Shown here one piece after another: positions 1 through 64,000 of a DNA stretch of 64,000 bases. How positions within the stretch are numbered: position 1 is the first letter of the stretch; each line of letters begins with the position of its first letter. The position numbers were made by a program, and so were the translations under genes. The notes below the pieces were generated by a model, which was given only the letters and a program-made list of their open reading frames with translations, was not told the origin of the DNA and did no database searches. Origin of the DNA: an uncultured Kiritimatiellota bacterium (GTDB lineage: Bacteria; Verrucomicrobiota; Kiritimatiellia; RFP12; UBA1067); contig CAKURH010000001.1 in NCBI GenBank assembly GCA_934675625.1, positions 474 to 64,473 of the forward strand, in the 5' to 3' direction.

Positions 1-906
1 GATGCCTACTGGGCAGGCGAGCGGGCGCGGCTTCGGCGTGAGGTGCCGCTCGATCCGCAGGTTGTCCGCGTACCGGAACGCTGCACGGCAACGTTCGACT
101 TCTTCCGCGTGTCGTTCGCGACGTTCGGCCGTCGCGTCTACGGCTACCTGAGCGTGCCGACGGACACGGCGAAGGCTCCGTTCCCTGCGCACGTCGAGGT
201 CAATGCGGCGGGCTTCGGCGGTTGGACGAACGACCTGAACGGGCGTCCCGACGCGATTTGCCTGCGGATGAGCGTCTATCCGTTTGAGCCGGACTGGCGG
301 TGGCAGGCGAGCGGCCTCAAGCGGAAATATGACGCGCTGAACGAGGCGTGCAAGGCGAAATACGGGTGCGGCTATTCGTGCGCGGGCATCGCCGTCTCAC
401 GCGAGGACTACTTCTTCCATACGGTTCTGCTCGGCATCGACCGCGCCGTCGACTGGCTCGCGGCGCGTCCCGACGTCGACCGGTCGCGCTTCGCCTACGA
501 GGGCACGTCGCAGGGCGGCGGCTTCGGCTTCTACCTGACGGGCCTCAACCATACGTTCACGCGCGCGGCGTTCTACGTGCCGGCGATCACGGACACGATG
601 GGCTATCGGAAGGGACGTCAGAGCGGCTGGCCGCAGATCGTCGAGAACAATTCGCGGACGCCAGAGGCGCGGGCCGCCGCCGAGAAATGGGCGCCGTATT
701 TCGACGGCGCAAACTTCGCCGCGCGCATCGCGTGCCCCGTGCGCGTCGCCGTCGGCTTCTCGGACACGACGTGTCCGCCCGCAGCGGTTTACGCGGCCTA
801 CAACGCGATTCGCGCCCAAGACAAGGGCATCGTCCATGGCCTCGGCATGACCCATTCGTGCTTCGGCACGTTCTATTCCGAACTGGGCGCATGGGCGCGG
901 AAATGA
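1..906 (+). CDS. Acetyl-xylan esterase / cephalosporin-C deacetylase family (CE7) alpha/beta hydrolase; 5' end probably truncated by the window edge
   Basis: The frame is open from nt 1, and the ORF track's first M is at 43. The GTSQGGG nucleophile elbow matches the CE7 GxSQG motif. Length and order are AXE1-like. GC3-rich codons. Confidence 0.75.
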   Translation, partial: DAYWAGERARLRREVPLDPQVVRVPERCTATFDFFRVSFATFGRRVYGYLSVPTDTAKAPFPAHVEVNAAGFGGWTNDLNGRPDAICLRMSVYPFEPDWRWQASGLKRKYDALNEACKAKYGCGYSCAGIAVSREDYFFHTVLLGIDRAVDWLAARPDVDRSRFAYEGTSQGGGFGFYLTGLNHTFTRAAFYVPAITDTMGYRKGRQSGWPQIVENNSRTPEARAAAEKWAPYFDGANFAARIACPVRVAVGFSDTTCPPAAVYAAYNAIRAQDKGIVHGLGMTHSCFGTFYSELGAWARK

Positions 907-937
907 CCGCTGTGCCGGTTGCGGCCCGGAAGCCGCG

Positions 938-2116
938 CTAGTTCGTCGGCAGGCGGAAGACGCCCGGCGGGTAGCCGAAGGCGGCCTTGATGGCGCGCGA
1001 GAAGTGGCTTGCGTTGCAGAAGCCGCAGCGCGCGGCGACTTCCGCGATCGGCAGGCGCGTGTTCGTGAGGAGCGCGACGCCTTCGCTCAGCCGGAGGCGC
1101 AGGATCTCCTCGCGGATCGGATGCCCGAAGTGGCGCGCGGCCTTCGTCTCGATCGTGCGGACGGAGATGCCGAGCGCCTCGGCGACGTGCGCGAGCCGGA
1201 ACGGCTCCGCGAGATGCTTGCGGGCGTAGGCGATGACGCGCGCGAGGATGGGGTCTGCGATCGCGAACGTGTCGGTTGAGCGGCGCGTGACGATGCGCGG
1301 AAAGGCGATGTCCACGAGCGGATGGCGCGGTCGTCCGTGCAGCAGGTCGTCGAGCGCCTTGGCGCAGATGCGCCCGGTGTGTTCGCCGTCGAGCGAGATG
1401 GACGAGAGCGAGGGCGTCGCCGTCTCGCAGAGGATCTCGTCGTCGTCCGTCGAGAGGACGGCGAGGTCGTCCGGCACGGCGATGCCGGCGTCGAGGCAGG
1501 CGGCGAGGATCTGCTGGCCCCGGATGTCCTTGACCGTGTAGAGCGCGGTGCGTTTCGGCAGGGCCTTGAGCCAGGCGCTGAGGCGCGGCGCCTCGCGCGC
1601 GAAGTCGGCGCACTCGTCGGGCGAGGGCGGCGGGTAGACGGCGCAGGGGAAACCGGCGGCCCTGATCGTGCGCGCGAAGCCGTCGCGCCGTCCGTCCGAC
1701 CATTCCGCCGGACGCGGCGAGCCGACGAAGGCGAAGGAGCGGAAGCCGCCGCCGAGCAGGTGCTCGGCCGCCATGCGCCCGAGGTTCGGGTTGTCGCGGC
1801 GGACGACGATCATGTCGCGGCGGCGCGGGCGGACGGCGAGCGGCGCGTTGATGAGCACGGTCGGGCGGTTGAGGCGCGCGACGCGCGCCAGCAGCTCGGG
1901 GTTCGCCGAGAGGACGATGACGCCGTCGACGCCCCACGCGCTGACGCGCCGGAGGCCCTGCGCGGCGATGTCCCCGGTGTTCAGGTGGAAGAGCCACGGG
2001 CCCTTTTCGCGCGCGTAGTCGAGGACGCCCTCCAGGATCTTCCGCTGCGTGAAGTTCGCTGTCGGGATGGTGACGAGGATGTGCGGCGCCGCCGCGTGGC
2101 GTGTGGTTCTGCTCAT
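938..2116 (-). CDS. XylR-like hybrid transcriptional regulator: LacI-type periplasmic-binding-fold sensor domain plus C-terminal AraC-family HTH
   Basis: C-terminal AraC HTH (…IAEVAARCGFCNASHFSRAIKAAFGYPPGVF). N-terminal sugar-binding-like domain. The start at MSRTT (2116) is chosen because a TGGTATAAT box lies 6 nt upstream on this strand; the track's longer ORF reaches 2194. Confidence 0.75.
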   Translation of the reverse strand: MSRTTRHAAAPHILVTIPTANFTQRKILEGVLDYAREKGPWLFHLNTGDIAAQGLRRVSAWGVDGVIVLSANPELLARVARLNRPTVLINAPLAVRPRRRDMIVVRRDNPNLGRMAAEHLLGGGFRSFAFVGSPRPAEWSDGRRDGFARTIRAAGFPCAVYPPPSPDECADFAREAPRLSAWLKALPKRTALYTVKDIRGQQILAACLDAGIAVPDDLAVLSTDDDEILCETATPSLSSISLDGEHTGRICAKALDDLLHGRPRHPLVDIAFPRIVTRRSTDTFAIADPILARVIAYARKHLAEPFRLAHVAEALGISVRTIETKAARHFGHPIREEILRLRLSEGVALLTNTRLPIAEVAARCGFCNASHFSRAIKAAFGYPPGVFRLPTN

Positions 2117-2122
2117 GTGCGG

Positions 2123-2131
2123 ATTATACCA
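2123..2131 (-). promoter_or_regulatory. Extended -10 box TGGTATAAT, 6 nt before the start codon of the regulator (predicted leaderless transcript)
   Basis: The minus strand reads gtgTGGTATAATccgcacATG. The same architecture recurs at least five more times in the window. Confidence 0.4.
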
Positions 2132-2167
2132 CACTTCGCGTCCGTCCATCGGCATCTTGCGCATTCG

Positions 2168-2193
2168 TGCATTTAATAATGCGTGGAAATGCA
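2168..2193. promoter_or_regulatory. Inverted repeat TGCATTT-N12-AAATGCA in the divergent promoter region; candidate operator
   Basis: Seen directly: tgcatttaataatgcgtggaaatgca, between the divergently transcribed regulator (start 2116) and the 2233 operon. Confidence 0.25.
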
Positions 2194-2213
2194 ATGACGG
2201 CGCGGCGGCGTTT

Positions 2214-2222
2214 TGCTATAAT
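2214..2222 (+). promoter_or_regulatory. Extended -10-like box TGCTATAAT, 10 nt upstream of the 2233 start codon
   Basis: ttttGCTATAATttcccgtgtcATG. Confidence 0.35.
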
Positions 2223-2232
2223 TTCCCGTGTC

Positions 2233-3120
2233 ATGAGATTCTCCGTTGGATATCAGCCCGACCGGGCGTGGATCGACGCGATTGCCGCGCGCGCGGATCG
2301 CCTGGACGAAGTCTACTTCGCCTTCGGCGCACTGCCGTCCGGCCGCGCCGCCGTTGCGGACGTCGACCGTCAGCTGGAGGATCTCGGGCGGCTTGCCGAC
2401 GCGGGGCTCGGCCTCAACCTCCTCTTCAACGCGAACTGCTACGGCGCGCGGGCGCTTGCGAAGGGCTTCTTCGCGGACGTCGGCGAGACGGTCGAGCGGT
2501 TCGCGGCGGACGGCGCGCTCACGTCGGTGACGACGACCTCGCCGCTCGTCGCGAAGTTCGTGAAGGACAACTTCCCGGGCCTCAAGACGCGCGCCTCGGT
2601 CAACATGGAGATCGGGACGGTCGAAGGGATGGACTATCTCGCCGACGTCTTCGACGGCTACTACCTCAAGCGCGAGCTGAACCGCGACCGTGCGGCGGTG
2701 CGTGCGGCGAAGGCGTGGTGTGACGCGCACGGGAAGGGTCTTTATCTTCTCGCCAATTCGGGCTGTCTCAACTTCTGCTCGTCGCACGTCTTCCACGACA
2801 ACCTCGTCGCGCACGAGGCCGAGATCGCGCAGTCCGAGAACGGCTACGCCTGGCGCGGCACGTGCTGGCAGTGGCTTGCGAAGCCGGAGAACCGTGCGCA
2901 ATGGCACGCGCGCACGAACTGGATCGCGCCGGAGGACGTCGCGTCCTACGAGGGCCTCTGCACGGGCATGAAGCTTGCGACGCGCGCGAGTGCGCATCCG
3001 ATCCGCATCCTCGAATCCTACGTGACGGGCTCGCACGTCGGCGACATCCGGGGGCTTCTGGAGCCCGACCATTCGGCTCTTTTCAGGCAAAGGGACAACG
3101 AACAGAAAACGGACAACTGA
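2233..3120 (+). CDS. Peptidase-U32-like / TIM-barrel family protein of unknown specificity; first gene of the Fe-S paralog cluster
   Basis: Start MRFSVGYQPD. Order and spacing of conserved blocks resemble the U32 family (N-terminal beta-alpha start, then LLANSGCLNFCSS, a Cys-pair segment reminiscent of the U32 signature). The stop lies 2 nt before the next start. GC3-rich. Confidence 0.55.
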   Translation: MRFSVGYQPDRAWIDAIAARADRLDEVYFAFGALPSGRAAVADVDRQLEDLGRLADAGLGLNLLFNANCYGARALAKGFFADVGETVERFAADGALTSVTTTSPLVAKFVKDNFPGLKTRASVNMEIGTVEGMDYLADVFDGYYLKRELNRDRAAVRAAKAWCDAHGKGLYLLANSGCLNFCSSHVFHDNLVAHEAEIAQSENGYAWRGTCWQWLAKPENRAQWHARTNWIAPEDVASYEGLCTGMKLATRASAHPIRILESYVTGSHVGDIRGLLEPDHSALFRQRDNEQKTDN

Positions 3121-3122
3121 CC

Positions 3123-4208
3123 ATGCTCAACGCAAAGCTCATCAAGGAAATCGCGAAGAAGGCGGGGGCCGACAAGTGCGGCATCGCGCCGATTTCGCGC
3201 ATGAAGAACGCGCCGGACGAGATGAACCCGACGTTCCTCTTCCCCAACTGCAAGTCGATCGTCGGCTTCGTCTTCCGCATTCCGCGCGGCGTGCAGCGTG
3301 GCATCGAGGAGGGCACGCAGTTCTACCAGTACCCGTCGATGGCCTACGGCGGCATCAACGAGATTCTCGCGCCGGCGACGCTCTACCACGTCGGCCAGGC
3401 GATCGAGGACGCCGGCTACGAGGCGTTCGTCTACCGCAACACCGGCGCGCGCGGCTGCGTGTCGGACATGGACGGCTCGAAGGACGCGAAGCTCTCGCCG
3501 GAAGAGCAGATCGAAGTCAGCGAGAACGCGAAGGACTCGACGGCGCACCACCGCTCCGTCGACTTCACGCGCGCGACGCGCCCCGGCGAGAACGTGCCGC
3601 CCGACCTGCAGTTCCAGTTCCGCATCTGCGCGGTCGCGTGCGGCCTCGGCGAGATCGGCTGGTCGAAGATGCTGCTGACGCCGGAGTTCGGCCCGCTTCA
3701 GCGCGTCGCCTTCCTCTTCACCGACGGCGAATTCGACGCCTACGACGAGATCTACTCCGGCCCGCCCCTCTGCCGGCGGTGCGGCGCGTGCGCGCGCGAA
3801 TGTCCCGGCCACTGCATCCCGCCGATCCGGGGCGGCGCGAAATGCACGGCGTCGATCGGCGACTACACGATGGAGTGGGGCGACATCGACATGTGGAAGT
3901 GCTATGCGTTCTACACGCACGCGGGCCGCTACTACAACCCGTTCGTGCCGAAGGAGGTCTGGGACGAGAACCGCAACGGCGACCTCGACCTGCTGGAGGG
4001 GAAGACCGGCGCAAGCGAGCAGGAGATCATGAAGGTCTACAAGGCGCTCGCGAAATACTTCCCGACATGGGTCGGCTACAACATGGCGAAGTGCGGCGGC
4101 TGCATCCGCGCGTGCGTCGCGATGCTGGAGAAGCCGGGCGGGTGCCTGCACGGACGGTTCAGGAATCCGCTCCGGACACGGACGCAGCCCTGGAAGATGG
4201 AGAGGTAG
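3123..4208 (+). CDS. QueG/RdhA-superfamily-like iron-sulfur protein, paralog 1 (two Cys clusters including CxxCxxCxxxCP)
   Basis: The N-terminus MLNAKLIKEIAKKAGADKCGIAPI resembles QueG/RdhA N-termini. CRRCGACARECPGHC and a C-terminal CGGCIRAC are present. Homologous along its full length to the next two genes. Confidence 0.7.
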   Translation: MLNAKLIKEIAKKAGADKCGIAPISRMKNAPDEMNPTFLFPNCKSIVGFVFRIPRGVQRGIEEGTQFYQYPSMAYGGINEILAPATLYHVGQAIEDAGYEAFVYRNTGARGCVSDMDGSKDAKLSPEEQIEVSENAKDSTAHHRSVDFTRATRPGENVPPDLQFQFRICAVACGLGEIGWSKMLLTPEFGPLQRVAFLFTDGEFDAYDEIYSGPPLCRRCGACARECPGHCIPPIRGGAKCTASIGDYTMEWGDIDMWKCYAFYTHAGRYYNPFVPKEVWDENRNGDLDLLEGKTGASEQEIMKVYKALAKYFPTWVGYNMAKCGGCIRACVAMLEKPGGCLHGRFRNPLRTRTQPWKMER

Positions 4209-4257
4209 GAGAGAGTTGAGTGAGTTGAGAAGTTGAGATGTTGAGAGGGTGAGAAGA
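4209..4257. repeat. Purine-rich short tandem repeat (about 8-nt period, GTTGAGA core, 5 units) in the spacer between Fe-S paralogs 1 and 2
   Basis: Seen directly: gagagagttgagtgagttgagaagttgagatgttgagagggtgagaag. Confidence 0.6.
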
Positions 4258-4262
4258 AAAAC

Positions 4263-5054
4263 ATGATTGACCGAAAGACAATCGAGACGGCGGCGCGCGA
4301 ACTCGGCGCGGCAAAATTTGGCATCGGCGACCTGTCGCTCTTTGAAGGCGAAGACCCGCGACGGGATCCGAAGATGGTCTGTCCGCAGGCGAAGTGCCTC
4401 ATCGGCTTCGGCATCCCTGTGCCGAAGGGCCTCTACAAGACGATGAAGGAGGGCTCGCAGTTCTACACCTACACGACCGTGGGCGTGAAGGCCATCGACG
4501 AGGAATACTTCGAGATTTTCCTCTTCAAGATGGCGTCGCTGATCGAGGACGCGGGCTACGACGCCTGCCTCCAGCGCACGACGCCGAACCTCAAGGTGAA
4601 GGGCGACAAGACCTGCAATCCCGAGACGATCGGCATCTACGAGCTGAAGTACGCCTCGCCCGTCGAGGCCGGGAAGCCGCCGCCGGACGTCATTCTTGAC
4701 TTCGGCAAGGCCGCGCGCGCCTGCGGTCTCGGCTGGCCAGGGCGAAGCGGGCGGATCGTCAACCGTGCATTCGGCCCGTTCATGCGCTATGCGTTCATCA
4801 TCACGGACGCGGAGCTGGAGACGAATCCGCCGTTCACGGACGACCTCTGCGCCGGCTGCACGGCGTGTGCGGCGGCGTGTGACGCGGGGTGCATCGATCC
4901 CGAAAAGGGCCTCGACACGTGGAAATGCTGGGAACACTACAACAAGGCGCGCGATTTCTCGTTGCCGCGCACGCAGTGGGGCTATCAGGCCTGTCTCTGC
5001 GGCAAGAAATGCGACATCGCGTGCTATGAGCATCTAGTGGGCTGTGAGATTTGA
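4263..5054 (+). CDS. QueG/RdhA-like iron-sulfur protein, paralog 2
   Basis: MIDRKTIETAARELGAAKFGIGDL…; CAGCTACAAACDAGC and CLCGKKCDIAC; collinear with paralogs 1 and 3. Confidence 0.7.
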   Translation: MIDRKTIETAARELGAAKFGIGDLSLFEGEDPRRDPKMVCPQAKCLIGFGIPVPKGLYKTMKEGSQFYTYTTVGVKAIDEEYFEIFLFKMASLIEDAGYDACLQRTTPNLKVKGDKTCNPETIGIYELKYASPVEAGKPPPDVILDFGKAARACGLGWPGRSGRIVNRAFGPFMRYAFIITDAELETNPPFTDDLCAGCTACAAACDAGCIDPEKGLDTWKCWEHYNKARDFSLPRTQWGYQACLCGKKCDIACYEHLVGCEI

Positions 5055-5147
5055 ACGCGATGTTCATGAAAATTGAGACTTTAGATTTAAAATTTGAAAT
5101 CTAAGATTTAAGATTTAAAATTTAAGATTTGATTTGAGATTTGAGAT
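5055..5147. repeat. AT-rich 7-bp-period tandem repeat ((A/G)AGATTT, about 10 units) that runs into the start codon of paralog 3; the same family recurs at 59495-59604 in opposite orientation
   Basis: …gatttaaaatttgaaatctaagatttaagatttaaaatttaagatttgatttgagatttgagatATG… Two ttaaaattt A-tracts are spaced 21 bp apart. AT-rich against a GC-rich background. Confidence 0.6.
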
Positions 5148-6083
5148 ATGAAATCTGAAATTCTGAAATTGGCGAAGACGTGCGGCGCCGACCTCGTGGG
5201 CGTTGCGTCCGCCTCGCGCTTCCCTGCCGGCCACAAGATCTTCCGCATCTACCCGCAGGTGCAGTCGGTGCTCGGCTTCGCGTTCCGCTGTCTGCGCGGC
5301 AGCTATCGCGGCACGGAGGAGGGGACGACCTACTACCAGTACACGACAATGTCCGTCGAGAACCTGGAAGAGACGGTCATGCCCGTCGCCCTCGTGCGCC
5401 TCGCGAACCTCATTGAGTCGAAGGGCTTCACGGCCGTTCCCCAGCGTCGCCACCAGACGATCATGGAGGAGTCGGACGCGACGAACCCCGAAGTTGCCTA
5501 CGACGCGATTGCGCGCGGCCGCACGGAAGAGCCGCAGTTCGACTTCGTCGATGCGGCCGTCCGCTGCGGCCTCGGCGAAAAGGGCTTCCACGGCGCGCTC
5601 CTGACGGACGACTTCGGGCCGATGCAGCGCACCTGCTTCATCCTGACGGACGCCGCGATCGAGCCGGACGCCGTGGCCGCGCCGCATCTCTGCGACCGCT
5701 GCGGGAAATGCGCGGCGGCGTGTCCGGGCCGCAGCATCGGCGCGGACGGAGCGCTCGACCCATGGCGGTGCGCGGTCTACTACAACGGCGCGAACGGCAC
5801 GAAGAACCCGTTCATGCCGCCTGAGGCGTTCCCCGACTTCCCCGACCGCCTGGCGATCATCGCGGGCGAGGCGGAGATCGACCCCGCAAAGGCGAAGCGG
5901 ATTCTCGACGAGATCTACTTCTATCCCCCGGCCCAGCACGCCTATACCTGCTCGATCTGCGGGCGCGCGTGCGACGTCGCCTGCTACTGCCACCTGGAGG
6001 CGCGGGGCGCGCTGAAGCGGACGTTCAAGACGCCGTTCCGCACGCGCCCCGAATGGAAATTCAAGCTTGAGGACTTCGCATGA
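5148..6083 (+). CDS. QueG/RdhA-like iron-sulfur protein, paralog 3
   Basis: MKSEILKLAKTCGADLVGVASA…; CDRCGKCAAACPG and CSICGRACDVAC; overlaps the next gene by 4 nt. Confidence 0.7.
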   Translation: MKSEILKLAKTCGADLVGVASASRFPAGHKIFRIYPQVQSVLGFAFRCLRGSYRGTEEGTTYYQYTTMSVENLEETVMPVALVRLANLIESKGFTAVPQRRHQTIMEESDATNPEVAYDAIARGRTEEPQFDFVDAAVRCGLGEKGFHGALLTDDFGPMQRTCFILTDAAIEPDAVAAPHLCDRCGKCAAACPGRSIGADGALDPWRCAVYYNGANGTKNPFMPPEAFPDFPDRLAIIAGEAEIDPAKAKRILDEIYFYPPAQHAYTCSICGRACDVACYCHLEARGALKRTFKTPFRTRPEWKFKLEDFA

Positions 6084-7717
6084 GCTTCCACGGGATTGAC
6101 TACCTCGTCATCGTCGCCTTCTTCGCCATCCTGCTCGCGATTCCCGTCTGGGCCAGTCGGCGGAGCGCGCAGGGCGCCTCCGACTTCTTCCACTCCGGCC
6201 GCTCGATGCCGTGGTGGCTCATCGGCATCTCGATGGTTGCGGCGATGACGTCGACCAATTCGGCGAACCTCTTCACGCAGTTCATCCGCGAGGACGGGTT
6301 CGCCGGGAACTGGGCGTGGTGGTCGTTCCTCACGGGCGGCGTTCTCACGGTCTTCGTCTACGCGAAGCTCTGGCACCGTTCGGGGGCGACGACGGACATC
6401 GCGTTCTACGAGCTGCGCTATTCGGGAAGGCCCGCCGCGTTCCTGCGCGGCTTCCGCGCCGTCTACCTTGGCGTCGTCTACAATCTCGTCGTGATGGCGA
6501 CCGTCCTTCTGGGCGCAGTCAAGCTCGGCACCGTCCTCTTCGACGTGCCCGCGTGGGTCGTCCTTGCCGTCACGGCCGTGGCGAGCGTCCTCTATTCGAC
6601 GCTCGGCGGCATTCGCGGCACGATCTACGCCGACTTCTACCTTTTCGCCGTCATCATGGTCGGCGCGGTCGCGGTCATGGTCTTCGCGCTCGCGCAGCCG
6701 GCGGTCGGCGGCTTCGACGCGCTGATGCGCCATGCGGCGGTCGTGCCGAAGCTCGGCTTCTTCCCGGACTTCTCGGACACGGACACGCTCGTCGCCGTCT
6801 TCGTCATCCCCGTCGCGATCCAGTGGTGGAACGTCTGGTATTCCGGCTCCGAGCCGGGCGGCGGCGGGTACATCGTCCAGCGCATGCTGACGGCGAAGAG
6901 CGGCGGCCACGCGCTCGGCGGGACGCTCTTCGCGCAGATCGTGCAGTACGCGATCCGCCCCTGGCCGTGGTATGTCGTCGCGTTCGCCTCGCTCGTCGTC
7001 TTCCCCGACCTCGACTCGATCCGGGCGGCGTTTCCGCACGTTGATCCGAAGTATGTCGGCAACGACATGGCGTATCCGGCGATGATCAAGTTCGTGCCGG
7101 CCGGCTGGCTCGGCGTGGTCGCCGCGTCGCTCATGGGCGCGCTGTTCTCGACGATTGCCGCGCAGCTCGCGATGGGCGCGAACTACGTGGCGCACGACGT
7201 GTGGAAGCGCTTCGTCCACCCGGCGGCGGACGCGCACGAGCTCGTCGCCGTCGCGCGGGGAACGTCGGTCGCGCTCATGGTCGCGGGCGCGCTCCTCGCG
7301 CCGCTGCTTGCGGACGCGAAGGCGGGCTTCGACCTGATGATCATGGTCGGCGCGGGCACGGGCGCGGTCTTCCTGCTGCGGTGGTTCTGGATGCGCATCA
7401 ACGCCTGGACGGAGATCGTGGCGTTGAGCGTCTCGATCGCCTGTGCCGTCTTCTTCCAGATGGTGGGGCCACACGTCTTCGCGACGCCGCTGGCCTTTGG
7501 ACAGCGGCTGCTCCTGACGATCGGCGTCACGACGGCCGCGTGGCTCGCGGCGACGTTCCTCACGGTGCCCGAACCGCCGGCGGTCATCGCCGATTTCCGT
7601 GGGCGCGTCCGCGCCTCCGGACGTGACGTGGGGCTGGGGGTCCTCTGGACCTTCCTCGTCTCCGTCGCGATCTTCGCGTTCATGTGGGCCCTTGGGGCGT
7701 TGGTGGTGAACGGATGA
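6080..7717 (+). CDS. Sodium:solute symporter (SSS/SSF family) transporter
   Basis: 545 aa, multi-pass hydrophobic. The N-terminal region is typical of the SSF family (…GRSMPWWLIGISMVAAMTSTNSAN…). ATGA overlap with the upstream gene. Confidence 0.8.
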   Translation: MSFHGIDYLVIVAFFAILLAIPVWASRRSAQGASDFFHSGRSMPWWLIGISMVAAMTSTNSANLFTQFIREDGFAGNWAWWSFLTGGVLTVFVYAKLWHRSGATTDIAFYELRYSGRPAAFLRGFRAVYLGVVYNLVVMATVLLGAVKLGTVLFDVPAWVVLAVTAVASVLYSTLGGIRGTIYADFYLFAVIMVGAVAVMVFALAQPAVGGFDALMRHAAVVPKLGFFPDFSDTDTLVAVFVIPVAIQWWNVWYSGSEPGGGGYIVQRMLTAKSGGHALGGTLFAQIVQYAIRPWPWYVVAFASLVVFPDLDSIRAAFPHVDPKYVGNDMAYPAMIKFVPAGWLGVVAASLMGALFSTIAAQLAMGANYVAHDVWKRFVHPAADAHELVAVARGTSVALMVAGALLAPLLADAKAGFDLMIMVGAGTGAVFLLRWFWMRINAWTEIVALSVSIACAVFFQMVGPHVFATPLAFGQRLLLTIGVTTAAWLAATFLTVPEPPAVIADFRGRVRASGRDVGLGVLWTFLVSVAIFAFMWALGALVVNG

Positions 7718-7719
7718 AG

Positions 7720-8883
7720 TTAGGGTTTCGAGGCGCGGCGGCGGTAGGCTGACATGGTTTGGCCCGTTGCGCGCTTGAAGAGCGTCTTCAGGTGCGCTTC
7801 GCTGTTGAAGCCGCAGCGTTCGCCGAGACGCGCGAGCGGCAGGTCGCTCGTGCGGAGCAGCTCCTTGACGTGATCGAGCCGGGCGCGCTGGAGCGTCTTC
7901 GCCGCCGTCGTGCCGAGCACGTCGCGGAAGTGCAGTTCCAGCAGGCGTTCGGAGGTGCCGGCCGCGCGCGCGATGTCGGCGATGCGGATCGGTTCGGCGG
8001 CATGGCGGCGAATGAACTCCGTCGCCAGGGCCACGGTGCGTGCCGTGCCCGTGACGTCGGCCGTGGAGACGCGCGCCACGACATCGCGGACGCCGTAGCG
8101 GATCGGCTCCCGCGCGACGCGCGCCCCCCGCAGCAGACGCTCCAGCGTCTCGACCGCGAGATGTCCGCCGTCGTTGAAGTCGGGCCAGACGCTCGTGAGC
8201 GTCGGAATCGTGTTCTCGCAGATGTACTCCTCGTTGTCGACGCCCACGAGCAGCAGCTGTTCGGGAATCTTCAGCCCCGCCGTGCGGCAGGTGTCGATGA
8301 CGTCCTTCGCCCGCTGGTCGAATTCCGCGAAGACGCCGCAGGGCTTGGGCAGGTTCGTCAGCCAGCGCGCCAGGTCGGCCGTGCCGCGCGCGGGCGGATC
8401 GTAGATGTCGACGTCCAGCCCCTGTGCGGCCAGCGTCTCGCGAAACGCCGCGCAGCGGCGACGGAGGAACGGGTTGCAGACCGTCGCCGGAACGTAGGCG
8501 AAGTGGCGGAGTCTCTTGCCGAGGAGAAGTTCGGCGGCGGCCCGTCCGATGGCTGCGTTGTCACAGCAGACGTGGCGCACGGCAAGGCGCGGCTCGTCGG
8601 GGTCACCCGACGTGTCGTCGTAGGCGGCGATCAGCGCGCGTAGTCCGGCGTCCGCGAGACGGCGGGCCTGCGGCGGCGTGAGCGGGCGGTCGGTGATCAG
8701 TCCGTCCGGCCGCCAGCGGACGAGGTCGGCGAGGCGGTTCAGGGGATGCCCGTGCAGAAGCCGCACGTCCCAGCGGGGACGCTGCGCGGCGGCGTGGAGG
8801 ACGCCGCCGAGGAGGTCGCGCGCGGCCTTTTGGCGCAAGTCGACCTGAACGAGGATGTGAAGGGTGTCTGACGACGGCTTCAT
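7720..8883 (-). CDS. XylR-like hybrid regulator (LacI-type sensor domain plus AraC HTH), paralog of 938-2116
   Basis: C-terminal AraC HTH (…LGERCGFNSEAHLKTLFKRATGQTMSAYRR). The start at MKPSS (8883) is preferred because TGGTATACT sits 12 nt upstream on this strand; the track ORF extends to 8904. Confidence 0.75.
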   Translation of the reverse strand: MKPSSDTLHILVQVDLRQKAARDLLGGVLHAAAQRPRWDVRLLHGHPLNRLADLVRWRPDGLITDRPLTPPQARRLADAGLRALIAAYDDTSGDPDEPRLAVRHVCCDNAAIGRAAAELLLGKRLRHFAYVPATVCNPFLRRRCAAFRETLAAQGLDVDIYDPPARGTADLARWLTNLPKPCGVFAEFDQRAKDVIDTCRTAGLKIPEQLLLVGVDNEEYICENTIPTLTSVWPDFNDGGHLAVETLERLLRGARVAREPIRYGVRDVVARVSTADVTGTARTVALATEFIRRHAAEPIRIADIARAAGTSERLLELHFRDVLGTTAAKTLQRARLDHVKELLRTSDLPLARLGERCGFNSEAHLKTLFKRATGQTMSAYRRRASKP

Positions 8884-8894
8884 GTTCGCCGGAC

Positions 8895-8903
8895 AGTATA
8901 CCA
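8895..8903 (-). promoter_or_regulatory. Extended -10 box TGGTATACT for the regulator (leaderless-type spacing)
   Basis: The minus strand reads aTGGTATACTgtccggcgaacATG. Confidence 0.35.
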
Positions 8904-8995
8904 TATTTCCAACGCCAAGGTCGCAAAAAGCACATGCGGTTCGTAAAACAGGACAAGATTTTTCGGGAAAACAAATTGCCCGAACGGCCGCCGTA

Positions 8996-9004
8996 TGCTA
9001 TACT
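8996..9004 (+). promoter_or_regulatory. Extended -10-like box TGCTATACT, 7 nt before the ATG at 9012 (leaderless-type)
   Basis: ccgtaTGCTATACTtcacctcATGATG. Confidence 0.35.
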
Positions 9005-9011
9005 TCACCTC

Positions 9012-10772
9012 ATGATGCTGACAAGAGGATTTTTTGCCTTGATTCTGACGGCTGTCGTGTCCGGCCTGTCGTCGTCCGCCGCGCGTGCGGGCGAGACGCC
9101 GGACCCGCGCGTGCGCGCCTACGTCGACCCGGTGCGCGTCGTCTGGCAGACCGAGGCGCGGGCGCGCGACGACGGCTGGCCGGCGCGCGCGCGGGTCGAG
9201 GGCGCCGCGCGGCTGCTGGCGCCCAAGTTCGGGCAGGTCTGCGAGGGGCCGTTCGGGAAGGCTAGCGGTGCGCGGCTCGCGAACGGCGGGGAGGACGCGG
9301 GGCTCATGCTCGACTTCGGCCGCGAGCTGCACGGCGGGCTCCAGCTCGGCGTCAGCCCCGGCGGGACGGCGCGCGCGCGGCTGCGCGTGCGCTTCGGCGA
9401 GTCGGTCGCCGAGGCGATGAGCTCGGTCGGCGAGAGGGGCGCCTCGAACGACCACGCGCTGCGCGACTTCGTCGTGGAGGTGCCGTCGTTCGGCACGCTG
9501 GAGGTCGGCTGCACGGGCTTCCGCTTCGTGCGCCTCGACCTCGTCAGCGGCGGCGAGGTCGGCCTCGAGTTCGTGCGGGCGGTGTCCCTGATGCGCCCGA
9601 TGCGGCGGGTCGGCTCCTTCCGCTCGTCCGACGGGCGGCTGGACCGCGTCTTCGAGACGGCCGTGCGCACGGTGCACCTCTGCTGCCAGGACTACCTGTG
9701 GGACGGCATCAAGCGCGACCGGCTCGTCTGGGTCGGCGACATGCACCCGGAGATGGCGGTGGTCCTGAACGTGTTCGGCGCGGCGGAGATCGTCCCGCGG
9801 TCGCTGGAGTACGCGATCGCCGTGACGCCGCCGGACCGGTGGATGAACACGATGGCGCCCTACACGCTGTGGTTCGTGCGCAACCTCGCCGCGTGGTGCC
9901 GCTACACGGGGCGGGCGGACCTCCTGCGCCGCCACGCGGCCTACTTCCGCGCGACGCTTGCGCACGTCGCGACGGCGGTCTCGCCGGACGGCGAGTGGAC
10001 GGCCGGCAAGTTCCTCGACTGGCCGAACCAGCGCAACCCTGAGGCCGTGGCGGCCGGGATGCAGGGGCTCCTGGCCCTCGCGTGCGACGACGCGGCGGAC
10101 CTGCTCGGCCGCCTCGGCGACGGCGGGGAGGCGCGGGCGTGGCGCGGGCGCGCGGAGGCCGCGCGCCGCGTCCGGGCGGACGCGCACGGCTCGAAGGCGG
10201 CGGCGGCGATGCTCGCGCTCGGCGGCTGCCTCGACCCGCAGGCGGCCTTCCGCGACGTCCTCGGGCGGGACGGCCACCGGGGCGTCTCGACGTTCTACGG
10301 CTACTACATGCTGGAGGCGATGAGCCTGGCGGGCGAGGGGCGGCGCGCGCTCGACACGGTGCGCGACTACTGGGGCGGCATGCTCGACGTCGGCGCGACG
10401 AGCTTCTGGGAGAACTTCGACCTCGCGTGGACGAACGGCTGCTTCCGCATCGACGAGCTGCCCGTCGCGGGCAAGAGGGACGTCCACGGTGACTGTGGCG
10501 AGTTCTGCTACCCGGGCTTCCGGCACTCGCTCTGCCACGGCTGGGCGGGCGGCCCCGCCACGTGGTGCATCGGCCGCGTCCTCGGCATCCGGCCGGTCGC
10601 GGACGGCTGCCGCCGCGTGGAGGTGAGGCCCTGCCTCGGCGACCTCGCCTGGGCGGAGGGGGCGATGGCGCTGCCGGACGGCGGCGCGGTGCGGGTGCGG
10701 GCCGCGCGGCGCGCGGACGGGACGCTGGACGTGCAGGTCGAGGCGCCGGACGGCGTGGAGGTCGTCCGGTGA
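9012..10772 (+). CDS. Secreted six-hairpin glycoside hydrolase, alpha-L-rhamnosidase (GH78)-like
   Basis: Signal-peptide-like N-terminus (MMLTRGFFALILTAVVSGLSSSAARA). DYLWDGIKRDRLVWVGDMHPE matches the D..RDR..W.GD block of the GH78 catalytic (alpha/alpha)6 domain. The track ORF starts at 8934, but the internal MM at 9012 follows a -10 box. Confidence 0.6.
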   Translation: MMLTRGFFALILTAVVSGLSSSAARAGETPDPRVRAYVDPVRVVWQTEARARDDGWPARARVEGAARLLAPKFGQVCEGPFGKASGARLANGGEDAGLMLDFGRELHGGLQLGVSPGGTARARLRVRFGESVAEAMSSVGERGASNDHALRDFVVEVPSFGTLEVGCTGFRFVRLDLVSGGEVGLEFVRAVSLMRPMRRVGSFRSSDGRLDRVFETAVRTVHLCCQDYLWDGIKRDRLVWVGDMHPEMAVVLNVFGAAEIVPRSLEYAIAVTPPDRWMNTMAPYTLWFVRNLAAWCRYTGRADLLRRHAAYFRATLAHVATAVSPDGEWTAGKFLDWPNQRNPEAVAAGMQGLLALACDDAADLLGRLGDGGEARAWRGRAEAARRVRADAHGSKAAAAMLALGGCLDPQAAFRDVLGRDGHRGVSTFYGYYMLEAMSLAGEGRRALDTVRDYWGGMLDVGATSFWENFDLAWTNGCFRIDELPVAGKRDVHGDCGEFCYPGFRHSLCHGWAGGPATWCIGRVLGIRPVADGCRRVEVRPCLGDLAWAEGAMALPDGGAVRVRAARRADGTLDVQVEAPDGVEVVR

Positions 10773-13700
10773 CGAACCTCCGCATTTACCTCACTGCGGG
10801 GGTTGGCTTCCTCGCGCTGGCGCTCGCGGGAACGGGCCGCCTCTGCGCGCAGGGCGCGGACGAGGCCCCGGCAGAGGAAGTGGTCGAGCGCCGCACGTCG
10901 CTGAACGGCACATGGAAGTTTTCGGGGCTGGTCGCCGCGCCGCGCCCGTTCGGTTCGCTCACGGACAAGGAGCGTGAACGCCTGTCGCCGATGACGGACG
11001 ATGCGGACTGGCAGACGATTCCCGTGCCGCGCGACTGGTGGACGCTGCCGAAATATGAAACCTACCGAAGCGGGCCTTTCGACACGAACCGCGTCTACTT
11101 CTGCGGCTTCTATCGCAAGGCGTTTGCGGTCGCGACGCCGCGCGACGGACGGCGGCGGTTTCTGCGGTTCGAGGAAATTGGCGCGGAGGCGGAGCTGTTC
11201 GTCAACGGACGGTTTGTCGCGCACCACCTCGGCGATTTCGTGCCGTTCGAGGCCGAGGTGACGGATTTCCTCGTCGCCGGGACGAACCTCGTCGCCCTGC
11301 GCGTCCGTGCTGACTACGCGCCGCTCGTGCCGCCGCCGAACAAGCCGCCCTACACGCGCCCCTATGGTGCGCACTGGGATCGCTACGCGATCAAGGGCGG
11401 CCTTTGGCACAACGTCACGCTGATCGAGACGCCGTCCGTCCGTCTGACCGAAGTGCGCGTCGATCCGGCGGAAGACCTGTCGTCGGTGCGCATCCGCCTC
11501 GTCGTCGACAACGCGGGCGGGCGGCTGGACGGCACGCTCACCGCCACGTGGGCGGCGGACACGGCGGCGAACGCGGCACGCCCCGTCGCCACCAGTCGGG
11601 AGACGGTGTGCGCGTCGGGGCGGACGGATCTCACGCTGGACCTCGCGGCGGGCGGACGCAAGCCTTGGTCGCTTGAGGCGCCGAATCTCCATTCCCTCGT
11701 CCTCGTGCTGACGGATGCCGCCGGACGCGTCCGCGCCACGCAGCGGGTGCGCCTCGGCCTCCGCACGATGCGCGTCCGCAACGGACGCTTTGAACTCAAC
11801 GGCGCACCGGTTTACCTCGTCGGCGACTCGCTGCATTCCCACAAGTACGGTGGGCGCGGACGCGACAATCTGGCGGACATCCGCCGTGACCTCGCGGCGT
11901 GGAAGGCGAACGGCGTCAACCTGCTGCGGACGGCGCATGCGCCGGCGATTCCCGAAGTCTACGATATGGCCGACGAGCTGGGGCTGATGATCTACGACGA
12001 ATGGTGCATGAGCTTCTGCAACACGTTGGACGAAGCGGCGTTCGAGCGAAACAACCTCCCGGCACTGGCGGCCTTTGTCCGCCGTGACTACAACCACGCA
12101 AGCGTCGTGTGCTGGAGCCTTGGAAACGAGGTGAAACACCAATCGCCCGAAGTCGGGCGGCAGCTCGATCTCCAGTACGATCTCGTCAAGCGTCTGGACG
12201 GGCAGAACCGTCCGGCCTGCGCCTTTTCGGGCGTGGCCGACGTCTGGCTCTACGGCACGGCGCGACGCAAGACTGACTTTCTCGACACGCACCGCTACCA
12301 CGGCATCGATTCACGCAGCTGGACGGAGTGGTTTCCGGCGATGAACGCATTCTACGCGCAGATGGCGGCGACGTATGGACGGGACGGACGCCTGGATCTG
12401 CCGCTGTTTCTGGGTGAGTGCGTCGGCGCGGGCTGGGGCATCCGTTCCGATGACGGGATGCGTCCGGGTGCTGTCGCGCGTTACGTGGACTGGTCGCGTC
12501 GCCCCTGTTCATGGGGCAAGTCGGAAGGGATGCCGTTCGCCGGCGCGACAGGGCTTTTGCCGATTCTCGATTCGGCGCGGGGGCGGCATTACCTGCAAGG
12601 CTATCTCGCGACGCGCCTGGTTGACCTGTTCCGCCAGGATCGGCGGCTCGCGGGCTTCGCGCCTTGGTTCGCCGATCCGACGGTGCCGGGGTGGATGCGT
12701 TGGACGCAGCCGACGTATCCGCTGTTGCGGAATGACGCCACGGACAGCGGACGGCTGATGTTCCGCCAATTGTTTGCGGGCGAGACGCGGCGCATCGACT
12801 GTGTGCTTGTAAACGACACGGCGCAGACGTTGGTCGGATTACGTGCGCACGTGTCGTTTGCAGACGGTTCGCGGGAGGTTCCGCTGACGTCGGTGGATGT
12901 GGGTGTGGCCGGGCCGTTTGCGGAAGCTGTCCGTCCGTTGGATCTGACGTTGCCGCCGGACGTGGCGGGTGATGGCGAGATCCGTCTGCGCGTCGTCGAT
13001 GCCGCCGGACGCGACAGCCGCAACGCCTATTCCGTGCGTGTGCACCGTCGCGCCGAGGCGACTGCGCCCGTGGCGGACGCGGCGGCACACGAGATGGTGC
13101 TTTATGCGGCGGACGCCACGTTGGAGGCGGTCTGTCGCCGTCTAGGTCTCCGCGCACGAGTTTGGCCGGACGGTGCCGAACTGCCGGAATCGGGAACGCT
13201 CGTCGTGCCGCCGGGCGCGGCGGTGCGGTCGGATCGCGAACTGGCGGCCTTCGTCCGGCGCGGCGGCACGTTGCTGGCGTTGGAGCCGGACGGATTGACG
13301 CCGCCGGGGTTTCCGTTCCTGCGTCTGCGTGCCGCGCCGAACCACTTGGTCGAGCCAGTGTCCGTCGCGCATCCTGTCTTCGACGGTCTGACGGCGTCGG
13401 ACTTCGATACGTGGGCGGAGCGTCCGAATGGGCACGTCGTCGAACGTGTCCTCGCGCCGATCGACGCGGGTGTGCTGGCGGCGCGTCCGCGCTACATCAA
13501 GGACGCGGCGGGCATGGCGTTGGCCGAGTATCGCTTCGGCGCGGGACGGTATGTGGTCTCGACGGTCGCGGCACACGGCCTTTGGGGCGTCAATCCGGCG
13601 GCGACGCGGTATCTGCGCAACTTGCTCGCCTCTGTTGTGGGCGGACAGCACGACGGGGCGGCGGCGCCCATGCTCGATCCGCCGGATTTTCGCCCGACGC

Positions 13701-14137
13701 CGACGGCACTCAGCGACGATCCGCTGGTCGTGCAACGTGCAGATGCGCCGCCGCGCCGCATCGATTTCCCGGCGGCGGTGACGAACGCGCCGTTCAAGAT
13801 CCTGTTCTTCGGAAAGGACAAGGCGAAGCTTGCGACGAACCGCTACCGCTACCTGACGCTGACGTTCGCAAGCCGGTCGAAAGGATTGGTCGACATCACG
13901 ATTCCAGAAAGAGGCCATCGCAACCGCCTGACGACGACGCTGCCGCTCGCCTGTTCGGATGGTGCGCCGGTGACGGTGCGGCTGGATCTCGAAAAGGACT
14001 TCCGTTTTGCGCGGCCGGGGACGTTTTCGCTGTCCGAGGCGCGTGGCGAGATCATCCTCTACAATGGCTACGAAAAAGATCAGGGTTCTCCGCGTCCGCC
14101 GGCGTCATTCACGCTCCATGAGGTGAAGTTTGAATGA
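10769..14137 (+). CDS. Large secreted GH2-family glycoside hydrolase (about 1120 aa)
   Basis: A GTG start overlaps the upstream stop (GTGA) and gives the signal peptide VTNLRIYLTAGVGFLALALAG. GH2 sugar-binding-domain blocks are present (NGRFVAHHLGDFVPFEAEVTDFL; WHNVTLIETP), followed by long C-terminal extensions. Confidence 0.7.
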   Translation: MTNLRIYLTAGVGFLALALAGTGRLCAQGADEAPAEEVVERRTSLNGTWKFSGLVAAPRPFGSLTDKERERLSPMTDDADWQTIPVPRDWWTLPKYETYRSGPFDTNRVYFCGFYRKAFAVATPRDGRRRFLRFEEIGAEAELFVNGRFVAHHLGDFVPFEAEVTDFLVAGTNLVALRVRADYAPLVPPPNKPPYTRPYGAHWDRYAIKGGLWHNVTLIETPSVRLTEVRVDPAEDLSSVRIRLVVDNAGGRLDGTLTATWAADTAANAARPVATSRETVCASGRTDLTLDLAAGGRKPWSLEAPNLHSLVLVLTDAAGRVRATQRVRLGLRTMRVRNGRFELNGAPVYLVGDSLHSHKYGGRGRDNLADIRRDLAAWKANGVNLLRTAHAPAIPEVYDMADELGLMIYDEWCMSFCNTLDEAAFERNNLPALAAFVRRDYNHASVVCWSLGNEVKHQSPEVGRQLDLQYDLVKRLDGQNRPACAFSGVADVWLYGTARRKTDFLDTHRYHGIDSRSWTEWFPAMNAFYAQMAATYGRDGRLDLPLFLGECVGAGWGIRSDDGMRPGAVARYVDWSRRPCSWGKSEGMPFAGATGLLPILDSARGRHYLQGYLATRLVDLFRQDRRLAGFAPWFADPTVPGWMRWTQPTYPLLRNDATDSGRLMFRQLFAGETRRIDCVLVNDTAQTLVGLRAHVSFADGSREVPLTSVDVGVAGPFAEAVRPLDLTLPPDVAGDGEIRLRVVDAAGRDSRNAYSVRVHRRAEATAPVADAAAHEMVLYAADATLEAVCRRLGLRARVWPDGAELPESGTLVVPPGAAVRSDRELAAFVRRGGTLLALEPDGLTPPGFPFLRLRAAPNHLVEPVSVAHPVFDGLTASDFDTWAERPNGHVVERVLAPIDAGVLAARPRYIKDAAGMALAEYRFGAGRYVVSTVAAHGLWGVNPAATRYLRNLLASVVGGQHDGAAAPMLDPPDFRPTPTALSDDPLVVQRADAPPRRIDFPAAVTNAPFKILFFGKDKAKLATNRYRYLTLTFASRSKGLVDITIPERGHRNRLTTTLPLACSDGAPVTVRLDLEKDFRFARPGTFSLSEARGEIILYNGYEKDQGSPRPPASFTLHEVKFE

Positions 14138-14234
14138 CTGGGGAAGGCCGTGGAAGCGCACACGGAGGCACGGAGAGACGGAGAAAGACGACGTGCAGAT
14201 TTTCAGGATAAACGAAAGAAAGGAAACAAACGAA

Positions 14235-16991
14235 ATGAAGACAGAAGTTCTGGGATTGGTGGCGGCTGTGTTGTGCGGTCTGTCGGCCGTGGCGGCGCAT
14301 GACGCGACGAACGACTGGAACGTCGCGACGGGCGATGCGGCGGAGGCCGCGAACTTCAGTCCGGCGACGGCACCGGGCGCGACGGGCCTCGTCCGCGTCG
14401 GGAACGGCGGCACGCTGTCGGTGACGAGCGACCTCGCGTGGGGTGCGCTGTGGGTCGGCACGGCATCGGCGGACGGTGCGGTCGAGCAGACGGCGGGGAC
14501 GCTGACGTTGTCCGAACCCGGCACGGCGTCGGGCGACGGCACGTTGCGGCTGGGCGATACGAAAGGTTGCCTTGGCACGTATCGGCTGACGGACGGCACG
14601 CTGGACGTTCAGAAGGGCAACCCGCAGATTGGCGTGAATGGCGACGGCCTCTTGTCGGTTGCGGGCGGCACGTTCCGCGCCGTAGGGTATCCGTCCGTCG
14701 GACGGTATGCCGCGGCTTATGGCCAACTCCTTCAGACAGGAGGCTTCGTGGATCTTTCGTCGGCCTCGCAACTGACGGTAGGCGAGAGTGGCGTCGGCAC
14801 GTTGACGCTCGCAGGCGGTGCGGCGCAGGTGAAGAAGATGGTCGTCGGTGCGGGCGAGACGGGGCGTGGCCTCGTCAACCTGTGCGCGGGCGGTTCGCTG
14901 TCCGTGGGCGCAGTGTCGGGTGGCAAGGCCACGGACACGCGCTTCAACGCCGTGGGCGGGACACTGAAACCGCAGTCCTCTGCCGAGAGCGTACCGGACT
15001 GGTTTGCGGGCGTTCCCGTCACGGTCGGTGCGGGCGGCCTCGTTGTCGATACGGACGGCAAAACGGCAACGCTCGCCGCGCCGCTCTCCGCCTCGCGGCT
15101 TGTGGCGGAGAATCTTGCGCACCGGTGGAGCTTCAACGGCGACTGGACGGATTCCGTCGGCGCGCAGGATGCGATGGCGGCGGGGGCACAGGCGGATCAG
15201 ATTGCGTTCGCGGATGGCGAAGTGCGTTTGCCGGGGCTCGGCAAGGGACAGGCCACGCTTGCGCTCGGCGCGGGTGTCGTGCCGAGCGGATTGGACGGCG
15301 TGACGATCGAGCTGTGGGCGACGCCTGAAGAGACGCGCATCTGGTCGCGCGTCTTCACGGCGGCTTCGGCGGACGGGGCTCAGACGCTGTATCTTGCGTG
15401 GGCGAATGACCAGAACGTCGAGAAGGGTGCGTTTTGCCTGAAGGCGAACGGCGAGACGCTGTGGAACAACACGTCGGATTTTGCGCCGCTTGCGTTGGGG
15501 CGGAAGTGGCATTTCGCCTTCGTCTTCGCGAAGTCCGGCGCGGGCTGGACGGTGACGGCGCTGAAGCAGGATCCGCGCACGGGCTTCCGCGTCCAGAGCG
15601 AGACGAAGACGATCGCATCGGGCGACTGGGATCCGGCGAGCCTGTTCAGCGGCTTCTTCAACCTCGGCTATTCGGCCAATGACGCGGATGCCTGTGCGCG
15701 CTATGACGAGGTGCGCGTCTGGAAGGTCGCCCTCACCGAAAGCGAGCTGCTGGAGTCGGCGACGCGCGGGCCGGATGCGGACTTCGCGACGCCGCCGGTT
15801 CTCCGCAAGGCGGGCGACGGGACGCTTGCGCTGACGGCGGCGGCGTCCTATGCGGGCGCGACGGACGTCACGGCGGGCACATTGGCTTTGGCAACGCCGG
15901 AAATGCCAGTTCATCGGTGGCATGAGACCATTGAACTGCCGGGCGGCGCACACGGTACGGCGTACAGGGCGCTCGGCAAGGGGCTGTTGCCGACGACGGA
16001 GGCCGGCTTCACGCTGGAACTCTGGGCTACGTTGCACGAGGCACGCAATTGGTCGCGGCTCTTCACGTTCGCCGATGAGGGCAATGCGAACGGCTTCTTC
16101 ATGACGTGGGTGAGCGGCACGGACAACTCGAAGGACATGATCGGTCTGCGTCAGCAGAAGACAACGACCGTCAGCAACAAGATGGCACCCTACGAACTGG
16201 AGGTTCCCTATCATGTGACCGTTGTCTGCGTGAAGGTTGAAGACGCCTGGAAATTCCGCTTCTACAAGCGGAACGTCCGCACGGGTGACTTGGAGAAGAC
16301 CTACGAAATGAAGACGCCGGATGGTTGGACGCCGTCAGCGCTTGCGGCCTGCGCGTTCAACCTCGGCTGGTCGACGGACAGCGGGAACGACGATGCGGCG
16401 GCGCGTTACGACGAGATCCGCATTTGGAATCGTGCGTTCACCGAAGCCGACGTGGTGGCGTCGGGTTGTGCGGGTGCGGATCGTCTGCCGTTCTTCGTAT
16501 CGGAAGATGCGACGTGCAGCGCCTTGCCGGAAGCAACGGATCTCGTGGTGGCGGACGGGGCGACCGTTGCGCTTGGCGGCGCGTCGCAGACCGTGAAAAC
16601 CCTGTCGGGTGCGGGCACGGTGTCCGGATCGGGCACGCTGACGGCGACGGCGGGCATCTTTCCCGGCGGCTCGGGTGCGATTGGCGAGCTGACGCTGGCG
16701 GCGGACGTGAAGGTGGTCGGCGAGGTTGTCTTGGACGTGTCGGCGGACGGCATGAGCGACGCACTGGCGTTTGCGGTCGACGGAACCTACGACGTGTCGG
16801 GGTTGCGTTTGGCGGTCGCCGATCCGGCGAAGCTCGATCCGACGAAGCGGTATGCGGTCTTGCGGCCGAACGGTGCGACGTTGCTCGGCGAACCGGATGT
16901 ATCGGCCCTGCCGGACGGTTGGCGTCTGCGGTTGAGAAACGGCGTCGTCCAGTTAGCCTGCCGTCGCGGCCTGGCGATTCTGCTACGCTGA
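14235..16991 (+). CDS. Large secreted surface protein (918 aa) with Gly/Thr-rich beta-strand repeats and two LamG/concanavalin-like (Laminin_G_3-type) domains
   Basis: Signal peptide MKTEVLGLVAAVLCGLSAVAA. Internal duplication, each copy ending with the LamG hallmark (DEVRVWKVALTESEL / DEIRIWNRAFTEADV). N-terminal GTLT/GGTL repeats resemble autotransporter-associated beta-strand repeats. Confidence 0.7.
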   Translation: MKTEVLGLVAAVLCGLSAVAAHDATNDWNVATGDAAEAANFSPATAPGATGLVRVGNGGTLSVTSDLAWGALWVGTASADGAVEQTAGTLTLSEPGTASGDGTLRLGDTKGCLGTYRLTDGTLDVQKGNPQIGVNGDGLLSVAGGTFRAVGYPSVGRYAAAYGQLLQTGGFVDLSSASQLTVGESGVGTLTLAGGAAQVKKMVVGAGETGRGLVNLCAGGSLSVGAVSGGKATDTRFNAVGGTLKPQSSAESVPDWFAGVPVTVGAGGLVVDTDGKTATLAAPLSASRLVAENLAHRWSFNGDWTDSVGAQDAMAAGAQADQIAFADGEVRLPGLGKGQATLALGAGVVPSGLDGVTIELWATPEETRIWSRVFTAASADGAQTLYLAWANDQNVEKGAFCLKANGETLWNNTSDFAPLALGRKWHFAFVFAKSGAGWTVTALKQDPRTGFRVQSETKTIASGDWDPASLFSGFFNLGYSANDADACARYDEVRVWKVALTESELLESATRGPDADFATPPVLRKAGDGTLALTAAASYAGATDVTAGTLALATPEMPVHRWHETIELPGGAHGTAYRALGKGLLPTTEAGFTLELWATLHEARNWSRLFTFADEGNANGFFMTWVSGTDNSKDMIGLRQQKTTTVSNKMAPYELEVPYHVTVVCVKVEDAWKFRFYKRNVRTGDLEKTYEMKTPDGWTPSALAACAFNLGWSTDSGNDDAAARYDEIRIWNRAFTEADVVASGCAGADRLPFFVSEDATCSALPEATDLVVADGATVALGGASQTVKTLSGAGTVSGSGTLTATAGIFPGGSGAIGELTLAADVKVVGEVVLDVSADGMSDALAFAVDGTYDVSGLRLAVADPAKLDPTKRYAVLRPNGATLLGEPDVSALPDGWRLRLRNGVVQLACRRGLAILLR

Positions 16992-17056
16992 CATCAAGTT
17001 TTCTCGTTTTGGCGCTTCGTTTCGACGAAAAGCCTTTGCGGACTTTGCGTCAAAAG

Positions 17057-17376
17057 CCTTTGCGACCTTTGCGTTGAAAAGAAGTATGGGGTGCAAGAAC
17101 AGTTCGCAGTCTCTGCGAGAGGTCGTCGGCGCGTGGGGAGTCTGCGACGCTGAACACGGAGGTGTTGGAGGAAGGGAGGCACGGAGGTGGTGTGAGGCTT
17201 GGGACTCCGTGTCTCACGAACTCCGTCACCTCCGTGTTAAACGCCGTAGGCAACAGGGCTCTGCCAGACTTTTTGTATTCTAACGCAAAGAACGCAGAGG
17301 GGAGAAACGCGAAGAGCGCAAAGACCTTTGCGACCTTTGCGTTGAAAAGAAGTATGGGGTGCAAGAACAGTTCGCA
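17057..17376. repeat. About 268-bp tandem duplication: two 52-bp direct repeats (17057-17108 and 17325-17376) flanking MITE copy A1
   Basis: cctttgcgacctttgcgttgaaaagaagtatggggtgcaagaacagttcgca occurs twice. Confidence 0.6.
17140..17264. repeat. MITE-like palindromic repeat, copy A1 (core …GCTGAACACGGAGG…CCTCCGTGTTAAACGC…)
   Basis: Internal inverted repeats aacacggaggtg/cacctccgtgtt and ggcacggag/ctccgtgtc. Homologous to at least 9 other copies in this window. Confidence 0.7.
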
Positions 17377-17501
17377 TGTGGTGCGAAGCCAGCCTCTCGC
17401 TACGCTCTCCTTGCCCCGCGAAGCGGCACCTGTGTTAAAAAACGCCGACCGAGGTGACGCAAAAAAAGCGCAAATAAGGAGAATCGCAAAAAGTGCGTTT
17501 G

Positions 17502-17519
17502 CCCCTTTATATAAAGGGG
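17502..17519. promoter_or_regulatory. Perfect 18-bp palindrome CCCCTTTATATAAAGGGG in the long leader region of the beta-helix gene
   Basis: Seen directly. Followed by a duplicated ttgcgcgaaatagacgg motif (17543-17580). Confidence 0.3.
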
Positions 17520-17666
17520 TTGGTGCAAGTTTCGGGAAAAGAGTTTGCGCGAAATAGACGGCAATTTTTGCGCGAAATAGACGGAAGAATTTGACAAGAA
17601 ACCCCGGTTTATGATAGACTTCACATTTGTCACGTGGAGGAATCGGGTGTGTCTATACGGTGTAGT

Positions 17667-17679
17667 CCCCCCCCCCCCC
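17667..17679. repeat. Homopolymeric C13 tract 24 nt upstream of the start codon of the 1397-aa beta-helix surface protein; candidate slipped-strand phase-variation switch
   Basis: gtgtagt-CCCCCCCCCCCCC-attaaatgctaaaaaatactaaaaATG. Confidence 0.55.
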
Positions 17680-17703
17680 ATTAAATGCTAAAAAATACTA
17701 AAA

Positions 17704-20700
17704 ATGAATACAAAACTAATAGTTAAAGCGTTTCTCGGGGCGGTTTTCGCCTTGACCGGCGCGCGGCTCTCGGCGGAAACGCGGGTCGTCGACAAGCTCC
17801 ATGGGCCGTATTTTTCGGTTCAAGAAGCCGTGGATGCGGCATCTGAAGGCGATACGGTCTTCATCAAAAACGGCGTCCATGACGTGGGCGGCAGTCTCGA
17901 CGGCTTTAAGACGTCCATGTCGAACCGCGTCTACGTCACGAAGTCCCTCACGCTCGTCGGCGAGTCGAAGGAGGGCGCGATCATCAAGGGGGCCTACGCG
18001 ACGGAGGGCGTTGACGACAAGGGCCTCGGTTGCGGTGCGAACGCCGTGCGCTGTCTCGGCATCAATGCGGACAACGTCGTCGTCTCGAACCTGACGCTCA
18101 CGGGCGGCGCGACGCACAGCACGTCCGCCGGGAACGACAAGGAGGAGAACAACGGCGGCGGCGTCTACGTGGCGAACGGGAGGACGGGCGTCGTCCTTGT
18201 GGACTGCATCGTCTCCAACAACGTCGCGCGACGTGCGGGTGCGCTGCGCTACGCCAACGACGGTGCGGCCAATCACGGCAACTGCCTTCTCGTGCGCACG
18301 TGGGTTCACGCCAACAAGGCGCTAGACCGCGATCCCGCCGTGCGCGGATGTCTCGCGGCGTTCTGCCTCTTCACGGGGCATTACAGCAGCTCCAGCCTCT
18401 CCTATGCGGTGACGTTCGTGAACTGCACGTTCGCGGACGGCTTCGGGCGCAACCACAGCGGTAGCGCGGACGTGGCGGGCTACAACTGCCTCTTCGCCGA
18501 CACGTGGTTCAAGGACGAGAACGCGGTGGATCAGGCCCCGGCCGCCGCGCAGTGGCACAACTGCGCGTTCAACAAGCAGGACGCCACCACGACCTCGACG
18601 ACGAACGCGGCCTGCGTCTTCAATCCCGGCTATGACCTCTTCATGGCGCCGCCGCTCGCCGACTACCGCCTCCATGACGGCGCGATGACAGTCATCGGCA
18701 AGGGCGACGCTTCGTTCCTCGATCAGATTCCCGAAGCATATCGGAACATCGACTTCTATGGCCATGCGGTCGATGCCGCGTCCGTGAGTCTCGGCTGTGC
18801 GCAGGAAGTCGTCGCACCGACCGGCGGCACGATCACGTTTGCCGGGCAGAGCGGGATGTCGGACGCGAAACAGCCGCTCGGCAGCTATGGCGTGAAGACG
18901 GATTGCGGTCTCTATTCCTTCAACGGACGGCCCCTTGGAAACTCGAAAGACCTGGGCTACGTCCGCACGATGGAGGGCCGCACGGTCGTTACGGTCACGC
19001 ACGATCCGGCAGGCGCAACCTCAGAGGCGCGCCAAAATGGGCTTCACTCGTTTGCCGCGTCGGGATCGGACACGATGCGGCGCTTCGCGCAGATGGACGG
19101 CTCGTTTGCCCTGATGGCGCCGCCCGCCGGAAAGACGCTTACGCTTACGCCCACGTTCAACGATGCCGTCCTTACGGTCGATCGCGCCTCCACGTCCGAA
19201 AATCCGGATGGGACGGAAGACGCGCCCTATGCGAGCATTCAGGCGGCGATTGACAAAGTTGCTTCGGGAAAGTTCGCGACGATTCGCGTCAAGGCGGGCG
19301 TCTACGACAACGATGCGGGACGCTTGGCCAACAACCTCACGAACCGAATCTTCTCGAATGGCCGCAAGGTGAGGCTCGTCTCGGTGGACGGACGCGGCAA
19401 GGCCGTTCTGCTTGGTGCTCCCGATCCGAGCGTCGCACTCGATGCTTGGCCGTTTGGCTGCGGGGCGGGCGCGATGCGGTGCGCGGTCCTGCAGGACGGA
19501 TGCGCTATTCAGGGCTTTGCCTTGACGCGCGGCTACTCGAACACGAACGCCGACAACACGGGCCGTCGCGGCGGCGCACTCTGGCTGAACCAGGGCGCGG
19601 CGGCGCTCGACTGCGTCATCACGAACAACGTAGGCTGGCAGGGCGTCGCGATCAACGGAGCGGAATCCGGCCTGGTGCCGTCGGCGTTTGCCCTGCGGTG
19701 CTACATCGCCGACAATTATCCGATTACGGACGCCGCAAAGACAGGCGGCATTGGAGGCATCGTCCGCTCGACGACCGTTGGCTCGTCGATTCTCTACGAC
19801 AACCACGGCAGCAACTTCGGCAGCTATGAGCGGCAGTACACGTTCCAGACGACGCTTGCGGACGGTGCGGGCGCGGACAACGGCAACCTGCTCAATGGCG
19901 CCAATAACGTAAACGCCGTCATCCTCGCGAAGACTGGCAACCTCAGTAGTCCGACGCTCATCGGTGGCGTCTACCAGACGGCAAACGGCAAAATCAATGT
20001 GGAGGCCTCGTCCTCGTTCATGAACGCCGATCCCCTACTGGCCGATCCGGCGTACGGCGACTTTCGCTTGGGCGCGACCTCGCCCGCGCGAACGTGTGGC
20101 GTGACGACGCACGACGACTTTACGGATTCGACGAAGGCGGCCTACTACATGTTCGGCGCGACGGACTTCTTCGGCAACGTCTTCCGCCTGTTCGACGGCA
20201 AGCCCGTCTGCGGTGCGGTCGACCTCTATGCGCCGACGGTCATCTTCAACGGCGAGACGAAGGTGTTGGGCGTGTCGTCCGACCGCACGCTCACGTACAC
20301 GAGTACGGGCGACGATCCGCATCCGTGGCTTGGTCTGGAGGTGACAGAGAACGGCACCGTCACGACGAACGCGACGAAGAGCTTCACCTACACGGTGCCG
20401 GATTCGATAGACAACCCGTATGCTTTGACGATTCGCGACCTCTATGACTCGAACTGGTACGTGAGCGATGCGGACGGCGATGATGCGAATGCGGGTTCGT
20501 CCGCCGCGCCGAAGAAGACGCTCAAGGGTGCGCTTCAGTACGCCGTGTCGGGTGACACCGTGCACGTCGCGGCGGGCACGTATGCGACCGAGACGATGAC
20601 GCAGACGAAGGCGTTTGGAGCCATGAACAATGCAGCGTATGCGCTTCCGTCGCGCGCCGTCGTGCCGGCAGGTGTGTCCGTCATCGGTGCGGGCGCGGAC

Positions 20701-21897
20701 AAGACGTTTATCGTTGGTGCGGAAGATCCGTCGGCAGAGGCGGCAAACAAGGGTTGCGGGCCGAACGCTGTCCGTTGCGTCGCGCTTGCGAAGGGTGCGC
20801 GGCTTTCGGGCTTTACGCTGACAGGCGGACGCACAAACGCCGGAACCAAGAACGCCGAAGGAAGCTTCCCGAATGTCGATGATGACGAAGGCGGCGGCGT
20901 CTTGGCCGAATATGGCACGGAAGCCGATCTGGCGGTCGTCTCGGACTGCATCATCTCGAACTGCGTCGCACGGCGTGGCGGCGGTGGCTATAACGGGGTT
21001 TACAACCGTGTCCAGTTCTTGGAGAACAGCATTATCCAAAGTGGCAACGGTGCTGCTGCGCGCGGCAATGACGGCAAGTCCTGCATCCTTGCAAACTGCC
21101 TTATCGATCGCAACGAGGGCTGGGCGACGGTTTATTATCCGACGCTCGTCAACTGCACGTTTGGCGCGGACAACACGCACAGCGGCAACAGGGAGGGTCA
21201 GCAGGTTATTGCAGATGCGCCTGCCGTGACGAACTGCCTGATTTTGGGCACGAAGATTGCCACGGCGAGGACGGCGTTTTACGGTTGCGCATTCTCGTCC
21301 GCGACGGAAACGCTCCTGAAAAAGAACTCATCAGCGGGCGTGGATGCCAGCTGTCTTGTCTCGGACGACTTGTCGGTGGACGCGAATCTGGCGCCGGTCA
21401 TTGGCGCGAACGATGCGGTCGATGCGGCGGGGGCTGCTTTCTACGATGCGGCGAAGTGGGGCGATCTTGACGTCTACGGGAATCCGCGCGTGATGAACGG
21501 CAACCGGCTGGACGTCGGCGCGGTCGAGGCCGACTGGCGTCCGCTCTACACGAAGAAGATCGGCAAGCGGTTCGTCGTCACGGCGGTTGATCCGGCGGTG
21601 GAACTGGTCGACGACGGCGTGGCGATTCCGGCAGGGGCGTCGCTCGCGGCGACGGTTGGCCGTGCGGGCCGCGCGGATGGCGCCTACTTCCTGAAGGCGA
21701 CGGTTGCGGACGGCGCGACGTGTGCGGTCACGCGCGATGGCGTGGCGGCGGAGTCGCTGACGGCGGGCGAGAACGTGGTGCGCTATGTGACGGGCGAGAC
21801 GGGGCTTTCGGACTTCGTCTTCACGGCGGATGCGCTCGGCTCGACGGTGCTGTCGTCGCTCAAGGCCGACACCGGCATGCTGCTGATTCTGCGGTAA
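17704..21897 (+). CDS. Giant secreted right-handed parallel beta-helix (pectin-lyase-fold) protein made of three tandem homologous beta-helix modules
   Basis: Signal peptide MNTKLIVKAFLGAVFALTGARLSA. Three modules each begin with a …QAAID…G..V.VKAGVY-type cap and contain GCG.NAVRC…LTGG…GGGV blocks (about aa 60-200, 530-640, 905-1010). AT-rich 5' end. Confidence 0.7.
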   Translation: MNTKLIVKAFLGAVFALTGARLSAETRVVDKLHGPYFSVQEAVDAASEGDTVFIKNGVHDVGGSLDGFKTSMSNRVYVTKSLTLVGESKEGAIIKGAYATEGVDDKGLGCGANAVRCLGINADNVVVSNLTLTGGATHSTSAGNDKEENNGGGVYVANGRTGVVLVDCIVSNNVARRAGALRYANDGAANHGNCLLVRTWVHANKALDRDPAVRGCLAAFCLFTGHYSSSSLSYAVTFVNCTFADGFGRNHSGSADVAGYNCLFADTWFKDENAVDQAPAAAQWHNCAFNKQDATTTSTTNAACVFNPGYDLFMAPPLADYRLHDGAMTVIGKGDASFLDQIPEAYRNIDFYGHAVDAASVSLGCAQEVVAPTGGTITFAGQSGMSDAKQPLGSYGVKTDCGLYSFNGRPLGNSKDLGYVRTMEGRTVVTVTHDPAGATSEARQNGLHSFAASGSDTMRRFAQMDGSFALMAPPAGKTLTLTPTFNDAVLTVDRASTSENPDGTEDAPYASIQAAIDKVASGKFATIRVKAGVYDNDAGRLANNLTNRIFSNGRKVRLVSVDGRGKAVLLGAPDPSVALDAWPFGCGAGAMRCAVLQDGCAIQGFALTRGYSNTNADNTGRRGGALWLNQGAAALDCVITNNVGWQGVAINGAESGLVPSAFALRCYIADNYPITDAAKTGGIGGIVRSTTVGSSILYDNHGSNFGSYERQYTFQTTLADGAGADNGNLLNGANNVNAVILAKTGNLSSPTLIGGVYQTANGKINVEASSSFMNADPLLADPAYGDFRLGATSPARTCGVTTHDDFTDSTKAAYYMFGATDFFGNVFRLFDGKPVCGAVDLYAPTVIFNGETKVLGVSSDRTLTYTSTGDDPHPWLGLEVTENGTVTTNATKSFTYTVPDSIDNPYALTIRDLYDSNWYVSDADGDDANAGSSAAPKKTLKGALQYAVSGDTVHVAAGTYATETMTQTKAFGAMNNAAYALPSRAVVPAGVSVIGAGADKTFIVGAEDPSAEAANKGCGPNAVRCVALAKGARLSGFTLTGGRTNAGTKNAEGSFPNVDDDEGGGVLAEYGTEADLAVVSDCIISNCVARRGGGGYNGVYNRVQFLENSIIQSGNGAAARGNDGKSCILANCLIDRNEGWATVYYPTLVNCTFGADNTHSGNREGQQVIADAPAVTNCLILGTKIATARTAFYGCAFSSATETLLKKNSSAGVDASCLVSDDLSVDANLAPVIGANDAVDAAGAAFYDAAKWGDLDVYGNPRVMNGNRLDVGAVEADWRPLYTKKIGKRFVVTAVDPAVELVDDGVAIPAGASLAATVGRAGRADGAYFLKATVADGATCAVTRDGVAAESLTAGENVVRYVTGETGLSDFVFTADALGSTVLSSLKADTGMLLILR

Positions 21898-21932
21898 GTG
21901 GGAGGCCTACGGAGAGAGGTTTGAGGAGAGAG

Positions 21933-22500
21933 GCCTGCGGCGCATAACACGGAGGTGTTGGAGAATGGGAGGCACGGAGAATGAAAGGAAGTGCGCCGCA
22001 GGCTTTGGCTTTGGAGGCAGGGGTTCGCGCAGAGCCGCAGAGAGCGCAGAGGTTCGTAGGAGCACTCTGCGCGCTCCGCGTCTCTGCGTGAGGTCTATGA
22101 ATGAAGCGGAGTGTGGGCGGTTAAAGAAGGCCGAAGGTCTCGCTTCGCCAACCACTTCCGTGTCGCCGGACGGCGTTTCAGTGTCTTCCGTGGTCGAGAA
22201 TTGTGAAAGGTTTAACCACGGAAGGGGAGGAAGCGGGCTTCGCCCGGCACGGAACGAGGTTGGGGAAAGAAGACCTTCGGGGCTCTTCAACCACCGTTCG
22301 TCCGCCTTCGAGAGCGGTATTTCGCGCAGAGCCGCAGAGAGCGCAGAGATTCGTAGGAGCACTCTGCGAACTCAGCGTCTCTGCGTGAGGTTTATGAGTG
22401 AAGCGGAGTGTGGGCGGTTGAAGAAGGCCGAAGGTCTTGCTTCGCTAAACCTTTCTGTGTCGCCGGATGGCGTTTCGGTGTGTTCTGTGGTTCAAAGCAA
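21933..22500. repeat. Repeat block: partial MITE left arm (A2), then a tandem duplication of an about 300-bp unit (B element gcgcagagccgcagag…ctctgcgtgagg plus a 110-bp C element)
   Basis: The two units (about 22024-22200 and 22318-22500) are more than 85 % identical by eye. The track ORF 21965-22522 is just their translation. Confidence 0.6.
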
Positions 22501-22518
22501 AAGAAAGGAAATGAATCG

Positions 22519-23850
22519 ATGAAACGATGGGGTGCGTTCATGTTTACGGTTGCCGCCTTGTTGGCTGCGGTTGGCGCGGTGACGGGCGGGGAAACGTATG
22601 ACGTCATTGTCGCCGGCGGCGGGCCGGCGGGCATCGGCGCGGGCTACATGGCGGCGGCACGTGGCGCGAAGACGCTCGTCCTGGAGAAGTCTGGTCGTCT
22701 CGGCGGCATGGCCGTTCAGGCGATGGTCAGTCCGTTCTCGTTCTCCGTCGACAGCCCCGTCGTGCGACGGCTCGCCGCGCGACTTGCGATGGGCAAGACC
22801 GTCGACTTTGCGCGCGCGGACGTGCTGGCCTACGACGCGCTGACCGAAGCCGGTGCGGACGTTCTTCTGCACGCGGACGTGATCGGGCCGGTGATGGACG
22901 GCAATCGCGTGGTCGGACTGGAGGTGAATCTGGCCGAGGGGCGGCGCGTCTTCCGTGCGAAGGCTGTCATTGACGCGACGGGTGACGGCGTTGTCGCGGC
23001 GGCGGCGGGCGTCCCGTATGAGCAGGGGCGCACGGGCGACGGACTCGTCCAGCCGATGAGCGTCATGTTCACGGTCGGCGGCATCGCGCCCGGTCGGCGG
23101 CTGATCGCCGTCTCGGAGGAACAGGCGCGCGAGCAGAAGATCGGCGGCCGGACGTGGGAGGCGATTGTCGCCGAGGAGATCGCCGCCGGCAACCTGCCGC
23201 CGGAGGTCTCGGTCATCCGCCTCTACTGGGCGCCGGACGAGACGATGACGGTCGTCAACGCGACGCAGGTCTGCGGCCTTGACGGTGCAAAGTCGTCCGA
23301 CCGCACACGCGCGGAGATCGTCTGCCGCAAGCAGGCGTTTCAGGTGCTGGACGTCCTGCGCCGCCGAGTGCCGGGCTACGAGAAGGCGCAGATCGTCGAG
23401 ATGCCGGCGGTTGTCGGCGTGCGCGAGACGCGGCGGTTCGAGGGCGTTGATCGCCTGACGACGGAGGATGTGCTGACGGGGCGGAAGCGTACGGACGCGA
23501 TTGCGCGGAACTGCTCGTTCGTGATTGACATCCACAATCCGGCGGGCGGTGGACAGGCGCATGGGCGCGGCGAGAGCGCGACCGGGGGCGCGCGGCGCGT
23601 GAAGCCGTATGACATCCCGTATGGTGCACTTGTGCCAAAGAAGGTTGAGGGGCTGCTCTTCTGCGGACGCTGCCTTTCGGCGTCGCATGAGGCGCTGGCG
23701 TCGTGCCGCGTGATGGGCAATGCGATGGCGACGGGCATGGGTGCTGGCGCGGCGGCGGCCTATGCGGTGCGGCGAGGGATTGCGCTGCGCGATGTGCCGG
23801 CGGAGGAACTCGATCTCTTCGGCGCCGAACCTGAGCGAGGCGGGAAGTGA
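22519..23850 (+). CDS. FAD-dependent oxidoreductase (FAD_oxidored/GIDA-like family), secreted or membrane-anchored
   Basis: N-terminal hydrophobic segment, then the dinucleotide-binding motif YDVIVAGGGPAGIGAG. About 440 aa. Confidence 0.7.
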   Translation: MKRWGAFMFTVAALLAAVGAVTGGETYDVIVAGGGPAGIGAGYMAAARGAKTLVLEKSGRLGGMAVQAMVSPFSFSVDSPVVRRLAARLAMGKTVDFARADVLAYDALTEAGADVLLHADVIGPVMDGNRVVGLEVNLAEGRRVFRAKAVIDATGDGVVAAAAGVPYEQGRTGDGLVQPMSVMFTVGGIAPGRRLIAVSEEQAREQKIGGRTWEAIVAEEIAAGNLPPEVSVIRLYWAPDETMTVVNATQVCGLDGAKSSDRTRAEIVCRKQAFQVLDVLRRRVPGYEKAQIVEMPAVVGVRETRRFEGVDRLTTEDVLTGRKRTDAIARNCSFVIDIHNPAGGGQAHGRGESATGGARRVKPYDIPYGALVPKKVEGLLFCGRCLSASHEALASCRVMGNAMATGMGAGAAAAYAVRRGIALRDVPAEELDLFGAEPERGGK

Positions 23851-23863
23851 AGCGGAGAGGAAT

Positions 23864-24044
23864 GTCTGCGACGCTGAACACGGAGGAAACGGAGATTGGG
23901 AGACGCGGAGGCGTGGAGAAGGTTTTAGATAAGATTGACAGAATTGTTGAGGTTGGTTCGCCAAGCCTTTCTAATCTTGTGAATCCTGTCGGAAAAACTC
24001 CGTGTCTTCCGAACTCCGTCACCTCCGTGTTAAGCGCCGCAGGC
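23864..24044. repeat. MITE-like repeat, copy A4 (long variant with an about 75-bp internal insert)
   Basis: gtctgcgacgctgaacacggagg…ctccgtcacctccgtgttaagcgccgcaggc. Confidence 0.65.
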
Positions 24045-24068
24045 AAAAGGATGTTTGAGGTTTGAACC

Positions 24069-26675
24069 ATGAGAAAGAGAGAAATACGAATGAAACGACT
24101 TGTTGCTTTTCTGTCGGGCGTGTTGATGCTGACGATCACGACAAGAGGTGCCGTGACGGAACGCGCCGACGTTGTTTGTCCTGTGCCGTTTGAACGCGCG
24201 TTCACGGTCGCGGGCGTGACGAACGCGACCGTCGGCGCCTTCGCCGTGCCGTCCGAGACAGACCTCCGTCCGTGGCGCGTACGCTACTCGTTCCGCTACC
24301 GCACGGCGGGCTTTGCGGGCGAGGGGCTGCGGCTCGTCACACAGGCCGCGTTCGACGGTGGCACGCGGTTCGACAACCTCACGCCAACCGTCCGCAACCT
24401 GAACTGGGATGCGGGGACGACCTACCGCTGCGGGGCGTCCGAAGACTGGAAAAAGGTCGATCTCGACGTCGACTTCAAGAACGCGCTGCCGCCGGAGGTG
24501 CGCGTCGTGTGCGAGGGGCTGGTCGCGACGGGGCGCGTCGAGTTCACCGACTTCGCGGTCGCGCTCGTCCTGAAGCCACGCCATCGGCTCACGGGCGGCG
24601 AATTTCCGCTCGAAGGCGGAAACGTGCTGAAGCACGTCTTTTTCGCCGAGACGGGCACCGTCCACATCGCGCTCGCCGATCCGGCGCACGTCGTCCGTGC
24701 GGCGGTCCGCGTCCGAGACGCCGAGGGGCGTCCCGTCGGCGCGACGCGCGCGCTCGCCGCCGTCGATGCGGTGACGCTCACGGGGCGCGGATACTACACG
24801 CTGGAGGTCGCCGCGTCCTACGCCGACGGCACAAAGGTGACGACGACGGGGTCGGCCGCCGTCCTCGGCCCGGCGCCGTCCGCCGCGCAGACGGCGGATT
24901 CGCGGTTCGGCGTGATGGTCGTCAACGGCGGCGCGGGGGCGTTCACGCGCGCGTTGGGCAGTCGCTGGGACTGGCGCTTCTTCTTCCACGGCAAGGACAA
25001 CGCGGCGTTTGTCGGCCCGCAGTTCGGCGAGGGGGCGATCTACGCGGGACACCAGTCGCCGATCTACCCCGAGGCGATGGATCCGGCGCACGTCGGCAAG
25101 GGTGGTATGTGGCCGGCGAAGGACTGGGCGAAGCAGCGTGCGCGGACGCGGGCGTTCCTGGAGAAGAATCCGTGCTTCGCGGGACGCCGCCTCTGCCTCG
25201 TCAACGAGCCGGACTTCAAGTGGCGCGGCACGATTCCCGAAATGGTGCAGGCGCATCGGATCTTCGCCGAGGAGGCGCATCGCCTCTATCCTGACTGCGA
25301 GGTGCAGGGCCCGGCGTGCAGTCGCGTCAAGCCGGACTATCTGCGTGCGCTCGGCAAGGAGGGCTTCTTTGACTGCATCGATGCCGTCAACATCCACGCT
25401 TACGTAGACGGCACGAAGCCGGAGGGCGAGTTCCGCCTGAAGCTGCGCGAGGGAATGGACGTCATTCGCCGCGAGTTCGCGTGCGCGAAGCCGGTCTACA
25501 TCACCGAGTTTGGCTGGACGACGGAGAACGGCACGTGGCAGGAGCCGGTCGGCGAACTGACGCAGGCGCGCTACCTGACGCGTGCGTGCACGTTCGTCGC
25601 GTCCGAGGACATCCGCGCCGCCGTCTGGTTCTGCGATCTCTACGTCGCGCGCAACTACGGCGAGGGCGGGTTCTCGATGCTGCGACTCGGCAATGACTGC
25701 ATTTCGCCGAAGCCGGCGGTCGCCGCGTTCGCGACGCTCGCACGCAACCTGTCGGACGTGCAGGGACGGACGCGCGCGCAGATGATTGGCCCGGAGACGT
25801 GGCTCGCGACGGGGCGGCGTGCGGACGGCTCGGCCGTCACGCTCGTCTGGACGCGCACGGGCGAACGGGAGATTCCGCTGCCGGTGCGCACCGTGCGAGC
25901 GGAGAGTTTTCTGGGTGCGCCTGTCGCGCTCGACGGCGCGACGCTGCGCGTTTCGGAGTCGCCCGTCTATCTCTTCGGCGATGAGACGTATGAGGGGCCC
26001 GCGTGGGTCGCGCCGTCGGTGGACGCGGCAAAGCCGGTCGTCGTCGCGGCGGACGAGTATCCGCTCGGACGGACGGGCGTGGGCTGGAAGTGCCGCGACA
26101 ACTTGCAGACGCCGATTCTGCCCGACCGCTGCTGGACGGGCGCGACGAACCGCTGTCCGCGCGTGCGCGTCGCCTATTCGGACGAGGGGCTGATCTTCAA
26201 CGTCGAGGTGGACGATCCGAAGCACGAGCAGCCGTATGCGCAGGAACGCCTCATCGAGGGCGATGCCGTCACGGTCGCGGTCGATGTCGACCGGGGGCAG
26301 GAGTGGCAGCCGAACGCGCACATCACGAGCTTCAAGGGCCACCGTGCGTTCGAGTACACCGTCGCCTTGCGGGACGACGGCAAGCGAGAGGCCTGGCGGC
26401 GAAACGCCTGGGACTTCGACATCCGCCCGAACGCGCCAGTCGTCGTCTTCAACGGCATCTCGCGCATCCGGGAGGAGAAGACGCGCTACATGATTTGGCT
26501 CACGTGGCCGCGTCTTGGACTGGACGGCCCGCCGCCGCCCGGTACGAAGCTCGGCATCGCCGTTTCGGTCAGCGATCTGACGGACGGGGAGCGGAAGACG
26601 TACGACCTCTTCGGTGGCATCTCCGGCACGCCCGATCCGACGAAGTACGGCACGTTCGTCTGCGAAGGGAAGTGA
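24069..26675 (+). CDS. Secreted clan GH-A (TIM-barrel) glycoside hydrolase with N-terminal beta-sandwich and C-terminal CBM9-like domain; paralog of 30879-33494
   Basis: NEPD (acid/base) and ITEFGWTT (nucleophile) blocks. C-terminal RVAYSDEGLIFNVEVDDP… is CBM9/DOMON-like. Alternative start at 24090 (MKRLVAF). Confidence 0.7.
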   Translation: MRKREIRMKRLVAFLSGVLMLTITTRGAVTERADVVCPVPFERAFTVAGVTNATVGAFAVPSETDLRPWRVRYSFRYRTAGFAGEGLRLVTQAAFDGGTRFDNLTPTVRNLNWDAGTTYRCGASEDWKKVDLDVDFKNALPPEVRVVCEGLVATGRVEFTDFAVALVLKPRHRLTGGEFPLEGGNVLKHVFFAETGTVHIALADPAHVVRAAVRVRDAEGRPVGATRALAAVDAVTLTGRGYYTLEVAASYADGTKVTTTGSAAVLGPAPSAAQTADSRFGVMVVNGGAGAFTRALGSRWDWRFFFHGKDNAAFVGPQFGEGAIYAGHQSPIYPEAMDPAHVGKGGMWPAKDWAKQRARTRAFLEKNPCFAGRRLCLVNEPDFKWRGTIPEMVQAHRIFAEEAHRLYPDCEVQGPACSRVKPDYLRALGKEGFFDCIDAVNIHAYVDGTKPEGEFRLKLREGMDVIRREFACAKPVYITEFGWTTENGTWQEPVGELTQARYLTRACTFVASEDIRAAVWFCDLYVARNYGEGGFSMLRLGNDCISPKPAVAAFATLARNLSDVQGRTRAQMIGPETWLATGRRADGSAVTLVWTRTGEREIPLPVRTVRAESFLGAPVALDGATLRVSESPVYLFGDETYEGPAWVAPSVDAAKPVVVAADEYPLGRTGVGWKCRDNLQTPILPDRCWTGATNRCPRVRVAYSDEGLIFNVEVDDPKHEQPYAQERLIEGDAVTVAVDVDRGQEWQPNAHITSFKGHRAFEYTVALRDDGKREAWRRNAWDFDIRPNAPVVVFNGISRIREEKTRYMIWLTWPRLGLDGPPPPGTKLGIAVSVSDLTDGERKTYDLFGGISGTPDPTKYGTFVCEGK

Positions 26676-26702
26676 TGGGCGGAAGCGCTGAGAGATATTT
26701 TT

Positions 26703-27250
26703 CGCGCAGAGCCGCAGAGGGTCGTAGGGGCGCTCTGCGGACTCAGCGTCTCAGCGTGAGACTCGTGGAGGGGGTGTCTGCGACGCTGAACACGGAGGTG
26801 TTGGAGGATGGGAGGCACGGAGGTGGTGTGAAGCTTGAGACTCCGTGTCTCACAAACTCCGTCACCTCGCGCCCGCTTGCGCGCCCTTCGGGTTCGCCTG
26901 CGGCGAAGGTGCCCTCCGAAACGCCTTGCGTTTCTTCGGCGCATGTGTTAAACGCCGTAGGCAACAGGGCTCTGCGCACTCAGCGTCTCTGCGTGAGATC
27001 GTCGGTGCGAGGGGTGTCTGCGACGCTGAACACGGAGGAAACGGAGATTGGGAGACACGGAGGCGTGGAGAAGGTTTTAGACAGGATTGTTGGGGGTGGC
27101 TCACCAAGTCTTTTTGATCTTGTGAATCCTGTCAGAAGAACTCCGTGTCTCCTACACTCCGTCACCTCCGTGTTAAGCGCCGCAGGCTTTGACTTTTGGG
27201 GGAGAGATTCGCGCAGAGCCGTAGAGAACGCAGAGGTTCGTGTCGGTGCT
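26703..27250. repeat. Composite repeat block B-A5-B-A6-B (two MITE copies, one with a nested insert)
   Basis: A5 26774-26976 and A6 27014-27187 are separated by B fragments (…cagcgtctctgcgtgag…). Confidence 0.65.
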
Positions 27251-27253
27251 CTA

Positions 27254-28810
27254 ATGAAACGATTAATCTTGAGCTTATTCCTTGTGACGGTTGGGGCGGT
27301 GGGTGCAGTCGCGGCAGAGGCGAATTTTGCCCAGCGCGCGTTTCAGCCCTACCTCGACTCCGGCGAGCTTCCCGGCGTGATTACGGTCTTCCACAAGGAC
27401 GGACACGAAGAAATCTCCTGCCTCGGCTTCGCCGACGTCGCCGCGCAGCGTCCGATGTCGCTCGATGACGTCTTTCAGCAATGTTCGCAGACGAAGGGCT
27501 TCTGCGGCGTGACGGTCGCGCAGCTCATTGAAGCGGGCAAGGTCGCGCTGGACGATCCTGTCGCGAACTATCTGCCCGAATTCAAGACGCTCTGGGTCGA
27601 GACCGCGAACACGAATGGCGTCCGCCGCCTCGAACAGGCGCGGCAGCCGCTGACGCTGCGCCACTGCCTCACGCACACGGGCGGATTCCCGTTCGAGCTC
27701 GCGAACTTCACCGCGATGGGCGGATGGTCGCACCGCATGCCGCTGCGGAGCGTCGCGGCGACGGCGGCGGCGACGCCGCTCCTCTTCGAGCCGGGCACGG
27801 GCGTGCGCTACTCGAACGTCGGCATTGACGTCGCGGCGGCGGTCGTCGAGGTCGTGACGGGACAGCGGTGGGAAGATGTCGTGTCCGAACGCATCCTGAA
27901 GCCGCTCGGCATGAACGCGACGGGCTTTCAGCCGACGGACGAGCAGCTGAAGACGCGCATCGAGATCTACCGCGTGAAGAAGGGGAAGAAGGCCGAGCAT
28001 GTGCCGTTCTGCGCGTCGATGCCGCCGCCGTTTCGCGGCGACCGCGTCTTTTCGTCCGCCGGCGCGGGGCTGTGGACGACGGCGCGCGATCAGCTGAAGT
28101 TCTACAAGATGCTGATGAACCTTGGCGTGGGCGAGAACGGCGTGCGGATTCTGAAGGAGGAGACGGTCCGGCGGCTTCTGGCCGTCTCGCAGCGTCCCAA
28201 AAGTTTGTCGAAGGACGGCTATTCGCTTGGGTTCGTCGCGCCGTTTGCGGACGAGGCGGACGGCTGGTTTGGGCATGGTGGCGCGTGGGCGTCGCAGTGT
28301 CTCGTCAACGGACGGCGGAAGGAGCTGCGGATGCTGGTCGTGCAGGTTGTCGATGCCTACTGGCCGCGCACGGTCTGCGCCCAAGCCGCCGAGGCGTTCT
28401 TCCGGCAGGTGGAGGAAAAGGAATCGCGCAGAGCCGCAGAGCCCGCAGAGATTCGTAGGAGCACTCTGCGGACTCAGCGTCTCTGCGTGAGGTCGTCGGT
28501 GCGAGGGGTGTCTGCGACGCTGAACACGGAGGTGTTGGAGGAAGGAAGTCACGGAGGGGATGTGAAGCTTGAGACTCCGTGTCTCACAAACTCCGTCACC
28601 TCTGCGTTAAACGCCGTAGGCAACAGGGCTCTGCGGGCTCAGCGTCTCTGCGTGAGGTCGTCGGCGCGTGGGGTGTCTGCGACGCTGAACACGGAGGTAT
28701 TGGAGGAAGGGAGGCACGGAGGGGATGTGAGGCTTGAAACTCCGTGTCTCACAAACTCCGTCACCTTCGTGTTCAGCGCCGCAGGCAGCAAAGATACAAA
28801 TCACAAGTAA
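27254..28810 (+). CDS. Beta-lactamase-related serine hydrolase (class C / PBP4-like, SxxK = SQTK). Its last about 130 codons are encoded by MITE repeats; the native stop appears to have been replaced.
   Basis: Signal peptide MKRLILSLFLVTVGAVGAVAA, then …QQCSQTKGF… The hydrolase homology ends near codon 385 (about nt 28410); the frame stays open through B-A7-B-A8 to the TAA at 28808-28810. Confidence 0.65.
   Translation: MKRLILSLFLVTVGAVGAVAAEANFAQRAFQPYLDSGELPGVITVFHKDGHEEISCLGFADVAAQRPMSLDDVFQQCSQTKGFCGVTVAQLIEAGKVALDDPVANYLPEFKTLWVETANTNGVRRLEQARQPLTLRHCLTHTGGFPFELANFTAMGGWSHRMPLRSVAATAAATPLLFEPGTGVRYSNVGIDVAAAVVEVVTGQRWEDVVSERILKPLGMNATGFQPTDEQLKTRIEIYRVKKGKKAEHVPFCASMPPPFRGDRVFSSAGAGLWTTARDQLKFYKMLMNLGVGENGVRILKEETVRRLLAVSQRPKSLSKDGYSLGFVAPFADEADGWFGHGGAWASQCLVNGRRKELRMLVVQVVDAYWPRTVCAQAAEAFFRQVEEKESRRAAEPAEIRRSTLRTQRLCVRSSVRGVSATLNTEVLEEGSHGGDVKLETPCLTNSVTSALNAVGNRALRAQRLCVRSSARGVSATLNTEVLEEGRHGGDVRLETPCLTNSVTFVFSAAGSKDTNHK
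28424..28786. repeat. Composite repeat block B-A7-B-A8 overlapping the 3' end of the serine-hydrolase ORF
   Basis: Two consecutive MITE copies (about 28505-28640 and 28670-28786), each preceded by a B element. Confidence 0.65.
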
Positions 28811-28820
28811 GGAGAAATAA

Positions 28821-30674
28821 ATGAAAATGAGAATCATGTGCGGAACAGTCTGTGCGGCGTGTGTCGCGTCGGCGGGGGCGCTGACGACGCCGTGGGGCGA
28901 GAAGGTGACGAGCCAGAATGCGTGGCGCGAGTATCCGCGCCCCCAGCTCGTGCGCAGCGGCTGGACGAACCTGAACGGCGACTGGGACTACGCCGTGACG
29001 AGCGTCACGAACACGCCGGGGCGCCCGACGGCCTGGGACGGCAAGATCCGCGTGCCGTTCGCGATCGAGTCCGCGCTCTCCGGCGTCGGACGCCTCCTGC
29101 GTCCCGACGAGTTTCTCTGGTACACGCGGCAGATCGTCTGCACGAAGCGTCCCGGCGAACGCATCCTCCTGCACTTCGGCGCGGTCGACTTCCGCACGCA
29201 GGTCTTCGTCGGCCACCGCGAGGTCACGGACGTGCCGCATGAGGGTGGGCAGAACCCGTTCACGCTCGACATCACGGACTATGTGGCGGACGGCGCGAAT
29301 GCGCTCACGGTCTGCGTGTGGGACCCGACGGAGGACTTCGTCAATTCGCGCGGCAAGCAGAGCTTCGAGCCGAAGGGCTGCTTCTACACGCGCGTTTCCG
29401 GCATTTGGCAGACGGTGTGGCTGGAGAACGTGCCCGAGACCTACGTCGCGGGCTACACGGTCGCGACGGACATCGACAAGGGGACGGTGACGCTCGCGTT
29501 CGACGTCCGCAGTCCGGCGTTCGCGAAGCCGGAGGTGACGGTCGAGGTCTCGGGCGTGAAGGGGACGACCGTGAACGGCGCGGTGACGCTCGCGCTGCCC
29601 GCGCCCGTCCGTCTCTGGAGTCCGGACGCGCCGAACCTCTACGACTTCACGGCGGCGTGCGGCACGGACGCGGTGAAGGGCTACTTCGGGATGCGCAAGA
29701 TCACGACGCGCCGCGATGCGAAGGGCGTGCTGCGCTTCTTCCTTAACAACGAACCGGTCTTCCTGATGGGGACGCTTGATCAGGGCTGGTGGCCGGATGG
29801 CCTCCTCACGCCGCCGTCGGAGGAGGCGATGGCGTTCGACATCCGCACGCTGAAGGCGCTCGGCTTCAACATGATGCGCAAGCACATCAAGGTCGAGCCG
29901 GCGCGCTACTACTACCTCTGCGACAAGATGGGGCTGATGGTCGTGCAGGACTTGCCAAGCGCGAACGGCGACGAACGGTCGCCGTTCAAGGCGAAGACGG
30001 TGTCCGGCTACGGGCTTCAGCGGCGCGAGCTGAAGGGTATGATGGACGCCCTGCAGACGTTCCCCTCAATCGTGATGTGGGTGCCCTACAATGAGGGCTG
30101 GAGCCAGCCGGGGGCGTTCCTCACGCACGCGACGCTCGACTGGACGAAGCGGTACGACCCGACGCGGCTCGTGAACGGGCCGAGCGGCTGGGTGGACTTC
30201 GAGGGCGGCGACTGGGGGCATCAGCCGGAACGGCGCGCGTGGACGCGGCACCTGCCGCCGGGTGTCTGCGAGGCGGCGGACGCCATTGACCGCCACGACT
30301 ACAACCGGGTGCCCGGCATGGCGCCGCTGAACGCCCGCCGCGTCTCGTTCCTCGGCGAGTTCGGCGGCCTCGGCTGCCGCGTGGACGGTCACCTCTGGAC
30401 GGAGAAGTCGTGGGGCTACGGCGGCACGGGCGGCGCGAACGGGGCGGCGGATGCGCGCGCGGCGATGGAGGCGCGGTACGTCGCGCTGATGGCGCGCGTC
30501 GCCGAGCTTGCGGCGCAGGGGCTCGGCGGCGCGGTCTACACGCAGACGACGGACGTGGAGGCGGAGGTGAACGGTCTCGTCACCTACGACCGCAAGGTCG
30601 TGAAGTTCGATCCCGCCGCGCTGAAGGCCGCGCACGAGAAGATTTACAAGGCGTTTGCCGAGGCGGTGAAATGA
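28821..30674 (+). CDS. GH2-family glycoside hydrolase (617 aa), secreted
   Basis: Strong RBS aaggagaaataaATG. GH2 sugar-binding and Ig-like blocks (GAVDFRTQVFVGHREV…FTLDITDY; WQTVWLE). Confidence 0.7.
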   Translation: MKMRIMCGTVCAACVASAGALTTPWGEKVTSQNAWREYPRPQLVRSGWTNLNGDWDYAVTSVTNTPGRPTAWDGKIRVPFAIESALSGVGRLLRPDEFLWYTRQIVCTKRPGERILLHFGAVDFRTQVFVGHREVTDVPHEGGQNPFTLDITDYVADGANALTVCVWDPTEDFVNSRGKQSFEPKGCFYTRVSGIWQTVWLENVPETYVAGYTVATDIDKGTVTLAFDVRSPAFAKPEVTVEVSGVKGTTVNGAVTLALPAPVRLWSPDAPNLYDFTAACGTDAVKGYFGMRKITTRRDAKGVLRFFLNNEPVFLMGTLDQGWWPDGLLTPPSEEAMAFDIRTLKALGFNMMRKHIKVEPARYYYLCDKMGLMVVQDLPSANGDERSPFKAKTVSGYGLQRRELKGMMDALQTFPSIVMWVPYNEGWSQPGAFLTHATLDWTKRYDPTRLVNGPSGWVDFEGGDWGHQPERRAWTRHLPPGVCEAADAIDRHDYNRVPGMAPLNARRVSFLGEFGGLGCRVDGHLWTEKSWGYGGTGGANGAADARAAMEARYVALMARVAELAAQGLGGAVYTQTTDVEAEVNGLVTYDRKVVKFDPAALKAAHEKIYKAFAEAVK

Positions 30675-30700
30675 ATGAGAAACGGCAGCCTTGATCGAGG

Positions 30701-30826
30701 GCCTGCGGCGCTGAACACGGAGAAACATGAGAAGCGGAGGCACGGAGAGAGGGCATAGGAGAGACTGGGTTAACAAAACTCCGTGTCTCACAAACTCCGT
30801 CACCTTCGTGTTCAGCGCCGCAGGCA
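30701..30826. repeat. MITE-like repeat, copy A9, with a perfect 19-bp terminal inverted repeat GCCTGCGGCGCTGAACACG
   Basis: The left end gcctgcggcgctgaacacgg is the reverse complement of the right end cgtgttcagcgccgcaggc. Confidence 0.7.
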
Positions 30827-30878
30827 CATTGACACAAGGAACAGATTTTCGCTACAATCCAAATCAGGAGTCTAAAAG

Positions 30879-33494
30879 ATGAAAGCAACGAAAAGCCTAT
30901 TGAACCTCGGATGCGCGGTGGTGGCCGCCGCTCTGATCGGCGGATGCTGCGACCGGCACGCCCCGAAGAAGCCCGTCCCCGTCGAGCGTCCCGACCGAAC
31001 GGAAATCATCTTCGCGGCGCCGGACGTGCGGACGATTCCGCTCGACTCGGCGGCGGAGATCCGCGATACGCCGTTCGCGCTTGCGTGGGACGGCGGATGG
31101 GAGCGTCCGTGGACGTTCATCGTCTCGTTCGACTACCGCACGGCGGGCGTGACGGGCGATGCGGTCGCGCTGCGCCTTCAGCCGCTGAAGGACGACGGGA
31201 GCCGCGCGCCGACGTGGCTCTGGCCGAACACCTTCACCGGCAAGCGCGAGGACACCTACGTCCTCGGCGAGAGCGCGGACTTCCGTCGCGTCTCGGTCGG
31301 AGTCGACCTGCCGAACGTCATCCGCAAGTCCTATCGCTGCGAATGGCAGCGCCGCTTCGGGCACACGTCCGGCAAGGTCGAGGTGAAGAACTTCGAGATC
31401 CGCCTCGTGCGCCACGCCCTGCACGCGATCCGGGGCGGCGAATACGAAATCAGGCAGACGAAATACTTTCGCCTCAAAAACGTCTTCTTCGCCGATTCGG
31501 GTACGGTGACGGTCGATTTCGCCTATCCCAAACAGAAGCCCGACTGCCGCGTGGATGTGAAGGACGTCAAGGGGCGGATTGTCCGCACGGTCGAGGGACG
31601 CGACGGACGCGCGACGGTCGACTTCCCGACGCGCGGTTACTGGGCGCTGGAGGCGACGGCGGACTATCCCGACGGCACACGCATCACGACGCCGGGGCGT
31701 GTTGCCGTCTGCGGCACGCCGATTGCGAAGGAACTCGTGAAGAACTCGCGCTACGGCATCATGGTCGTTCTCGGCACGCCTGATCTCTGGGAGAAGCTTG
31801 GTTCGCGCTGGGATCAGCGGTTCTTCGCGCCCGACAATTTGAAGGTGAACTTCAGGATGCCGAACGAGACGGCTGACGCGATCTTCACGTTCCACAGCAG
31901 CCCTGTGCCGCGCGCCTTGCGCCGTCCCGCCGACCGCAACCGCCAGGGCGAGTTTCCGCCCGAGGACTGGGACGCCTACCGCGCCTATGTCGGAAAGTTC
32001 ATGGACGCGCAGCCCGACATGCTGAAGCGCAACCTCTGCCTGACGGGCGAGCTCGACTTCCAGTGGCGCGGCACGGACGAGGAATATGTGAAGATGTGCC
32101 GCATCTTCTGCGAGGAGGCCCGCAAGCGCAATCCGAACGTCTTCCTCACCGGGCCGGACGCGAGCCGCATCAAGCTGCCCTACTTCCGCCGTCTGCACAA
32201 GCTCGGCTACTTCGACCTCATCGACGGCATCAACGTCCATCACTACGTGGACGGCACGAAGCCGGAGGGCGAATACTGGGAGGATTTCGTCGCGCTGTTC
32301 GACTTTCTGAAGGAGGCGAAGATCGACAAGCCCGTCTATATGACCGAGACGGGCTGGACGACGGGCAAGGGCAACTACTTCGTGCCCGTCTCCTACGAGA
32401 ACCAGGCGCGCTACCTGACGCGCGGCATGGCGCTCATGTCCACCGAGGACATCCGCGCGATCATCTGGCACGTCGACTTCACGATGCTCGACGAGTTCGG
32501 CGCGATCGTCAAGGCGCACGAGGCCGCGTGGCCGAAGCCGATGCTGCAGGCGTTCGCGACGGTGACACACAACCTCTCGGACGTGCAGGGCAACATGAAG
32601 CTCCACCGCCTCGGCCCGAAGACGTATCTCGCGAGCGGCCGCCGCGCGAACGGGCGCTTCGTTCACGTCTTCTGGCGGTCGGCGGGCGAGGAGCGCGTCG
32701 CGCCGCCGGTCGCGGGCATCGTGTCGGCGGAGGACTACCTCGGCACGCCCGTCGCATTGGGCAAGACGCTGACGGTCTCGGAAGATCCCGTCTACATCCA
32801 CGCGACAGGCGACTACACGGGGCCGGAGTGGACGCCGCCGCCGGGCGGCTACCGCGAGAAGCCGCAGGTAGAGCTGAAGACCGACTGCACGGCCGTAGCG
32901 CTGGAGCCGGGCGTCAAGTCCGCCGCGACGGCCGCGCCCGTGCCGGCGGCGATGTGGAGCGACCCCGCGTCCGCGCCGACGCTGCGCATCGCCTATGCGC
33001 GCGATGCGGGCTTCATCCTCGAAGCCGAGGTGAAGGACGCGCGGCACGTGCAGCCCCATTCGCGCGAACGGCTCGTGGAGGGCGACGCGCTGACGTTCGC
33101 GTTCGACGTCGACAAGACGGACGAGTGGCGGGCGAACGACATCTGGATGAACTACAAGGGGCACAGCTGCGTCGAGTATTCCGTCGCGCTGCGGGCGGAC
33201 GGCAAGAGCGAGGTCTTCCGCCGCAACTGCTGGATTCCCGACATGAAGAAGTTCGAGTCCGTCGGCGCGAACGTGCGCGCGAACGTGCGGCACGCGAACG
33301 GCGTGACGAAATACTGGGTCTGGATCCCGTGGGCGAACCTCGGCTTGGACGAGCAGCTGAAGGCGGGCGCGAAGATCGGCTTCGCGGCGGTGCTCTATTC
33401 GTCCGACGGCGGCGCGGTGAAGACGAACCGCCTCTTCGACGGCATCGTCGATCCGCTCGACCCGATGCGCTACGGCGTCATCGAGCTGAAGTGA
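30879..33494 (+). CDS. Secreted clan GH-A glycoside hydrolase with CBM9-like C-terminal domain; paralog of 24069-26675
   Basis: Collinear blocks with the paralog (RYGIMVV…GSRWDQRFF; VHHYVDGTKPEGEY; VYMTETGWTT; ARYLTRGMALMSTEDIRAIIWH). Confidence 0.7.
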   Translation: MKATKSLLNLGCAVVAAALIGGCCDRHAPKKPVPVERPDRTEIIFAAPDVRTIPLDSAAEIRDTPFALAWDGGWERPWTFIVSFDYRTAGVTGDAVALRLQPLKDDGSRAPTWLWPNTFTGKREDTYVLGESADFRRVSVGVDLPNVIRKSYRCEWQRRFGHTSGKVEVKNFEIRLVRHALHAIRGGEYEIRQTKYFRLKNVFFADSGTVTVDFAYPKQKPDCRVDVKDVKGRIVRTVEGRDGRATVDFPTRGYWALEATADYPDGTRITTPGRVAVCGTPIAKELVKNSRYGIMVVLGTPDLWEKLGSRWDQRFFAPDNLKVNFRMPNETADAIFTFHSSPVPRALRRPADRNRQGEFPPEDWDAYRAYVGKFMDAQPDMLKRNLCLTGELDFQWRGTDEEYVKMCRIFCEEARKRNPNVFLTGPDASRIKLPYFRRLHKLGYFDLIDGINVHHYVDGTKPEGEYWEDFVALFDFLKEAKIDKPVYMTETGWTTGKGNYFVPVSYENQARYLTRGMALMSTEDIRAIIWHVDFTMLDEFGAIVKAHEAAWPKPMLQAFATVTHNLSDVQGNMKLHRLGPKTYLASGRRANGRFVHVFWRSAGEERVAPPVAGIVSAEDYLGTPVALGKTLTVSEDPVYIHATGDYTGPEWTPPPGGYREKPQVELKTDCTAVALEPGVKSAATAAPVPAAMWSDPASAPTLRIAYARDAGFILEAEVKDARHVQPHSRERLVEGDALTFAFDVDKTDEWRANDIWMNYKGHSCVEYSVALRADGKSEVFRRNCWIPDMKKFESVGANVRANVRHANGVTKYWVWIPWANLGLDEQLKAGAKIGFAAVLYSSDGGAVKTNRLFDGIVDPLDPMRYGVIELK

Positions 33495-33497
33495 GTA

Positions 33498-33506
33498 TGG
33501 TATAAT
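33498..33506 (+). promoter_or_regulatory. Extended -10 box TGGTATAAT, 6 nt before the ATG at 33513 (leaderless)
   Basis: gtgagtaTGGTATAATacgggcATG. Confidence 0.4.
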
Positions 33507-33512
33507 ACGGGC

Positions 33513-35327
33513 ATGAGTTTCAAAGGGAAGAAAGAGAAGAACGTCGTCTTGGTCGGGACGTACAGGACGGGACAGCTGGAGCGTTGGCCCGGTTACTACA
33601 ACTGGCCGCTTGCGGACGGGGATGTGGTCGATGCCGAGGCGGCGAAAACGGTCAACGAAATCTGGCTCTTCAGCGGCACGAAGGGAGGACGTTTCGCGGC
33701 GGAGTTCGTCGGCATGTTCACGCGCGGCGAGCTTGTGCGCGACTTCGGCTATCCGGCGAAGGGTGCGGCGCACGGTACGCGGTATCTGCTCTACAAGATC
33801 CAGACGACTGATGCGCCCGCGAATACGTCGGATGTATTGGCGGCGGAGATGGATCGCGTGATCGTGCGCGCGGCGGACTTCGCGAAGCGGTCGCCGAAGA
33901 TTGCGCGCGAAATCAAGGCGTATCTCGAATCGTCTGACCGCAACAACCCAGACCTCGCACACCGACTTCCGCCGCTTCTCCTGAAGGTGCCGCGCGAAAA
34001 CCTGCGCGTCTGCGAACCGGGCGTACAGATGGATTTTCTATCTTCCCTTTCAATCTCCTCCACGCATGAATGCGATAAAGTCGATTATTTTGTAGAATCA
34101 AAGAAGAACCCGATTGCCGAATTGCGTTCTATCCAACCGCTCACGGCAAATGGATTCACGCATGTTGATTGCTTTAGTGGCGTTGGAGGCTTCTGCACAG
34201 GGCTTCATGCCGCTGGATTCACGACAAAGGTCGCAATTGAGAAAATTCGCTCGTGCGTCGAGACGTATGAGGCAAACCACCCAGAAGTTCATGTGATCAA
34301 CGAAGACATCTGCAAAGTTAAGGCCGAAGACATTCTCCCCTATTGTCCCAAGGGTGGAATCGATCTCGTCACTTCTGGAATGCCTTGCGAGACGTTCTCG
34401 ACCGCCGGGAACACGTCGCGGAGTTTCTATGACGAACGGCAATTCCTGTTTCGGCAGGGCATTCGGGTTGCACAGATTACGAATGCCAAGTTTCTGCTAT
34501 TCGAGAACGTGCCAGCCATCACGACAAAGACGACGGAAAAGGGGTCGAAAGACCTTATTGTTGATGCATTGAAGGATGAGATGGCGAAAGCCGGTTACAG
34601 AAACTACATTGAGGTCGTTCTGGATGCGACGAAATTTGGCGTGCCGCAAAAACGCAAACGCTATTTTGTCCTTGGCACGAGGCTGAAGAACATGTCTTTG
34701 AGCAAGCCACGGCCATTTGTCGCAAAGGCCGTGACTGTCGGAGAGGCATTTGACGATTTGCCGTCGGTGACACCAAATACGGGCGTCGAAGAGACGCATT
34801 ACCTGTCGCGTTCAAACGCCTTCACGAAGCTGATGCGCGATGATTCGTTCTGGCGGCGAAAAGAGTCGTCCAATAAGGGACTCTCGTACCAAATGCCGAT
34901 GAAGCATCGTCCGGCTACGTTGGAGCGATTCGGATTGCTTCGCCCAGGAGAAGGGCTTCGCGAACTATTTGAGCGCTACACGGGACGTGCGCGCGAAGAA
35001 CTCCAGTCGCGTCGTGTACTGCCGAAGAAGATGTTCATCAAAAGGAATTATCGTCTGCCCGTCGGGATGCCATCGCCATGCGTCACGTCGCATTGCCTGG
35101 ACGAATTTGTGCATCCAACGGAAGACCGCGCATTGACCGTGCGCGAATGCGCACGGTTGCAGTCATTCCCTGATTCGTATGATTTCGTCGGGGGGCCTTA
35201 CATTGTGCCGCACATTGATCGTGAAGTTCAGGACAAGTATGAGCAGATTGGCGATGCCGTGCCACCGTTGTTGGCGTATGCCTGGGGGCGGGCGATTTCA
35301 AAAATGATGGAGGATGTCTCGAAATGA
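33513..35327 (+). CDS. DNA (cytosine-5)-methyltransferase with an about 170-aa N-terminal extension domain of unknown function; the ORF spans a sharp GC-content break near nt 34020
   Basis: C5-MTase motifs are present in order: I FSGVGG, IV GMPCETFS, VI ENV, VIII QKRKRYFVLG, then RECARLQSFPDSY. The N-terminal 170 aa are GC-rich and host-like; the MTase body is AT-richer. Confidence 0.8.
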   Translation: MSFKGKKEKNVVLVGTYRTGQLERWPGYYNWPLADGDVVDAEAAKTVNEIWLFSGTKGGRFAAEFVGMFTRGELVRDFGYPAKGAAHGTRYLLYKIQTTDAPANTSDVLAAEMDRVIVRAADFAKRSPKIAREIKAYLESSDRNNPDLAHRLPPLLLKVPRENLRVCEPGVQMDFLSSLSISSTHECDKVDYFVESKKNPIAELRSIQPLTANGFTHVDCFSGVGGFCTGLHAAGFTTKVAIEKIRSCVETYEANHPEVHVINEDICKVKAEDILPYCPKGGIDLVTSGMPCETFSTAGNTSRSFYDERQFLFRQGIRVAQITNAKFLLFENVPAITTKTTEKGSKDLIVDALKDEMAKAGYRNYIEVVLDATKFGVPQKRKRYFVLGTRLKNMSLSKPRPFVAKAVTVGEAFDDLPSVTPNTGVEETHYLSRSNAFTKLMRDDSFWRRKESSNKGLSYQMPMKHRPATLERFGLLRPGEGLRELFERYTGRAREELQSRRVLPKKMFIKRNYRLPVGMPSPCVTSHCLDEFVHPTEDRALTVRECARLQSFPDSYDFVGGPYIVPHIDREVQDKYEQIGDAVPPLLAYAWGRAISKMMEDVSK

Positions 35328-36175
35328 AATGCACTTATAAAGAATATGGCCGTTCTATCTATGACAAGACGTTCGATCATGAACTGCAAGGACTTGTGAC
35401 TCGGAAAAAGAAGGTCGGTGAGAAAGAGGCCGAACGAATGGCGCAAAAGGAAGCCATCAAGGTGGCTGTCCTTGAAACGATGCGGGCGTTTCCGCAAATC
35501 GAGCCTGCCTTGATTTGGAGGGGAATTTATGAGGTGCATATCCATCGCAAGAGTGGACTGGATGACAAGTCCGTGATTGATCGCGTCGTAAGCGCTGATC
35601 AGAGTTGGAAGAAGTCGAGTGGGCATGCGTTTGAGGAAATGATCAAACTCTTGGCAAACGATGCTCTTGTCGGCACGGGAATCGAGATTCTTCTTCAGAG
35701 AGACCTCAATACGATTATCAAGGCGGGTGAGCTTGCCAATGAACCGCGTGACATCAGTTGGCTGAAGGAACAAATCAAGGGAAGCGTCTTTGATCTGTTT
35801 GCAACATGCGTAAATAAGGATGGAAAGCGGTTTTGTTACGGATGCATTCAAAGCAAGACAAGCATACGAGACCGCGTGACACGGGATCGCGAGCCATCTT
35901 TGGCGGCTATGCATTCGTTCTTCTGGAGCACGGTCATTGTCTTGGATGGCGATTTTATGAAGAATCCAAAGTTCCTCGCAATGGTCGATGGAGGGACGCA
36001 CGAATATCCTGATAACGGATGGCATGGCATGTACGTGTTCTCGGATCTTTATAAGGGACAACGAGTCTATCCCATTCATGTTGATTTCAAGAGATTCGCC
36101 GAACATGCAAAGATTGCGGCTGAGTATTGGAAAACCCAGCGACAGTGGTTTGACGAGAAGTGGAAGGCCGAATAA
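35324..36175 (+). CDS. Hypothetical protein, translationally coupled (ATGA) to the C5-MTase; candidate cognate type II restriction endonuclease
   Basis: 283 aa with no recognisable family. Low GC like the MTase body. A possible degenerate PD…(D/Q)xK segment (VFDLF…YGCIQSK). Assigned by position only. Confidence 0.4.
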   Translation: MKCTYKEYGRSIYDKTFDHELQGLVTRKKKVGEKEAERMAQKEAIKVAVLETMRAFPQIEPALIWRGIYEVHIHRKSGLDDKSVIDRVVSADQSWKKSSGHAFEEMIKLLANDALVGTGIEILLQRDLNTIIKAGELANEPRDISWLKEQIKGSVFDLFATCVNKDGKRFCYGCIQSKTSIRDRVTRDREPSLAAMHSFFWSTVIVLDGDFMKNPKFLAMVDGGTHEYPDNGWHGMYVFSDLYKGQRVYPIHVDFKRFAEHAKIAAEYWKTQRQWFDEKWKAE

Positions 36176-36264
36176 GGCTTGTCGTGGTGTGTGTGCCGAG
36201 TGAGTTCAGAGGATGTGTTGAAGAAGAAGCGAAAGATTTTGGTTGTGCTCGGATTGAGAGGTGA

Positions 36265-37455
36265 ATGATGAAGTGCTTGCTCGGTCGGCTCAAGTTTTTG
36301 AACGCCATTCTCCTGATTGCAGCCCTCTGGGCGGCGCAAGGTTCGGGTGCTGCCGAGAAGACGAATGTCTTCTTCGTACATGGCGCAAACGTGAGTGAAC
36401 GTGAATCGCATATCTGGGCGTCGGTGATGTTCAAGCGGCTCTGGCAGTCGGGTGCGAATATGGAGTTCTGTCCCGTGGCGTGGGAGTCAGACATCGGCCC
36501 GGCCTACAACTATCATGTCAACGCCTCAAACGCCTTCGTCACCGCCCGTCGCCTCGCGTCGCTCATCAATGGTGCGTCAGGGCGCAAGGTGGTGATTGCG
36601 CACAGCCTTGGCACGATGGTTGTTGCGGCGGCCATTCAGGACTACGGTCTGCAGGTCGACAAGTTCATCATGCTCAATTCTGCGATTCCGTCAGAGGCGT
36701 TTGAACCGTCGTTGGCCGACTATTCGCCAGAGAACCATCTTGTTCATGCGGATTGGACAGATTATCCGTCTCGATGCTGGGTGGCGCGATGGCACGAATT
36801 CTTTGTCAAGGATCCGAATGATGCGCGCGCCAAGCTGACGTGGAAGGGGCGTTTTTCCAAGGTGAAGTCTGTTGCCGTCAACTTCTATTCATCGGGCGAT
36901 GAGGTTGAGGAAATCTACTTGGATAGCCAGAATCCGGCTTGGTATAATGGCGTCAGCCCGTCAGGCAATTGGGGTGATCGCTACTCGTGGCACAAGCAGG
37001 AGATTTGGAAGGGGCGCAAATCACTTCTCGGCTTCATGGGCACGACGGACTGGTCTGGTTGGGGGTTCCGAACAAAAGGCCTGTTGAATACGCGTGTGTG
37101 GTCTGTCGCTGATGCGAATGCCGTCACGGATTTTGCCGTTTTCAAAACAAACACCGTGTTTTCCCTTAGCCCAGGTTCCATCTCTGACGCAGAAAGCTCG
37201 CGTTTGATTATTGATGCACATTTGGCACAAGGAATTCCTGCACTGTCTCCACCGACGGGTCGAACGAACCTGACCGAATATGGGATTCCGTCTTTTGACT
37301 TGAACACGCCGGAGTTCATGTCGAGCAAGTGGCCTCGTTGCGAACCAGGAGACGAACTTTCCTTTCGGTGGCTTCATTCGGACGTCAAAAATGTTGCCTA
37401 TCATTACACGTACCCGCTTTTTCGGAAGATCGTTGAGATCGGAGGCTTGAAATGA
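36265..37455 (+). CDS. Exported alpha/beta-hydrolase, lipase/esterase-like (GxSxG = HSLGT)
   Basis: Signal peptide MMKCLLGRLKFLNAILLIAALWAAQG. VVIAHSLGTMVV nucleophile elbow. Intermediate GC. Confidence 0.6.
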   Translation: MMKCLLGRLKFLNAILLIAALWAAQGSGAAEKTNVFFVHGANVSERESHIWASVMFKRLWQSGANMEFCPVAWESDIGPAYNYHVNASNAFVTARRLASLINGASGRKVVIAHSLGTMVVAAAIQDYGLQVDKFIMLNSAIPSEAFEPSLADYSPENHLVHADWTDYPSRCWVARWHEFFVKDPNDARAKLTWKGRFSKVKSVAVNFYSSGDEVEEIYLDSQNPAWYNGVSPSGNWGDRYSWHKQEIWKGRKSLLGFMGTTDWSGWGFRTKGLLNTRVWSVADANAVTDFAVFKTNTVFSLSPGSISDAESSRLIIDAHLAQGIPALSPPTGRTNLTEYGIPSFDLNTPEFMSSKWPRCEPGDELSFRWLHSDVKNVAYHYTYPLFRKIVEIGGLK

Positions 37456-38378
37456 AATTGTTCGTTCAGATGTTATGCCTGACTGTGTGCGTGTGCCCAG
37501 TTCTTGCCTATGATCTGCTTCGCGAGGGCGCTGTTGCGGATGTTCGACTTCAGGTCTTAGACGATCAGGGGACTCCAGTCGAGGGGGCTTTGGCCACAAT
37601 TTGCTTTCAAAGGACATTCGAAAAGTCAGATGTCGTCACGTGTAAGACGGACAAAGACGGTACGTGTGCGGCAAAGCATAAGACAATCGGCGGCCTACGC
37701 GCTTATTTAGAAAAGGATGGCTATTATAAGACGTCCATTCAACCGTTATTTCGGCAATGGGAGTGGCGAAAAGCGCAAGAGACGCAGAAATGGTCGGCGT
37801 GTACGATGGAGTCGACGGTTTGTCTCAAAAAGAGGCGTATGCCTGTTCAGACGGCCTTCCACGCTGTCGATTTCAAGCCGTTCCCGGACACGAACGTTGT
37901 CGTGAAACTCGACTTGGAGACGTTGGCGTGGTGTCCGCCCTACGGAAACGGTCGCCACGACGATCTTCACCTTGTCTTTGACGGATGGCGCAATCCGAAC
38001 GACTGGGACGATTTCCACGAGCACCTGAAGGTCGAGATGCCGAATGGCGCGGATGGGTTCTATGTGGCGAAAACCGATCCGACGAGCGCGTTCAAGTACG
38101 CCTATGCGGCTGACACGAACGCAACGTACCGTAAGTCGTTCACGTTTCGCCATGTCCACAAGGCGGAGGGCATTACGGAGTCGAAGCGGCTTGCCGCCGA
38201 CGAGTATCTGATCTATCGCGTTCGGACGCAGACGAACGAGTTCGGTCAGGTGACACGGGCGCATTACGGGCGCATCGGAGAGAAATTCAGCCAGTACATC
38301 GGCCTCTCGATCAAGAGTTGGTTCAACTCGAACGAGAACGACACCAATCTGGAGGATGCGCGGCAGAGTGTGTGGTAG
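37452..38378 (+). CDS. Hypothetical exported protein, translationally coupled to the lipase-like gene; last gene of the low-GC island
   Basis: ATGA overlap. Signal peptide MKLFVQMLCLTVCVCPVLA. No recognisable domain. Confidence 0.5.
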   Translation: MKLFVQMLCLTVCVCPVLAYDLLREGAVADVRLQVLDDQGTPVEGALATICFQRTFEKSDVVTCKTDKDGTCAAKHKTIGGLRAYLEKDGYYKTSIQPLFRQWEWRKAQETQKWSACTMESTVCLKKRRMPVQTAFHAVDFKPFPDTNVVVKLDLETLAWCPPYGNGRHDDLHLVFDGWRNPNDWDDFHEHLKVEMPNGADGFYVAKTDPTSAFKYAYAADTNATYRKSFTFRHVHKAEGITESKRLAADEYLIYRVRTQTNEFGQVTRAHYGRIGEKFSQYIGLSIKSWFNSNENDTNLEDARQSVW

Positions 38379-38441
38379 CTGTTCGCACGTCATTGCCATG
38401 ACTATTAACCAACAACGAACGACACTAGGGAACAAACAACC

Positions 38442-40478
38442 ATGACAACATCCATGCTTCTCTGCGCGATTGCGCTTGTGTCCGATCCGCTGGCCGGACG
38501 GCTCTGCGGAACGGGGCCGACGCCGCCTGAAGGCTACTCGCCGCCGCTGATCTCGAACGGCGACCTCAACATGCTCGTCGAATGGACGGGCGGGCAAAGC
38601 GGCGCCGAATACAACAAGATGCTCACGACCGTCTACTGGCAGGGACGGCGCGGCCCCGCGCGTGATGCGGAGCTCTTCGCGTTCGGTCGCTTCAACCCGA
38701 CGCTGGCGATTGACGGCAACTTGGTCGGACTCCCGACGGCGTGGTCGCAGACGCTCGACATCCGCAAGGCGCTCGTCACGTGCGTGGGCGCGTTCGACGA
38801 GGGGCTGGAGGCGACGACCGAGATCTTCTGCGCGCTTGACCGCAACGTCGTCGCGATCCGCCGAACGGTCGCGAACACGGGCAGCAAGCCGATCAACCTG
38901 ACGCTCGACCTCGACTACACGATCGATCCGCACGGCCGCCTTGTCGGCGCGTGGACGAAGCAGGATCGCTACTTCGAGACCTCGCCCTACGTCCGCATGC
39001 GCGGCATCTGGGACGAGCCGAACACCGACGTCCGCCGCGTCTTCCACGGTCTCACCTACGGACAGAACGTGATTGGCTTCGACATCGCCGTGACGGCCTG
39101 TGACGGCGGGCTTATCCGCCGCGACGTCACGCTCGCGCCGGGCGCGAAGACGTCCCACGCCTGGTTCGTCACCTACTCCGACACGTTCGAGAAGACGCCG
39201 ACGGCGATTCCGCAGACCGACTGGGATGGCCTCTTTGCCATTCATGCGAAACTCTGGGCTGACTACTGGGCCGAGAGCTTCGTGCGCCTGCCGGACGCGA
39301 GACTCCAGCGCATGTACGACGTGCAGCAGTATCACCTCCGCTGCAACGCGACGCGCTGGGGTTTCCCGGTCGGCATCTTCCCGTTCCACTGGCAGGGCAA
39401 ATACTTTGGCTTCGACGAGATGTACATCCACGACGGCCTCGTCTCGTCCGGCCACTTTTCGGTCGCGCGGCGCTGCCCCGACTGGCGCTACGCCGTCATG
39501 CACCGCGCGCTCACGCGGCAGAGCCACTACACGCGGCGCGGCAAGTACGGCGCGCGGTGGCTCTGGATGTCGCTGGAGGAGGGCGACGTCGAGACGGCCG
39601 GCATCGGCTTCTGGATGGACCACATCTTCGCAATGGGCTCCATCGCCCGCAGCGCATGGACGCAGTACGCCTATTCGGGCGACCGGGACTACCTCGAAAA
39701 GGTCGGCTACCCGATCGTCCTCGAATGTGCGCGTTTCTACCGCAACAACTGGATTCTCGAAGGGCCGGACGGCGTTGCGTGGATCGGACGCTGCACCGAC
39801 CTCGAACGCCTCGGCCCGTCGAAGGACAAGGCGTTCCTCTCGACCTGCTCGGCGATCTACGCCCTGCGCGTCGCGGCGGACGCGGCGGACGTCCTCGGCG
39901 TCGACCGGGACGAGGCGGCGGACTTCCGCGCGACGGCGGATCGCCTCGTGAAGGGGTTGCCGACCGACCCGACGGGAACGCGCTACGTCGCCTACGAGAA
40001 CTGCACGGAGGAGTCGGTCGGCACGCTTGGCGGGCTCTATCCGTTCCCGATTTTCCCGCAGGGTGAGGTGCGCCAGACGAACGCGGCGTGGCATTTCATC
40101 AACGCGGGCAAGGCGGCGGGGAACATGTATCCGATGGGCAAGAGCGTCTGTCCGTGGTACGCGGCGAAGATGTCCGCCTCGATGACGGCGCTCGGCGACC
40201 GCACGGAGCCGGTGCGCTGGCTTCAGGAGGCGGCGGGGGCGATGGGCCCGTTCGGCGAGACGTGGGAGATCAACGAGCCGGGGCTGCGCATCCACCCGTG
40301 GTTCACGACGGCGAGCGGCAACTGCGTCTTTGCGGTGAACGAGATGCTCGTGCGCGGCACGGTGCCGAAGTCGTGGACGGACTACGCCTTCCGCCTACCC
40401 GACGGCCATGGCCGCTGGATCGACCGCGAAGTGAAGGGTGGGCGCATCGTCCGCAACGCGGTGACGGACGCATGGTGA
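38442..40478 (+). CDS. Putative (alpha/alpha)6-barrel glycoside hydrolase (678 aa)
   Basis: GC-rich again. Blocks typical of six-hairpin glycosidases (…FPFHWQGKYFGFDEMYIHDG…; …GFWMDHIFAMGSIARSAWTQYAYSGD…). The family cannot be assigned by eye. Confidence 0.55.
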   Translation: MTTSMLLCAIALVSDPLAGRLCGTGPTPPEGYSPPLISNGDLNMLVEWTGGQSGAEYNKMLTTVYWQGRRGPARDAELFAFGRFNPTLAIDGNLVGLPTAWSQTLDIRKALVTCVGAFDEGLEATTEIFCALDRNVVAIRRTVANTGSKPINLTLDLDYTIDPHGRLVGAWTKQDRYFETSPYVRMRGIWDEPNTDVRRVFHGLTYGQNVIGFDIAVTACDGGLIRRDVTLAPGAKTSHAWFVTYSDTFEKTPTAIPQTDWDGLFAIHAKLWADYWAESFVRLPDARLQRMYDVQQYHLRCNATRWGFPVGIFPFHWQGKYFGFDEMYIHDGLVSSGHFSVARRCPDWRYAVMHRALTRQSHYTRRGKYGARWLWMSLEEGDVETAGIGFWMDHIFAMGSIARSAWTQYAYSGDRDYLEKVGYPIVLECARFYRNNWILEGPDGVAWIGRCTDLERLGPSKDKAFLSTCSAIYALRVAADAADVLGVDRDEAADFRATADRLVKGLPTDPTGTRYVAYENCTEESVGTLGGLYPFPIFPQGEVRQTNAAWHFINAGKAAGNMYPMGKSVCPWYAAKMSASMTALGDRTEPVRWLQEAAGAMGPFGETWEINEPGLRIHPWFTTASGNCVFAVNEMLVRGTVPKSWTDYAFRLPDGHGRWIDREVKGGRIVRNAVTDAW

Positions 40479-40534
40479 CGGTCTGCGGCGGACGCACGGC
40501 GGCGGTGCGGCGTTTGCGGCGGACGGGCCACGTG

Positions 40535-40543
40535 TGGTATAAT
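40535..40543 (+). promoter_or_regulatory. Extended -10 box TGGTATAAT, 7 nt before the folC ATG (leaderless)
   Basis: cacgtgTGGTATAATccgcctgATG. Confidence 0.4.
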
Positions 40544-40550
40544 CCGCCTG

Positions 40551-41858
40551 ATGACAAAGTTGACAAACGATTCGTTTCTGTCCGAACTCGCGGCGCGTCG
40601 GCGCTTCGGCATGAAGCCGGGGCTCGGGACGATTGCCGCGCTCTGCCGGGCGCTGGACGACCCGCAGCGGCGGTTCAAGGCGATCCATGTCGCCGGCACG
40701 AACGGCAAGGGCGCCGTCTGCGCGATGCTCGACGCGGCATTGTGCGCATCTGCCGCCGTCGGCGCGGCCGGTGCCGTCGGCCGCTACACGTCGCCGCACC
40801 TCGTGCGCCTCAACGAGCGATTCTGCCTCGGCGGCGCACCGGTGGCGGACGCGACGCTCGAACGCCTCGCCCGCACGGTGAACGCGGCGGCCTCCCGTCT
40901 GCCGTCCGCTGACGAGCTGACGTTCTTCGAGGCCCTGACGGCGGTCGCATTCCTGCTCTTCGCCGAGGCGCGGGTGTCCTGTGCCGTCCTTGAATGTGGT
41001 CTCGGCGGGCGTCTGGACGCGACGAACGTCTGCGATCCCGCGCTCTGCGTCATCACGCGGATCGGGCTTGACCACTGCGACTGGCTGGGCGACACGGTCG
41101 AGCGGATTGCGGCGGAAAAGGCGGGGATCGTCAAGCCCGGTGTGCCGGTCGTCCTCGCGGCGAATGCGCCGTCGGTCGTCGAAGTCGTTCGCGAGGCCGC
41201 TCGCGCGAAAGGGGCTCCGTTCTTCTACGCGCCGGATCTCGCTTCGGACGCAGAGATTCCGGCGGACTTTTCGCTGCTGGGCGCGTTTAACCGGGAGAAC
41301 GCGGTCACGGCCCTCGCCGCGCTGAAGGTTCTGCATCGCGTCGCGAACGGGGGGGCGGCGACCGAAGCCTTCCGTCTGCCGCCCCACGCGTTCGCGCACG
41401 TCGTCTGGCCCGGACGCTTTCAGCGCGTCGGCTCGTTTCTCGTCGACGGCGCGCACAATCCGCCGGCGGCGCGCGCACTCGCGGCGTCCCTCGCGCCGCT
41501 GTTGCCGGACGCGTCGCGGCGTCTCAATCTTGTGTTCGGGGCCTGCGGCGACAAGGATGTCGCGGACGTCCTGCGTATCCTCTCGCCGTTCGTGCGGCGC
41601 GCCTTTGCCGTGCGCACGAACAATCCGCGTTCGCTCGCGGCGGAGGATCTCGCGGCGCGCATGCGCACGCTCGGTCTTGCGGCGACGCCGTGCGCCACGC
41701 TGCGGGAGACGCTGTCGCGCTGTGCGCCGCGCACGGCGCCGAACGTCTCGACGCTCGTCTGCGGCTCGCTTTTCCTCGCGGGGGAGGCCCTTGTCGAACT
41801 GGGGGCCTATCCGTGGTCGACGACGCGTTTCGATCCGTCCGAGCGACTGCGCGCGTAA
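40551..41858 (+). CDS. folC: Folylpolyglutamate synthase / dihydrofolate synthase (Mur-ligase family)
   Basis: HVAGTNGKGAV P-loop. MurC/FolC order of domains. 435 aa. Confidence 0.8.
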   Translation: MTKLTNDSFLSELAARRRFGMKPGLGTIAALCRALDDPQRRFKAIHVAGTNGKGAVCAMLDAALCASAAVGAAGAVGRYTSPHLVRLNERFCLGGAPVADATLERLARTVNAAASRLPSADELTFFEALTAVAFLLFAEARVSCAVLECGLGGRLDATNVCDPALCVITRIGLDHCDWLGDTVERIAAEKAGIVKPGVPVVLAANAPSVVEVVREAARAKGAPFFYAPDLASDAEIPADFSLLGAFNRENAVTALAALKVLHRVANGGAATEAFRLPPHAFAHVVWPGRFQRVGSFLVDGAHNPPAARALAASLAPLLPDASRRLNLVFGACGDKDVADVLRILSPFVRRAFAVRTNNPRSLAAEDLAARMRTLGLAATPCATLRETLSRCAPRTAPNVSTLVCGSLFLAGEALVELGAYPWSTTRFDPSERLRA

Positions 41859-42068
41859 TGCGTTGAGGCTTCGCGGCGGGGCTCTTTGGGCTTCCGCGCG
41901 CGGACGACGGCCGCCGCGCGCCGCGCCGCGACAGGTGTTAGCTTCTCTGATGCAAAAGTGGCCTGACGCAAAAAAGTGGCTGGCCAGTTTGGATTTTCGG
42001 ACGGATTTTTGCTATGCTACGAACCGTAGACGCGAACGTCTCGCGTAAACCCAACCGAGGAACAGGCC

Positions 42069-42548
42069 ATGACAAAGAGAAAAGCACGTAATGAAAAGCC
42101 GCAGGGGCGGCTAGTCGAGACAGGCGTCCGCCCGGCTGGCGTGGCTCTGCTGTCGTTGGCGTGCGCAGGTCTGCTCTCCGGCTTCGCGACAGGGGCTGAC
42201 CTCTCCCCTAGGGGGGGGGCGGCAGCGACGGCGGGCTCACGGCGGGGCGCGACGCGCGCACGTGGGGCAAGCCCGATCCGCGCCTCTTCGACGTCGTCCT
42301 GCCCGACTTCTTCGAGGTGGACTTCGTCCGCGTCTACGACGAGGGGCCGGACGGAACGGAAAATGAGAATTCTGTGCGGAACTAATCAAAAGGAGATCCA
42401 GACATGCAACTCACCACAATCTTGGCGGCTTCGGCCTTGCAGTTCGCGACCGGCATCACGACTGACCGTCCGGCGGGCGTCTTCATCGAGGGCGTCGGCG
42501 CGGCGTTCAGGACCGAGGGCGCGGCGGCGTTCACGCGCTGGACGGTGA
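42069..42548 (+). pseudogene. Small signal-peptide-bearing ORF interrupted by a G9 tract; in the sequenced state it runs into an Arg/Ser-rich out-of-frame tail. With G10 it would encode a 105-aa protein ending at 42385.
   Basis: MTKRKARNEK…VALLSLACAGLLSGFATGADLSPRGG-(G9). One extra G gives …KPDPRLFDVVLPDFFEVDFVRVYDEGPDGTENENSVRN*, which has strong GC3 bias and a stop just before the RBS of the next gene. Confidence 0.35.
42211..42219. repeat. Homopolymeric G9 tract inside the small ORF; candidate phase-variation or frameshift site
   Basis: ctctccccta-GGGGGGGGG-cggcagc. Confidence 0.55.
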
Positions 42549-44827
42549 CGGACTTCTTCGAGACGGAAGTCGCGTCCGGCGCGTGGCCGACGAACGGCGT
42601 TTCGCTCGTCCTGCCCGCGCTGGGGCCCGGCTACTACGAGCTGGACGCCGAAGGGGCGGACGGTGTGCGCGGTCACTTCGCGTTCACGGTGGTGCGCGAT
42701 CCGGCGACGCGACGACCGCCGGCCCCGGACTCGCCCTACGCGATGATGGCGGGCGGGAGCGCCTGGCCGAAGGGCGACCCGGAGAAGACGAACGCCGACC
42801 TCATGCGTCTCGCGGGGCAGGCCTCCGTGCGCAAGATCTACCGCTGGGAGCACATTGAGAAGGAGCCGGGCAAGTTCGAGCTTGTGCCGCACCGCGACTT
42901 CACGCAGACCTATGCCGCCGCCGGCGTCAAGGTCTGCGGCATGATCCACCGTCCGCCGAAATGGGCGGACACGGCCGTGGTCGTGCCGCGCAACCTGCGG
43001 CAGATGTACGCGTTCTGCCGCCGCCTTGAGCGCGAGTTGGGCGGCGCGATGTGCGCGTGGGAGATCTACAACGAGCAGGACCTTCCGCAGTCCGTGGGCG
43101 ACGGCTGCTGGAACTACACGGCGGCGCAAAAGGCGTCCTATCTCGGCTTCAAGTCGAAGAACGCCGAGCGGATCGTCTTCGGCGGGGCTCTCTGCCTCGA
43201 CGTGGGGCTCGGCTATGACAGCCTCTGGCTCGACAACGACGGCGCGTACTATTCGGACGGCCTCAACTACCACACCTACTTTCCGCTCGGCGCGAACGAC
43301 AAGTGGTTTGGCGAATGGCGTGACCTGCTTGCGAAGTACGGCATCATGAACTGGGCGACGTGGGTGACGGAAGACTGCACGAACCAGGAGGGGGACGCGC
43401 TCGTGGAGCGTCCCGGCACGCCGAACCGCGCGCACACGAAGGACCAGGAGCGTCTGCTGGCCGAGTTCTACGCGAAGGACCAGGTCTTCAAGCAGATGAA
43501 CGGCGTCAGCCGCTCGTACTTCTTCATCCTCGCGGCCTACAACGAGCGCGAGGGCCGCAAGGACTGGGGCATCTACCGCCGCGACGGGACGCTGAAGCCG
43601 TGTTATGCGGCGGCCGCGACGCTGACGGGCGAACTGGAGGGCGCGACGCTGCTGGGCGAGGTCGCGTTGCCGGACGCGCGGCTCAAGGGCTTTCTCTATG
43701 CCCAGCCGGACGGCCGGCGCACGCTCGTCTACTGGACGGTGACGGACTTTGAGCGCCAGGTCGAACGCGACAGGGCCTTTCAGGACGCGCCGCTGCAGGA
43801 TGTCGCGTTTGCGCTGCCTTTGCCGAAAGGCGACTACCGCGCGGTGCGGCTGACGGGCGACCGTCGCACCGTCTCCGTCACGGGAACGTCCGCCGCGCTT
43901 GTCGCGACGCGCTATCCGGCGTATCTGACGGGCCGCTTCGACCTGCCGGTCGTGCGCCGCGCCGTGCCGATGGGCAGGCTCGTCGCGCCGCGTCCGCCGG
44001 CGGGGACGGACCTCACGCTGATCGTGCGGGCGGACGGCGAGAGGGACGCGACGCGCATCGGTTCGAGCGGTCGGCGGCTGGACTTGCTGACGGAGACGCC
44101 GAACCTGACGATACAGGTCTGGAACCTCTCCCGTGACCGCAAGCGCGGGCGGCTCGTCTGGGACGGCGCGAAGCTGGAGGGCGTGCCGGAGGCGTTCGAC
44201 CTGCCGCCGGCGGGCTGTGCCGAGTTCACCGTGCGGCTCTCGCTTCTCGACCTGAAGTCAGGACAAGGGCGGCTCAACCTGCGGTGCGTGGCAGACAGCG
44301 GAAAATCGACGGCGTGCGTGATTCCGCTCTTCTCGGAATGGGCCTTTGCCCATGCCCGTACGCTGGAACCGTTCCTGCGGGCGAACGATCCGAAGGAATG
44401 GTACATGAACGGCAACGCCTCGAAGATGTCGGTGACGTGGGACGAGCGGGAGCAGGCGATCTGCCTCGCGGCGGACTGGACGGGCGACAAGGTGGACGGC
44501 AAGTGGTTCTTTCCCGGCATCAAGATGAACGGGCCGGAAGGGCCCGTGTCGTCCGTCTGCGGCCTCGTGTTCGAGACGAAGAGCGAGCAGGACAAGGTGG
44601 AGAACGACTGGAAGACGTCGCTCGTGCAGGTGATGGGCGGCAAGATCGGCGGCTACGCGAACTGGCTGCAGGTGCCGCCTCCGTCCAGCGTGTGGGAGTC
44701 GCGGCAGGTCAACCTCGTTCATGATCCGGACATCCGCGAAGGGGCGACGAGCCTCCAGTACGGCGGCATGCCGGGCGCGGGCAACAAGGTGCGGATCTGG
44801 ATCCGCAACATCCGTCTTGTGCGTTGA
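42404..44827 (+). CDS. Clan GH-A (GH5-like) glycoside hydrolase with extra C-terminal beta-sandwich domains (807 aa)
   Basis: RBS aaaaggagatccagacATG. …VRKIYRWEHIEKEPGKFEL… and CAWEIYNEQD (the NEP acid/base motif). Confidence 0.65.
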   Translation: MQLTTILAASALQFATGITTDRPAGVFIEGVGAAFRTEGAAAFTRWTVTDFFETEVASGAWPTNGVSLVLPALGPGYYELDAEGADGVRGHFAFTVVRDPATRRPPAPDSPYAMMAGGSAWPKGDPEKTNADLMRLAGQASVRKIYRWEHIEKEPGKFELVPHRDFTQTYAAAGVKVCGMIHRPPKWADTAVVVPRNLRQMYAFCRRLERELGGAMCAWEIYNEQDLPQSVGDGCWNYTAAQKASYLGFKSKNAERIVFGGALCLDVGLGYDSLWLDNDGAYYSDGLNYHTYFPLGANDKWFGEWRDLLAKYGIMNWATWVTEDCTNQEGDALVERPGTPNRAHTKDQERLLAEFYAKDQVFKQMNGVSRSYFFILAAYNEREGRKDWGIYRRDGTLKPCYAAAATLTGELEGATLLGEVALPDARLKGFLYAQPDGRRTLVYWTVTDFERQVERDRAFQDAPLQDVAFALPLPKGDYRAVRLTGDRRTVSVTGTSAALVATRYPAYLTGRFDLPVVRRAVPMGRLVAPRPPAGTDLTLIVRADGERDATRIGSSGRRLDLLTETPNLTIQVWNLSRDRKRGRLVWDGAKLEGVPEAFDLPPAGCAEFTVRLSLLDLKSGQGRLNLRCVADSGKSTACVIPLFSEWAFAHARTLEPFLRANDPKEWYMNGNASKMSVTWDEREQAICLAADWTGDKVDGKWFFPGIKMNGPEGPVSSVCGLVFETKSEQDKVENDWKTSLVQVMGGKIGGYANWLQVPPPSSVWESRQVNLVHDPDIREGATSLQYGGMPGAGNKVRIWIRNIRLVR

Positions 44828-44860
44828 CATTGAACATAATAAAGAGAAAGGAAGACAACA

Positions 44861-45121
44861 ATGAAACAGAAACAGGTTCTGAAATCAGAGAAATCCTGCG
44901 CAGGGCGGTTGTCTTGCGCCGTAGCCGCCGGCCTTGGCTGGGTCGGGCTTGCGGGTGCCGCCACGCTGTCGTGGGTTGACGTCTCGTTGGACATGACGCC
45001 TTCTTGTGCCGCGACGAGTGACGGCTCGCTTTCACTGGATGCCCGTTGGCAGTCGATTGCCGAGGGCGGCCCGATTGACATGGCGACGACACCGCGCGGA
45101 GCCGTGTTCATTATTCGCTGA
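44861..45121 (+). CDS. Small hypothetical protein (86 aa)
   Basis: RBS-like aaaggaag upstream and a hydrophobic N-terminal half; weak. Confidence 0.25.
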   Translation: MKQKQVLKSEKSCAGRLSCAVAAGLGWVGLAGAATLSWVDVSLDMTPSCAATSDGSLSLDARWQSIAEGGPIDMATTPRGAVFIIR

Positions 45122-45138
45122 CAGGAAAATAGAGAGGA

Positions 45139-46413
45139 ATGAAGATGAAGACCTTGGGAATCGTTTGTGCGGGGCTGCTCGCGGCGTGTGAGGTAGGAGC
45201 GGCCGATTCGACCGTTGAACTCCTTTCGGTCGCGCAGGATGCGGCGACCAAGAACGTCACCGTCACGTATCGCCTGACGGGTGCGGATGCGATCGTCACG
45301 CTGGACGTCTTGACGAACGGCGTGTCGGTGGGCGGCGTGGCGTTCGTTGCCGGAGACGCCAACCGTCTCGTGTCCGCTGACGAGTCCGCCGTGCGGACGA
45401 TTGCGTGGGCGGCGGCGAAAGACCGTCCGGACGAAATCGGGCCTCTTGGCGACGCGGCACGAGTCGTCGTTCAGGCGTGGAAACCGTCCGAACCGCCGCC
45501 GTACCTGTGCCTCGACCTGATGCACGCCAACGTCGGCGCGACGTACTACGCCGGCCCGGCGGCCGTTCCCGGCGGCGTGACGAGCGACCTCTACAAGACC
45601 GAGCGTCTGCTGATGCGGCGCATCCCGGCCAAGGGGACGCGCTGGCGCATCGGCAGTGGCCTCGACACGGGCGATTTCCCGTCCTGGTACGTGACGCTGA
45701 CGAAGGACTACTATCTGGGCGTCTATCCCGTGACGGAGGCGCAGCGGAGGCTGATTCGCTCCAGCACGCGGGACTTCGCGAAGACGCCGGCGGATTACGC
45801 GGCGGCCGGGCTTCTGACGCCGGCGGTCAAAGTCGCCTGGACGTCGGTGCGCGGCAGCACCATCGGGTCGGCCTATCCGTCCGCCGCCGAGGGCCACGCG
45901 CGCACGGACGTCGACGCGGGCTCCGACCTGGCGTATTGGCGGTCGTTCACGGGACAGAACCTTGACCTGCCGACGGACGCCCAGTGGGAATTCGCCGCCC
46001 GTGCTGGGACGTCGGGCGCGTTCTACAATGGCGCGGCGAATGCCGAGGCGCTGGACGAGATCGCCTGGACGAAGGAGAACGCGCAGGGCGTCGTCCAGCC
46101 GGTCGGGCTGAAGGCGCCGAACGCCCTGGGCCTTTACGACATGATCGGCAATGTCTACGAGCATTGCCTGGACTGGCTGACGCTCGGCGCCTATGAGGAT
46201 GTCAACGGAACGGCGGTTGCGGTTGGCGGCGACGTCACGGATCCGGTGGGGCCGTCGGGCAATGAGAATAATTGGCGTGTGCGGCGCGGCGGGTCATGCG
46301 GTGAGCCCTGGAACTCGATTTACCAGATGGCCTATTGCCGCGTTCGACACCTATCCTTCGACAACCCATGGGATGTGGTCACCGGCTATCGCCTCTGCGT
46401 GGAACTGCCGTGA
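45139..46413 (+). CDS. Exported FGE-sulfatase/SUMF1-domain (DUF323) protein, paralog 1
   Basis: Signal peptide. C-terminal LPTDAQWEFAARAG…GLYDMIGNVYEHC…RVRRGGSCG, the SUMF1 hallmark. Confidence 0.7.
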   Translation: MKMKTLGIVCAGLLAACEVGAADSTVELLSVAQDAATKNVTVTYRLTGADAIVTLDVLTNGVSVGGVAFVAGDANRLVSADESAVRTIAWAAAKDRPDEIGPLGDAARVVVQAWKPSEPPPYLCLDLMHANVGATYYAGPAAVPGGVTSDLYKTERLLMRRIPAKGTRWRIGSGLDTGDFPSWYVTLTKDYYLGVYPVTEAQRRLIRSSTRDFAKTPADYAAAGLLTPAVKVAWTSVRGSTIGSAYPSAAEGHARTDVDAGSDLAYWRSFTGQNLDLPTDAQWEFAARAGTSGAFYNGAANAEALDEIAWTKENAQGVVQPVGLKAPNALGLYDMIGNVYEHCLDWLTLGAYEDVNGTAVAVGGDVTDPVGPSGNENNWRVRRGGSCGEPWNSIYQMAYCRVRHLSFDNPWDVVTGYRLCVELP

Positions 46414-46457
46414 CAGGAACGATTGTGACAAGAAAGACGAAGAGAAAGGTTCATTCA

Positions 46458-47684
46458 ATGAAAACGCTTTTCAGCACTTTGGCAGTTGCCCTGACGGCTG
46501 GCGCCCTGACGGCGCGGCCCGTGATCACGGACGTCGCGCTTGTGAACGAGAACGACCGAAACAAGAATGTCGTCGTCACCTACACGCTTGCGGACGAGGA
46601 CGCCATCGTCACGGCCGCATTCACGGCGGACGACATGTCGATTCCCCCCGCGGCGACGACAAACCTCACGGGGGACGTGAATGCCCGCGTGGGCGTTGGC
46701 GTCCGTCGGTTCGTCTGGCCGGTCCGTGCGGCGTTTCCGCAGACCGTCCTGAAGAACCTGAAGGTTCACCTGACGGCCAGGAGCGTCGGCCAGCCGCCTG
46801 CGTATGTGGCGTTTGACCTGACGGGGCGGGATCGCCCGCGCTACTACGTGTCGGACGATGCCGTGCCGGGAGGCGTCTTGTCGCGGACGTACAAGACCGA
46901 CAAGCTGCTGATGCGGCGCATTCCGGCGGCGGGCGTCGAGGCGAAGCTGGGCGATGTCACGGGGGCGAGGGCTTCGGAGTGTCCGATGCGCCTTGTCTCC
47001 TTCACGGAAGACTATTATATCGGCGTCTTCGAGCTGACGGCCGGACAGTGCGCCTGGATGAAGGGCAAGCCGATGTCCGAAGCGGACGAAGAGTCGGCGG
47101 TGAAGCCGACGATCAACGACCCTTCATCGACGTGGGAAGCCCTGCGCGGCAAGGGATTCTCCTGGCCGGCGGTGGCGGACGGACAGACCTCGGCGCATGC
47201 GGTGGACGCCACGTCTCTGCTGGGAAAGTTGCGCACGAGCCAGGGCTATGCGTTTGACTTGCCGACGGACGCCCAGTGGGAGTTTGCCGCGCGTGCGGGG
47301 CAGCGCACGGACTATCCGGGGGCGGATGCGTCGTCTCTGCTGGAGTGCGGCTGGTACAAAGACGAAACGAATGACGTGGTGGAAGTCGGGCTGAAGCGTC
47401 CGAACGGGTTCGGCCTGTATGACATGGGCGGCAACGCGCTCGAGCATGTCCTGGATCTCTACGGCACGTCGGCTGAGACGCCCGCCTACGGCAGCCGCCA
47501 GACGGATCCGGTCGGCCCGACGACGCCGGACGAGAAGTGCTACCGCACGCGGCGCGGCGGGTCATGCGGCCAGACGTGCGTTGAAGGATTCGCGAAAGTC
47601 TACGCGCGGATACCCTATGGATTCGACAACTGGGCGGCTTTGACAGCCCCACGTCTCGTCTGTCCGGTCTGCCCCATCGAGTGA
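46458..47684 (+). CDS. Exported FGE-sulfatase/SUMF1-domain protein, paralog 2
   Basis: MKTLFSTLAVALTAGALTA signal peptide. LPTDAQWEFAARAG…GLYDMGGNALEHV…RTRRGGSCG. Confidence 0.7.
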   Translation: MKTLFSTLAVALTAGALTARPVITDVALVNENDRNKNVVVTYTLADEDAIVTAAFTADDMSIPPAATTNLTGDVNARVGVGVRRFVWPVRAAFPQTVLKNLKVHLTARSVGQPPAYVAFDLTGRDRPRYYVSDDAVPGGVLSRTYKTDKLLMRRIPAAGVEAKLGDVTGARASECPMRLVSFTEDYYIGVFELTAGQCAWMKGKPMSEADEESAVKPTINDPSSTWEALRGKGFSWPAVADGQTSAHAVDATSLLGKLRTSQGYAFDLPTDAQWEFAARAGQRTDYPGADASSLLECGWYKDETNDVVEVGLKRPNGFGLYDMGGNALEHVLDLYGTSAETPAYGSRQTDPVGPTTPDEKCYRTRRGGSCGQTCVEGFAKVYARIPYGFDNWAALTAPRLVCPVCPIE

Positions 47685-50131
47685 GTTGTCTCTGTTTGAA
47701 AAAGATTCGAACGAGTGTCGCCGTTGCTTTGTTCGTAGCAAGCGTGTGCGGGGCGGCGTCTGCGCCTGATCCGGCGGAGGCCTTTCGCCGCCCGCCGCAG
47801 ACGGCGAAGGTCGGCGTCTGGTGGCATTGGATGGGGACGGGCGTCTCGCGCGAAGGCCTTGTGCGCGATCTCGACTGGATGGCGGAAAGCGGCGTCGGGA
47901 CAGTCGTGGCCTTTGCCGGGCCGGACGTCTCCGCGCCCGGCAAGGTCGAACTCGCGGGCGGGCCGTCCGAGGACCTTGTCGCGGCCACGCCCGCGTGGTG
48001 GGCGCTCATGCGCTTCGCCGTCGCGGAGGCCGTGCGGCGCGGACTGGAAGTCGGCCTTCACAACTGCCCCGGCTATTCGCATTCCGGCGGGCCGTGGACA
48101 AGGCCCGAACACGCGATGCGCGAACTCGTCTTCGAGCAGGACGGCCGTCGGCTCGGCGTCGGCGGCCAGCCGTTCGCGGGGACGCTCGTTGATGCGCGTG
48201 AGATTGCCCGTTATTCGCTCCCGTCCGGCGAGCTGGTCGTTTCGCATGTCGCGAAGCCGTCCTTCAACAGTCCGGCTCAGAAGGACGCGACGGGCTACGA
48301 ATGCGACAAGATGTCGGCGGCGGCGGTCAACGCCCATTGGGATCATGTGCTGGACGACGTGAAGAAAGCCCTCGGCGACTTCATCGGAAAGGGCTTCAAT
48401 TTCCTCCATGTTGACAGCTATGAGGCGGGAACGCCCAGCTGGACGCCGCAGATGCGCGAGGCGTTCCGGAGACGACGCGGTTACGATCCGATCCCGTATC
48501 TGCCGAGTCTCGCCGGATTCGCCGTTTCGGGTGCGCGTGCGGCGACATTCCGGCGCGACTTCGACCGCACGGTGGCGGACCTCTACCGAGACGTGTTCTT
48601 CAGGCTTTCGCGCGACCGTCTGCACGCGGCGGGGCTGGCGTTCTCGTGCGAACCCTACACGGGTCCGTTCGAGACGGAGGCCTGTGCGGCGTTCGTCGAT
48701 CGCGTCGGGACTGAGTTCTGGAGCGGGGGCTGCCCGTGGGATGGCTACGAACTGCCGTCGCCCGGGCAATGGGGGCGCGTGCGCGACAGCCATTTTCCGC
48801 AGGGCGTTCCGAACCGGCTGTTCGAGGCGGAGGCCTTGACGGGCTGGCCGGAAAGCTCGCGATGGGACGAGACGCCCGCCAAGCTGAAGCCATTCGTCGA
48901 TTTCGCGTTCGCGCGCGGCATCAACCGCCTGATGCTGCATTCGGTCGCGCTCCAGCCGTGGGGCGACGGGATTCGCCCCGGCATGACGTTCGGCTGCTGG
49001 GGCACGCATTTCGGGCGCACCCAGACGTGGGCGCAGGACGCCGCCGTGTTCTTCGCGTTCATCAGCCGTTGCCAGGCGCTCTTGCAGTGGGGCGCGCGGG
49101 CGGACGACGCGCGGTGGCCGGGCGGCGACTGGGGACAGTTCGTGCGGCGGTCGGACGACGTGACCGTGCGCTTTCTCGTCAATCCGTCTGCGACGAACTT
49201 CACGCTGACGGCGCGTGGCGAATGGTTCGACCCGGCGACGGGCGAGATCGGCGCGCCGCCGTCCGTTGTCGCGCCGGGGCAAAGCGGCTTTCTCGTGACG
49301 GGGCGCACGGAAGGGCTGTCGCCTGAACCGCCGCCGCTGCCAGCGGCTGAACTGACGGGGACGTGGACAATCGACTGGCGGAGCGCGGCGCCGGGGCCGT
49401 CGCCGGAGACGGTGCGGACGACGCATCCGTTCTTCGACTGGACGACATGTGCGGACGACGAGATTCGCCACTTTTCCGGCACGGCGACGTATCGGCTTTC
49501 ATTCGACTGTCCGGACGCGGCGACGGTCACGGCAATCGACCTTGGCGACTTGCGCGGCAACAGTGCGTGCGTGCGACTCAACGGCGTCTCGCTGGGCACG
49601 GTCTGGGCACCGCCGCATCGTGTGCGCGTGAGGCCGGGACTCTTAAAGCCGACGGGCAACCGAATTGAGATCGACTACACGAACGTCTGGGCGAATCGGC
49701 TCATTGGCGACGAGCGTTTCCCTGAAGTCTGCGAACGGCGGACGGCGCAATGCCTTGGACGTGAGATCGGCAGCCGCCCGACGCGCTATCCGGCGTTTCT
49801 GAAGACGGGGCGGCTGCCGCCGGACACGCGGCGGCGCACGTTCTCGATGTGGAACTACTTCACGGCGGAGTCGCCGCTTGTGCCGTCTGGCCTCGTCGGC
49901 CCCGTGCGGCTTTTGGACAAAACTTCGATTGGCGAGAGGCCGCCTGCGGCGCTGAACACGGAGGGTTTTGAGAAACGGAGTCACGGAGATTTGAGGATGG
50001 GTGTAGACAGGATGGGCAGAATCCTAAAGGTCAACGCTCCCAATCCTGTGAATCCTGTAAATCCTGTCAAAACCTCCGTGCCTTCCCACCTCCAGAATTC
50101 TCCGTGTTCAGCGAAAGCAACTGAACTTTAG
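47681..50131 (+). CDS. Secreted TIM-barrel glycoside-hydrolase-like protein (816 aa). Its C-terminal about 60 aa are encoded by MITE copy A10.
   Basis: GTG start overlapping the upstream stop. …VGVWWHWMGTGVSREGLVRDLDWMAESGVG… The frame stays open through gccgcctgcggcgctgaacacgg (…PPAALNTEGFEKRSHG…) to 50131. Confidence 0.6.
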   Translation: MSCLCLKKIRTSVAVALFVASVCGAASAPDPAEAFRRPPQTAKVGVWWHWMGTGVSREGLVRDLDWMAESGVGTVVAFAGPDVSAPGKVELAGGPSEDLVAATPAWWALMRFAVAEAVRRGLEVGLHNCPGYSHSGGPWTRPEHAMRELVFEQDGRRLGVGGQPFAGTLVDAREIARYSLPSGELVVSHVAKPSFNSPAQKDATGYECDKMSAAAVNAHWDHVLDDVKKALGDFIGKGFNFLHVDSYEAGTPSWTPQMREAFRRRRGYDPIPYLPSLAGFAVSGARAATFRRDFDRTVADLYRDVFFRLSRDRLHAAGLAFSCEPYTGPFETEACAAFVDRVGTEFWSGGCPWDGYELPSPGQWGRVRDSHFPQGVPNRLFEAEALTGWPESSRWDETPAKLKPFVDFAFARGINRLMLHSVALQPWGDGIRPGMTFGCWGTHFGRTQTWAQDAAVFFAFISRCQALLQWGARADDARWPGGDWGQFVRRSDDVTVRFLVNPSATNFTLTARGEWFDPATGEIGAPPSVVAPGQSGFLVTGRTEGLSPEPPPLPAAELTGTWTIDWRSAAPGPSPETVRTTHPFFDWTTCADDEIRHFSGTATYRLSFDCPDAATVTAIDLGDLRGNSACVRLNGVSLGTVWAPPHRVRVRPGLLKPTGNRIEIDYTNVWANRLIGDERFPEVCERRTAQCLGREIGSRPTRYPAFLKTGRLPPDTRRRTFSMWNYFTAESPLVPSGLVGPVRLLDKTSIGERPPAALNTEGFEKRSHGDLRMGVDRMGRILKVNAPNPVNPVNPVKTSVPSHLQNSPCSAKATEL
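49943..50113. repeat. MITE-like repeat, copy A10 (long variant with internal aatcctgt triplet repeats)
   Basis: gcctgcggcgctgaacacggagg…cctccgtg…ctccgtgttcagcg. Confidence 0.65.
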
Positions 50132-50162
50132 TCAAGACCAAACAAAGAGAGGCATCTAAATC

Positions 50163-53100
50163 ATGAGAAAATTGGTTTTTGTGGTGGTGGCGGCGGTCGT
50201 CTTGGGCGTGGTGGCGGCGCCCGTCAAGGTCATCTTCGACACGGACATGATCTGCGATTTTGACGACGTCGGGGCGCTCGCGTGTCTGCACGCGCTCGCG
50301 GACGCGGGCGAGTGCGAGATCCTCGCGACGGTGAGCAGCACGCGCGGAAACGCCTCGGTTGGCGCGATTCAGGTCATCAACGCCTACTACGGGCGCGCAG
50401 GCCTTCCCGTCGGCGCGCCGAAGGGGACGTGCGTCCTCGGCGCCTGGCCCGGCGCGAAGGAGAAGGTCGATCCGATGGCGCCGCTCGGCGAGCGTCCGTC
50501 TTCTGGCGGTGACGGCGGGCACTACAAGTACCGCAAGCTCATCCGCGACTATCCGGCGGCGGTGACGTATCCGGACGCCGACGACGCGCCGGACGCGACC
50601 GGCGTCTATCGGCGGGCGTTGGCATCCGCGCCGGACAAGTCGGTCGTCATCTGCTCCGTCGGCTTTCTCACGAACCTCCGTCGGCTTCTGGAGACGCCTT
50701 CGGACGACATCTCGCCGCTGGACGGGCGGACTCTCGTCGCGCGGAAGGTCATCCGCTGGGTGGCGATGGCCTGCAGCTATCCGGACGGGCTGGAATACAA
50801 TGCGGAACAGGACGCGGAGTCCTCGCGCATGGCCCTCGCGAACTGGCCGACGCCAATCGTCTTCTCGGACTTCCAGTACGGATACGACGTCTATGCCGGG
50901 CGGGCCGTGGCGGACCTGCCGGGGCCGCGCAACCCGGTCAAGGACGTGTTCGTCGGTCAGCTTCCGTCGCTCGCGGATGTCGCCGCCGACCCGGCGAAGT
51001 GGCGGCGGGCGTGCTACGGCGCGGGCGGACGCTCGGCGTGGGACGAGACGGCCGTCCTCGCGGCGGTGCGCGGCGTCGAGCCGTATTTCAATGTCCGTCG
51101 CGGCTTCTATCGCATCGTCGGGCCGAAGGGCGAGGACGAGTGGGTGCCGGACGAGGAAAACGGCTCGCACCTGCGCCTTACGGAAAAGGTCTCCAAGGCC
51201 GAGATAGGCCGGATCCTTGACGATCTCATGTGCCGACCGCCTCAATCGGCCACGCGCAACGCGGCGACTGTCGGGAGGTTCTCGAAGGCGGGTTACTGGG
51301 AGGTGCCCGGCTCGCCGCGTCGGATCACGTCGCTGAACCCCGGCTGGGCGTTCTCGCTCGACGACTTCCGGACGGCGAAGACGGTGAACCTGCCGCATTC
51401 GATCGACGAGGGCGAGATCGGCTTCGCGGCGTCCGGTGGCGTCAACCGCCAACAGCCGGCGTGGTATCGCAAGAACTTCGCGTGGAACGGCACGAGCGCA
51501 CGGCAGTTTCTTCATTTCGAGGCCATCATGGGCAAGAGCCGCATCACGCTGAACGGGCGGGAGGTCGCTGCGCATTTCGGCGGATTCCTGCCGATTCACG
51601 TCGAGGTGACGGATGTCCTGAAGCGCGGCGAGAATCTGCTGGAGGTCTGGTGCGACAACTCGGACGATCCGACGTTTCCGCCGGGAAAGCCGCAAGACCA
51701 GCTGGACTTCGCCTACTTCGGCGGCATCTACCGCGACGCCTATCTCGTCGAGACGGGCGACGCCTACGTGACGGACTCGGGCCAAGGCGGCGTTTCCGTC
51801 ACCTCGCGCCTGGAGTCCGATGGCGGCTGGACGGTCTTCGCGGACGTGACGCTCGGCGGCGTGACGAACGGGGCGTCCGTGCGCTTTCTCCATGACGGTG
51901 CGCCCGTGACGCCGCCGTTTCGCCCGGAGAGCCCCAAACTCTGGTCTCCGGAGGAGCCGAACCTGCACTTGCTGACGGTTGAGGTCATCCGCGACGGGCA
52001 GGTCGTCGATGCCGTCGGCGTGCGCTTCGGCATCCGCGACTTCGCGCTCGACGCGAACGGTCTCACGCTCAACGGCCGCCGCTATCCGAAGAAGCTCATC
52101 GGCGTCAACCGCCATCAGGACTACCTGTTCATCGGCATGGCGCTGCCGAATTCCCTGCACTGGCGGGACGCGAAGAAATACCGGGACTGCGGCATGACCG
52201 TCATCCGCAACGCGCACTATCCGCAGGACCCTGCGTTCATGGACGCCTGCGACGAGCTCGGCCTGTTTGTGGTCGTCAACACGCCCGGATGGCAGTTCTG
52301 GAATCAGGACGATCCCGCCTTCGAGCGGCGCGTCTACGATGACATCGTGAAAATGGTGCGGCGCGACCGGGCACGGCCCTCGCTCTTGATGTGGGAGCCG
52401 GTCCTGAACGAGACGCGGTATCCGGCGGCCTTCGTGACGAACGCCGTCCGCCTCGTGAAGCGCGAGACGCGCATGCCGAACTACTGCGCGTGCGACGGCC
52501 ATGCGGCTGGAGCGGACGTCTGCGACGTGCGCTACTGGATCTCGGCGAAGGGGACGGTTGACGCGCGCAGGCCGTCGTTTTGCCGCGAATGGGGCGACTT
52601 CCCGGACGACTGGAACGCGCAGAACTCGTCTTCGCGCGTGGCGCTGGAGTGGGGCGAAGGGCCGATGGTCGCACAGGCGGACCACTACATGAACGAGACG
52701 GCATGGCCGAGCCTGAAGACCCTGTGCGCGGCGCCGCCTTCGCTTTTCGGCGCGACGCTCTGGCACGGCGCCGACCATGCGCGCGGCTACCATCCCGACA
52801 ACTTCTTCGGCGGCATTCTCTCCTACGGGCGACAGAAGAAATACGCCTGGCATGCCTTCAAGGCGGCGCTCACGGACGAGCCTTATGTCTTCGTCGCGCA
52901 TGAGTTCGCGCCGTATTCGCCGGTGGACATCACGGTCTACTCAAACTGCGCCTACACGGCCACGTGGCTCGGGAAGCCGTTTGATCCCGCGCAAACGAAG
53001 TTCCGCTACTGGGAAGCGCAACGCCTGACCTACGACGGTGCGCATCCCGAACGTCAGCGACAGGCCGTCCTGAAGGTCCGACTGCCGGACGGCTCGGAAA

Positions 53101-53537
53101 TCGTGAAGGAGCGCGCCAAGCGTTTCGCGCGGATTGACCTTGCGCTCGACACCGAGGGGCTGTCGCCGGTGGCGGACGGTTCGGATCTCGTCGCCCTGAC
53201 GGCCACGCTGGCGGACTCGGCGGGGACGCCGAGGCGCTACGCCCGCGAGAAGATCCGCTTTTCGGCGGAGGGCCCTGCGGAGATTGTCGGCGAGAATCCC
53301 CAGGAGACGCGCTGGGGCGAAGCGGTCGTGCTGATTCGTCCGCAAGCGACGGCGACGCCGCGTCCGATTACCGTGCGCGCCGAGCTGGTCCGGCGCGGCG
53401 AATACGCGCGGCAGAACGGATTTCTGACGTTCACGCCTGGCTTGGCGTCTGTCACGACAGGCCACGCGGCGGCGGGTGACGCGCGGCGTCTGCGCGCGGT
53501 CGAACAGCAGCAGAAGGACTTCAATGTGGCGGACTGA
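50163..53537 (+). CDS. Fusion protein: N-terminal inosine-uridine nucleoside-hydrolase-like domain (about 330 aa) plus GH2 beta-galactosidase/glucuronidase-like module (1124 aa)
   Basis: Signal peptide. IFDTDMICDFDDVGAL (the IUNH DxDxxxDD motif). Later GH2 blocks (…RQFLHFEAIMGKSRITLNGREV…; GVNRHQDY). Confidence 0.7.
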   Translation: MRKLVFVVVAAVVLGVVAAPVKVIFDTDMICDFDDVGALACLHALADAGECEILATVSSTRGNASVGAIQVINAYYGRAGLPVGAPKGTCVLGAWPGAKEKVDPMAPLGERPSSGGDGGHYKYRKLIRDYPAAVTYPDADDAPDATGVYRRALASAPDKSVVICSVGFLTNLRRLLETPSDDISPLDGRTLVARKVIRWVAMACSYPDGLEYNAEQDAESSRMALANWPTPIVFSDFQYGYDVYAGRAVADLPGPRNPVKDVFVGQLPSLADVAADPAKWRRACYGAGGRSAWDETAVLAAVRGVEPYFNVRRGFYRIVGPKGEDEWVPDEENGSHLRLTEKVSKAEIGRILDDLMCRPPQSATRNAATVGRFSKAGYWEVPGSPRRITSLNPGWAFSLDDFRTAKTVNLPHSIDEGEIGFAASGGVNRQQPAWYRKNFAWNGTSARQFLHFEAIMGKSRITLNGREVAAHFGGFLPIHVEVTDVLKRGENLLEVWCDNSDDPTFPPGKPQDQLDFAYFGGIYRDAYLVETGDAYVTDSGQGGVSVTSRLESDGGWTVFADVTLGGVTNGASVRFLHDGAPVTPPFRPESPKLWSPEEPNLHLLTVEVIRDGQVVDAVGVRFGIRDFALDANGLTLNGRRYPKKLIGVNRHQDYLFIGMALPNSLHWRDAKKYRDCGMTVIRNAHYPQDPAFMDACDELGLFVVVNTPGWQFWNQDDPAFERRVYDDIVKMVRRDRARPSLLMWEPVLNETRYPAAFVTNAVRLVKRETRMPNYCACDGHAAGADVCDVRYWISAKGTVDARRPSFCREWGDFPDDWNAQNSSSRVALEWGEGPMVAQADHYMNETAWPSLKTLCAAPPSLFGATLWHGADHARGYHPDNFFGGILSYGRQKKYAWHAFKAALTDEPYVFVAHEFAPYSPVDITVYSNCAYTATWLGKPFDPAQTKFRYWEAQRLTYDGAHPERQRQAVLKVRLPDGSEIVKERAKRFARIDLALDTEGLSPVADGSDLVALTATLADSAGTPRRYAREKIRFSAEGPAEIVGENPQETRWGEAVVLIRPQATATPRPITVRAELVRRGEYARQNGFLTFTPGLASVTTGHAAAGDARRLRAVEQQQKDFNVAD

Positions 53538-55170
53538 CGTGAAATCGGGACTGCTTTGCGCCGCGTGTGCGCTGTGCGTCGCCGTCGCCCCAGCGGATGG
53601 CGATGGCGCCAAAGCGGCGTCCGCCACGCCGCTCGCGCCCGTGCTGGACGCCGACGTGCTGATTCCGAACGGCGGCATCTTTCGCTTCTTTGACTTCGGC
53701 GGCTTCAAGAAGGAGAACATGCCGAAGCTCGTCCGCGTCTTCGGCGAGTCGCCTTACCAGGAGACGACGCCGCTGCGCTACGACCGCCTGAACTGGTTCG
53801 AGTACGAGCGCGGTCCGGGAGAATACCTGTTCGACGCGGTCGTTGAGCCGAAGCTGAAGACGTGTCTCGCCGAACGCGCACGGCTCTTCCTCGGCGTGGC
53901 CTGCAACAGCGGGTCGATGTCGGTCACGCAGCTGCACGAGGGGCGCGCGCTGGCGGTGCCGGTCTATGTCTTCGTGCGCTGCGCCGCCGAAGGGCATCCT
54001 TTCCGGCCCTGCGACCAGTACGGGCCTTCATGGGTGCCGGACTACGATTCGCCGTATCTGCTGGAACGGCACCGTGCGCTCCTCAACGCGTTCGCCGCAT
54101 GGCTGGAGGGGACGGTCGCGGGAACGGACGTGAAGCGCAAGGACGTCATCTATGGCATCGAGGCGCGTTACGCGGGCTATTGGGGCGAGGGCGCGATGCG
54201 TCCCGAGCACTACCCGAAGACGGATCTTCTCGACGCCTACGCGGAAGCCTACGTGCAGGCGTTCCCCGACACGCTGATCTGCATGGGCGGACACGAGACG
54301 CTGCATCTGCCGACGCGGGCGGCGTACCTGCGGAACCCGGCGGACGCGGCGGCGGTGCGCGCGATGACGCACGTCGGCAAGGTCTTTCGGCTGCGCAACC
54401 GGCGCGGGCCCGTGGGCTTCTTCATCGACAGCTGGCAGTCGCCGAGCGACCAGTATGACGCGGACGCGCCGCGCGTCCTGTTCGGGGCGCGCGGCGAGGT
54501 GGTGTCTCTCGCCGAGGCGTTCTTCGGGACGGTCTACTGCCAGCGGTACGTGACGGGCGAGTTCGGCTACCTGACGTTCCTCGGCGATCCGAAACTTGAG
54601 CCGTATGAAAAGCTGCCGGAGCAGGTCGCGGTGCGTGGCGTGAGCGGGTTGACGCTCCACAACTTCACGGCGAAGGACCGCGCGTCGCTCGTCGGCGTGC
54701 AGCGCGTGCGCGGGGCGCACTACCTGCCGGGCGGGATTCCGCTGTCGGACGAGACGTATGCGCGCGTGCGGCGGGCGATTGCGGCGGTCGGCTATCGGCT
54801 CGTCCTCGGCTCGCCGAAGGTCGAACGGCTCGCGTCGGGGGATGTCCGCGCGTCATTCACGCTCACGAACGTCGGCGTCTCGCGGATGTTCCATGACTAC
54901 AACCGCATTCACCTGATCGCGACGGATGCGGACGGGCAGGTCGTCGAGGATCGTCCGCTCGGCTTCCGGCTCGGCTCGCTGGAGCCGGCGGCGCGTCCGC
55001 TCGTCTGGAATGAGACGAAGGGGGCGCGCTTTTCGGAGACGTTCCCGTCGGCTGTCGCGGAGGTCCTCGTTCGCATCCCGGACGAAAAGGGCATTGAGCA
55101 TCCGCTCTGTCTCTCGAATCGCGGCAGAGACGTCACCGGCGCCTATTCGCTGGGGCGGGCGGACTTGTAG
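53524..55170 (+). CDS. Hypothetical secreted protein (548 aa), possibly carbohydrate-active
   Basis: The start overlaps the upstream stop. Signal peptide …LLCAACALCVAVAPA. No family recognised. Confidence 0.5.
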   Translation: MWRTDVKSGLLCAACALCVAVAPADGDGAKAASATPLAPVLDADVLIPNGGIFRFFDFGGFKKENMPKLVRVFGESPYQETTPLRYDRLNWFEYERGPGEYLFDAVVEPKLKTCLAERARLFLGVACNSGSMSVTQLHEGRALAVPVYVFVRCAAEGHPFRPCDQYGPSWVPDYDSPYLLERHRALLNAFAAWLEGTVAGTDVKRKDVIYGIEARYAGYWGEGAMRPEHYPKTDLLDAYAEAYVQAFPDTLICMGGHETLHLPTRAAYLRNPADAAAVRAMTHVGKVFRLRNRRGPVGFFIDSWQSPSDQYDADAPRVLFGARGEVVSLAEAFFGTVYCQRYVTGEFGYLTFLGDPKLEPYEKLPEQVAVRGVSGLTLHNFTAKDRASLVGVQRVRGAHYLPGGIPLSDETYARVRRAIAAVGYRLVLGSPKVERLASGDVRASFTLTNVGVSRMFHDYNRIHLIATDADGQVVEDRPLGFRLGSLEPAARPLVWNETKGARFSETFPSAVAEVLVRIPDEKGIEHPLCLSNRGRDVTGAYSLGRADL

Positions 55171-55218
55171 GGGCGCGCGAACGCGCGGCGGCTCTTTTGC
55201 CACACGCGGCACGGGTTA

Positions 55219-55227
55219 TGGTATAAT
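55219..55227 (+). promoter_or_regulatory. Extended -10 box TGGTATAAT upstream of fucO (about 75-nt leader with an aaggag RBS)
   Basis: gggttaTGGTATAATtcaag … aaataaggagcaacATG. Confidence 0.4.
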
Positions 55228-55301
55228 TCAAGAAATTCGGGTGCCCTGCGGAGAGGAAAAGACTTAAGGCGGACAGCCGGAAAAACTAAATAAGGAGCAA
55301 C

Positions 55302-56450
55302 ATGGTCAATCGCATCATCCTGAACGAAACCTCGTACCACGGCGCGGGCGCCGTGCAGTCCATCGTCCCCGAACTCGCCCAGCGCGGGCTCAAGAAGCCG
55401 ATCGTCTTCTCCGACCCCGACCTCATCAAGTTCGGCGTCACGAAGAAGGTGACCGACCTTCTCGACGCGGCGAAGGTCGCCTACGAGGTCTATTCGGAGA
55501 TCAAGCCGAACCCGACGATCCAGAACGTGAAGGACGGCGTCAAGGCCGCGAAGAAGGCGAAGGCCGACTGCATCATCGCGATCGGCGGCGGCTCGTCGAT
55601 GGACACGGCGAAGGCCGTCGGCATCATCCGCACGAACCCGGCGTTCGCGGACGTCCGCAGCCTTGAGGGCGTCGCCCCGACGAAGAAGCCCTCGCTCCCG
55701 ATCCTCGCCGTCCCGACGACGGCCGGCACGGCGGCGGAAGTGACGATCAACTACGTCATCACCGACGTCGAGAAGAAGCGCAAGTTCGTCTGCGTCGATC
55801 CGCATGACATCCCCGTCGTCGCGTTCGTCGACCCCGACATGATGAGCTCGATGCCGAAGGGCCTCACCGCGTTCACGGGCATGGACGCCCTCACGCACGC
55901 GATCGAGGGCCTGATCACGAAGGCGGCGTGCCCGATGACGGACATGATGCACCTGGAGGCGATCCGCCTCATCTCGGCCTCGCTGCGCGACGCGGTCGCG
56001 AACAAGCCGGCCGGCCGCGCGGGCATGGCGCTCGGCCAGTACATCGCGGGCATGGGCTTCTCGAACGTCGGCCTCGGCATCGACCACTCGATGGCGCACG
56101 GGCTCTCCGCGCTCTACGACATGCCGCACGGCAAGGCGTGCGCGATCCTGCTGCCGACGGCGATGAAGTTCAACGCGCCGAAGACCGGCGACAAGTACCG
56201 CAAGATTGCGGTGGCGATGGGCGTCAAGGGCGCGGACAAGATGCCGCTCGCGAAGGCGCGTCAGGCGGCGATCGCCGCCGTCGAGAAGCTCTCGAAGGAC
56301 GTCGGCATCCCGGCGAACCTGAAGGGCGTCCTCAAGAAGGAAGACGTCAAGTTCCTCGCCGAGTCGGCCTACGCCGACGCCTGCCGTCCGGGCAACCCCC
56401 GCGACCTCACGGTCAAGGACATCGAGAAGCTCTACATGGGGCTGATCTAA
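55302..56450 (+). CDS. fucO: Iron-containing alcohol dehydrogenase, lactaldehyde reductase / 1,2-propanediol oxidoreductase
   Basis: Near-collinear identity blocks with E. coli FucO (MVNRIILNETSYHGAGAV…IAIGGGS…VPTTAGTAAEVTINYVITD…). Confidence 0.85.
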   Translation: MVNRIILNETSYHGAGAVQSIVPELAQRGLKKPIVFSDPDLIKFGVTKKVTDLLDAAKVAYEVYSEIKPNPTIQNVKDGVKAAKKAKADCIIAIGGGSSMDTAKAVGIIRTNPAFADVRSLEGVAPTKKPSLPILAVPTTAGTAAEVTINYVITDVEKKRKFVCVDPHDIPVVAFVDPDMMSSMPKGLTAFTGMDALTHAIEGLITKAACPMTDMMHLEAIRLISASLRDAVANKPAGRAGMALGQYIAGMGFSNVGLGIDHSMAHGLSALYDMPHGKACAILLPTAMKFNAPKTGDKYRKIAVAMGVKGADKMPLAKARQAAIAAVEKLSKDVGIPANLKGVLKKEDVKFLAESAYADACRPGNPRDLTVKDIEKLYMGLI

Positions 56451-56451
56451 G

Positions 56452-57366
56452 ATGACCGTTGCCGAACTGAACCAGCGTTTCGGCGCGCCCGGGCGGATCG
56501 TCTTCCGCACGGGCTTCGCCGGCTACCCGAACGTCGTCCTCGCGAACAAGTACGGCACGGCCGAAGTCGCGCTCCTCGGCGCGAACACGCTGTCGTACCG
56601 CCCGACGGGGCATGGCCCCGTCCTGTTCCGTCCGGCGAAGACGGATGCGGACTACAATCGCGGCGACAAGTTCCACGGCGGCGTGCCCGTCTGCTGGCCG
56701 CAGTTCGGCAACCGCTTCTCGAAAGACCTGCCGGGCCACGGCTTCGCGTCGGTCATGGTCTTCGAGGTGCGCGGCACGGAGTATTCCGAGGACATTACGG
56801 AAGTCACGCTTGGGCTGAAGTCCGACCTCGTGACGAAAAAGCTCTGGCCGCACGACTTTGATTTGGAAGTCAAGGTCTCCGTCTCGATGAAACTCAACCT
56901 CACGCTGACGACGACGAACACGGGTACGGAGCCGTTCGCCTTCAGCTGCGGCTTCCATCCGTACTTCGTCGTGCGCAACCGCGATGACGCGGCCGTGAAG
57001 GGGCTGGGCGGCTGTTCTTTCACGGACGGCACGACGCCGGAGCTGAAGACGGGCGTGTGGACGGGCGACCTGAAGCTCGACTTCGCGCCCGACCACATCT
57101 TCGAGATGCCGCCGACGCCCAAGCACGCCTACGCGATTCTCGACGCGGGGCTGAAGCGCGCAATCGCCCTTGCGGCCTCCGGCAACGACCGCGCGGTCGT
57201 CTGGAATCCGGGGCCGGGGGCGACGCTCGCCGATCTCGCGGCGGACGACTGGAAGCGGTTCGTCTGCGTCGAGCCCGTCTCGGACTGGCCGGGCGGGCGG
57301 ACGCTCGCGCCCGGCGCGAAGCACGTCCTCTCCGCCGCGATTCAGGCGCATCTGGACGAATCGTGA
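56452..57366 (+). CDS. Aldose-1-epimerase-superfamily protein, D-hexose-6-phosphate mutarotase (YeaD)-like
   Basis: HGGVPVCWPQFG block. 304 aa. The start is 2 nt after the fucO stop. Confidence 0.65.
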   Translation: MTVAELNQRFGAPGRIVFRTGFAGYPNVVLANKYGTAEVALLGANTLSYRPTGHGPVLFRPAKTDADYNRGDKFHGGVPVCWPQFGNRFSKDLPGHGFASVMVFEVRGTEYSEDITEVTLGLKSDLVTKKLWPHDFDLEVKVSVSMKLNLTLTTTNTGTEPFAFSCGFHPYFVVRNRDDAAVKGLGGCSFTDGTTPELKTGVWTGDLKLDFAPDHIFEMPPTPKHAYAILDAGLKRAIALAASGNDRAVVWNPGPGATLADLAADDWKRFVCVEPVSDWPGGRTLAPGAKHVLSAAIQAHLDES

Positions 57367-57395
57367 AGCGGCTGTCAGCCGGGCGCGGGCGGGTT

Positions 57396-57404
57396 TGGTA
57401 TAAT
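57396..57404 (+). promoter_or_regulatory. Extended -10 box TGGTATAAT, 9 nt before the rimO ATG
   Basis: cgggtTTGGTATAATacgcgcaccATG. Confidence 0.4.
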
Positions 57405-57413
57405 ACGCGCACC

Positions 57414-58670
57414 ATGAAGAAAAAAGGTACGCTGGCTCTCGTTTCGCTCGGATGCGCAAAGAACGCGGTCGACCTTCAGGTTCGCGCGGGCGCGCTCCTG
57501 AAGGCCGGGTGGACGCTGTCCCCCGACCCGAACCGCGCCGACACGGTCATCGTGAACACGTGCTCGTTCATCGCCTCTGCTCGCGAAGAGGCCGAGGCGG
57601 AGATTCGCCGCGCGCTGGAGCTGAAGCGGCGCGGCCAGTACGGGCGCGTCGTCGTCACGGGCTGCTATCCCCAGCGCTATCCGCAGCTGAAGGAGGCCTT
57701 TCCCGGCGTGGACGACTGGGTGGGCGTGCCGCAGGCGTGGGAGGAGCCGAAGGTGCCGGCCCTGCGCCTCACGGGCAAGGCATTCGCCTACCTGAAGATC
57801 GCCGAGGGCTGCGCGCACCGCTGCGCCTACTGTGCGATTCCGCAGATTCGCGGCAAGTACCGCTCGCGTCCGCTGAAGTCGATCCTGCGCGAGGCGAAGG
57901 CCCTTGTGGCGACAGGCTGCCGCGAACTCAACATCGTCGCGCAGGACCCGATGCTCTGGCGCGAGGGCGAGAAGCGGCTCGCAGACCTCCTCTGGGCGCT
58001 CGACCGGATTCCCGGCGACTTCTGGGTGCGCGTCCTTTACAGCTATCCGAGCGAGATCACCGAAGACTTCGTCATCTGGCTCGCGACGGCGAAGCATGCG
58101 GTCAAGTACGTGGACATTCCGATTCAGCATACCGTGCCGGCCGTTCTGGAGAAGATGAACCGGAAGCGGGCGATCGAGCCGTCGCGCAGCGCGGCGGAGG
58201 TCTTGCGCGAGGTCGTGCCGGGCGTCACGCTCCGCACGACGGTCATGACGGGCTTCCCGGGCGAGACGGCGGCGCGCTTCGAGGAGATGCTCGCCGACCT
58301 GAAGCGCATGCAGTTCGACCACTTGGGCGCGTTCGCCTATTCGCCGGAGAAGGGGACGAAGGGCGCGACGCTGAAGGGGCGTCCGAGCCGTGCGGTCGCC
58401 GAAGCGCGCGAGAAGCGCGTCATGGAGCAGCAGGCGAAGATCTGGAAGCTGAAGGCGAAGCGGCTGCTGGGCCAGACGTTCCGTGCGCTCGTGATTGCGC
58501 CCGGCGTCGCACGGCTGGAATCTCAGGCGCCGGACGTGGACGGCGTGACTTACTTCGAAGGAAGCCGTGCGGAGGTCGGCGAATTCGTGGACATCCGGCT
58601 GACGAAGGTCAGGGGCTTCGACTTCGAGGGCGTGTGCGCAGAGGAAAATTCGGGAGAGAAAAGAAGGTGA
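57414..58670 (+). CDS. rimO: Ribosomal protein S12 methylthiotransferase (radical-SAM MTTase)
   Basis: LALVSLGCAKN, VIVNTCSF, radical-SAM CAHRCAYC, C-terminal TRAM-like domain. The track ORF's long N-terminal extension is rejected. Confidence 0.8.
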   Translation: MKKKGTLALVSLGCAKNAVDLQVRAGALLKAGWTLSPDPNRADTVIVNTCSFIASAREEAEAEIRRALELKRRGQYGRVVVTGCYPQRYPQLKEAFPGVDDWVGVPQAWEEPKVPALRLTGKAFAYLKIAEGCAHRCAYCAIPQIRGKYRSRPLKSILREAKALVATGCRELNIVAQDPMLWREGEKRLADLLWALDRIPGDFWVRVLYSYPSEITEDFVIWLATAKHAVKYVDIPIQHTVPAVLEKMNRKRAIEPSRSAAEVLREVVPGVTLRTTVMTGFPGETAARFEEMLADLKRMQFDHLGAFAYSPEKGTKGATLKGRPSRAVAEAREKRVMEQQAKIWKLKAKRLLGQTFRALVIAPGVARLESQAPDVDGVTYFEGSRAEVGEFVDIRLTKVRGFDFEGVCAEENSGEKRR

Positions 58671-59491
58671 TCATCGACGTGCATTCGCATGACTTCGCGC
58701 CGTCCGTCGCGACACGTGCCATGGACGGCATGTGTCGCGGGCTGGACGGCCGCCTCACGCCGTCTGGCGACGGCACGCTCGCGAACCACCTCGACCACCT
58801 CGACCTCGCGGGCGTGGACAAGGCGGTGATGTGCCCCATCGCGACGAAGCCCGGCCAGTTCGATGTCATCCTGCGGCGGTCGGTCGCGATCATCTCCGGC
58901 GCGGCGGGCGAACGCGCGCAGCGGAAGATCGTTCCCTTCGCGTCCGTCCATCCGCGCGACCCCGACTGGTCGCGGCACCTGGACGAAGTGGCCGCCGCCG
59001 GGATCCGGGGGCTCAAGTTCCATCCGTACTACCAGGACTTCTCTCTCGCCGATCCGTCCGTCTGGCCGATCTTCCGCAAGGTCGCGGAACTGGGGCTCGT
59101 CGTTCAGTGCCACGCGGGGCGCGACCTCGGCTACCCGGACCGCGCGGACGCCTGCGGGCCGTCGGAGATCGCGACGCTGCTGAAGAACGTGAAGGGCCTC
59201 GCCTTCATCGCGGCGCACCTCGGCGGCTGCTCGGGGTATCCGCCGCACGCGACGGACGAGCTGCTCGACCTCGGTGCCTACATCGACACGTCCGCGCTCG
59301 TGCAGAACCACCACAAGGACGAGGAGATGCGCCTGTTGCGGTCGTGGCCGCGCGAGCGGATCCTCTTCGCGACGGACTGGCCGTGGACGCACTACCCGGA
59401 GGAGCTCGCGTGGGTGAAGGCCGTCCGCGCGCCCGAAGACTGGCCCGCCGTCCTCGGCGGCAACGCGGCAAGAATATTGAAAATAAGCTGA
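58667..59491 (+). CDS. Metal-dependent amidohydrolase-family (TIM-barrel) hydrolase
   Basis: A GTG start overlaps the rimO stop. N-terminus VIIDVHSHDF. 274 aa. Confidence 0.6.
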   Translation: MIIDVHSHDFAPSVATRAMDGMCRGLDGRLTPSGDGTLANHLDHLDLAGVDKAVMCPIATKPGQFDVILRRSVAIISGAAGERAQRKIVPFASVHPRDPDWSRHLDEVAAAGIRGLKFHPYYQDFSLADPSVWPIFRKVAELGLVVQCHAGRDLGYPDRADACGPSEIATLLKNVKGLAFIAAHLGGCSGYPPHATDELLDLGAYIDTSALVQNHHKDEEMRLLRSWPRERILFATDWPWTHYPEELAWVKAVRAPEDWPAVLGGNAARILKIS

Positions 59492-59494
59492 TCT

Positions 59495-59604
59495 CAAATT
59501 TTAAATCTCAAATTTCAGATTTCAAATCTTAAATCTTAAATTTCTACTTTCAAATTTTAAGCCTCAAATCTATTTTAAGCTTCAAACCTAACCCAGAATA
59601 ACCC
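59495..59604. repeat. AT-rich 7-bp-period tandem repeat (ATCTCAA/ATTTCAA, about 12 units); reverse-orientation relative of the 5055-5147 repeat
   Basis: tgatctcaaattttaaatctcaaatttcagatttcaaatcttaaatcttaaatttcta… Its reverse complement shares taagatttaagattt, gaaatctgaaat and aaatttgagatttaaaatttgagat with the first locus. Confidence 0.6.
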
Positions 59605-61344
59605 ATGAACACAACCTTCAAGCTCACAGATCCGTTCGGCACCGCGCCGAAGACCGTGCCGTTCACCCAGTCCGTCTCGACGGGGGTGCCGTGGCACAAC
59701 CTGCCGATCACCCGCGAATACACGCTCGGGCAGCTGCTCGACCAGACCATCGCGCGCTGCGGCGAGAACGACGCCGTCGTCTACGCCGACCGCAACTACC
59801 GGCTCACCTGGTACCAGTTCGGCGAGGAGGTCGATCTCGTCGCGAAGGGCCTGATGGCGCTCGGCGTGAAGCGAGGCGAGAAGGTCGCGCTCTGGGCGAC
59901 GAACGTGCCGCACTGGGTCGTCCTCATGTTCGCGACGGCGAAGATCGGCGCGATCCTGCTGCCGCTCAACACGAACTACAAGTCGCACGAGATGGACTTC
60001 GCGCTGAAGCAGTCCGACGCGGAGAACCTCTTCGTCATCAACGGCTTCCGCGACTGCGACTACGTGCAGGTCATCAACGATCTCGTCCCGGAGCTGAAGG
60101 AGTGCCCGCGCGGCGCGCTGAAGAGCGCGAAGTACCCGCACCTGAAGCGCGTGTTCTTCCTCGGCGGCGAGAAGCACCGGGGCATGTACTCGCTCAACGA
60201 GGTGAAGTCCCTCGCGTGCGAGGTGACGCAGGAGGCGTACCTCGCGCGGCAGGCGACGGTGGAGGTGAACGACGTCGTCAACATGCAGTACACGTCGGGC
60301 ACGACGGGCTTCCCGAAGGGCGTGCAGCTCACGCACCGCAACATCGCGAACGACGGCTTCTGGATCGGCGCGTGCCAGAACCTCACGTGCCGCGACCGCG
60401 TCTGCATCCCCGTGCCGCTCTTCCACTGCTTCGGGTGCGTCCTCGGCGTGATGAGCTGCGTCAACCACGGCGCGACGATGGTCTTCCTGGAGAAGTTCGA
60501 CCCCGTGCAGGTGATGGACTCGATCGAGCGCGAGAAGTGCACGGCGACGTACGGCGTGCCGACGATGTACATCGCGATGCTCGACCATCCGCTGTTCAGC
60601 CGCTTCGACTTCCGCTCGCTCCGGACGGGCATCATGTCCGGCTCGGCGTGCCCGACGCACCGCATGCAGCAGGCGAACGACAAGATGTTCATGCGCGAGA
60701 TCACGAACCCGTACGGGCTCACCGAGTCCGGCCCGGTGATGACGATGACGCGCTACTTCGAGACGTCCATCGCGCGCAAGTGCCAGACGATCGGCCAGGC
60801 GCTGCCGGGCGTCGAGGTCGCGATCATCGACCCCGAATCGGGCGAGATCGCGCCAATCGGGCAGGATGGCGAGATCTGCTGCCGCGGCTTCAACACGATG
60901 AAGGGCTACTACAAGATGCCGGAGCAGACGGCGAAGTGCATTGACGCGAACGGGTGGCTGCACTCCGGCGACATCGGCAAGATGGACGCGGACGGCTACT
61001 ACTACATCACGGGACGCCTGAAGGACCTCATCATCCGCGGCGGCGAGAACATCTCGCCGAAGGAGGTCGAGGACTTCCTCGGCACGATGCCGGGCGTGAA
61101 GGACGTCGCGGTCGTCGGCTGCCCCTCGAAGAAGTACGGCGAGCAGCCGGCGGCATTCATCATCCGCGCGGACGGCTCCGAGATCTCGGAACATGACGTC
61201 GCCGTCTTCTGCAAGGACAAGATCAGCTGGTTCAAGATCCCGAAGTACGTCCACTTCCTCGACGTCTTCCCGATGACGGCGAGCCAGAAGATCCAGAAGT
61301 ACAAGCTGCGTGAGATGGCACACGAGCTGTGGCCGGAGGCGTAA
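59605..61344 (+). CDS. AMP-dependent synthetase/ligase (acyl-CoA synthetase)
   Basis: YTSGTTGFPKGV AMP-binding motif. 579 aa. Confidence 0.8.
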   Translation: MNTTFKLTDPFGTAPKTVPFTQSVSTGVPWHNLPITREYTLGQLLDQTIARCGENDAVVYADRNYRLTWYQFGEEVDLVAKGLMALGVKRGEKVALWATNVPHWVVLMFATAKIGAILLPLNTNYKSHEMDFALKQSDAENLFVINGFRDCDYVQVINDLVPELKECPRGALKSAKYPHLKRVFFLGGEKHRGMYSLNEVKSLACEVTQEAYLARQATVEVNDVVNMQYTSGTTGFPKGVQLTHRNIANDGFWIGACQNLTCRDRVCIPVPLFHCFGCVLGVMSCVNHGATMVFLEKFDPVQVMDSIEREKCTATYGVPTMYIAMLDHPLFSRFDFRSLRTGIMSGSACPTHRMQQANDKMFMREITNPYGLTESGPVMTMTRYFETSIARKCQTIGQALPGVEVAIIDPESGEIAPIGQDGEICCRGFNTMKGYYKMPEQTAKCIDANGWLHSGDIGKMDADGYYYITGRLKDLIIRGGENISPKEVEDFLGTMPGVKDVAVVGCPSKKYGEQPAAFIIRADGSEISEHDVAVFCKDKISWFKIPKYVHFLDVFPMTASQKIQKYKLREMAHELWPEA

Positions 61345-61367
61345 TCGCAAAGAAAGGAAAATCGACA

Positions 61368-61937
61368 ATGAGCAACAACGCAAGCAACACGGTCGGGGCG
61401 CGGATTCGCGCCACTCGCGAAAAGCTGAACATGGGCGTCTGTGACCTCGCGCAGAAGAGCGGCGTCGACGAGGCGACCGTCAATGCGATCGAGAAGGGCG
61501 AGGTGCTGCCCGCGCTCGGAATCCTGACGAAGATCTCCCGTGCGCTCGGCCAGCGGCTCGGCACGTTCATGGACGACCAGTTCAAGCCCGACCCGATCAT
61601 CACGCGCGCGGCGGACATCGCGGCGGAGAAGGTCGCGCAGGAGGGCGTGAACGCGCTCGGCTACTCGTCGCATTCGCTCGCGCGCGGCAAGACCGACCGC
61701 CACATGGACCCGTTCCGCATCGAGTTCGCCGCGAACGGCGCGAACGGCTTCTCGTCGCACGAGGGCGAGGAGCTCATCATCTGCCTCGCGGGCGAGGTGG
61801 AGCTCACCTACGGGCCGGACAAGACCGTCCTGAAGCCCGGCGACACGGCGTACTACAACGCCGTCGTCAAGCACGGCCTGCGCGCGCTGAACGGCCAGCC
61901 GGCCTCGATCTACGGCATCGTCTTCATGCCGTTCTAA
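61368..61937 (+). CDS. XRE-family HTH plus cupin-domain transcriptional regulator
   Basis: RBS aaaggaaaatcgacaATG. HTH (…IRATREKLNMGVCDLAQKSGVDEATVNAIEKGE…). C-terminal cupin-like beta region. Confidence 0.65.
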   Translation: MSNNASNTVGARIRATREKLNMGVCDLAQKSGVDEATVNAIEKGEVLPALGILTKISRALGQRLGTFMDDQFKPDPIITRAADIAAEKVAQEGVNALGYSSHSLARGKTDRHMDPFRIEFAANGANGFSSHEGEELIICLAGEVELTYGPDKTVLKPGDTAYYNAVVKHGLRALNGQPASIYGIVFMPF

Positions 61938-61944
61938 GCCTTTT

Positions 61945-61953
61945 TGGTATAAT
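61945..61953 (+). promoter_or_regulatory. Extended -10 box TGGTATAAT upstream of purL (32-nt leader with an aaggagag RBS)
   Basis: cctttTTGGTATAATatcgcctaacttttcgaaggagagaaacccccATG. Confidence 0.4.
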
Positions 61954-61985
61954 ATCGCCTAACTTTTCGAAGGAGAGAAACCCCC

Positions 61986-64000
61986 ATGGTCCTGTTGCTT
62001 GGTTCCGATGCCTATTCACCGTTCCGACTCGACGCCCTTAAGGCGGCGATCGCCAAAGCCGACCCGACGCTTGGGCCGCTCGCGATTGACGCGAAGTGGG
62101 TCTATGCGCTGGAGCTCGCCGACGCGCCGGTCGACGCGCGCGAGCTCGCCCGCGCGGCGGAGCTTCTCAACGCCGAGGGCGGCTGCGACGGGGCCGACTT
62201 CTACGTGACGCCGCGCAAGGGCACGATCTCGCCCTGGAGCTCGAAGGCGACGGACATCTTCCGCAACTGCGGGCTGAAGTCGATCTTGCGCGTCGAGCGG
62301 GGCGTCCGCTTCCGCGTGACGAAATGCGGCGTGCACACGCCAGGGACGAGCGGCCGAGACTTCCCGGAGCGCGCTGCGCTTTCGCCGACGGCCCTTGCCG
62401 CGCTCTACGACAAGATGACCGAGGGCGTCTACGACGACCTTTCCGACCTCTTTGACGTCGCCGAGCCGAAGCCGGGCCGCACGTATGACGTCCTGAAGAA
62501 GGGTGTCGAGGCGATCCGCGAGGCGAACGCGGAAATCGGCCTCGCGATTTCCGAGCCGGAGATGAAGTACCTCGCGGCGAGCTTCAAGAAGGCGAAGCGC
62601 AACCCGACGGACGCCGAGCTCGTCATGTTCGGGCAGGTGAACTCCGAGCACTGCCGCCACAAGATCTTCGGCGCCGAGTTCGTCATCGACGGCAAGAAAC
62701 AGGCGAAGAGCCTCTTCGAGATGATCAAGAACACGCACCAGAAGCGTCCGCAGGACACGCTCTCGGCCTACAAGGACAACTCGGCCGTCGTCGCGGGCTT
62801 CAAGACGGACGTCTTCGCGATCGACCCCGAGACGAACGCCTACGCCTTCAGGCGGGACCATCTCGACCAGCTCATGAAGGTCGAGACGCACAACCACCCG
62901 ACGGCGATCTCGCCGTTCCCGGGCGCGGCGACGGGCGTCGGCGGCGAGATCCGCGACGAGGCGGCGACGGGCACGGGCTCGCGGACGGTCGCGGGCATCT
63001 GCGGCTTCATGGTGTCGAACCTGCGCATTCCAGGCTTCCCCCAGCCGTGGGAGCGCGTCTACGCCGACTTCCCGACGCGCCTCGCGACGCCGCTGCAGAT
63101 CATGACGGAAGGCCCGCTGGGCGGCGCGGCGTTCGGCAACGAGTTTGGCCGTCCCCAGCTCTGCGGGTTCTTCCGCACGTACGAGGGCGAGGTCGCGGGC
63201 GAGCTGCGGGGCTACCACAAGCCGATCATGCTCGCGGGCGGCATGGGCGTCATCCGCCGCAGCCAGGTGCAGAAGAAGGACGTCACGGTCGGCGCGCTGA
63301 TCGTGCAGATCGGCGGGCCGGCGATGCGCATCGGCCTCGGCGGCGGCGCGGCGAGCTCGATGATGACGGGCACGAACTCCGAGGCCCTCGACTTCAACTC
63401 CGTCCAGCGCGGCAACGCCGAGATGCAGCGCCGCTGCCAGGGCGTCATCGACGCCTGCTCGTCGCTCGGCAAGGCGAACCCGATCCTCTCCGTCCACGAC
63501 ATCGGCGCGGGCGGCCTCTCCAACGGCTGCCCCGAGCTCGTCGAGGCGACGGGCGGCACGTTCGAGCTGCGCGCGGTGCACAACGAGGAGCGCTCGATGA
63601 GCCCGATGGAGATCTGGTGCTGCGAGGCGCAGGAGCGCTACGTGCTCGCGCTCCGTCCGGAGGCGAAGGGCTTCTTCGAGTCGCTGTGCGCGCGCGAGCG
63701 GTGCCCGGTCGCGTTCATCGGCGTCGCGACGGGCGACGGCCAGCTCGTCCTCCACGACAGCCACTTCGGCGACAACCCGATCGACATGGACATCAAGGTC
63801 CTGCTCGGCAAGCCGCCGCGCATGGTGCGCAAGGTGAAGCGCACGAAGCAGAAGCGCCTCGCGACGAGCTTCGAGGGCGTGAAGCCGATCGACGCCCTGA
63901 CGCGCGTCCTGCATCTGCCGGCCGTCGCGGACAAGACGTTCCTCGTCACGATCACCGACCGCACCGTCACGGGCCGCGTCGCGCGCGACCAGATGGTCGG
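61986..64000 (+). CDS. purL: Phosphoribosylformylglycinamidine synthase, large single-chain type (3' end beyond the window)
   Basis: …NSEHCRHKIF…, …VETHNHPTAISPFPGAATGVGGEIRDE…; collinear with E. coli PurL. The frame is open to nt 64000. Confidence 0.8.
   Translation, partial: MVLLLGSDAYSPFRLDALKAAIAKADPTLGPLAIDAKWVYALELADAPVDARELARAAELLNAEGGCDGADFYVTPRKGTISPWSSKATDIFRNCGLKSILRVERGVRFRVTKCGVHTPGTSGRDFPERAALSPTALAALYDKMTEGVYDDLSDLFDVAEPKPGRTYDVLKKGVEAIREANAEIGLAISEPEMKYLAASFKKAKRNPTDAELVMFGQVNSEHCRHKIFGAEFVIDGKKQAKSLFEMIKNTHQKRPQDTLSAYKDNSAVVAGFKTDVFAIDPETNAYAFRRDHLDQLMKVETHNHPTAISPFPGAATGVGGEIRDEAATGTGSRTVAGICGFMVSNLRIPGFPQPWERVYADFPTRLATPLQIMTEGPLGGAAFGNEFGRPQLCGFFRTYEGEVAGELRGYHKPIMLAGGMGVIRRSQVQKKDVTVGALIVQIGGPAMRIGLGGGAASSMMTGTNSEALDFNSVQRGNAEMQRRCQGVIDACSSLGKANPILSVHDIGAGGLSNGCPELVEATGGTFELRAVHNEERSMSPMEIWCCEAQERYVLALRPEAKGFFESLCARERCPVAFIGVATGDGQLVLHDSHFGDNPIDMDIKVLLGKPPRMVRKVKRTKQKRLATSFEGVKPIDALTRVLHLPAVADKTFLVTITDRTVTGRVARDQMV

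Follow-up and report, generated by a model that had tools for sequence, protein, structure and literature searches.

An exchangeable BsaWI-type restriction-modification pair that probably sits behind a promoter-plus-module platform in an uncultured Kiritimatiellota bacterium

BsaWI is a type IIP restriction-modification (R-M) system of specificity W^CCGGW, and the structure of R.BsaWI is available (PDB 4zsf). C5-cytosine methyltransferases (MTases) of the SsoII/EcoRII/MspI type carry an N-terminal regulatory DNA-binding region, and other R-M operons are controlled by C-proteins. At one pneumococcal locus, DpnI, DpnII and DpnIII occur as alternative cassettes (reviewed in PMC12707154), and R-M gene complexes are known to undergo allelic substitution between conserved flanks (Furuta et al., 2010; PMC2853133). 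ASCH, EVE, YTH and SRA are PUA-like domains that bind modified bases, and bacterial N6A methyltransferases have been reported with an ASCH domain fused to them or encoded in the same operon (PMC4738411, PMC7641849). The locus analyzed here lies in a 64,000-nt stretch of DNA from an uncultured Kiritimatiellota bacterium (the window) and shares traits with each of these systems. Its features are as follows:

33496..38428, + strand: whole present/absent segment (the island), delimited against the empty site in near-identical relatives
33498..33506, + strand: extended -10 promoter TGGTATAAT, 6 nt before the MTase ATG
33513-35327, + strand: MTase ORF, 604 aa (PF00145 over aa 215-597, E 7e-55)
33513..34037, + strand: conserved N-terminal module, aa 1-175, ending ...LRVCEPGVQM; GC3 about 0.8; predicted PUA/ASCH-like core plus helical tail
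34038..34154, + strand: hypervariable low-GC linker of about 40 aa from the module to MTase motif I, a putative zone of recombination breakpoints
34155..35327, + strand: C5-cytosine DNA methyltransferase body (PF00145, TIGR00675, PADLOC MTase_II)
35324..36175, + strand: type II restriction endonuclease (REase) of the BsaWI family, 283 aa (PF18643 RE_BsaWI, phmmer, PADLOC REase_II)
36265..37455, + strand: secreted alpha/beta-hydrolase-like protein, 396 aa, with an AHSLG elbow and an N-terminal signal-like sequence
37452..38378, + strand: hypothetical protein, 308 aa, with a signal-like N-terminus; overlaps the hydrolase-like ORF by 4 nt and is probably translationally coupled to it

Homology identifies the cargo as an ordinary BsaWI-type pair of type II R-M genes. 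The PF00145 match to the MTase spans the full profile, the body scores above the cutoff of TIGR00675 (E 5e-46) and matches PADLOC MTase_II (E 1.4e-102), and all the conserved motifs of a C5 enzyme can be read from the translation: I (FSGVGG), IV (PC, in PCETFS), VI (ENV, in FENVP), VIII (QKRKR, in PQKRKR) and X (GDAVPP). The MTase and REase reading frames share 4 nt (ATGA), the stop of the first lying over the start of the second. As in the BsaWI system, the C5 methyltransferase lies directly upstream of its endonuclease, which aligns over nearly its full length with the characterized BsaWI (phmmer against PDB 4zsf, aa 36-282, E 1.5e-98; identity judged by eye at about two-thirds) and over its full length with PADLOC REase_II (E 3.5e-104); its recognition site is probably WCCGGW. 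Relative to locus L011, dN/dS was 0.084 for the MTase body and 0.081 for the REase, values of about 0.08 that indicate purifying selection on both. The MTase body is about 71% identical to module-less MTases of 388-394 aa in gut Firmicutes, where the gene order is HTH_3 (72 aa), M (388 aa) and a BsaWI-like R, on an integrase/primase element with a GC content of 0.35. Unlike these Firmicutes orthologues (about 390 aa), the window MTase has the extra 175-aa N-terminal module and 40-aa linker, and the island is without the small HTH controller gene; no HTH family match was found in the island ORFs.

In 300-nt windows, GC content was 0.65-0.73 before 33,450 and beyond 38,550, and 0.47-0.59 from about 33,900 to about 38,400-38,430. 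The GC3 of the flanking genes was 0.90 and 0.895; within the island it was 0.64 for the MTase ORF, 0.54 for the REase, 0.63 for the hydrolase-like gene and 0.68 for the hypothetical gene. The compositional break sits inside the MTase ORF: in 30-codon windows, GC3 was 0.73-0.87 for codons 1-170 and 0.43-0.70 thereafter, with the fall at codons of about 160-180 (nt about 34,000-34,050). The GC3 of the module in the window, about 0.8, is itself below the 0.9 of the flanking genes and thus not fully host-like. The initial annotation had anticipated much of this. A low-GC island that holds a type II R-M pair is seen in the 300-nt profile and the PF00145 and PF18643 matches, the GC3 windows confirm both a break near codon 170 (about 0.8 to about 0.5) and a chimera of GC-rich N-terminal part and low-GC body, the 4-nt-overlapping ORF suspected of being the cognate endonuclease is BsaWI-like, and the N-terminal part described as uncharacterized, like the island described as free of integrase and transposase, remained so in the profile searches given below.

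When aa 1-214 of the MTase were searched, the module gave no Pfam, NCBIfam, PHROG or PADLOC match. Sequence profiles of the PUA-like member families did not match it, and a profile search of PDB sequences matched the MTase part only. The predicted structure consists of a beta-barrel with helices, and the best structural neighbours of its core belong to the PUA-like group (ASCH/EVE/YTH/SRA); the modelled fold is tentatively PUA/ASCH-like. The module family was found at 79 loci from public genome assemblies, mainly in gut MAGs of Kiritimatiellia and Lentisphaeria, with 2-4 copies per genome in many assemblies; most of these data come from MAGs, so binning or assembly could have affected the number of copies counted per genome and some of the junctions. 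It also occurs in 258 cluster representatives, at the N-terminus in 150/150 among the matches listed. At the 79 loci it was never seen on an ordinary host protein: among 77 module ORFs, 61 were fused to C5, 10 to N4/N6 (N6_N4) and 1 to D12 methyltransferases, and 1 to DUF3791, and the fusion lies at one shared junction across aligned homologues. Clustering at 40% identity produced a single module cluster versus 20 body clusters; on this measure, at least 20 unrelated MTase lineages bear the module. Its dN/dS of 0.25-0.38 indicates purifying selection. About 46/75 module loci have a same-strand RadC gene downstream. This usual right-hand partner is absent from the window, in which the downstream partner is the hydrolase-like gene pair.

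The promoter motif TGGTATAAT occurs 7 times in the window versus 0 expected, with 4/7 occurrences lying 6-9 nt before an ATG, and the transcript that it drives is probably leaderless. Many module genes are preceded by the same motif. Where module loci in different genomic contexts are compared, their DNA homology starts exactly at the -10 element and stops at 34037, giving a unit with sharp boundaries, from the -10 element to ...CAGATGGA(T/G)TT. The sole BLAST match of the linker was in P0189, a protein essentially identical to the window MTase; the Firmicutes cassette gave none. Across the family (58 genes), GC3 falls from 0.74 to 0.49 in the space of about 10-15 codons past 'VCE'; the transition at the junction is graded over about 10-25 codons, not placed at one nucleotide. 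One inverted repeat was observed around the module; its right arm lies in non-conserved cargo, and L007 and L011 differ there.

Like the SsoII/EcoRII/MspI-type enzymes, the window MTase has an extra N-terminal region in a system without a separate controller, and the module, in a subclade with probably leaderless transcripts, occupies the position of the HTH_3 gene of the orthologous Firmicutes cassette. Unlike those enzymes, the module is without a helix-turn-helix, measures about 175 aa with a predicted PUA/ASCH-like fold, and recurs unchanged on MTases of different classes. The missing HTH match and the beta-barrel model, together with an upstream region in which no operator-like palindrome was evident or conserved near module promoters, speak against an HTH regulatory region or control of the C-protein type; a functional analogy of the module to an HTH regulatory region or C-protein is possible.

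Comparison of relatives showed that modules and bodies have, by their sequence identities, disagreeing histories. Locus L011 holds the entire module-M-R stretch at 82% nt identity to the window with the same compositional break. In two pairs of loci, L035/L042 (from one genome) and L019/L065, modules 97.5-99.5% identical precede bodies only 27-29% identical; conversely, bodies 88-92% identical were found with modules 53-65% identical. Within the BsaWI-type family, bodies are 70-95% and modules 33-77% identical, and the one value does not evidently track the other. Exchange at the window locus itself is seen in L007, a syntenic relative, which matches the window in the upstream gene (93% nt), the module (82%), the hydrolase-like gene (80%) and the GH gene (90%); between 34037 and 36296, an unrelated MTase and an HNH nuclease replace the pair of the window. 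Every tested pair with near-identical modules and different cargo showed a second, downstream similarity block which, where identified, lay in a RadC or DUF2235 hydrolase gene. Unrelated systems thus occupy the same locus between conserved flanks (window versus L007; L019 versus L065; other pairs).

At the window locus, the right-hand homology arm for such a swap is, judging from L007, the hydrolase-like gene, otherwise a passenger: similarity resumes in it at 36296, past the swapped cassette. It is also present near modules in L023 and L059. Its product gave sub-threshold matches to Abhydrolase_6 and DUF900 only, and none in PADLOC or PDB sequences; the hypothetical protein encoded at 37452-38378 gave no significant family in the profile sets searched (Pfam, NCBIfam and PADLOC among them). 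The 3′ part of the hypothetical gene (37864-38379) is 90.5% identical to L007, and its 5′ part is without detectable DNA similarity to L007; a recombination breakpoint near 37864 is therefore suggested.

In two further relatives, L095 and L096, the site is empty: a 63-nt spacer is all that separates the GH gene from the upstream 871-aa gene, which is 96% aa identical to that of the window. The alignment with the window breaks off at 33495 and picks up again at 38429, the flanks match at 94.8% and 96.7% nt, and the junctions show microhomology only. With two near-identical relatives bearing the empty site, the segment 33,496-38,428, module included, is therefore read as one indel. Since this indel takes in the GC-rich module and its promoter, the compositional left edge (about 34,030) is by this alignment not the left edge of the inserted segment. 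Microhomology at the junctions and island ORFs in which a profile search recognized no integrase, transposase or recombinase domain are at odds with an integrase-borne genomic island.

The arrangement resembles the Dpn locus and the allelic substitutions in that unrelated restriction systems alternate at one position between conserved flanks, and in that no integrase was found in the island or near the module loci searched. It differs from Dpn in that the left flank lies within the MTase reading frame and is therefore part of every enzyme, and in that the platform is multi-copy per genome, spread across the lineage and itself present or absent at the window locus.

Taken together, these observations probably reflect a BsaWI-type cassette behind a lineage-specific promoter-plus-module platform, with cassettes exchanged by recombination. 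The platform would consist of the host-type TGGTATAAT promoter and the 175-codon PUA/ASCH-like segment, read in frame with whichever methyltransferase lies downstream, and would be present several times per genome in Kiritimatiellia and Lentisphaeria, usually with a RadC-like gene downstream. Cassettes of MTase body plus nuclease would be swapped by recombination, which the arms suggest to be homologous, with one crossover placed within the module or shortly past its end and a second in the conserved gene downstream. The GC step would then mark the meeting of two gene pools: a module pool confined to the high-GC lineage and sometimes homogenized between paralogous copies, and a wider, low-GC pool of enzyme bodies that includes gut Firmicutes. 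The whole unit could also come and go at a locus, module included, with no dedicated recombinase involved. Whenever an unrelated body is newly joined in frame at the shared junction, the fusion would need an origin of its own, by illegitimate recombination and selection. This need counts against the proposal, as do promoters with no evident operator-like palindrome nearby, a window that lacks RadC, a module GC3 below that of the flanking genes and a recombinase search that is a weak negative. The module may serve as a nucleic-acid-binding handle for the antidote gene, replacing the small HTH controller of the Firmicutes version; in that role, it would provide for native expression and perhaps also for autoregulation or DNA targeting. 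This role is the least certain part of the proposal, its place instead of an HTH gene being an analogy of position.

The module could alternatively belong to a reader-writer enzyme, in which a PUA/ASCH-like pocket recognizes a modified or flipped base (a hemimethylated site, for example) and directs the fused MTase to maintenance methylation or stimulates it therein, the modular genetics being a by-product of domain shuffling. The described ASCH-N6A methyltransferase cases (PMC4738411) provide precedent for a PUA-like domain joined to a DNA methyltransferase, and the module is rich in invariant aromatic residues, Y17, W25, Y29, W51 and Y91 among them. However, the module sits on m5C, N4/N6 and D12 MTases as well as on the non-methyltransferase DUF3791, and one pocket for all of these marks seems implausible; the shared promoter, the RadC partner and the GC3 step are also left unexplained. 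We regard this explanation as rather unlikely.

Considerably less probable is site-specific capture in the manner of an integron or shufflon, whereby a dedicated recombinase would place promoterless cassettes at the end of the module. A junction held constant across many unrelated cargo genes and a fixed promoter-bearing platform upstream of interchangeable cargo do recall the integron, with its promoter, attI and cassettes. Unlike an integron, the locus has no integrase and no attC-like site, its cargo is a translational fusion, and its cassettes end in ordinary genes, the right-hand arms being long blocks of similarity. No tyrosine-recombinase-like ORF was found within -6/+7 kb of about 75 modules, a weak negative from a single-seed jackhmmer search, and the cassette ends are marked by no conserved repeat, the sole inverted repeat reaching into variable cargo. 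The graded transition likewise does not fit a site-specific crossover.

The initial annotation had read the locus as a one-off chimera, formed when an incoming foreign R-M cassette either integrated into the 5′ end of some ordinary host gene or captured that end, with the boundary of the island inside the ORF. The internal GC break, the promoter of host type and an island without integrase are what this reading would predict, but we now consider it very improbable. The module is a dedicated multi-copy unit that heads the MTase genes of the 79 loci and 258 cluster representatives, across the at least 20 lineages and with the same junction in aligned homologues; near-identical relatives are without the module and the rest of the island together, which moves the boundary out of the ORF, with module and promoter inside the present/absent segment; and no stand-alone module gene was found at the more distant orthologous loci examined. 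A captured host gene as the source of the N-terminal 175 aa is contradicted by the unannotated, MTase-fused module family. The annotation had itself set against a chimera a common MTase N-terminal domain and orthologues with the same fused gene and composition; the first was found in part, the module being common within the Kiritimatiellia/Lentisphaeria lineage, and the second in part, in L011. With the module common in the lineage and the same break in L011, a recent accidental chimera is therefore refuted and a systematic modular architecture indicated. As for an assembly artefact, in which a chimeric metagenomic contig would combine host sequence of high GC with foreign DNA of low GC, metagenome assemblies are indeed the source of the window and of most related loci, but the chance is negligible given an essentially identical 604-aa protein from separate sources (P0189; body 100%, module 99.4%), the 82% nt identity of the L011 module-M-R stretch, the 58 genes, drawn from many assemblies, in which the in-frame junction and the GC3 step recur, and the collinearity of both flanks with L007 and L095.

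Building on the preferred reading of a promoter-plus-module platform with exchangeable cassettes, we tentatively suggest a broader view, which we hold with less than even confidence: the promoter-module unit together with RadC may form a recombinase-free docking platform for toxin-antidote cassettes in Kiritimatiellia and Lentisphaeria, in which the antidote gene would be fused in frame, be it of an R-M system of any class or of a DUF3791/DUF3990 ART-like pair, and the PUA/ASCH-like domain would act as a common sensor or regulator of the resident cassettes. If true, such a platform would give the lineage a general way to domesticate and rapidly exchange addictive defence modules.

The initial annotation had described a low-GC island whose left boundary lies within a methyltransferase (MTase) gene, and both a sliding GC profile and per-gene values bore this out for base composition. 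In 300-nt windows, GC was 0.47-0.59 at ~33,900-38,400 vs. 0.65-0.73 on both sides, and GC at third codon positions (GC3) was 0.90 in each flanking gene vs. 0.64, 0.54, 0.63, and 0.68 in the four ORFs of the island. Within the first ORF, GC3 was 0.73-0.87 up to codon ~170 and 0.43-0.70 thereafter (30-codon windows); therefore, the compositional break lies inside a reading frame. We refer to the N-terminal ~175 aa of this ORF as the module and to the MTase part behind it as the body. The ORFs were arranged as first described:

33513-35327, ORF 1, 604 aa, module fused to MTase body
ORF 2, 283 aa, restriction endonuclease, overlapping the 604-aa ORF by 4 nt
ORF 3, 396 aa, hydrolase-like
ORF 4, 308 aa, hypothetical, overlapping the 396-aa ORF by 4 nt

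No recombinase domain was found among the island ORFs, and a search of the island ends for target duplications or direct repeats found microhomology only (TGAG, GGAACAAA). A 34-nt inverted repeat (76%; 33505-33538/34034-34067) surrounding the module, in which purine-rich sequence is matched with pyrimidine-rich sequence, was dismissed as a meaningful feature because its right arm lies in non-conserved cargo, where the related loci L007 and L011 differ.

Residues 215-597 of the 604-aa protein constitute a complete C5 DNA methyltransferase (PF00145, E 7e-55), with a TIGR00675 match above its cutoff, a PADLOC MTase_II match (E 1.4e-102), and C5 catalytic motifs that can be read straight from the translation. 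The 283-aa ORF matched PADLOC REase_II over its full length (E 3.5e-104) and was about two-thirds identical over 247 residues to the BsaWI endonuclease (structure 4zsf; E 1.5e-98). Judged by sequence, the two genes most likely form a BsaWI isoschizomer system with WCCGGW as its site. Compared with the copies at L011, each gene had a dN/dS of ~0.08, so both are kept by selection. The restriction-modification (R-M) pair in the window is ordinary. The 396-aa ORF possesses an AHSLG elbow and a signal-like N-terminus and gave α/β-hydrolase matches that were sub-threshold only; the 308-aa ORF matched none of the families searched. PDB sequence searches with these two proteins found nothing, and PADLOC returned zero defence-family matches for either gene or for the module. 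The same two genes were also found near modules at two other loci, downstream of the module and with a second copy of the hypothetical gene at L023 (5193-8190), and upstream of it at L059 (5170-7178). Because of this recurrence, the pair seems to travel with these variable regions.

A host-type leaderless promoter had also been assigned to the 604-aa ORF. The sequence TGGTATAAT lies 6 nt upstream of its first ATG and was observed seven times in the window vs. zero expected, with four copies 6-9 nt ahead of an ATG. The copies include:

2123-2131, minus strand, TGGTATAAT
40535-40543, TGGTATAAT preceding a folC-like gene at 40551
57396-57404, TGGTATAAT

Because of this excess and placement, the copy before the 604-aa ORF is a predicted host-type promoter, and its transcript is probably leaderless. 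The position of four of the seven copies suggests frequent leaderless transcription from extended -10 promoters in this organism. The hydrolase-like gene contains, at 36920-36948 (+), a complete match to a sigma-70-like promoter (TGGATA, 17-nt spacer, TGGTATAAT), which may have arisen by chance or may drive the downstream gene from within.

Comparison with loci from public genome assemblies showed three states of this locus in close relatives. L007, from a Kiritimatiellaeota MAG, is collinear with the window (upstream 871-aa gene 93% identical at the nucleotide level, module 82%) but has an unrelated C5 methyltransferase and an HNH nuclease in place of window positions 34,037-36,296; to the right, similarity resumes with the hydrolase-like gene (80%), the 3′ part of the hypothetical gene (90%), and the GH gene (90%). 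The replaced segment therefore comprises the MTase body and nuclease, bounded by the module on the left and the hydrolase-like gene on the right. L095 and L096 represent an empty site in which only a 63-nt spacer separates the upstream gene (96% identical in protein) from the GH gene, with flanks 94.8 and 96.7% identical at the DNA level. Thus, the indel spans 33,496-38,428, with the GC-rich module and its promoter inside it. The empty-site junctions showed microhomology only, and the island is likewise absent from more distant orthologous loci. At L011, the promoter, module, MTase, and nuclease are present at 82% nucleotide identity, followed by a different downstream gene, a DUF2235 hydrolase. 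Synonymous divergence between the window and L007 was 0.53 in the module and 1.04 in the hydrolase-like gene vs. 0.19-0.28 in the flanks; therefore, the history of the whole island differs from that of its surroundings. L007 also contains ~650 extra nt between the hypothetical and GH genes (14785-15434); these include a piece of the empty-site spacer (GTTCAGCGAAAGCAAC), which adds to the evidence that rearrangement has repeatedly targeted this spacer. The 871-aa upstream gene (30879-33494), which belongs to no Pfam family, has a 39%-identical paralogue ~5 kb upstream (24069-26675), and the same pair occurs in L007.

The module proved to be a recurrent family. Residues 1-210 as query retrieved 47 proteins (38-79% identity) in which the module segment ends ...LRVCE-AAVQ-(L/M) and what comes next differs widely: C5 methyltransferases of several kinds, DUF3791, truncated remnants, or nothing. 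A scan of one genome per species yielded 79 module loci, nearly all from gut and rumen MAGs of Kiritimatiellia, Lentisphaeria or 'Verrucomicrobia', with two to four loci in many assemblies. Partner domains in 77 module-bearing ORFs were PF00145 (61), PF01555 (N4/N6; 10), a D12-class MTase (1), and DUF3791 (1). When 1.84 billion cluster representatives were searched exhaustively with a profile, only 258 matched, and the module was N-terminal in 150 of the 150 listed. When 57 full-length fusions were clustered at 40% identity, the modules formed one cluster vs. 20 for the bodies. The module had no match in Pfam, NCBIfam, PHROGs or PADLOC; a profile search of PDB sequences with the module alignment matched only the MTase motif I region contributed by C-terminal overhangs, and Foldseek found nothing significant in the PDB. 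With a dN/dS of 0.25-0.38, the module is under purifying selection less strict than that on the enzymes.

The sole non-methyltransferase partner, at L086 (6001-7271), is DUF3791, followed by an overlapping DUF3990 gene; upstream lie a 1773-aa ORF and a gene for a CesT-like chaperone. Therefore, the module is not limited to methyltransferases. DUF3990, a member of the ADP-ribosyltransferase clan, is also found as an Rhs toxin tip (PMC7955679, PMC4524185), so that in both kinds of cassette the gene carrying the module is the first of two and presumably the protective one. Other arrangements were also seen. In one genome (L066, 38-1181), the module ORF stops at the junction and the methyltransferase resumes just downstream; this is a variant split into two genes, or else a pseudogene or an error of sequencing. 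At L001-L003 (10001-13615), the C5 methyltransferase part behind the module is just ~60 aa long (motif I) and ends in a stop, with ORF6N (KilA-N-like), HNH_2, more ORFs, and then RadC further downstream; this looks like the remnant left after most of an older cassette was replaced. At L004-L006 (protein P0047; 10001-10543), the first ~46 module codons are joined to the C-terminal part of a DUF2235/Tle1-like hydrolase, a fusion found adjoining dapB on at least 23 contigs of close relatives, which looks like a deletion product that lost the R-M cassette between the module and the right-hand hydrolase gene.

The step in composition was likewise reproducible. In 58 genes aligned on the junction, mean GC3 was 0.67-0.78 across the module and 0.44-0.56 behind it, and the change was finished within ~10-15 codons. 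The two parts also have discordant histories: modules were 97.5% (L035/L042, from one genome) and 99.5% (L019/L065) identical ahead of bodies that shared just 27-29% and, conversely, modules 53-65% identical preceded bodies 88-92% identical. Among 40 fused BsaWI-type methyltransferases, bodies were 70-95% and modules 33-77% identical to those of the window, with no evident relation, and another 79 BsaWI-type homologues (~388-394 aa), one annotated in Faecalimonas umbilicata, lack the module. DNA homology of module loci in different contexts starts exactly at the -10 element and stops at ...CAGATGGA(T/G)TT (window 34037). The 40-aa linker was considered as a translated remnant of a Firmicutes HTH gene or its 5′ region and rejected, as it had zero similarity to either.

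As a rule, the nuclease behind the MTase varied by locus (NgoMIV, HpaII, EcoO109I, NgoFVII, EcoRII, MvaI/BcnI, MutH-like, NgoBV, BglII, Bpu10I, HNH, and others), and in ~46 of 75 loci the next gene on the same strand was a RadC-like JAB gene (mean GC3 0.63). Vsr, considered as a recurrent small third gene, occurred in two cases only; the recurrent gene is RadC. Every tested pair of near-identical modules with different cargo had a second similarity block 2-4 kb downstream, where identified a RadC or DUF2235 hydrolase gene; thus, the cassettes are bracketed by conserved left and right arms. A single-seed search, a weak negative, found no tyrosine recombinase near other modules.

We propose that a lineage-specific platform of promoter, module, and usually then RadC houses an ordinary BsaWI-type cassette here, and that cassettes would be exchanged by recombination in or just past the module and in the downstream arm. 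The GC step would reflect two gene pools, with the modules confined to a high-GC lineage and sometimes homogenised between copies, and the enzyme bodies drawn from a wider low-GC pool. It is possible that module and MTase are purely a reader-writer enzyme, but this accounts for less than the platform does. An integron-like site-specific mechanism would need sites, which are lacking, and a recombinase, which was found neither in the island nor, with one seed, near other modules; in addition, the transition is graded. The one-off capture of a host gene 5′ end proposed in the initial annotation is contradicted by recurrence of the module at 79 loci and by the empty sites and replacement among close relatives. 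Independent assemblies exclude an assembly artefact.

As to what the module may do, AlphaFold models were confident (pLDDT 84) and consist of a β-rich core (aa ~8-126) and a helical tail that is conserved. Bacterial N6A methyltransferases with an ASCH domain joined to them were noted in earlier work (PMC4738411). In gut Firmicutes, the orthologous cassette sits on an integrase/primase element (GC 0.35) in the order HTH_3 (72 aa), M (388 aa), R; therefore, the module occupies the position of the controller-type regulator in this donor-like version. No operator was evident near module promoters. A role as m5C-specific reader is weakened by the fusions of the module to DUF3791 and to MTases of the N4/N6 and D12 classes. 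Its native promoter, indifference to methyltransferase class, and presence on DUF3791 make a general antidote-side role appear more likely than the reading of any single kind of methylated base; this role could consist in native expression, in autoregulation or in binding DNA generally.

Gene flow is limited by the barriers that R-M systems set, and the usual explanations for turnover of these systems are mobile elements or replacement between flanking genes. The R-M pair itself is already known in kind, as are PUA-like or regulatory N-terminal extensions on methyltransferases and alternative cassettes at one locus, as in DpnI/II/III (PMC12707154) and the allelic substitution of R-M complexes (PMC2853133). 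We found no description in the literature of Kiritimatiellia R-M systems or of the module domain, nor of the combination reported here: a single conserved N-terminal module that bears a promoter, is fused in frame to methyltransferases of three classes and at least 20 unrelated lineages, is present in multiple copies per genome, marks the cassette boundary, and is accompanied by a reproducible intragenic GC3 step. This family-level pattern is of real interest. A GC step within a gene can signal systematic domain-level mosaicism rather than an insertion boundary, and a poorly studied gut lineage has a standardised 5′ end of its methyltransferase genes: at least 20 unrelated enzymes share one native promoter and one N-terminal domain, and these mark the point of cassette swapping. 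If the module is a common regulator or a sensor of DNA or modified bases, it would represent a new principle by which R-M and toxin-antitoxin modules are controlled; it would also be useful as a marker when PVC-group genomes are searched for defence cassettes, and as a ready-made handle with which to express foreign methyltransferases in these bacteria, which are hard to manipulate.

Follow-up and report, generated by a model that had tools for sequence, protein, structure and literature searches.

What does a run of nine guanines do inside a short open reading frame (ORF) that runs on into the next gene? We asked this of a 64,000-nt stretch of DNA (the window) from an uncultured Kiritimatiellota bacterium. 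The original prediction, made from the letters alone, had seen here either the OFF state of a phase-variable small secreted protein or a homopolymer sequencing error. We therefore characterized the tract and its reading frames, and compared them with related contigs (designated by L numbers) and proteins (P numbers).

The nine-G tract separates two coding stretches that are out of register

In the window sequence, a run of exactly nine G occupies 42211-42219, between CCCCTA on its 5' side and CGGCAGC on its 3' side, and this G9 tract lies, as had been noticed, inside a small ORF:

42069..42548, plus strand: mechanical ORF of the G9 allele, 159 aa, opening with the ATG at 42069 and ending at 42548

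The G9 tract is not a chance run. While G/C runs of four are common in the window (256 of them), there are 43 runs of five, three of six and one of seven, and the only runs longer than 7 nt are G9 and one C13. A first-order Markov model predicts approximately 0.55 runs of at least nine G in the window, and the empirical decay of the run counts, when extrapolated, suggests that the expected number is well under 0.1. Contingency genes carry a homopolymer of about eight or more bases in their 5' coding region or promoter, of a length unusual for the genome; the G9 tract, which is located directly after codons for a signal peptide, is of this kind.

Inserting one G into the tract in silico joins the frame opened at ATG 42069 to a second frame with a strong preference for G/C in third codon positions, just as the original prediction had it. 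The resulting 105-aa product ends at a stop codon at 42383-42385, 18 nt before the ATG (42404) of the next gene, which encodes an 807-aa protein. The contrast in codon bias between the two frames is also confirmed when G+C content is computed for each codon position: 3' of the tract, GC1/2/3 is 0.71/0.44/0.87 in the frame restored by the extra G, vs. 0.44/0.89/0.70 in the G9 frame. The value of 0.87 is comparable to the GC3 of 0.90 at the beginning of the 807-aa gene (its first 145 nt). Among the three frames 5' of the tract, none is distinct by GC3 (range 0.59-0.68). The 159-aa ORF overlaps the 807-aa gene by 145 nt, and its Arg/Ser-rich tail, previously noted to run into that gene, is an out-of-frame reading of the relic described below and of this overlap. 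This ORF has no gene call in L001 or L002, and its exact sequence is absent from a collection of 15 billion proteins.

The two stretches are the ends of a gene for a secreted enzyme

A homologue search with the 105-aa product of the G10 frame, which the original prediction had proposed, returned no full-length match but two kinds of partial match. The N-terminal half matches ORFs of 65-66 aa that have in common MTKRK...LLSGFATGADLSPRGGG and then continue differently, while the C-terminal half matches the ends of longer proteins (...GYRKVGSDGGLTAGR..WGKPDPRLF...LPDFFEVDFVRVYDE), one of which carries a Pfam GH16 domain. Both halves are found in a single intact protein of 769 aa, P0143. When P0143 was compared by tblastn to the whole 64-kb window, the only matches were residues 1-50 (at 42069-42218, with 94% identity) and residues 722-769 (at 42239-42382), lying side by side. 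The region can thus be described by the following features:

42057..42062, plus strand: Shine-Dalgarno (SD)-like GAGGAA, 6 nt 5' of ATG 42069, read from the sequence; L010 has this element too, before the start codon of its intact 769-aa gene
42069..42210, plus strand: retained 5' coding end of the deleted gene, 47 codons, encoding a Sec-type signal peptide (MTKRKARNEKPQGRLVETGVRP / AGVALLSLACAGLLSGFA / TGADLSP), from tblastn with P0143
42211..42219, plus strand: G9 homopolymer, remnant of the poly-G tract of the intact gene and left edge of the deletion; the same site bears a tract in L001-L005, L010, and L011
42221..42385, plus strand: retained 3' end of the deleted gene, last 54 codons and stop (GSDGGLTAGRDARTWGKPDPRLFDVVLPDFFEVDFVRVYDEGPDGTENENSVRN, then the stop codon), encoding the C-terminal strands of a GH16-like domain, from homology
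42390..42395, plus strand: AAGGAG ribosome-binding site (RBS) of the 807-aa gene, read from the sequence
42404..44827, plus strand: 807-aa gene, second gene of the original unit, 11-18 nt after the intact enzyme gene in L003, L007, L009, and L010

The retained 5' end differs from L010 by four synonymous and three non-synonymous codons, and the signal-peptide core LLSG[FL]A is common to the relic and to tract-free orthologues. The retained 3' end, which is one base out of frame with ATG 42069, is homologous to the last 54 codons of the intact gene (GSDGG...) in L003, L007, and L010, and to the C termini of the GH16 (PF00722) proteins P0004-P0009; it differs from L007 by 10 synonymous and four non-synonymous changes. 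The window lacks 1,993 nt relative to L010; the gap opens after the ninth G and closes at CGG(C/T)AGCGACGG, which places the junction at 42219|42220. Inspection of this junction revealed no clear microhomology.

We conclude that 42069-42385 is very probably a pseudogene relic, in which the two ends of a gene for a secreted enzyme of ~769 aa have been joined by a deletion of ~1,993 nt (about 2 kb). An intact homologue occupies the syntenic position in close relatives, in the order folC, 769-aa gene, 807-aa gene in L010 and similarly in L003 and L011, and tblastn with P0143 reveals that only fragments are left in the window, with essential parts missing. The deletion architecture and the homology are directly observed, as are the tract lengths that differ between samples (see below). 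In the scenario that we favor, the ancestor would have carried a gene for the ~769-aa secreted enzyme between folC and the 807-aa gene, and a single deletion, extending from inside the poly-G tract to codon ~715 (1,993 nt or so in comparison with L010), would have spared the promoter region with the RBS, 47 codons for the signal peptide, nine G and 54 codons at the 3' end. The frame with high GC3 that stops shortly before the 807-aa gene would then simply be the natural 3' end of the lost gene.

The direction of the change is indicated by the more distant orthologues L007 and L009, which are full length before the 807-aa gene, and by the 54 retained codons, which encode the conserved terminus of a domain and presuppose the remainder of that domain; full length is therefore the ancestral state. 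For these reasons, we rejected the opposite possibility, that relatives gained an insertion rather than the window suffering a loss. The deletion looks recent, since the bias of 10 synonymous to four non-synonymous differences from L007 must largely pre-date it, and a recent date would account for the 3' frame still being coding-like. No difference in the remnant is seen among the four deletion-allele contigs examined. The two parts of the relic have different nearest alleles, its 3' part showing 90-91% nucleotide identity to L007 and L009 vs. 84% to L010, and its 5' part 97% to L010. The exact parental allele therefore lies outside the sampled set and the locus is mosaic, a pattern that suggests recombination between alleles.

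Intact relatives have tracts of different lengths

The length of the tract differs between samples, with G9 in the window, L001 and L002, G8 in L004, G13 in L010, G15 in L003 and L011, and G11 plus an A in L005, all of these lengths being taken from short-read metagenome consensus assemblies, in which long homopolymers are error-prone. In L003, L005, L010, and L011, the upstream region, the signal-peptide codons and the position of the tract are as in the window, but the tract is followed by a gene of ~2.1 kb, the frame of which is open back to the tract; 11 nt separate its end (...DFFEVDFVRVYDE...) from the downstream orthologue of the 807-aa gene. P0143, which was identified via cluster look-up and is encoded on contig L010 (G13), has the signal peptide, four Gly and the whole body of the protein in one frame. 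In L003 (G15) and L005 (G11+A), the intact gene is out of frame with the signal-peptide start, and translation from G15 and G11+A ends after 65-66 residues; L011 (G15) is out of frame as well and has a further internal deletion (577-aa call). Of the four intact tract-bearing alleles found, three are hence OFF, all in the same phase.

The rest of the allelic series comprises intact in-frame genes without a tract but with a related signal peptide, in L007 (733 aa, from a metagenome-assembled genome [MAG] labelled Kiritimatiellaeota) and L009 (729 aa); forms that consist of only a signal peptide and a GH16-like domain, in L006 ("uncultured Lentisphaerae bacterium RUG632") and the proteins P0134 and P0146; and the deletion relic itself, in the window, L001 and L002 (G9) and in L004 (G8; a short contig). 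The related MAGs, labelled Lentisphaerae or Kiritimatiellaeota, belong to an uncultured gut/rumen lineage. Identity between L010 and the window is 99.3% over the 807-aa gene and 96.8% over folC, so that intact and deleted forms coexist in one species. Scanning JGI metagenome contigs for the tract with its left flank gave 0 matches.

Two further observations concern the structure of this slot. When L004 1-45 is compared with window positions ~42026-42131, the first ~38 nt of L004 diverge from all other alleles 5' of window position ~42128, and the RBS and ATG-42069 region is missing. This could be due to additional decay, to the relic having been rearranged a second time, or to a chimeric contig end. 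More generally, the slot 5' of the 807-aa gene is structurally very variable in close relatives (L006, 1-1650; L009, 3048-5000; L011, 3381-5114), with differing signal peptides, an (α/α)6-like domain that is present or absent, and either folC or a gene for an α-L-fucosidase as upstream neighbor.

As in contingency genes, the length of the tract differs between related populations and shifts the frame, G8 and G9 being found in the deletion allele and G11+A, G13, and G15 in the intact allele, as read from short-read assemblies. In the intact strains, the tract lies in a linker that follows the predicted cleavage region (..LLSGFA|TGA..) and precedes the conserved part of the mature protein, where a variable number of glycines should be harmless. 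G13 keeps the frame open, as G10 or G16 would, while G15 and G11+A end it after 65-66 residues. In these intact-gene relatives, the tract is probably an ON/OFF switch operating by slipped-strand mispairing, and we infer that reversible slippage is the source of the differences in length; the shared OFF phase of three of the four intact tract-bearing alleles would fit slippage. At least one tract length should yield a complete, plausible product, and this is the case in L010, in which G13 gives 769 aa, but in the window, the G10 product is a stub. The tract in the window is thus a fossil contingency tract with nothing useful left to control, since a tenth G would do no more than fuse a signal peptide to a catalytically dead fragment of 54 residues. 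Consequently, the idea of a phase-variable OFF allele holds insofar as tract length varies between samples and the two coding stretches are one base out of register, but not for the window, in which the controlled gene has been deleted.

Alternative readings of the locus

The small secreted protein of the original prediction, a phase-variable product of 105 aa that is OFF at G9 and ON at G10, is highly unlikely, even though the G10 ORF is uninterrupted, with an RBS, a signal peptide and a stop codon just before the next gene, and assemblies of the same allele differ by one G (G9 vs. G8). Its two halves are residues 1-50 and 722-769 of the 769-aa enzyme, its 54-residue tail is only the end of a β-jelly-roll domain, lacking the ExDxxE motif, and the G10 product matches no Pfam or NCBIfam family. 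The exact products of G7, G8, G10, G11, and G12 are all absent from the 15-billion-protein collection; for G7 and G10 this counts against a small protein, the neighboring gene having been read in 23 contigs and indexed in 45 blocks. Since ORFs of 65-89 aa at the same site are called in other alleles, an existing G10 ORF would probably not have escaped gene calling. Nor does a sequencing or assembly error concealing a true G10 and an intact small ORF fare better. Homopolymers are error-prone, and the assemblies of other samples break at the C13 run of the window, but L001 (ERZ15610049) and L002 (Hadza, ERZ4560629), two other assemblies from different samples, both read G9, so that the irreproducible length typical of an artefact is not seen. 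Moreover, L004 reads G8, not G10, and even a true G10 would produce a deletion stub. An error is a very improbable explanation.

The relic might instead have been co-opted as a phase-variable leader ORF, in which the length of the tract would set the point of termination and thereby switch or tune translation of the 807-aa gene. Retention of the RBS, the ATG and the promoter-like block speaks for this, as does the spacing of 11-18 nt between the enzyme and 807-aa genes in intact alleles, with a stop codon overlapping the SD in L010, which suggests translational coupling. As read from the sequence, G9 would take translation to 42548, across the RBS and start of the 807-aa gene, whereas G10 or G7 would end it 18 nt before the ATG, and G8 or G11 at 42364-42366, 38 nt before. 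A contingency tract would in that case have been re-purposed after loss of the gene that it originally controlled. However, folding of the leader RNA gives no structure beyond that of shuffled sequences (z = 0.09), the 807-aa gene has its own strong AAGGAG, and L004 appears to lack the ATG-42069 region (its contig end may be chimeric), and we regard a leader function as very unlikely. It could also be argued that the out-of-frame alleles are not truly OFF, and that slippage during transcription or programmed +1/-2 frameshifting at the G run allows them to be decoded, G15, G11+A and the relic G9 all being in the same register, which needs +1. This is extremely unlikely, as four to five alleles are too few to set against chance or shared descent, an in-frame G13 allele exists, and slippage is best documented on A/T runs. 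With the deletion relic as the preferred reading, the region should be annotated as a deletion pseudogene; inserting a G to obtain a 105-aa gene would be a mistaken correction. The relic explains why a short frame with perfect codon bias is found in an apparent intergenic gap.

The lost enzyme has a GH16-like domain and a second, unassigned domain

The intact enzyme consists of a signal peptide, a short Gly linker encoded by the poly-G tract, an (α/α)6-like domain of ~430 aa and a C-terminal GH16-like domain. The 54 residues retained in the window align with the C-terminal strands of GH16 (...LPDFFEVD[FY]VRVY...), and the intact relatives have the ExDxxE motif, as ETDVME, ~125 residues upstream of the retained fragment. 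However, the intact relatives are barely at the Pfam threshold, scoring 22.0-26.6 bits against PF00722, 22.9 bits among them, for a cut-off of 22, and in departure from GH16, their domain is fused to the (α/α)6-like domain. Their sequence matches in the Protein Data Bank (PDB), to GH16 glucanases and a porphyranase, are weak. As for the window, which has only the last ~54 residues of this domain and none of its catalytic residues, the fragment has no Pfam match and no ExDxxE, and thus neither the jelly-roll catalytic domain nor the motif that define GH16.

The N-terminal domain of ~430 residues has no Pfam match, and its profile gave only chance-level matches against PDB sequences. A confident AlphaFold model of this domain is a helical barrel (pLDDT of 90.4, pTM of 0.89), for which a fold search returned weak best matches, with TM scores of 0.45-0.50, to (α/α)6 enzymes of GH9, GH76, and GH116. 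The domain is possibly a new carbohydrate-active family. The family (P0029, P0048-P0129) is widespread in MAGs of Kiritimatiellae and Lentisphaerae, in which the domain occurs alone or fused to GH16, GH5 (PF00150), GH42 (PF02449) or pectate-lyase-like domains, in permuted order in some.

A conserved promoter-like block precedes the relic

Upstream of the relic, one block of sequence is conserved in relatives:

41974..42021, plus strand: conserved block AAGTGGCTGGCCAGTTTGGATTTTCGGACGGATTTTTGCTATGCTACG, kept in the window, L010, L005, and L007, with diverging flanks

By eye, this block exhibits a -35-like TTGGAT (41989-41994) and a -10-like TATGCT (42013-42018; TATACT in relatives) separated by an 18-nt spacer, and it includes a palindrome, CTGGCCAG. 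Its probable role is that of a promoter or operator, originally for the two-gene unit and at present for the 807-aa gene. A scan of 41800-42500 with a sigma-70 consensus found no promoter by its criteria. The same interval contains one terminator-like hairpin, on the minus strand (42097-42112), which is no more than in shuffled sequences. The ~48-nt block (AAGTGGCTGGCCAGTTTGGATTTTCGGA..GATTTTCGCTATACTAC) is kept even in L007 (~3700-3750), a species with 89% identity, and lies at ~1670-1720 in L010, while the surrounding intergenic DNA is not kept.

The 807-aa protein, which had been called a glycoside hydrolase in the original prediction, has no Pfam or NCBIfam match, and its only PDB sequence match, to the uncharacterised 5jvk_A, is weak (E = 1.8e-6). 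In the assembly collection, the identical sequence is indexed in 45 blocks, Hadza gut samples among them. Of the contigs with an identical 807-aa protein, 23 were read, 21 of which were collapsed with two displayed contigs; in these two, the interval from folC to the 807-aa gene has no gene call. Neighboring genes match FGE-sulfatase-type, GH106, and GH2 domains and, weakly, GH95/GH65, a setting that fits a glycan-degradation locus as judged from these domain matches. Within folC, a run of seven G (41349-41355) is in frame, is also G7 in L001 and L002, and shows no sign of variation.

Relation to known contingency loci and pseudogenes

Homopolymeric tracts (simple sequence repeats) define contingency loci such as the poly-G genes of Campylobacter, Neisseria, and Helicobacter. 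The locus studied here resembles them in having poly-G early in a gene for a secreted or surface product, a length that varies between populations, and one length (G13) that gives the full ORF while the others truncate it. It differs in that the gene controlled by the tract of the window has been deleted, in that the variation in length is between-sample consensus variation only, and in that the host is an uncultured gut/rumen bacterium. With internal-deletion pseudogenes, it shares an intact syntenic orthologue in sister strains, the retention of the two ends, the disrupted frame and a codon-bias fossil. Unlike them, it has one breakpoint at a hypermutable homopolymer and has kept a promoter-like block, an RBS and a start codon before an intact downstream gene. 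As a deletion pseudogene, the feature in the window is of an ordinary kind; what is unusual is the position of its breakpoint at a hypermutable tract.

The allelic series (G13, G15, G11+A, tract-free, GH16-only and relic) points to contingency switching, by a homopolymer, of a secreted carbohydrate-active enzyme. A full-text literature search found no paper mentioning both phase variation and any term beginning with Kiritimatiell. The gut commensal Bifidobacterium breve has an intragenic G-tract switch in its sortase-dependent pilus genes (PMC9187656), which is the closest commensal precedent that we found.

A second long tract lies upstream of the gene for a different secreted protein

The longest run in the window, C13 (17667-17679), lies 25 nt 5' of the ATG of a 1397-aa gene (17704-21897), the product of which has a signal peptide and a weak match to a Pel9A-like β-helix. 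This run, located in the 5' leader, is a candidate second contingency tract. Together with the hot-spot locus described above, it makes testable the notion that gut glycan degraders vary their repertoire of exo-enzymes stochastically. The assemblies of two other samples break at C13, L012 starting with C10 and L013 ending 7 nt before the tract. The tract is downstream of a TTGACA-N18-TAGACT pair (17591-17620, identified by eye) and of a 15-nt direct repeat, GCGCGAAATAGACGG, present in two copies (17547-17561 and 17571-17585).
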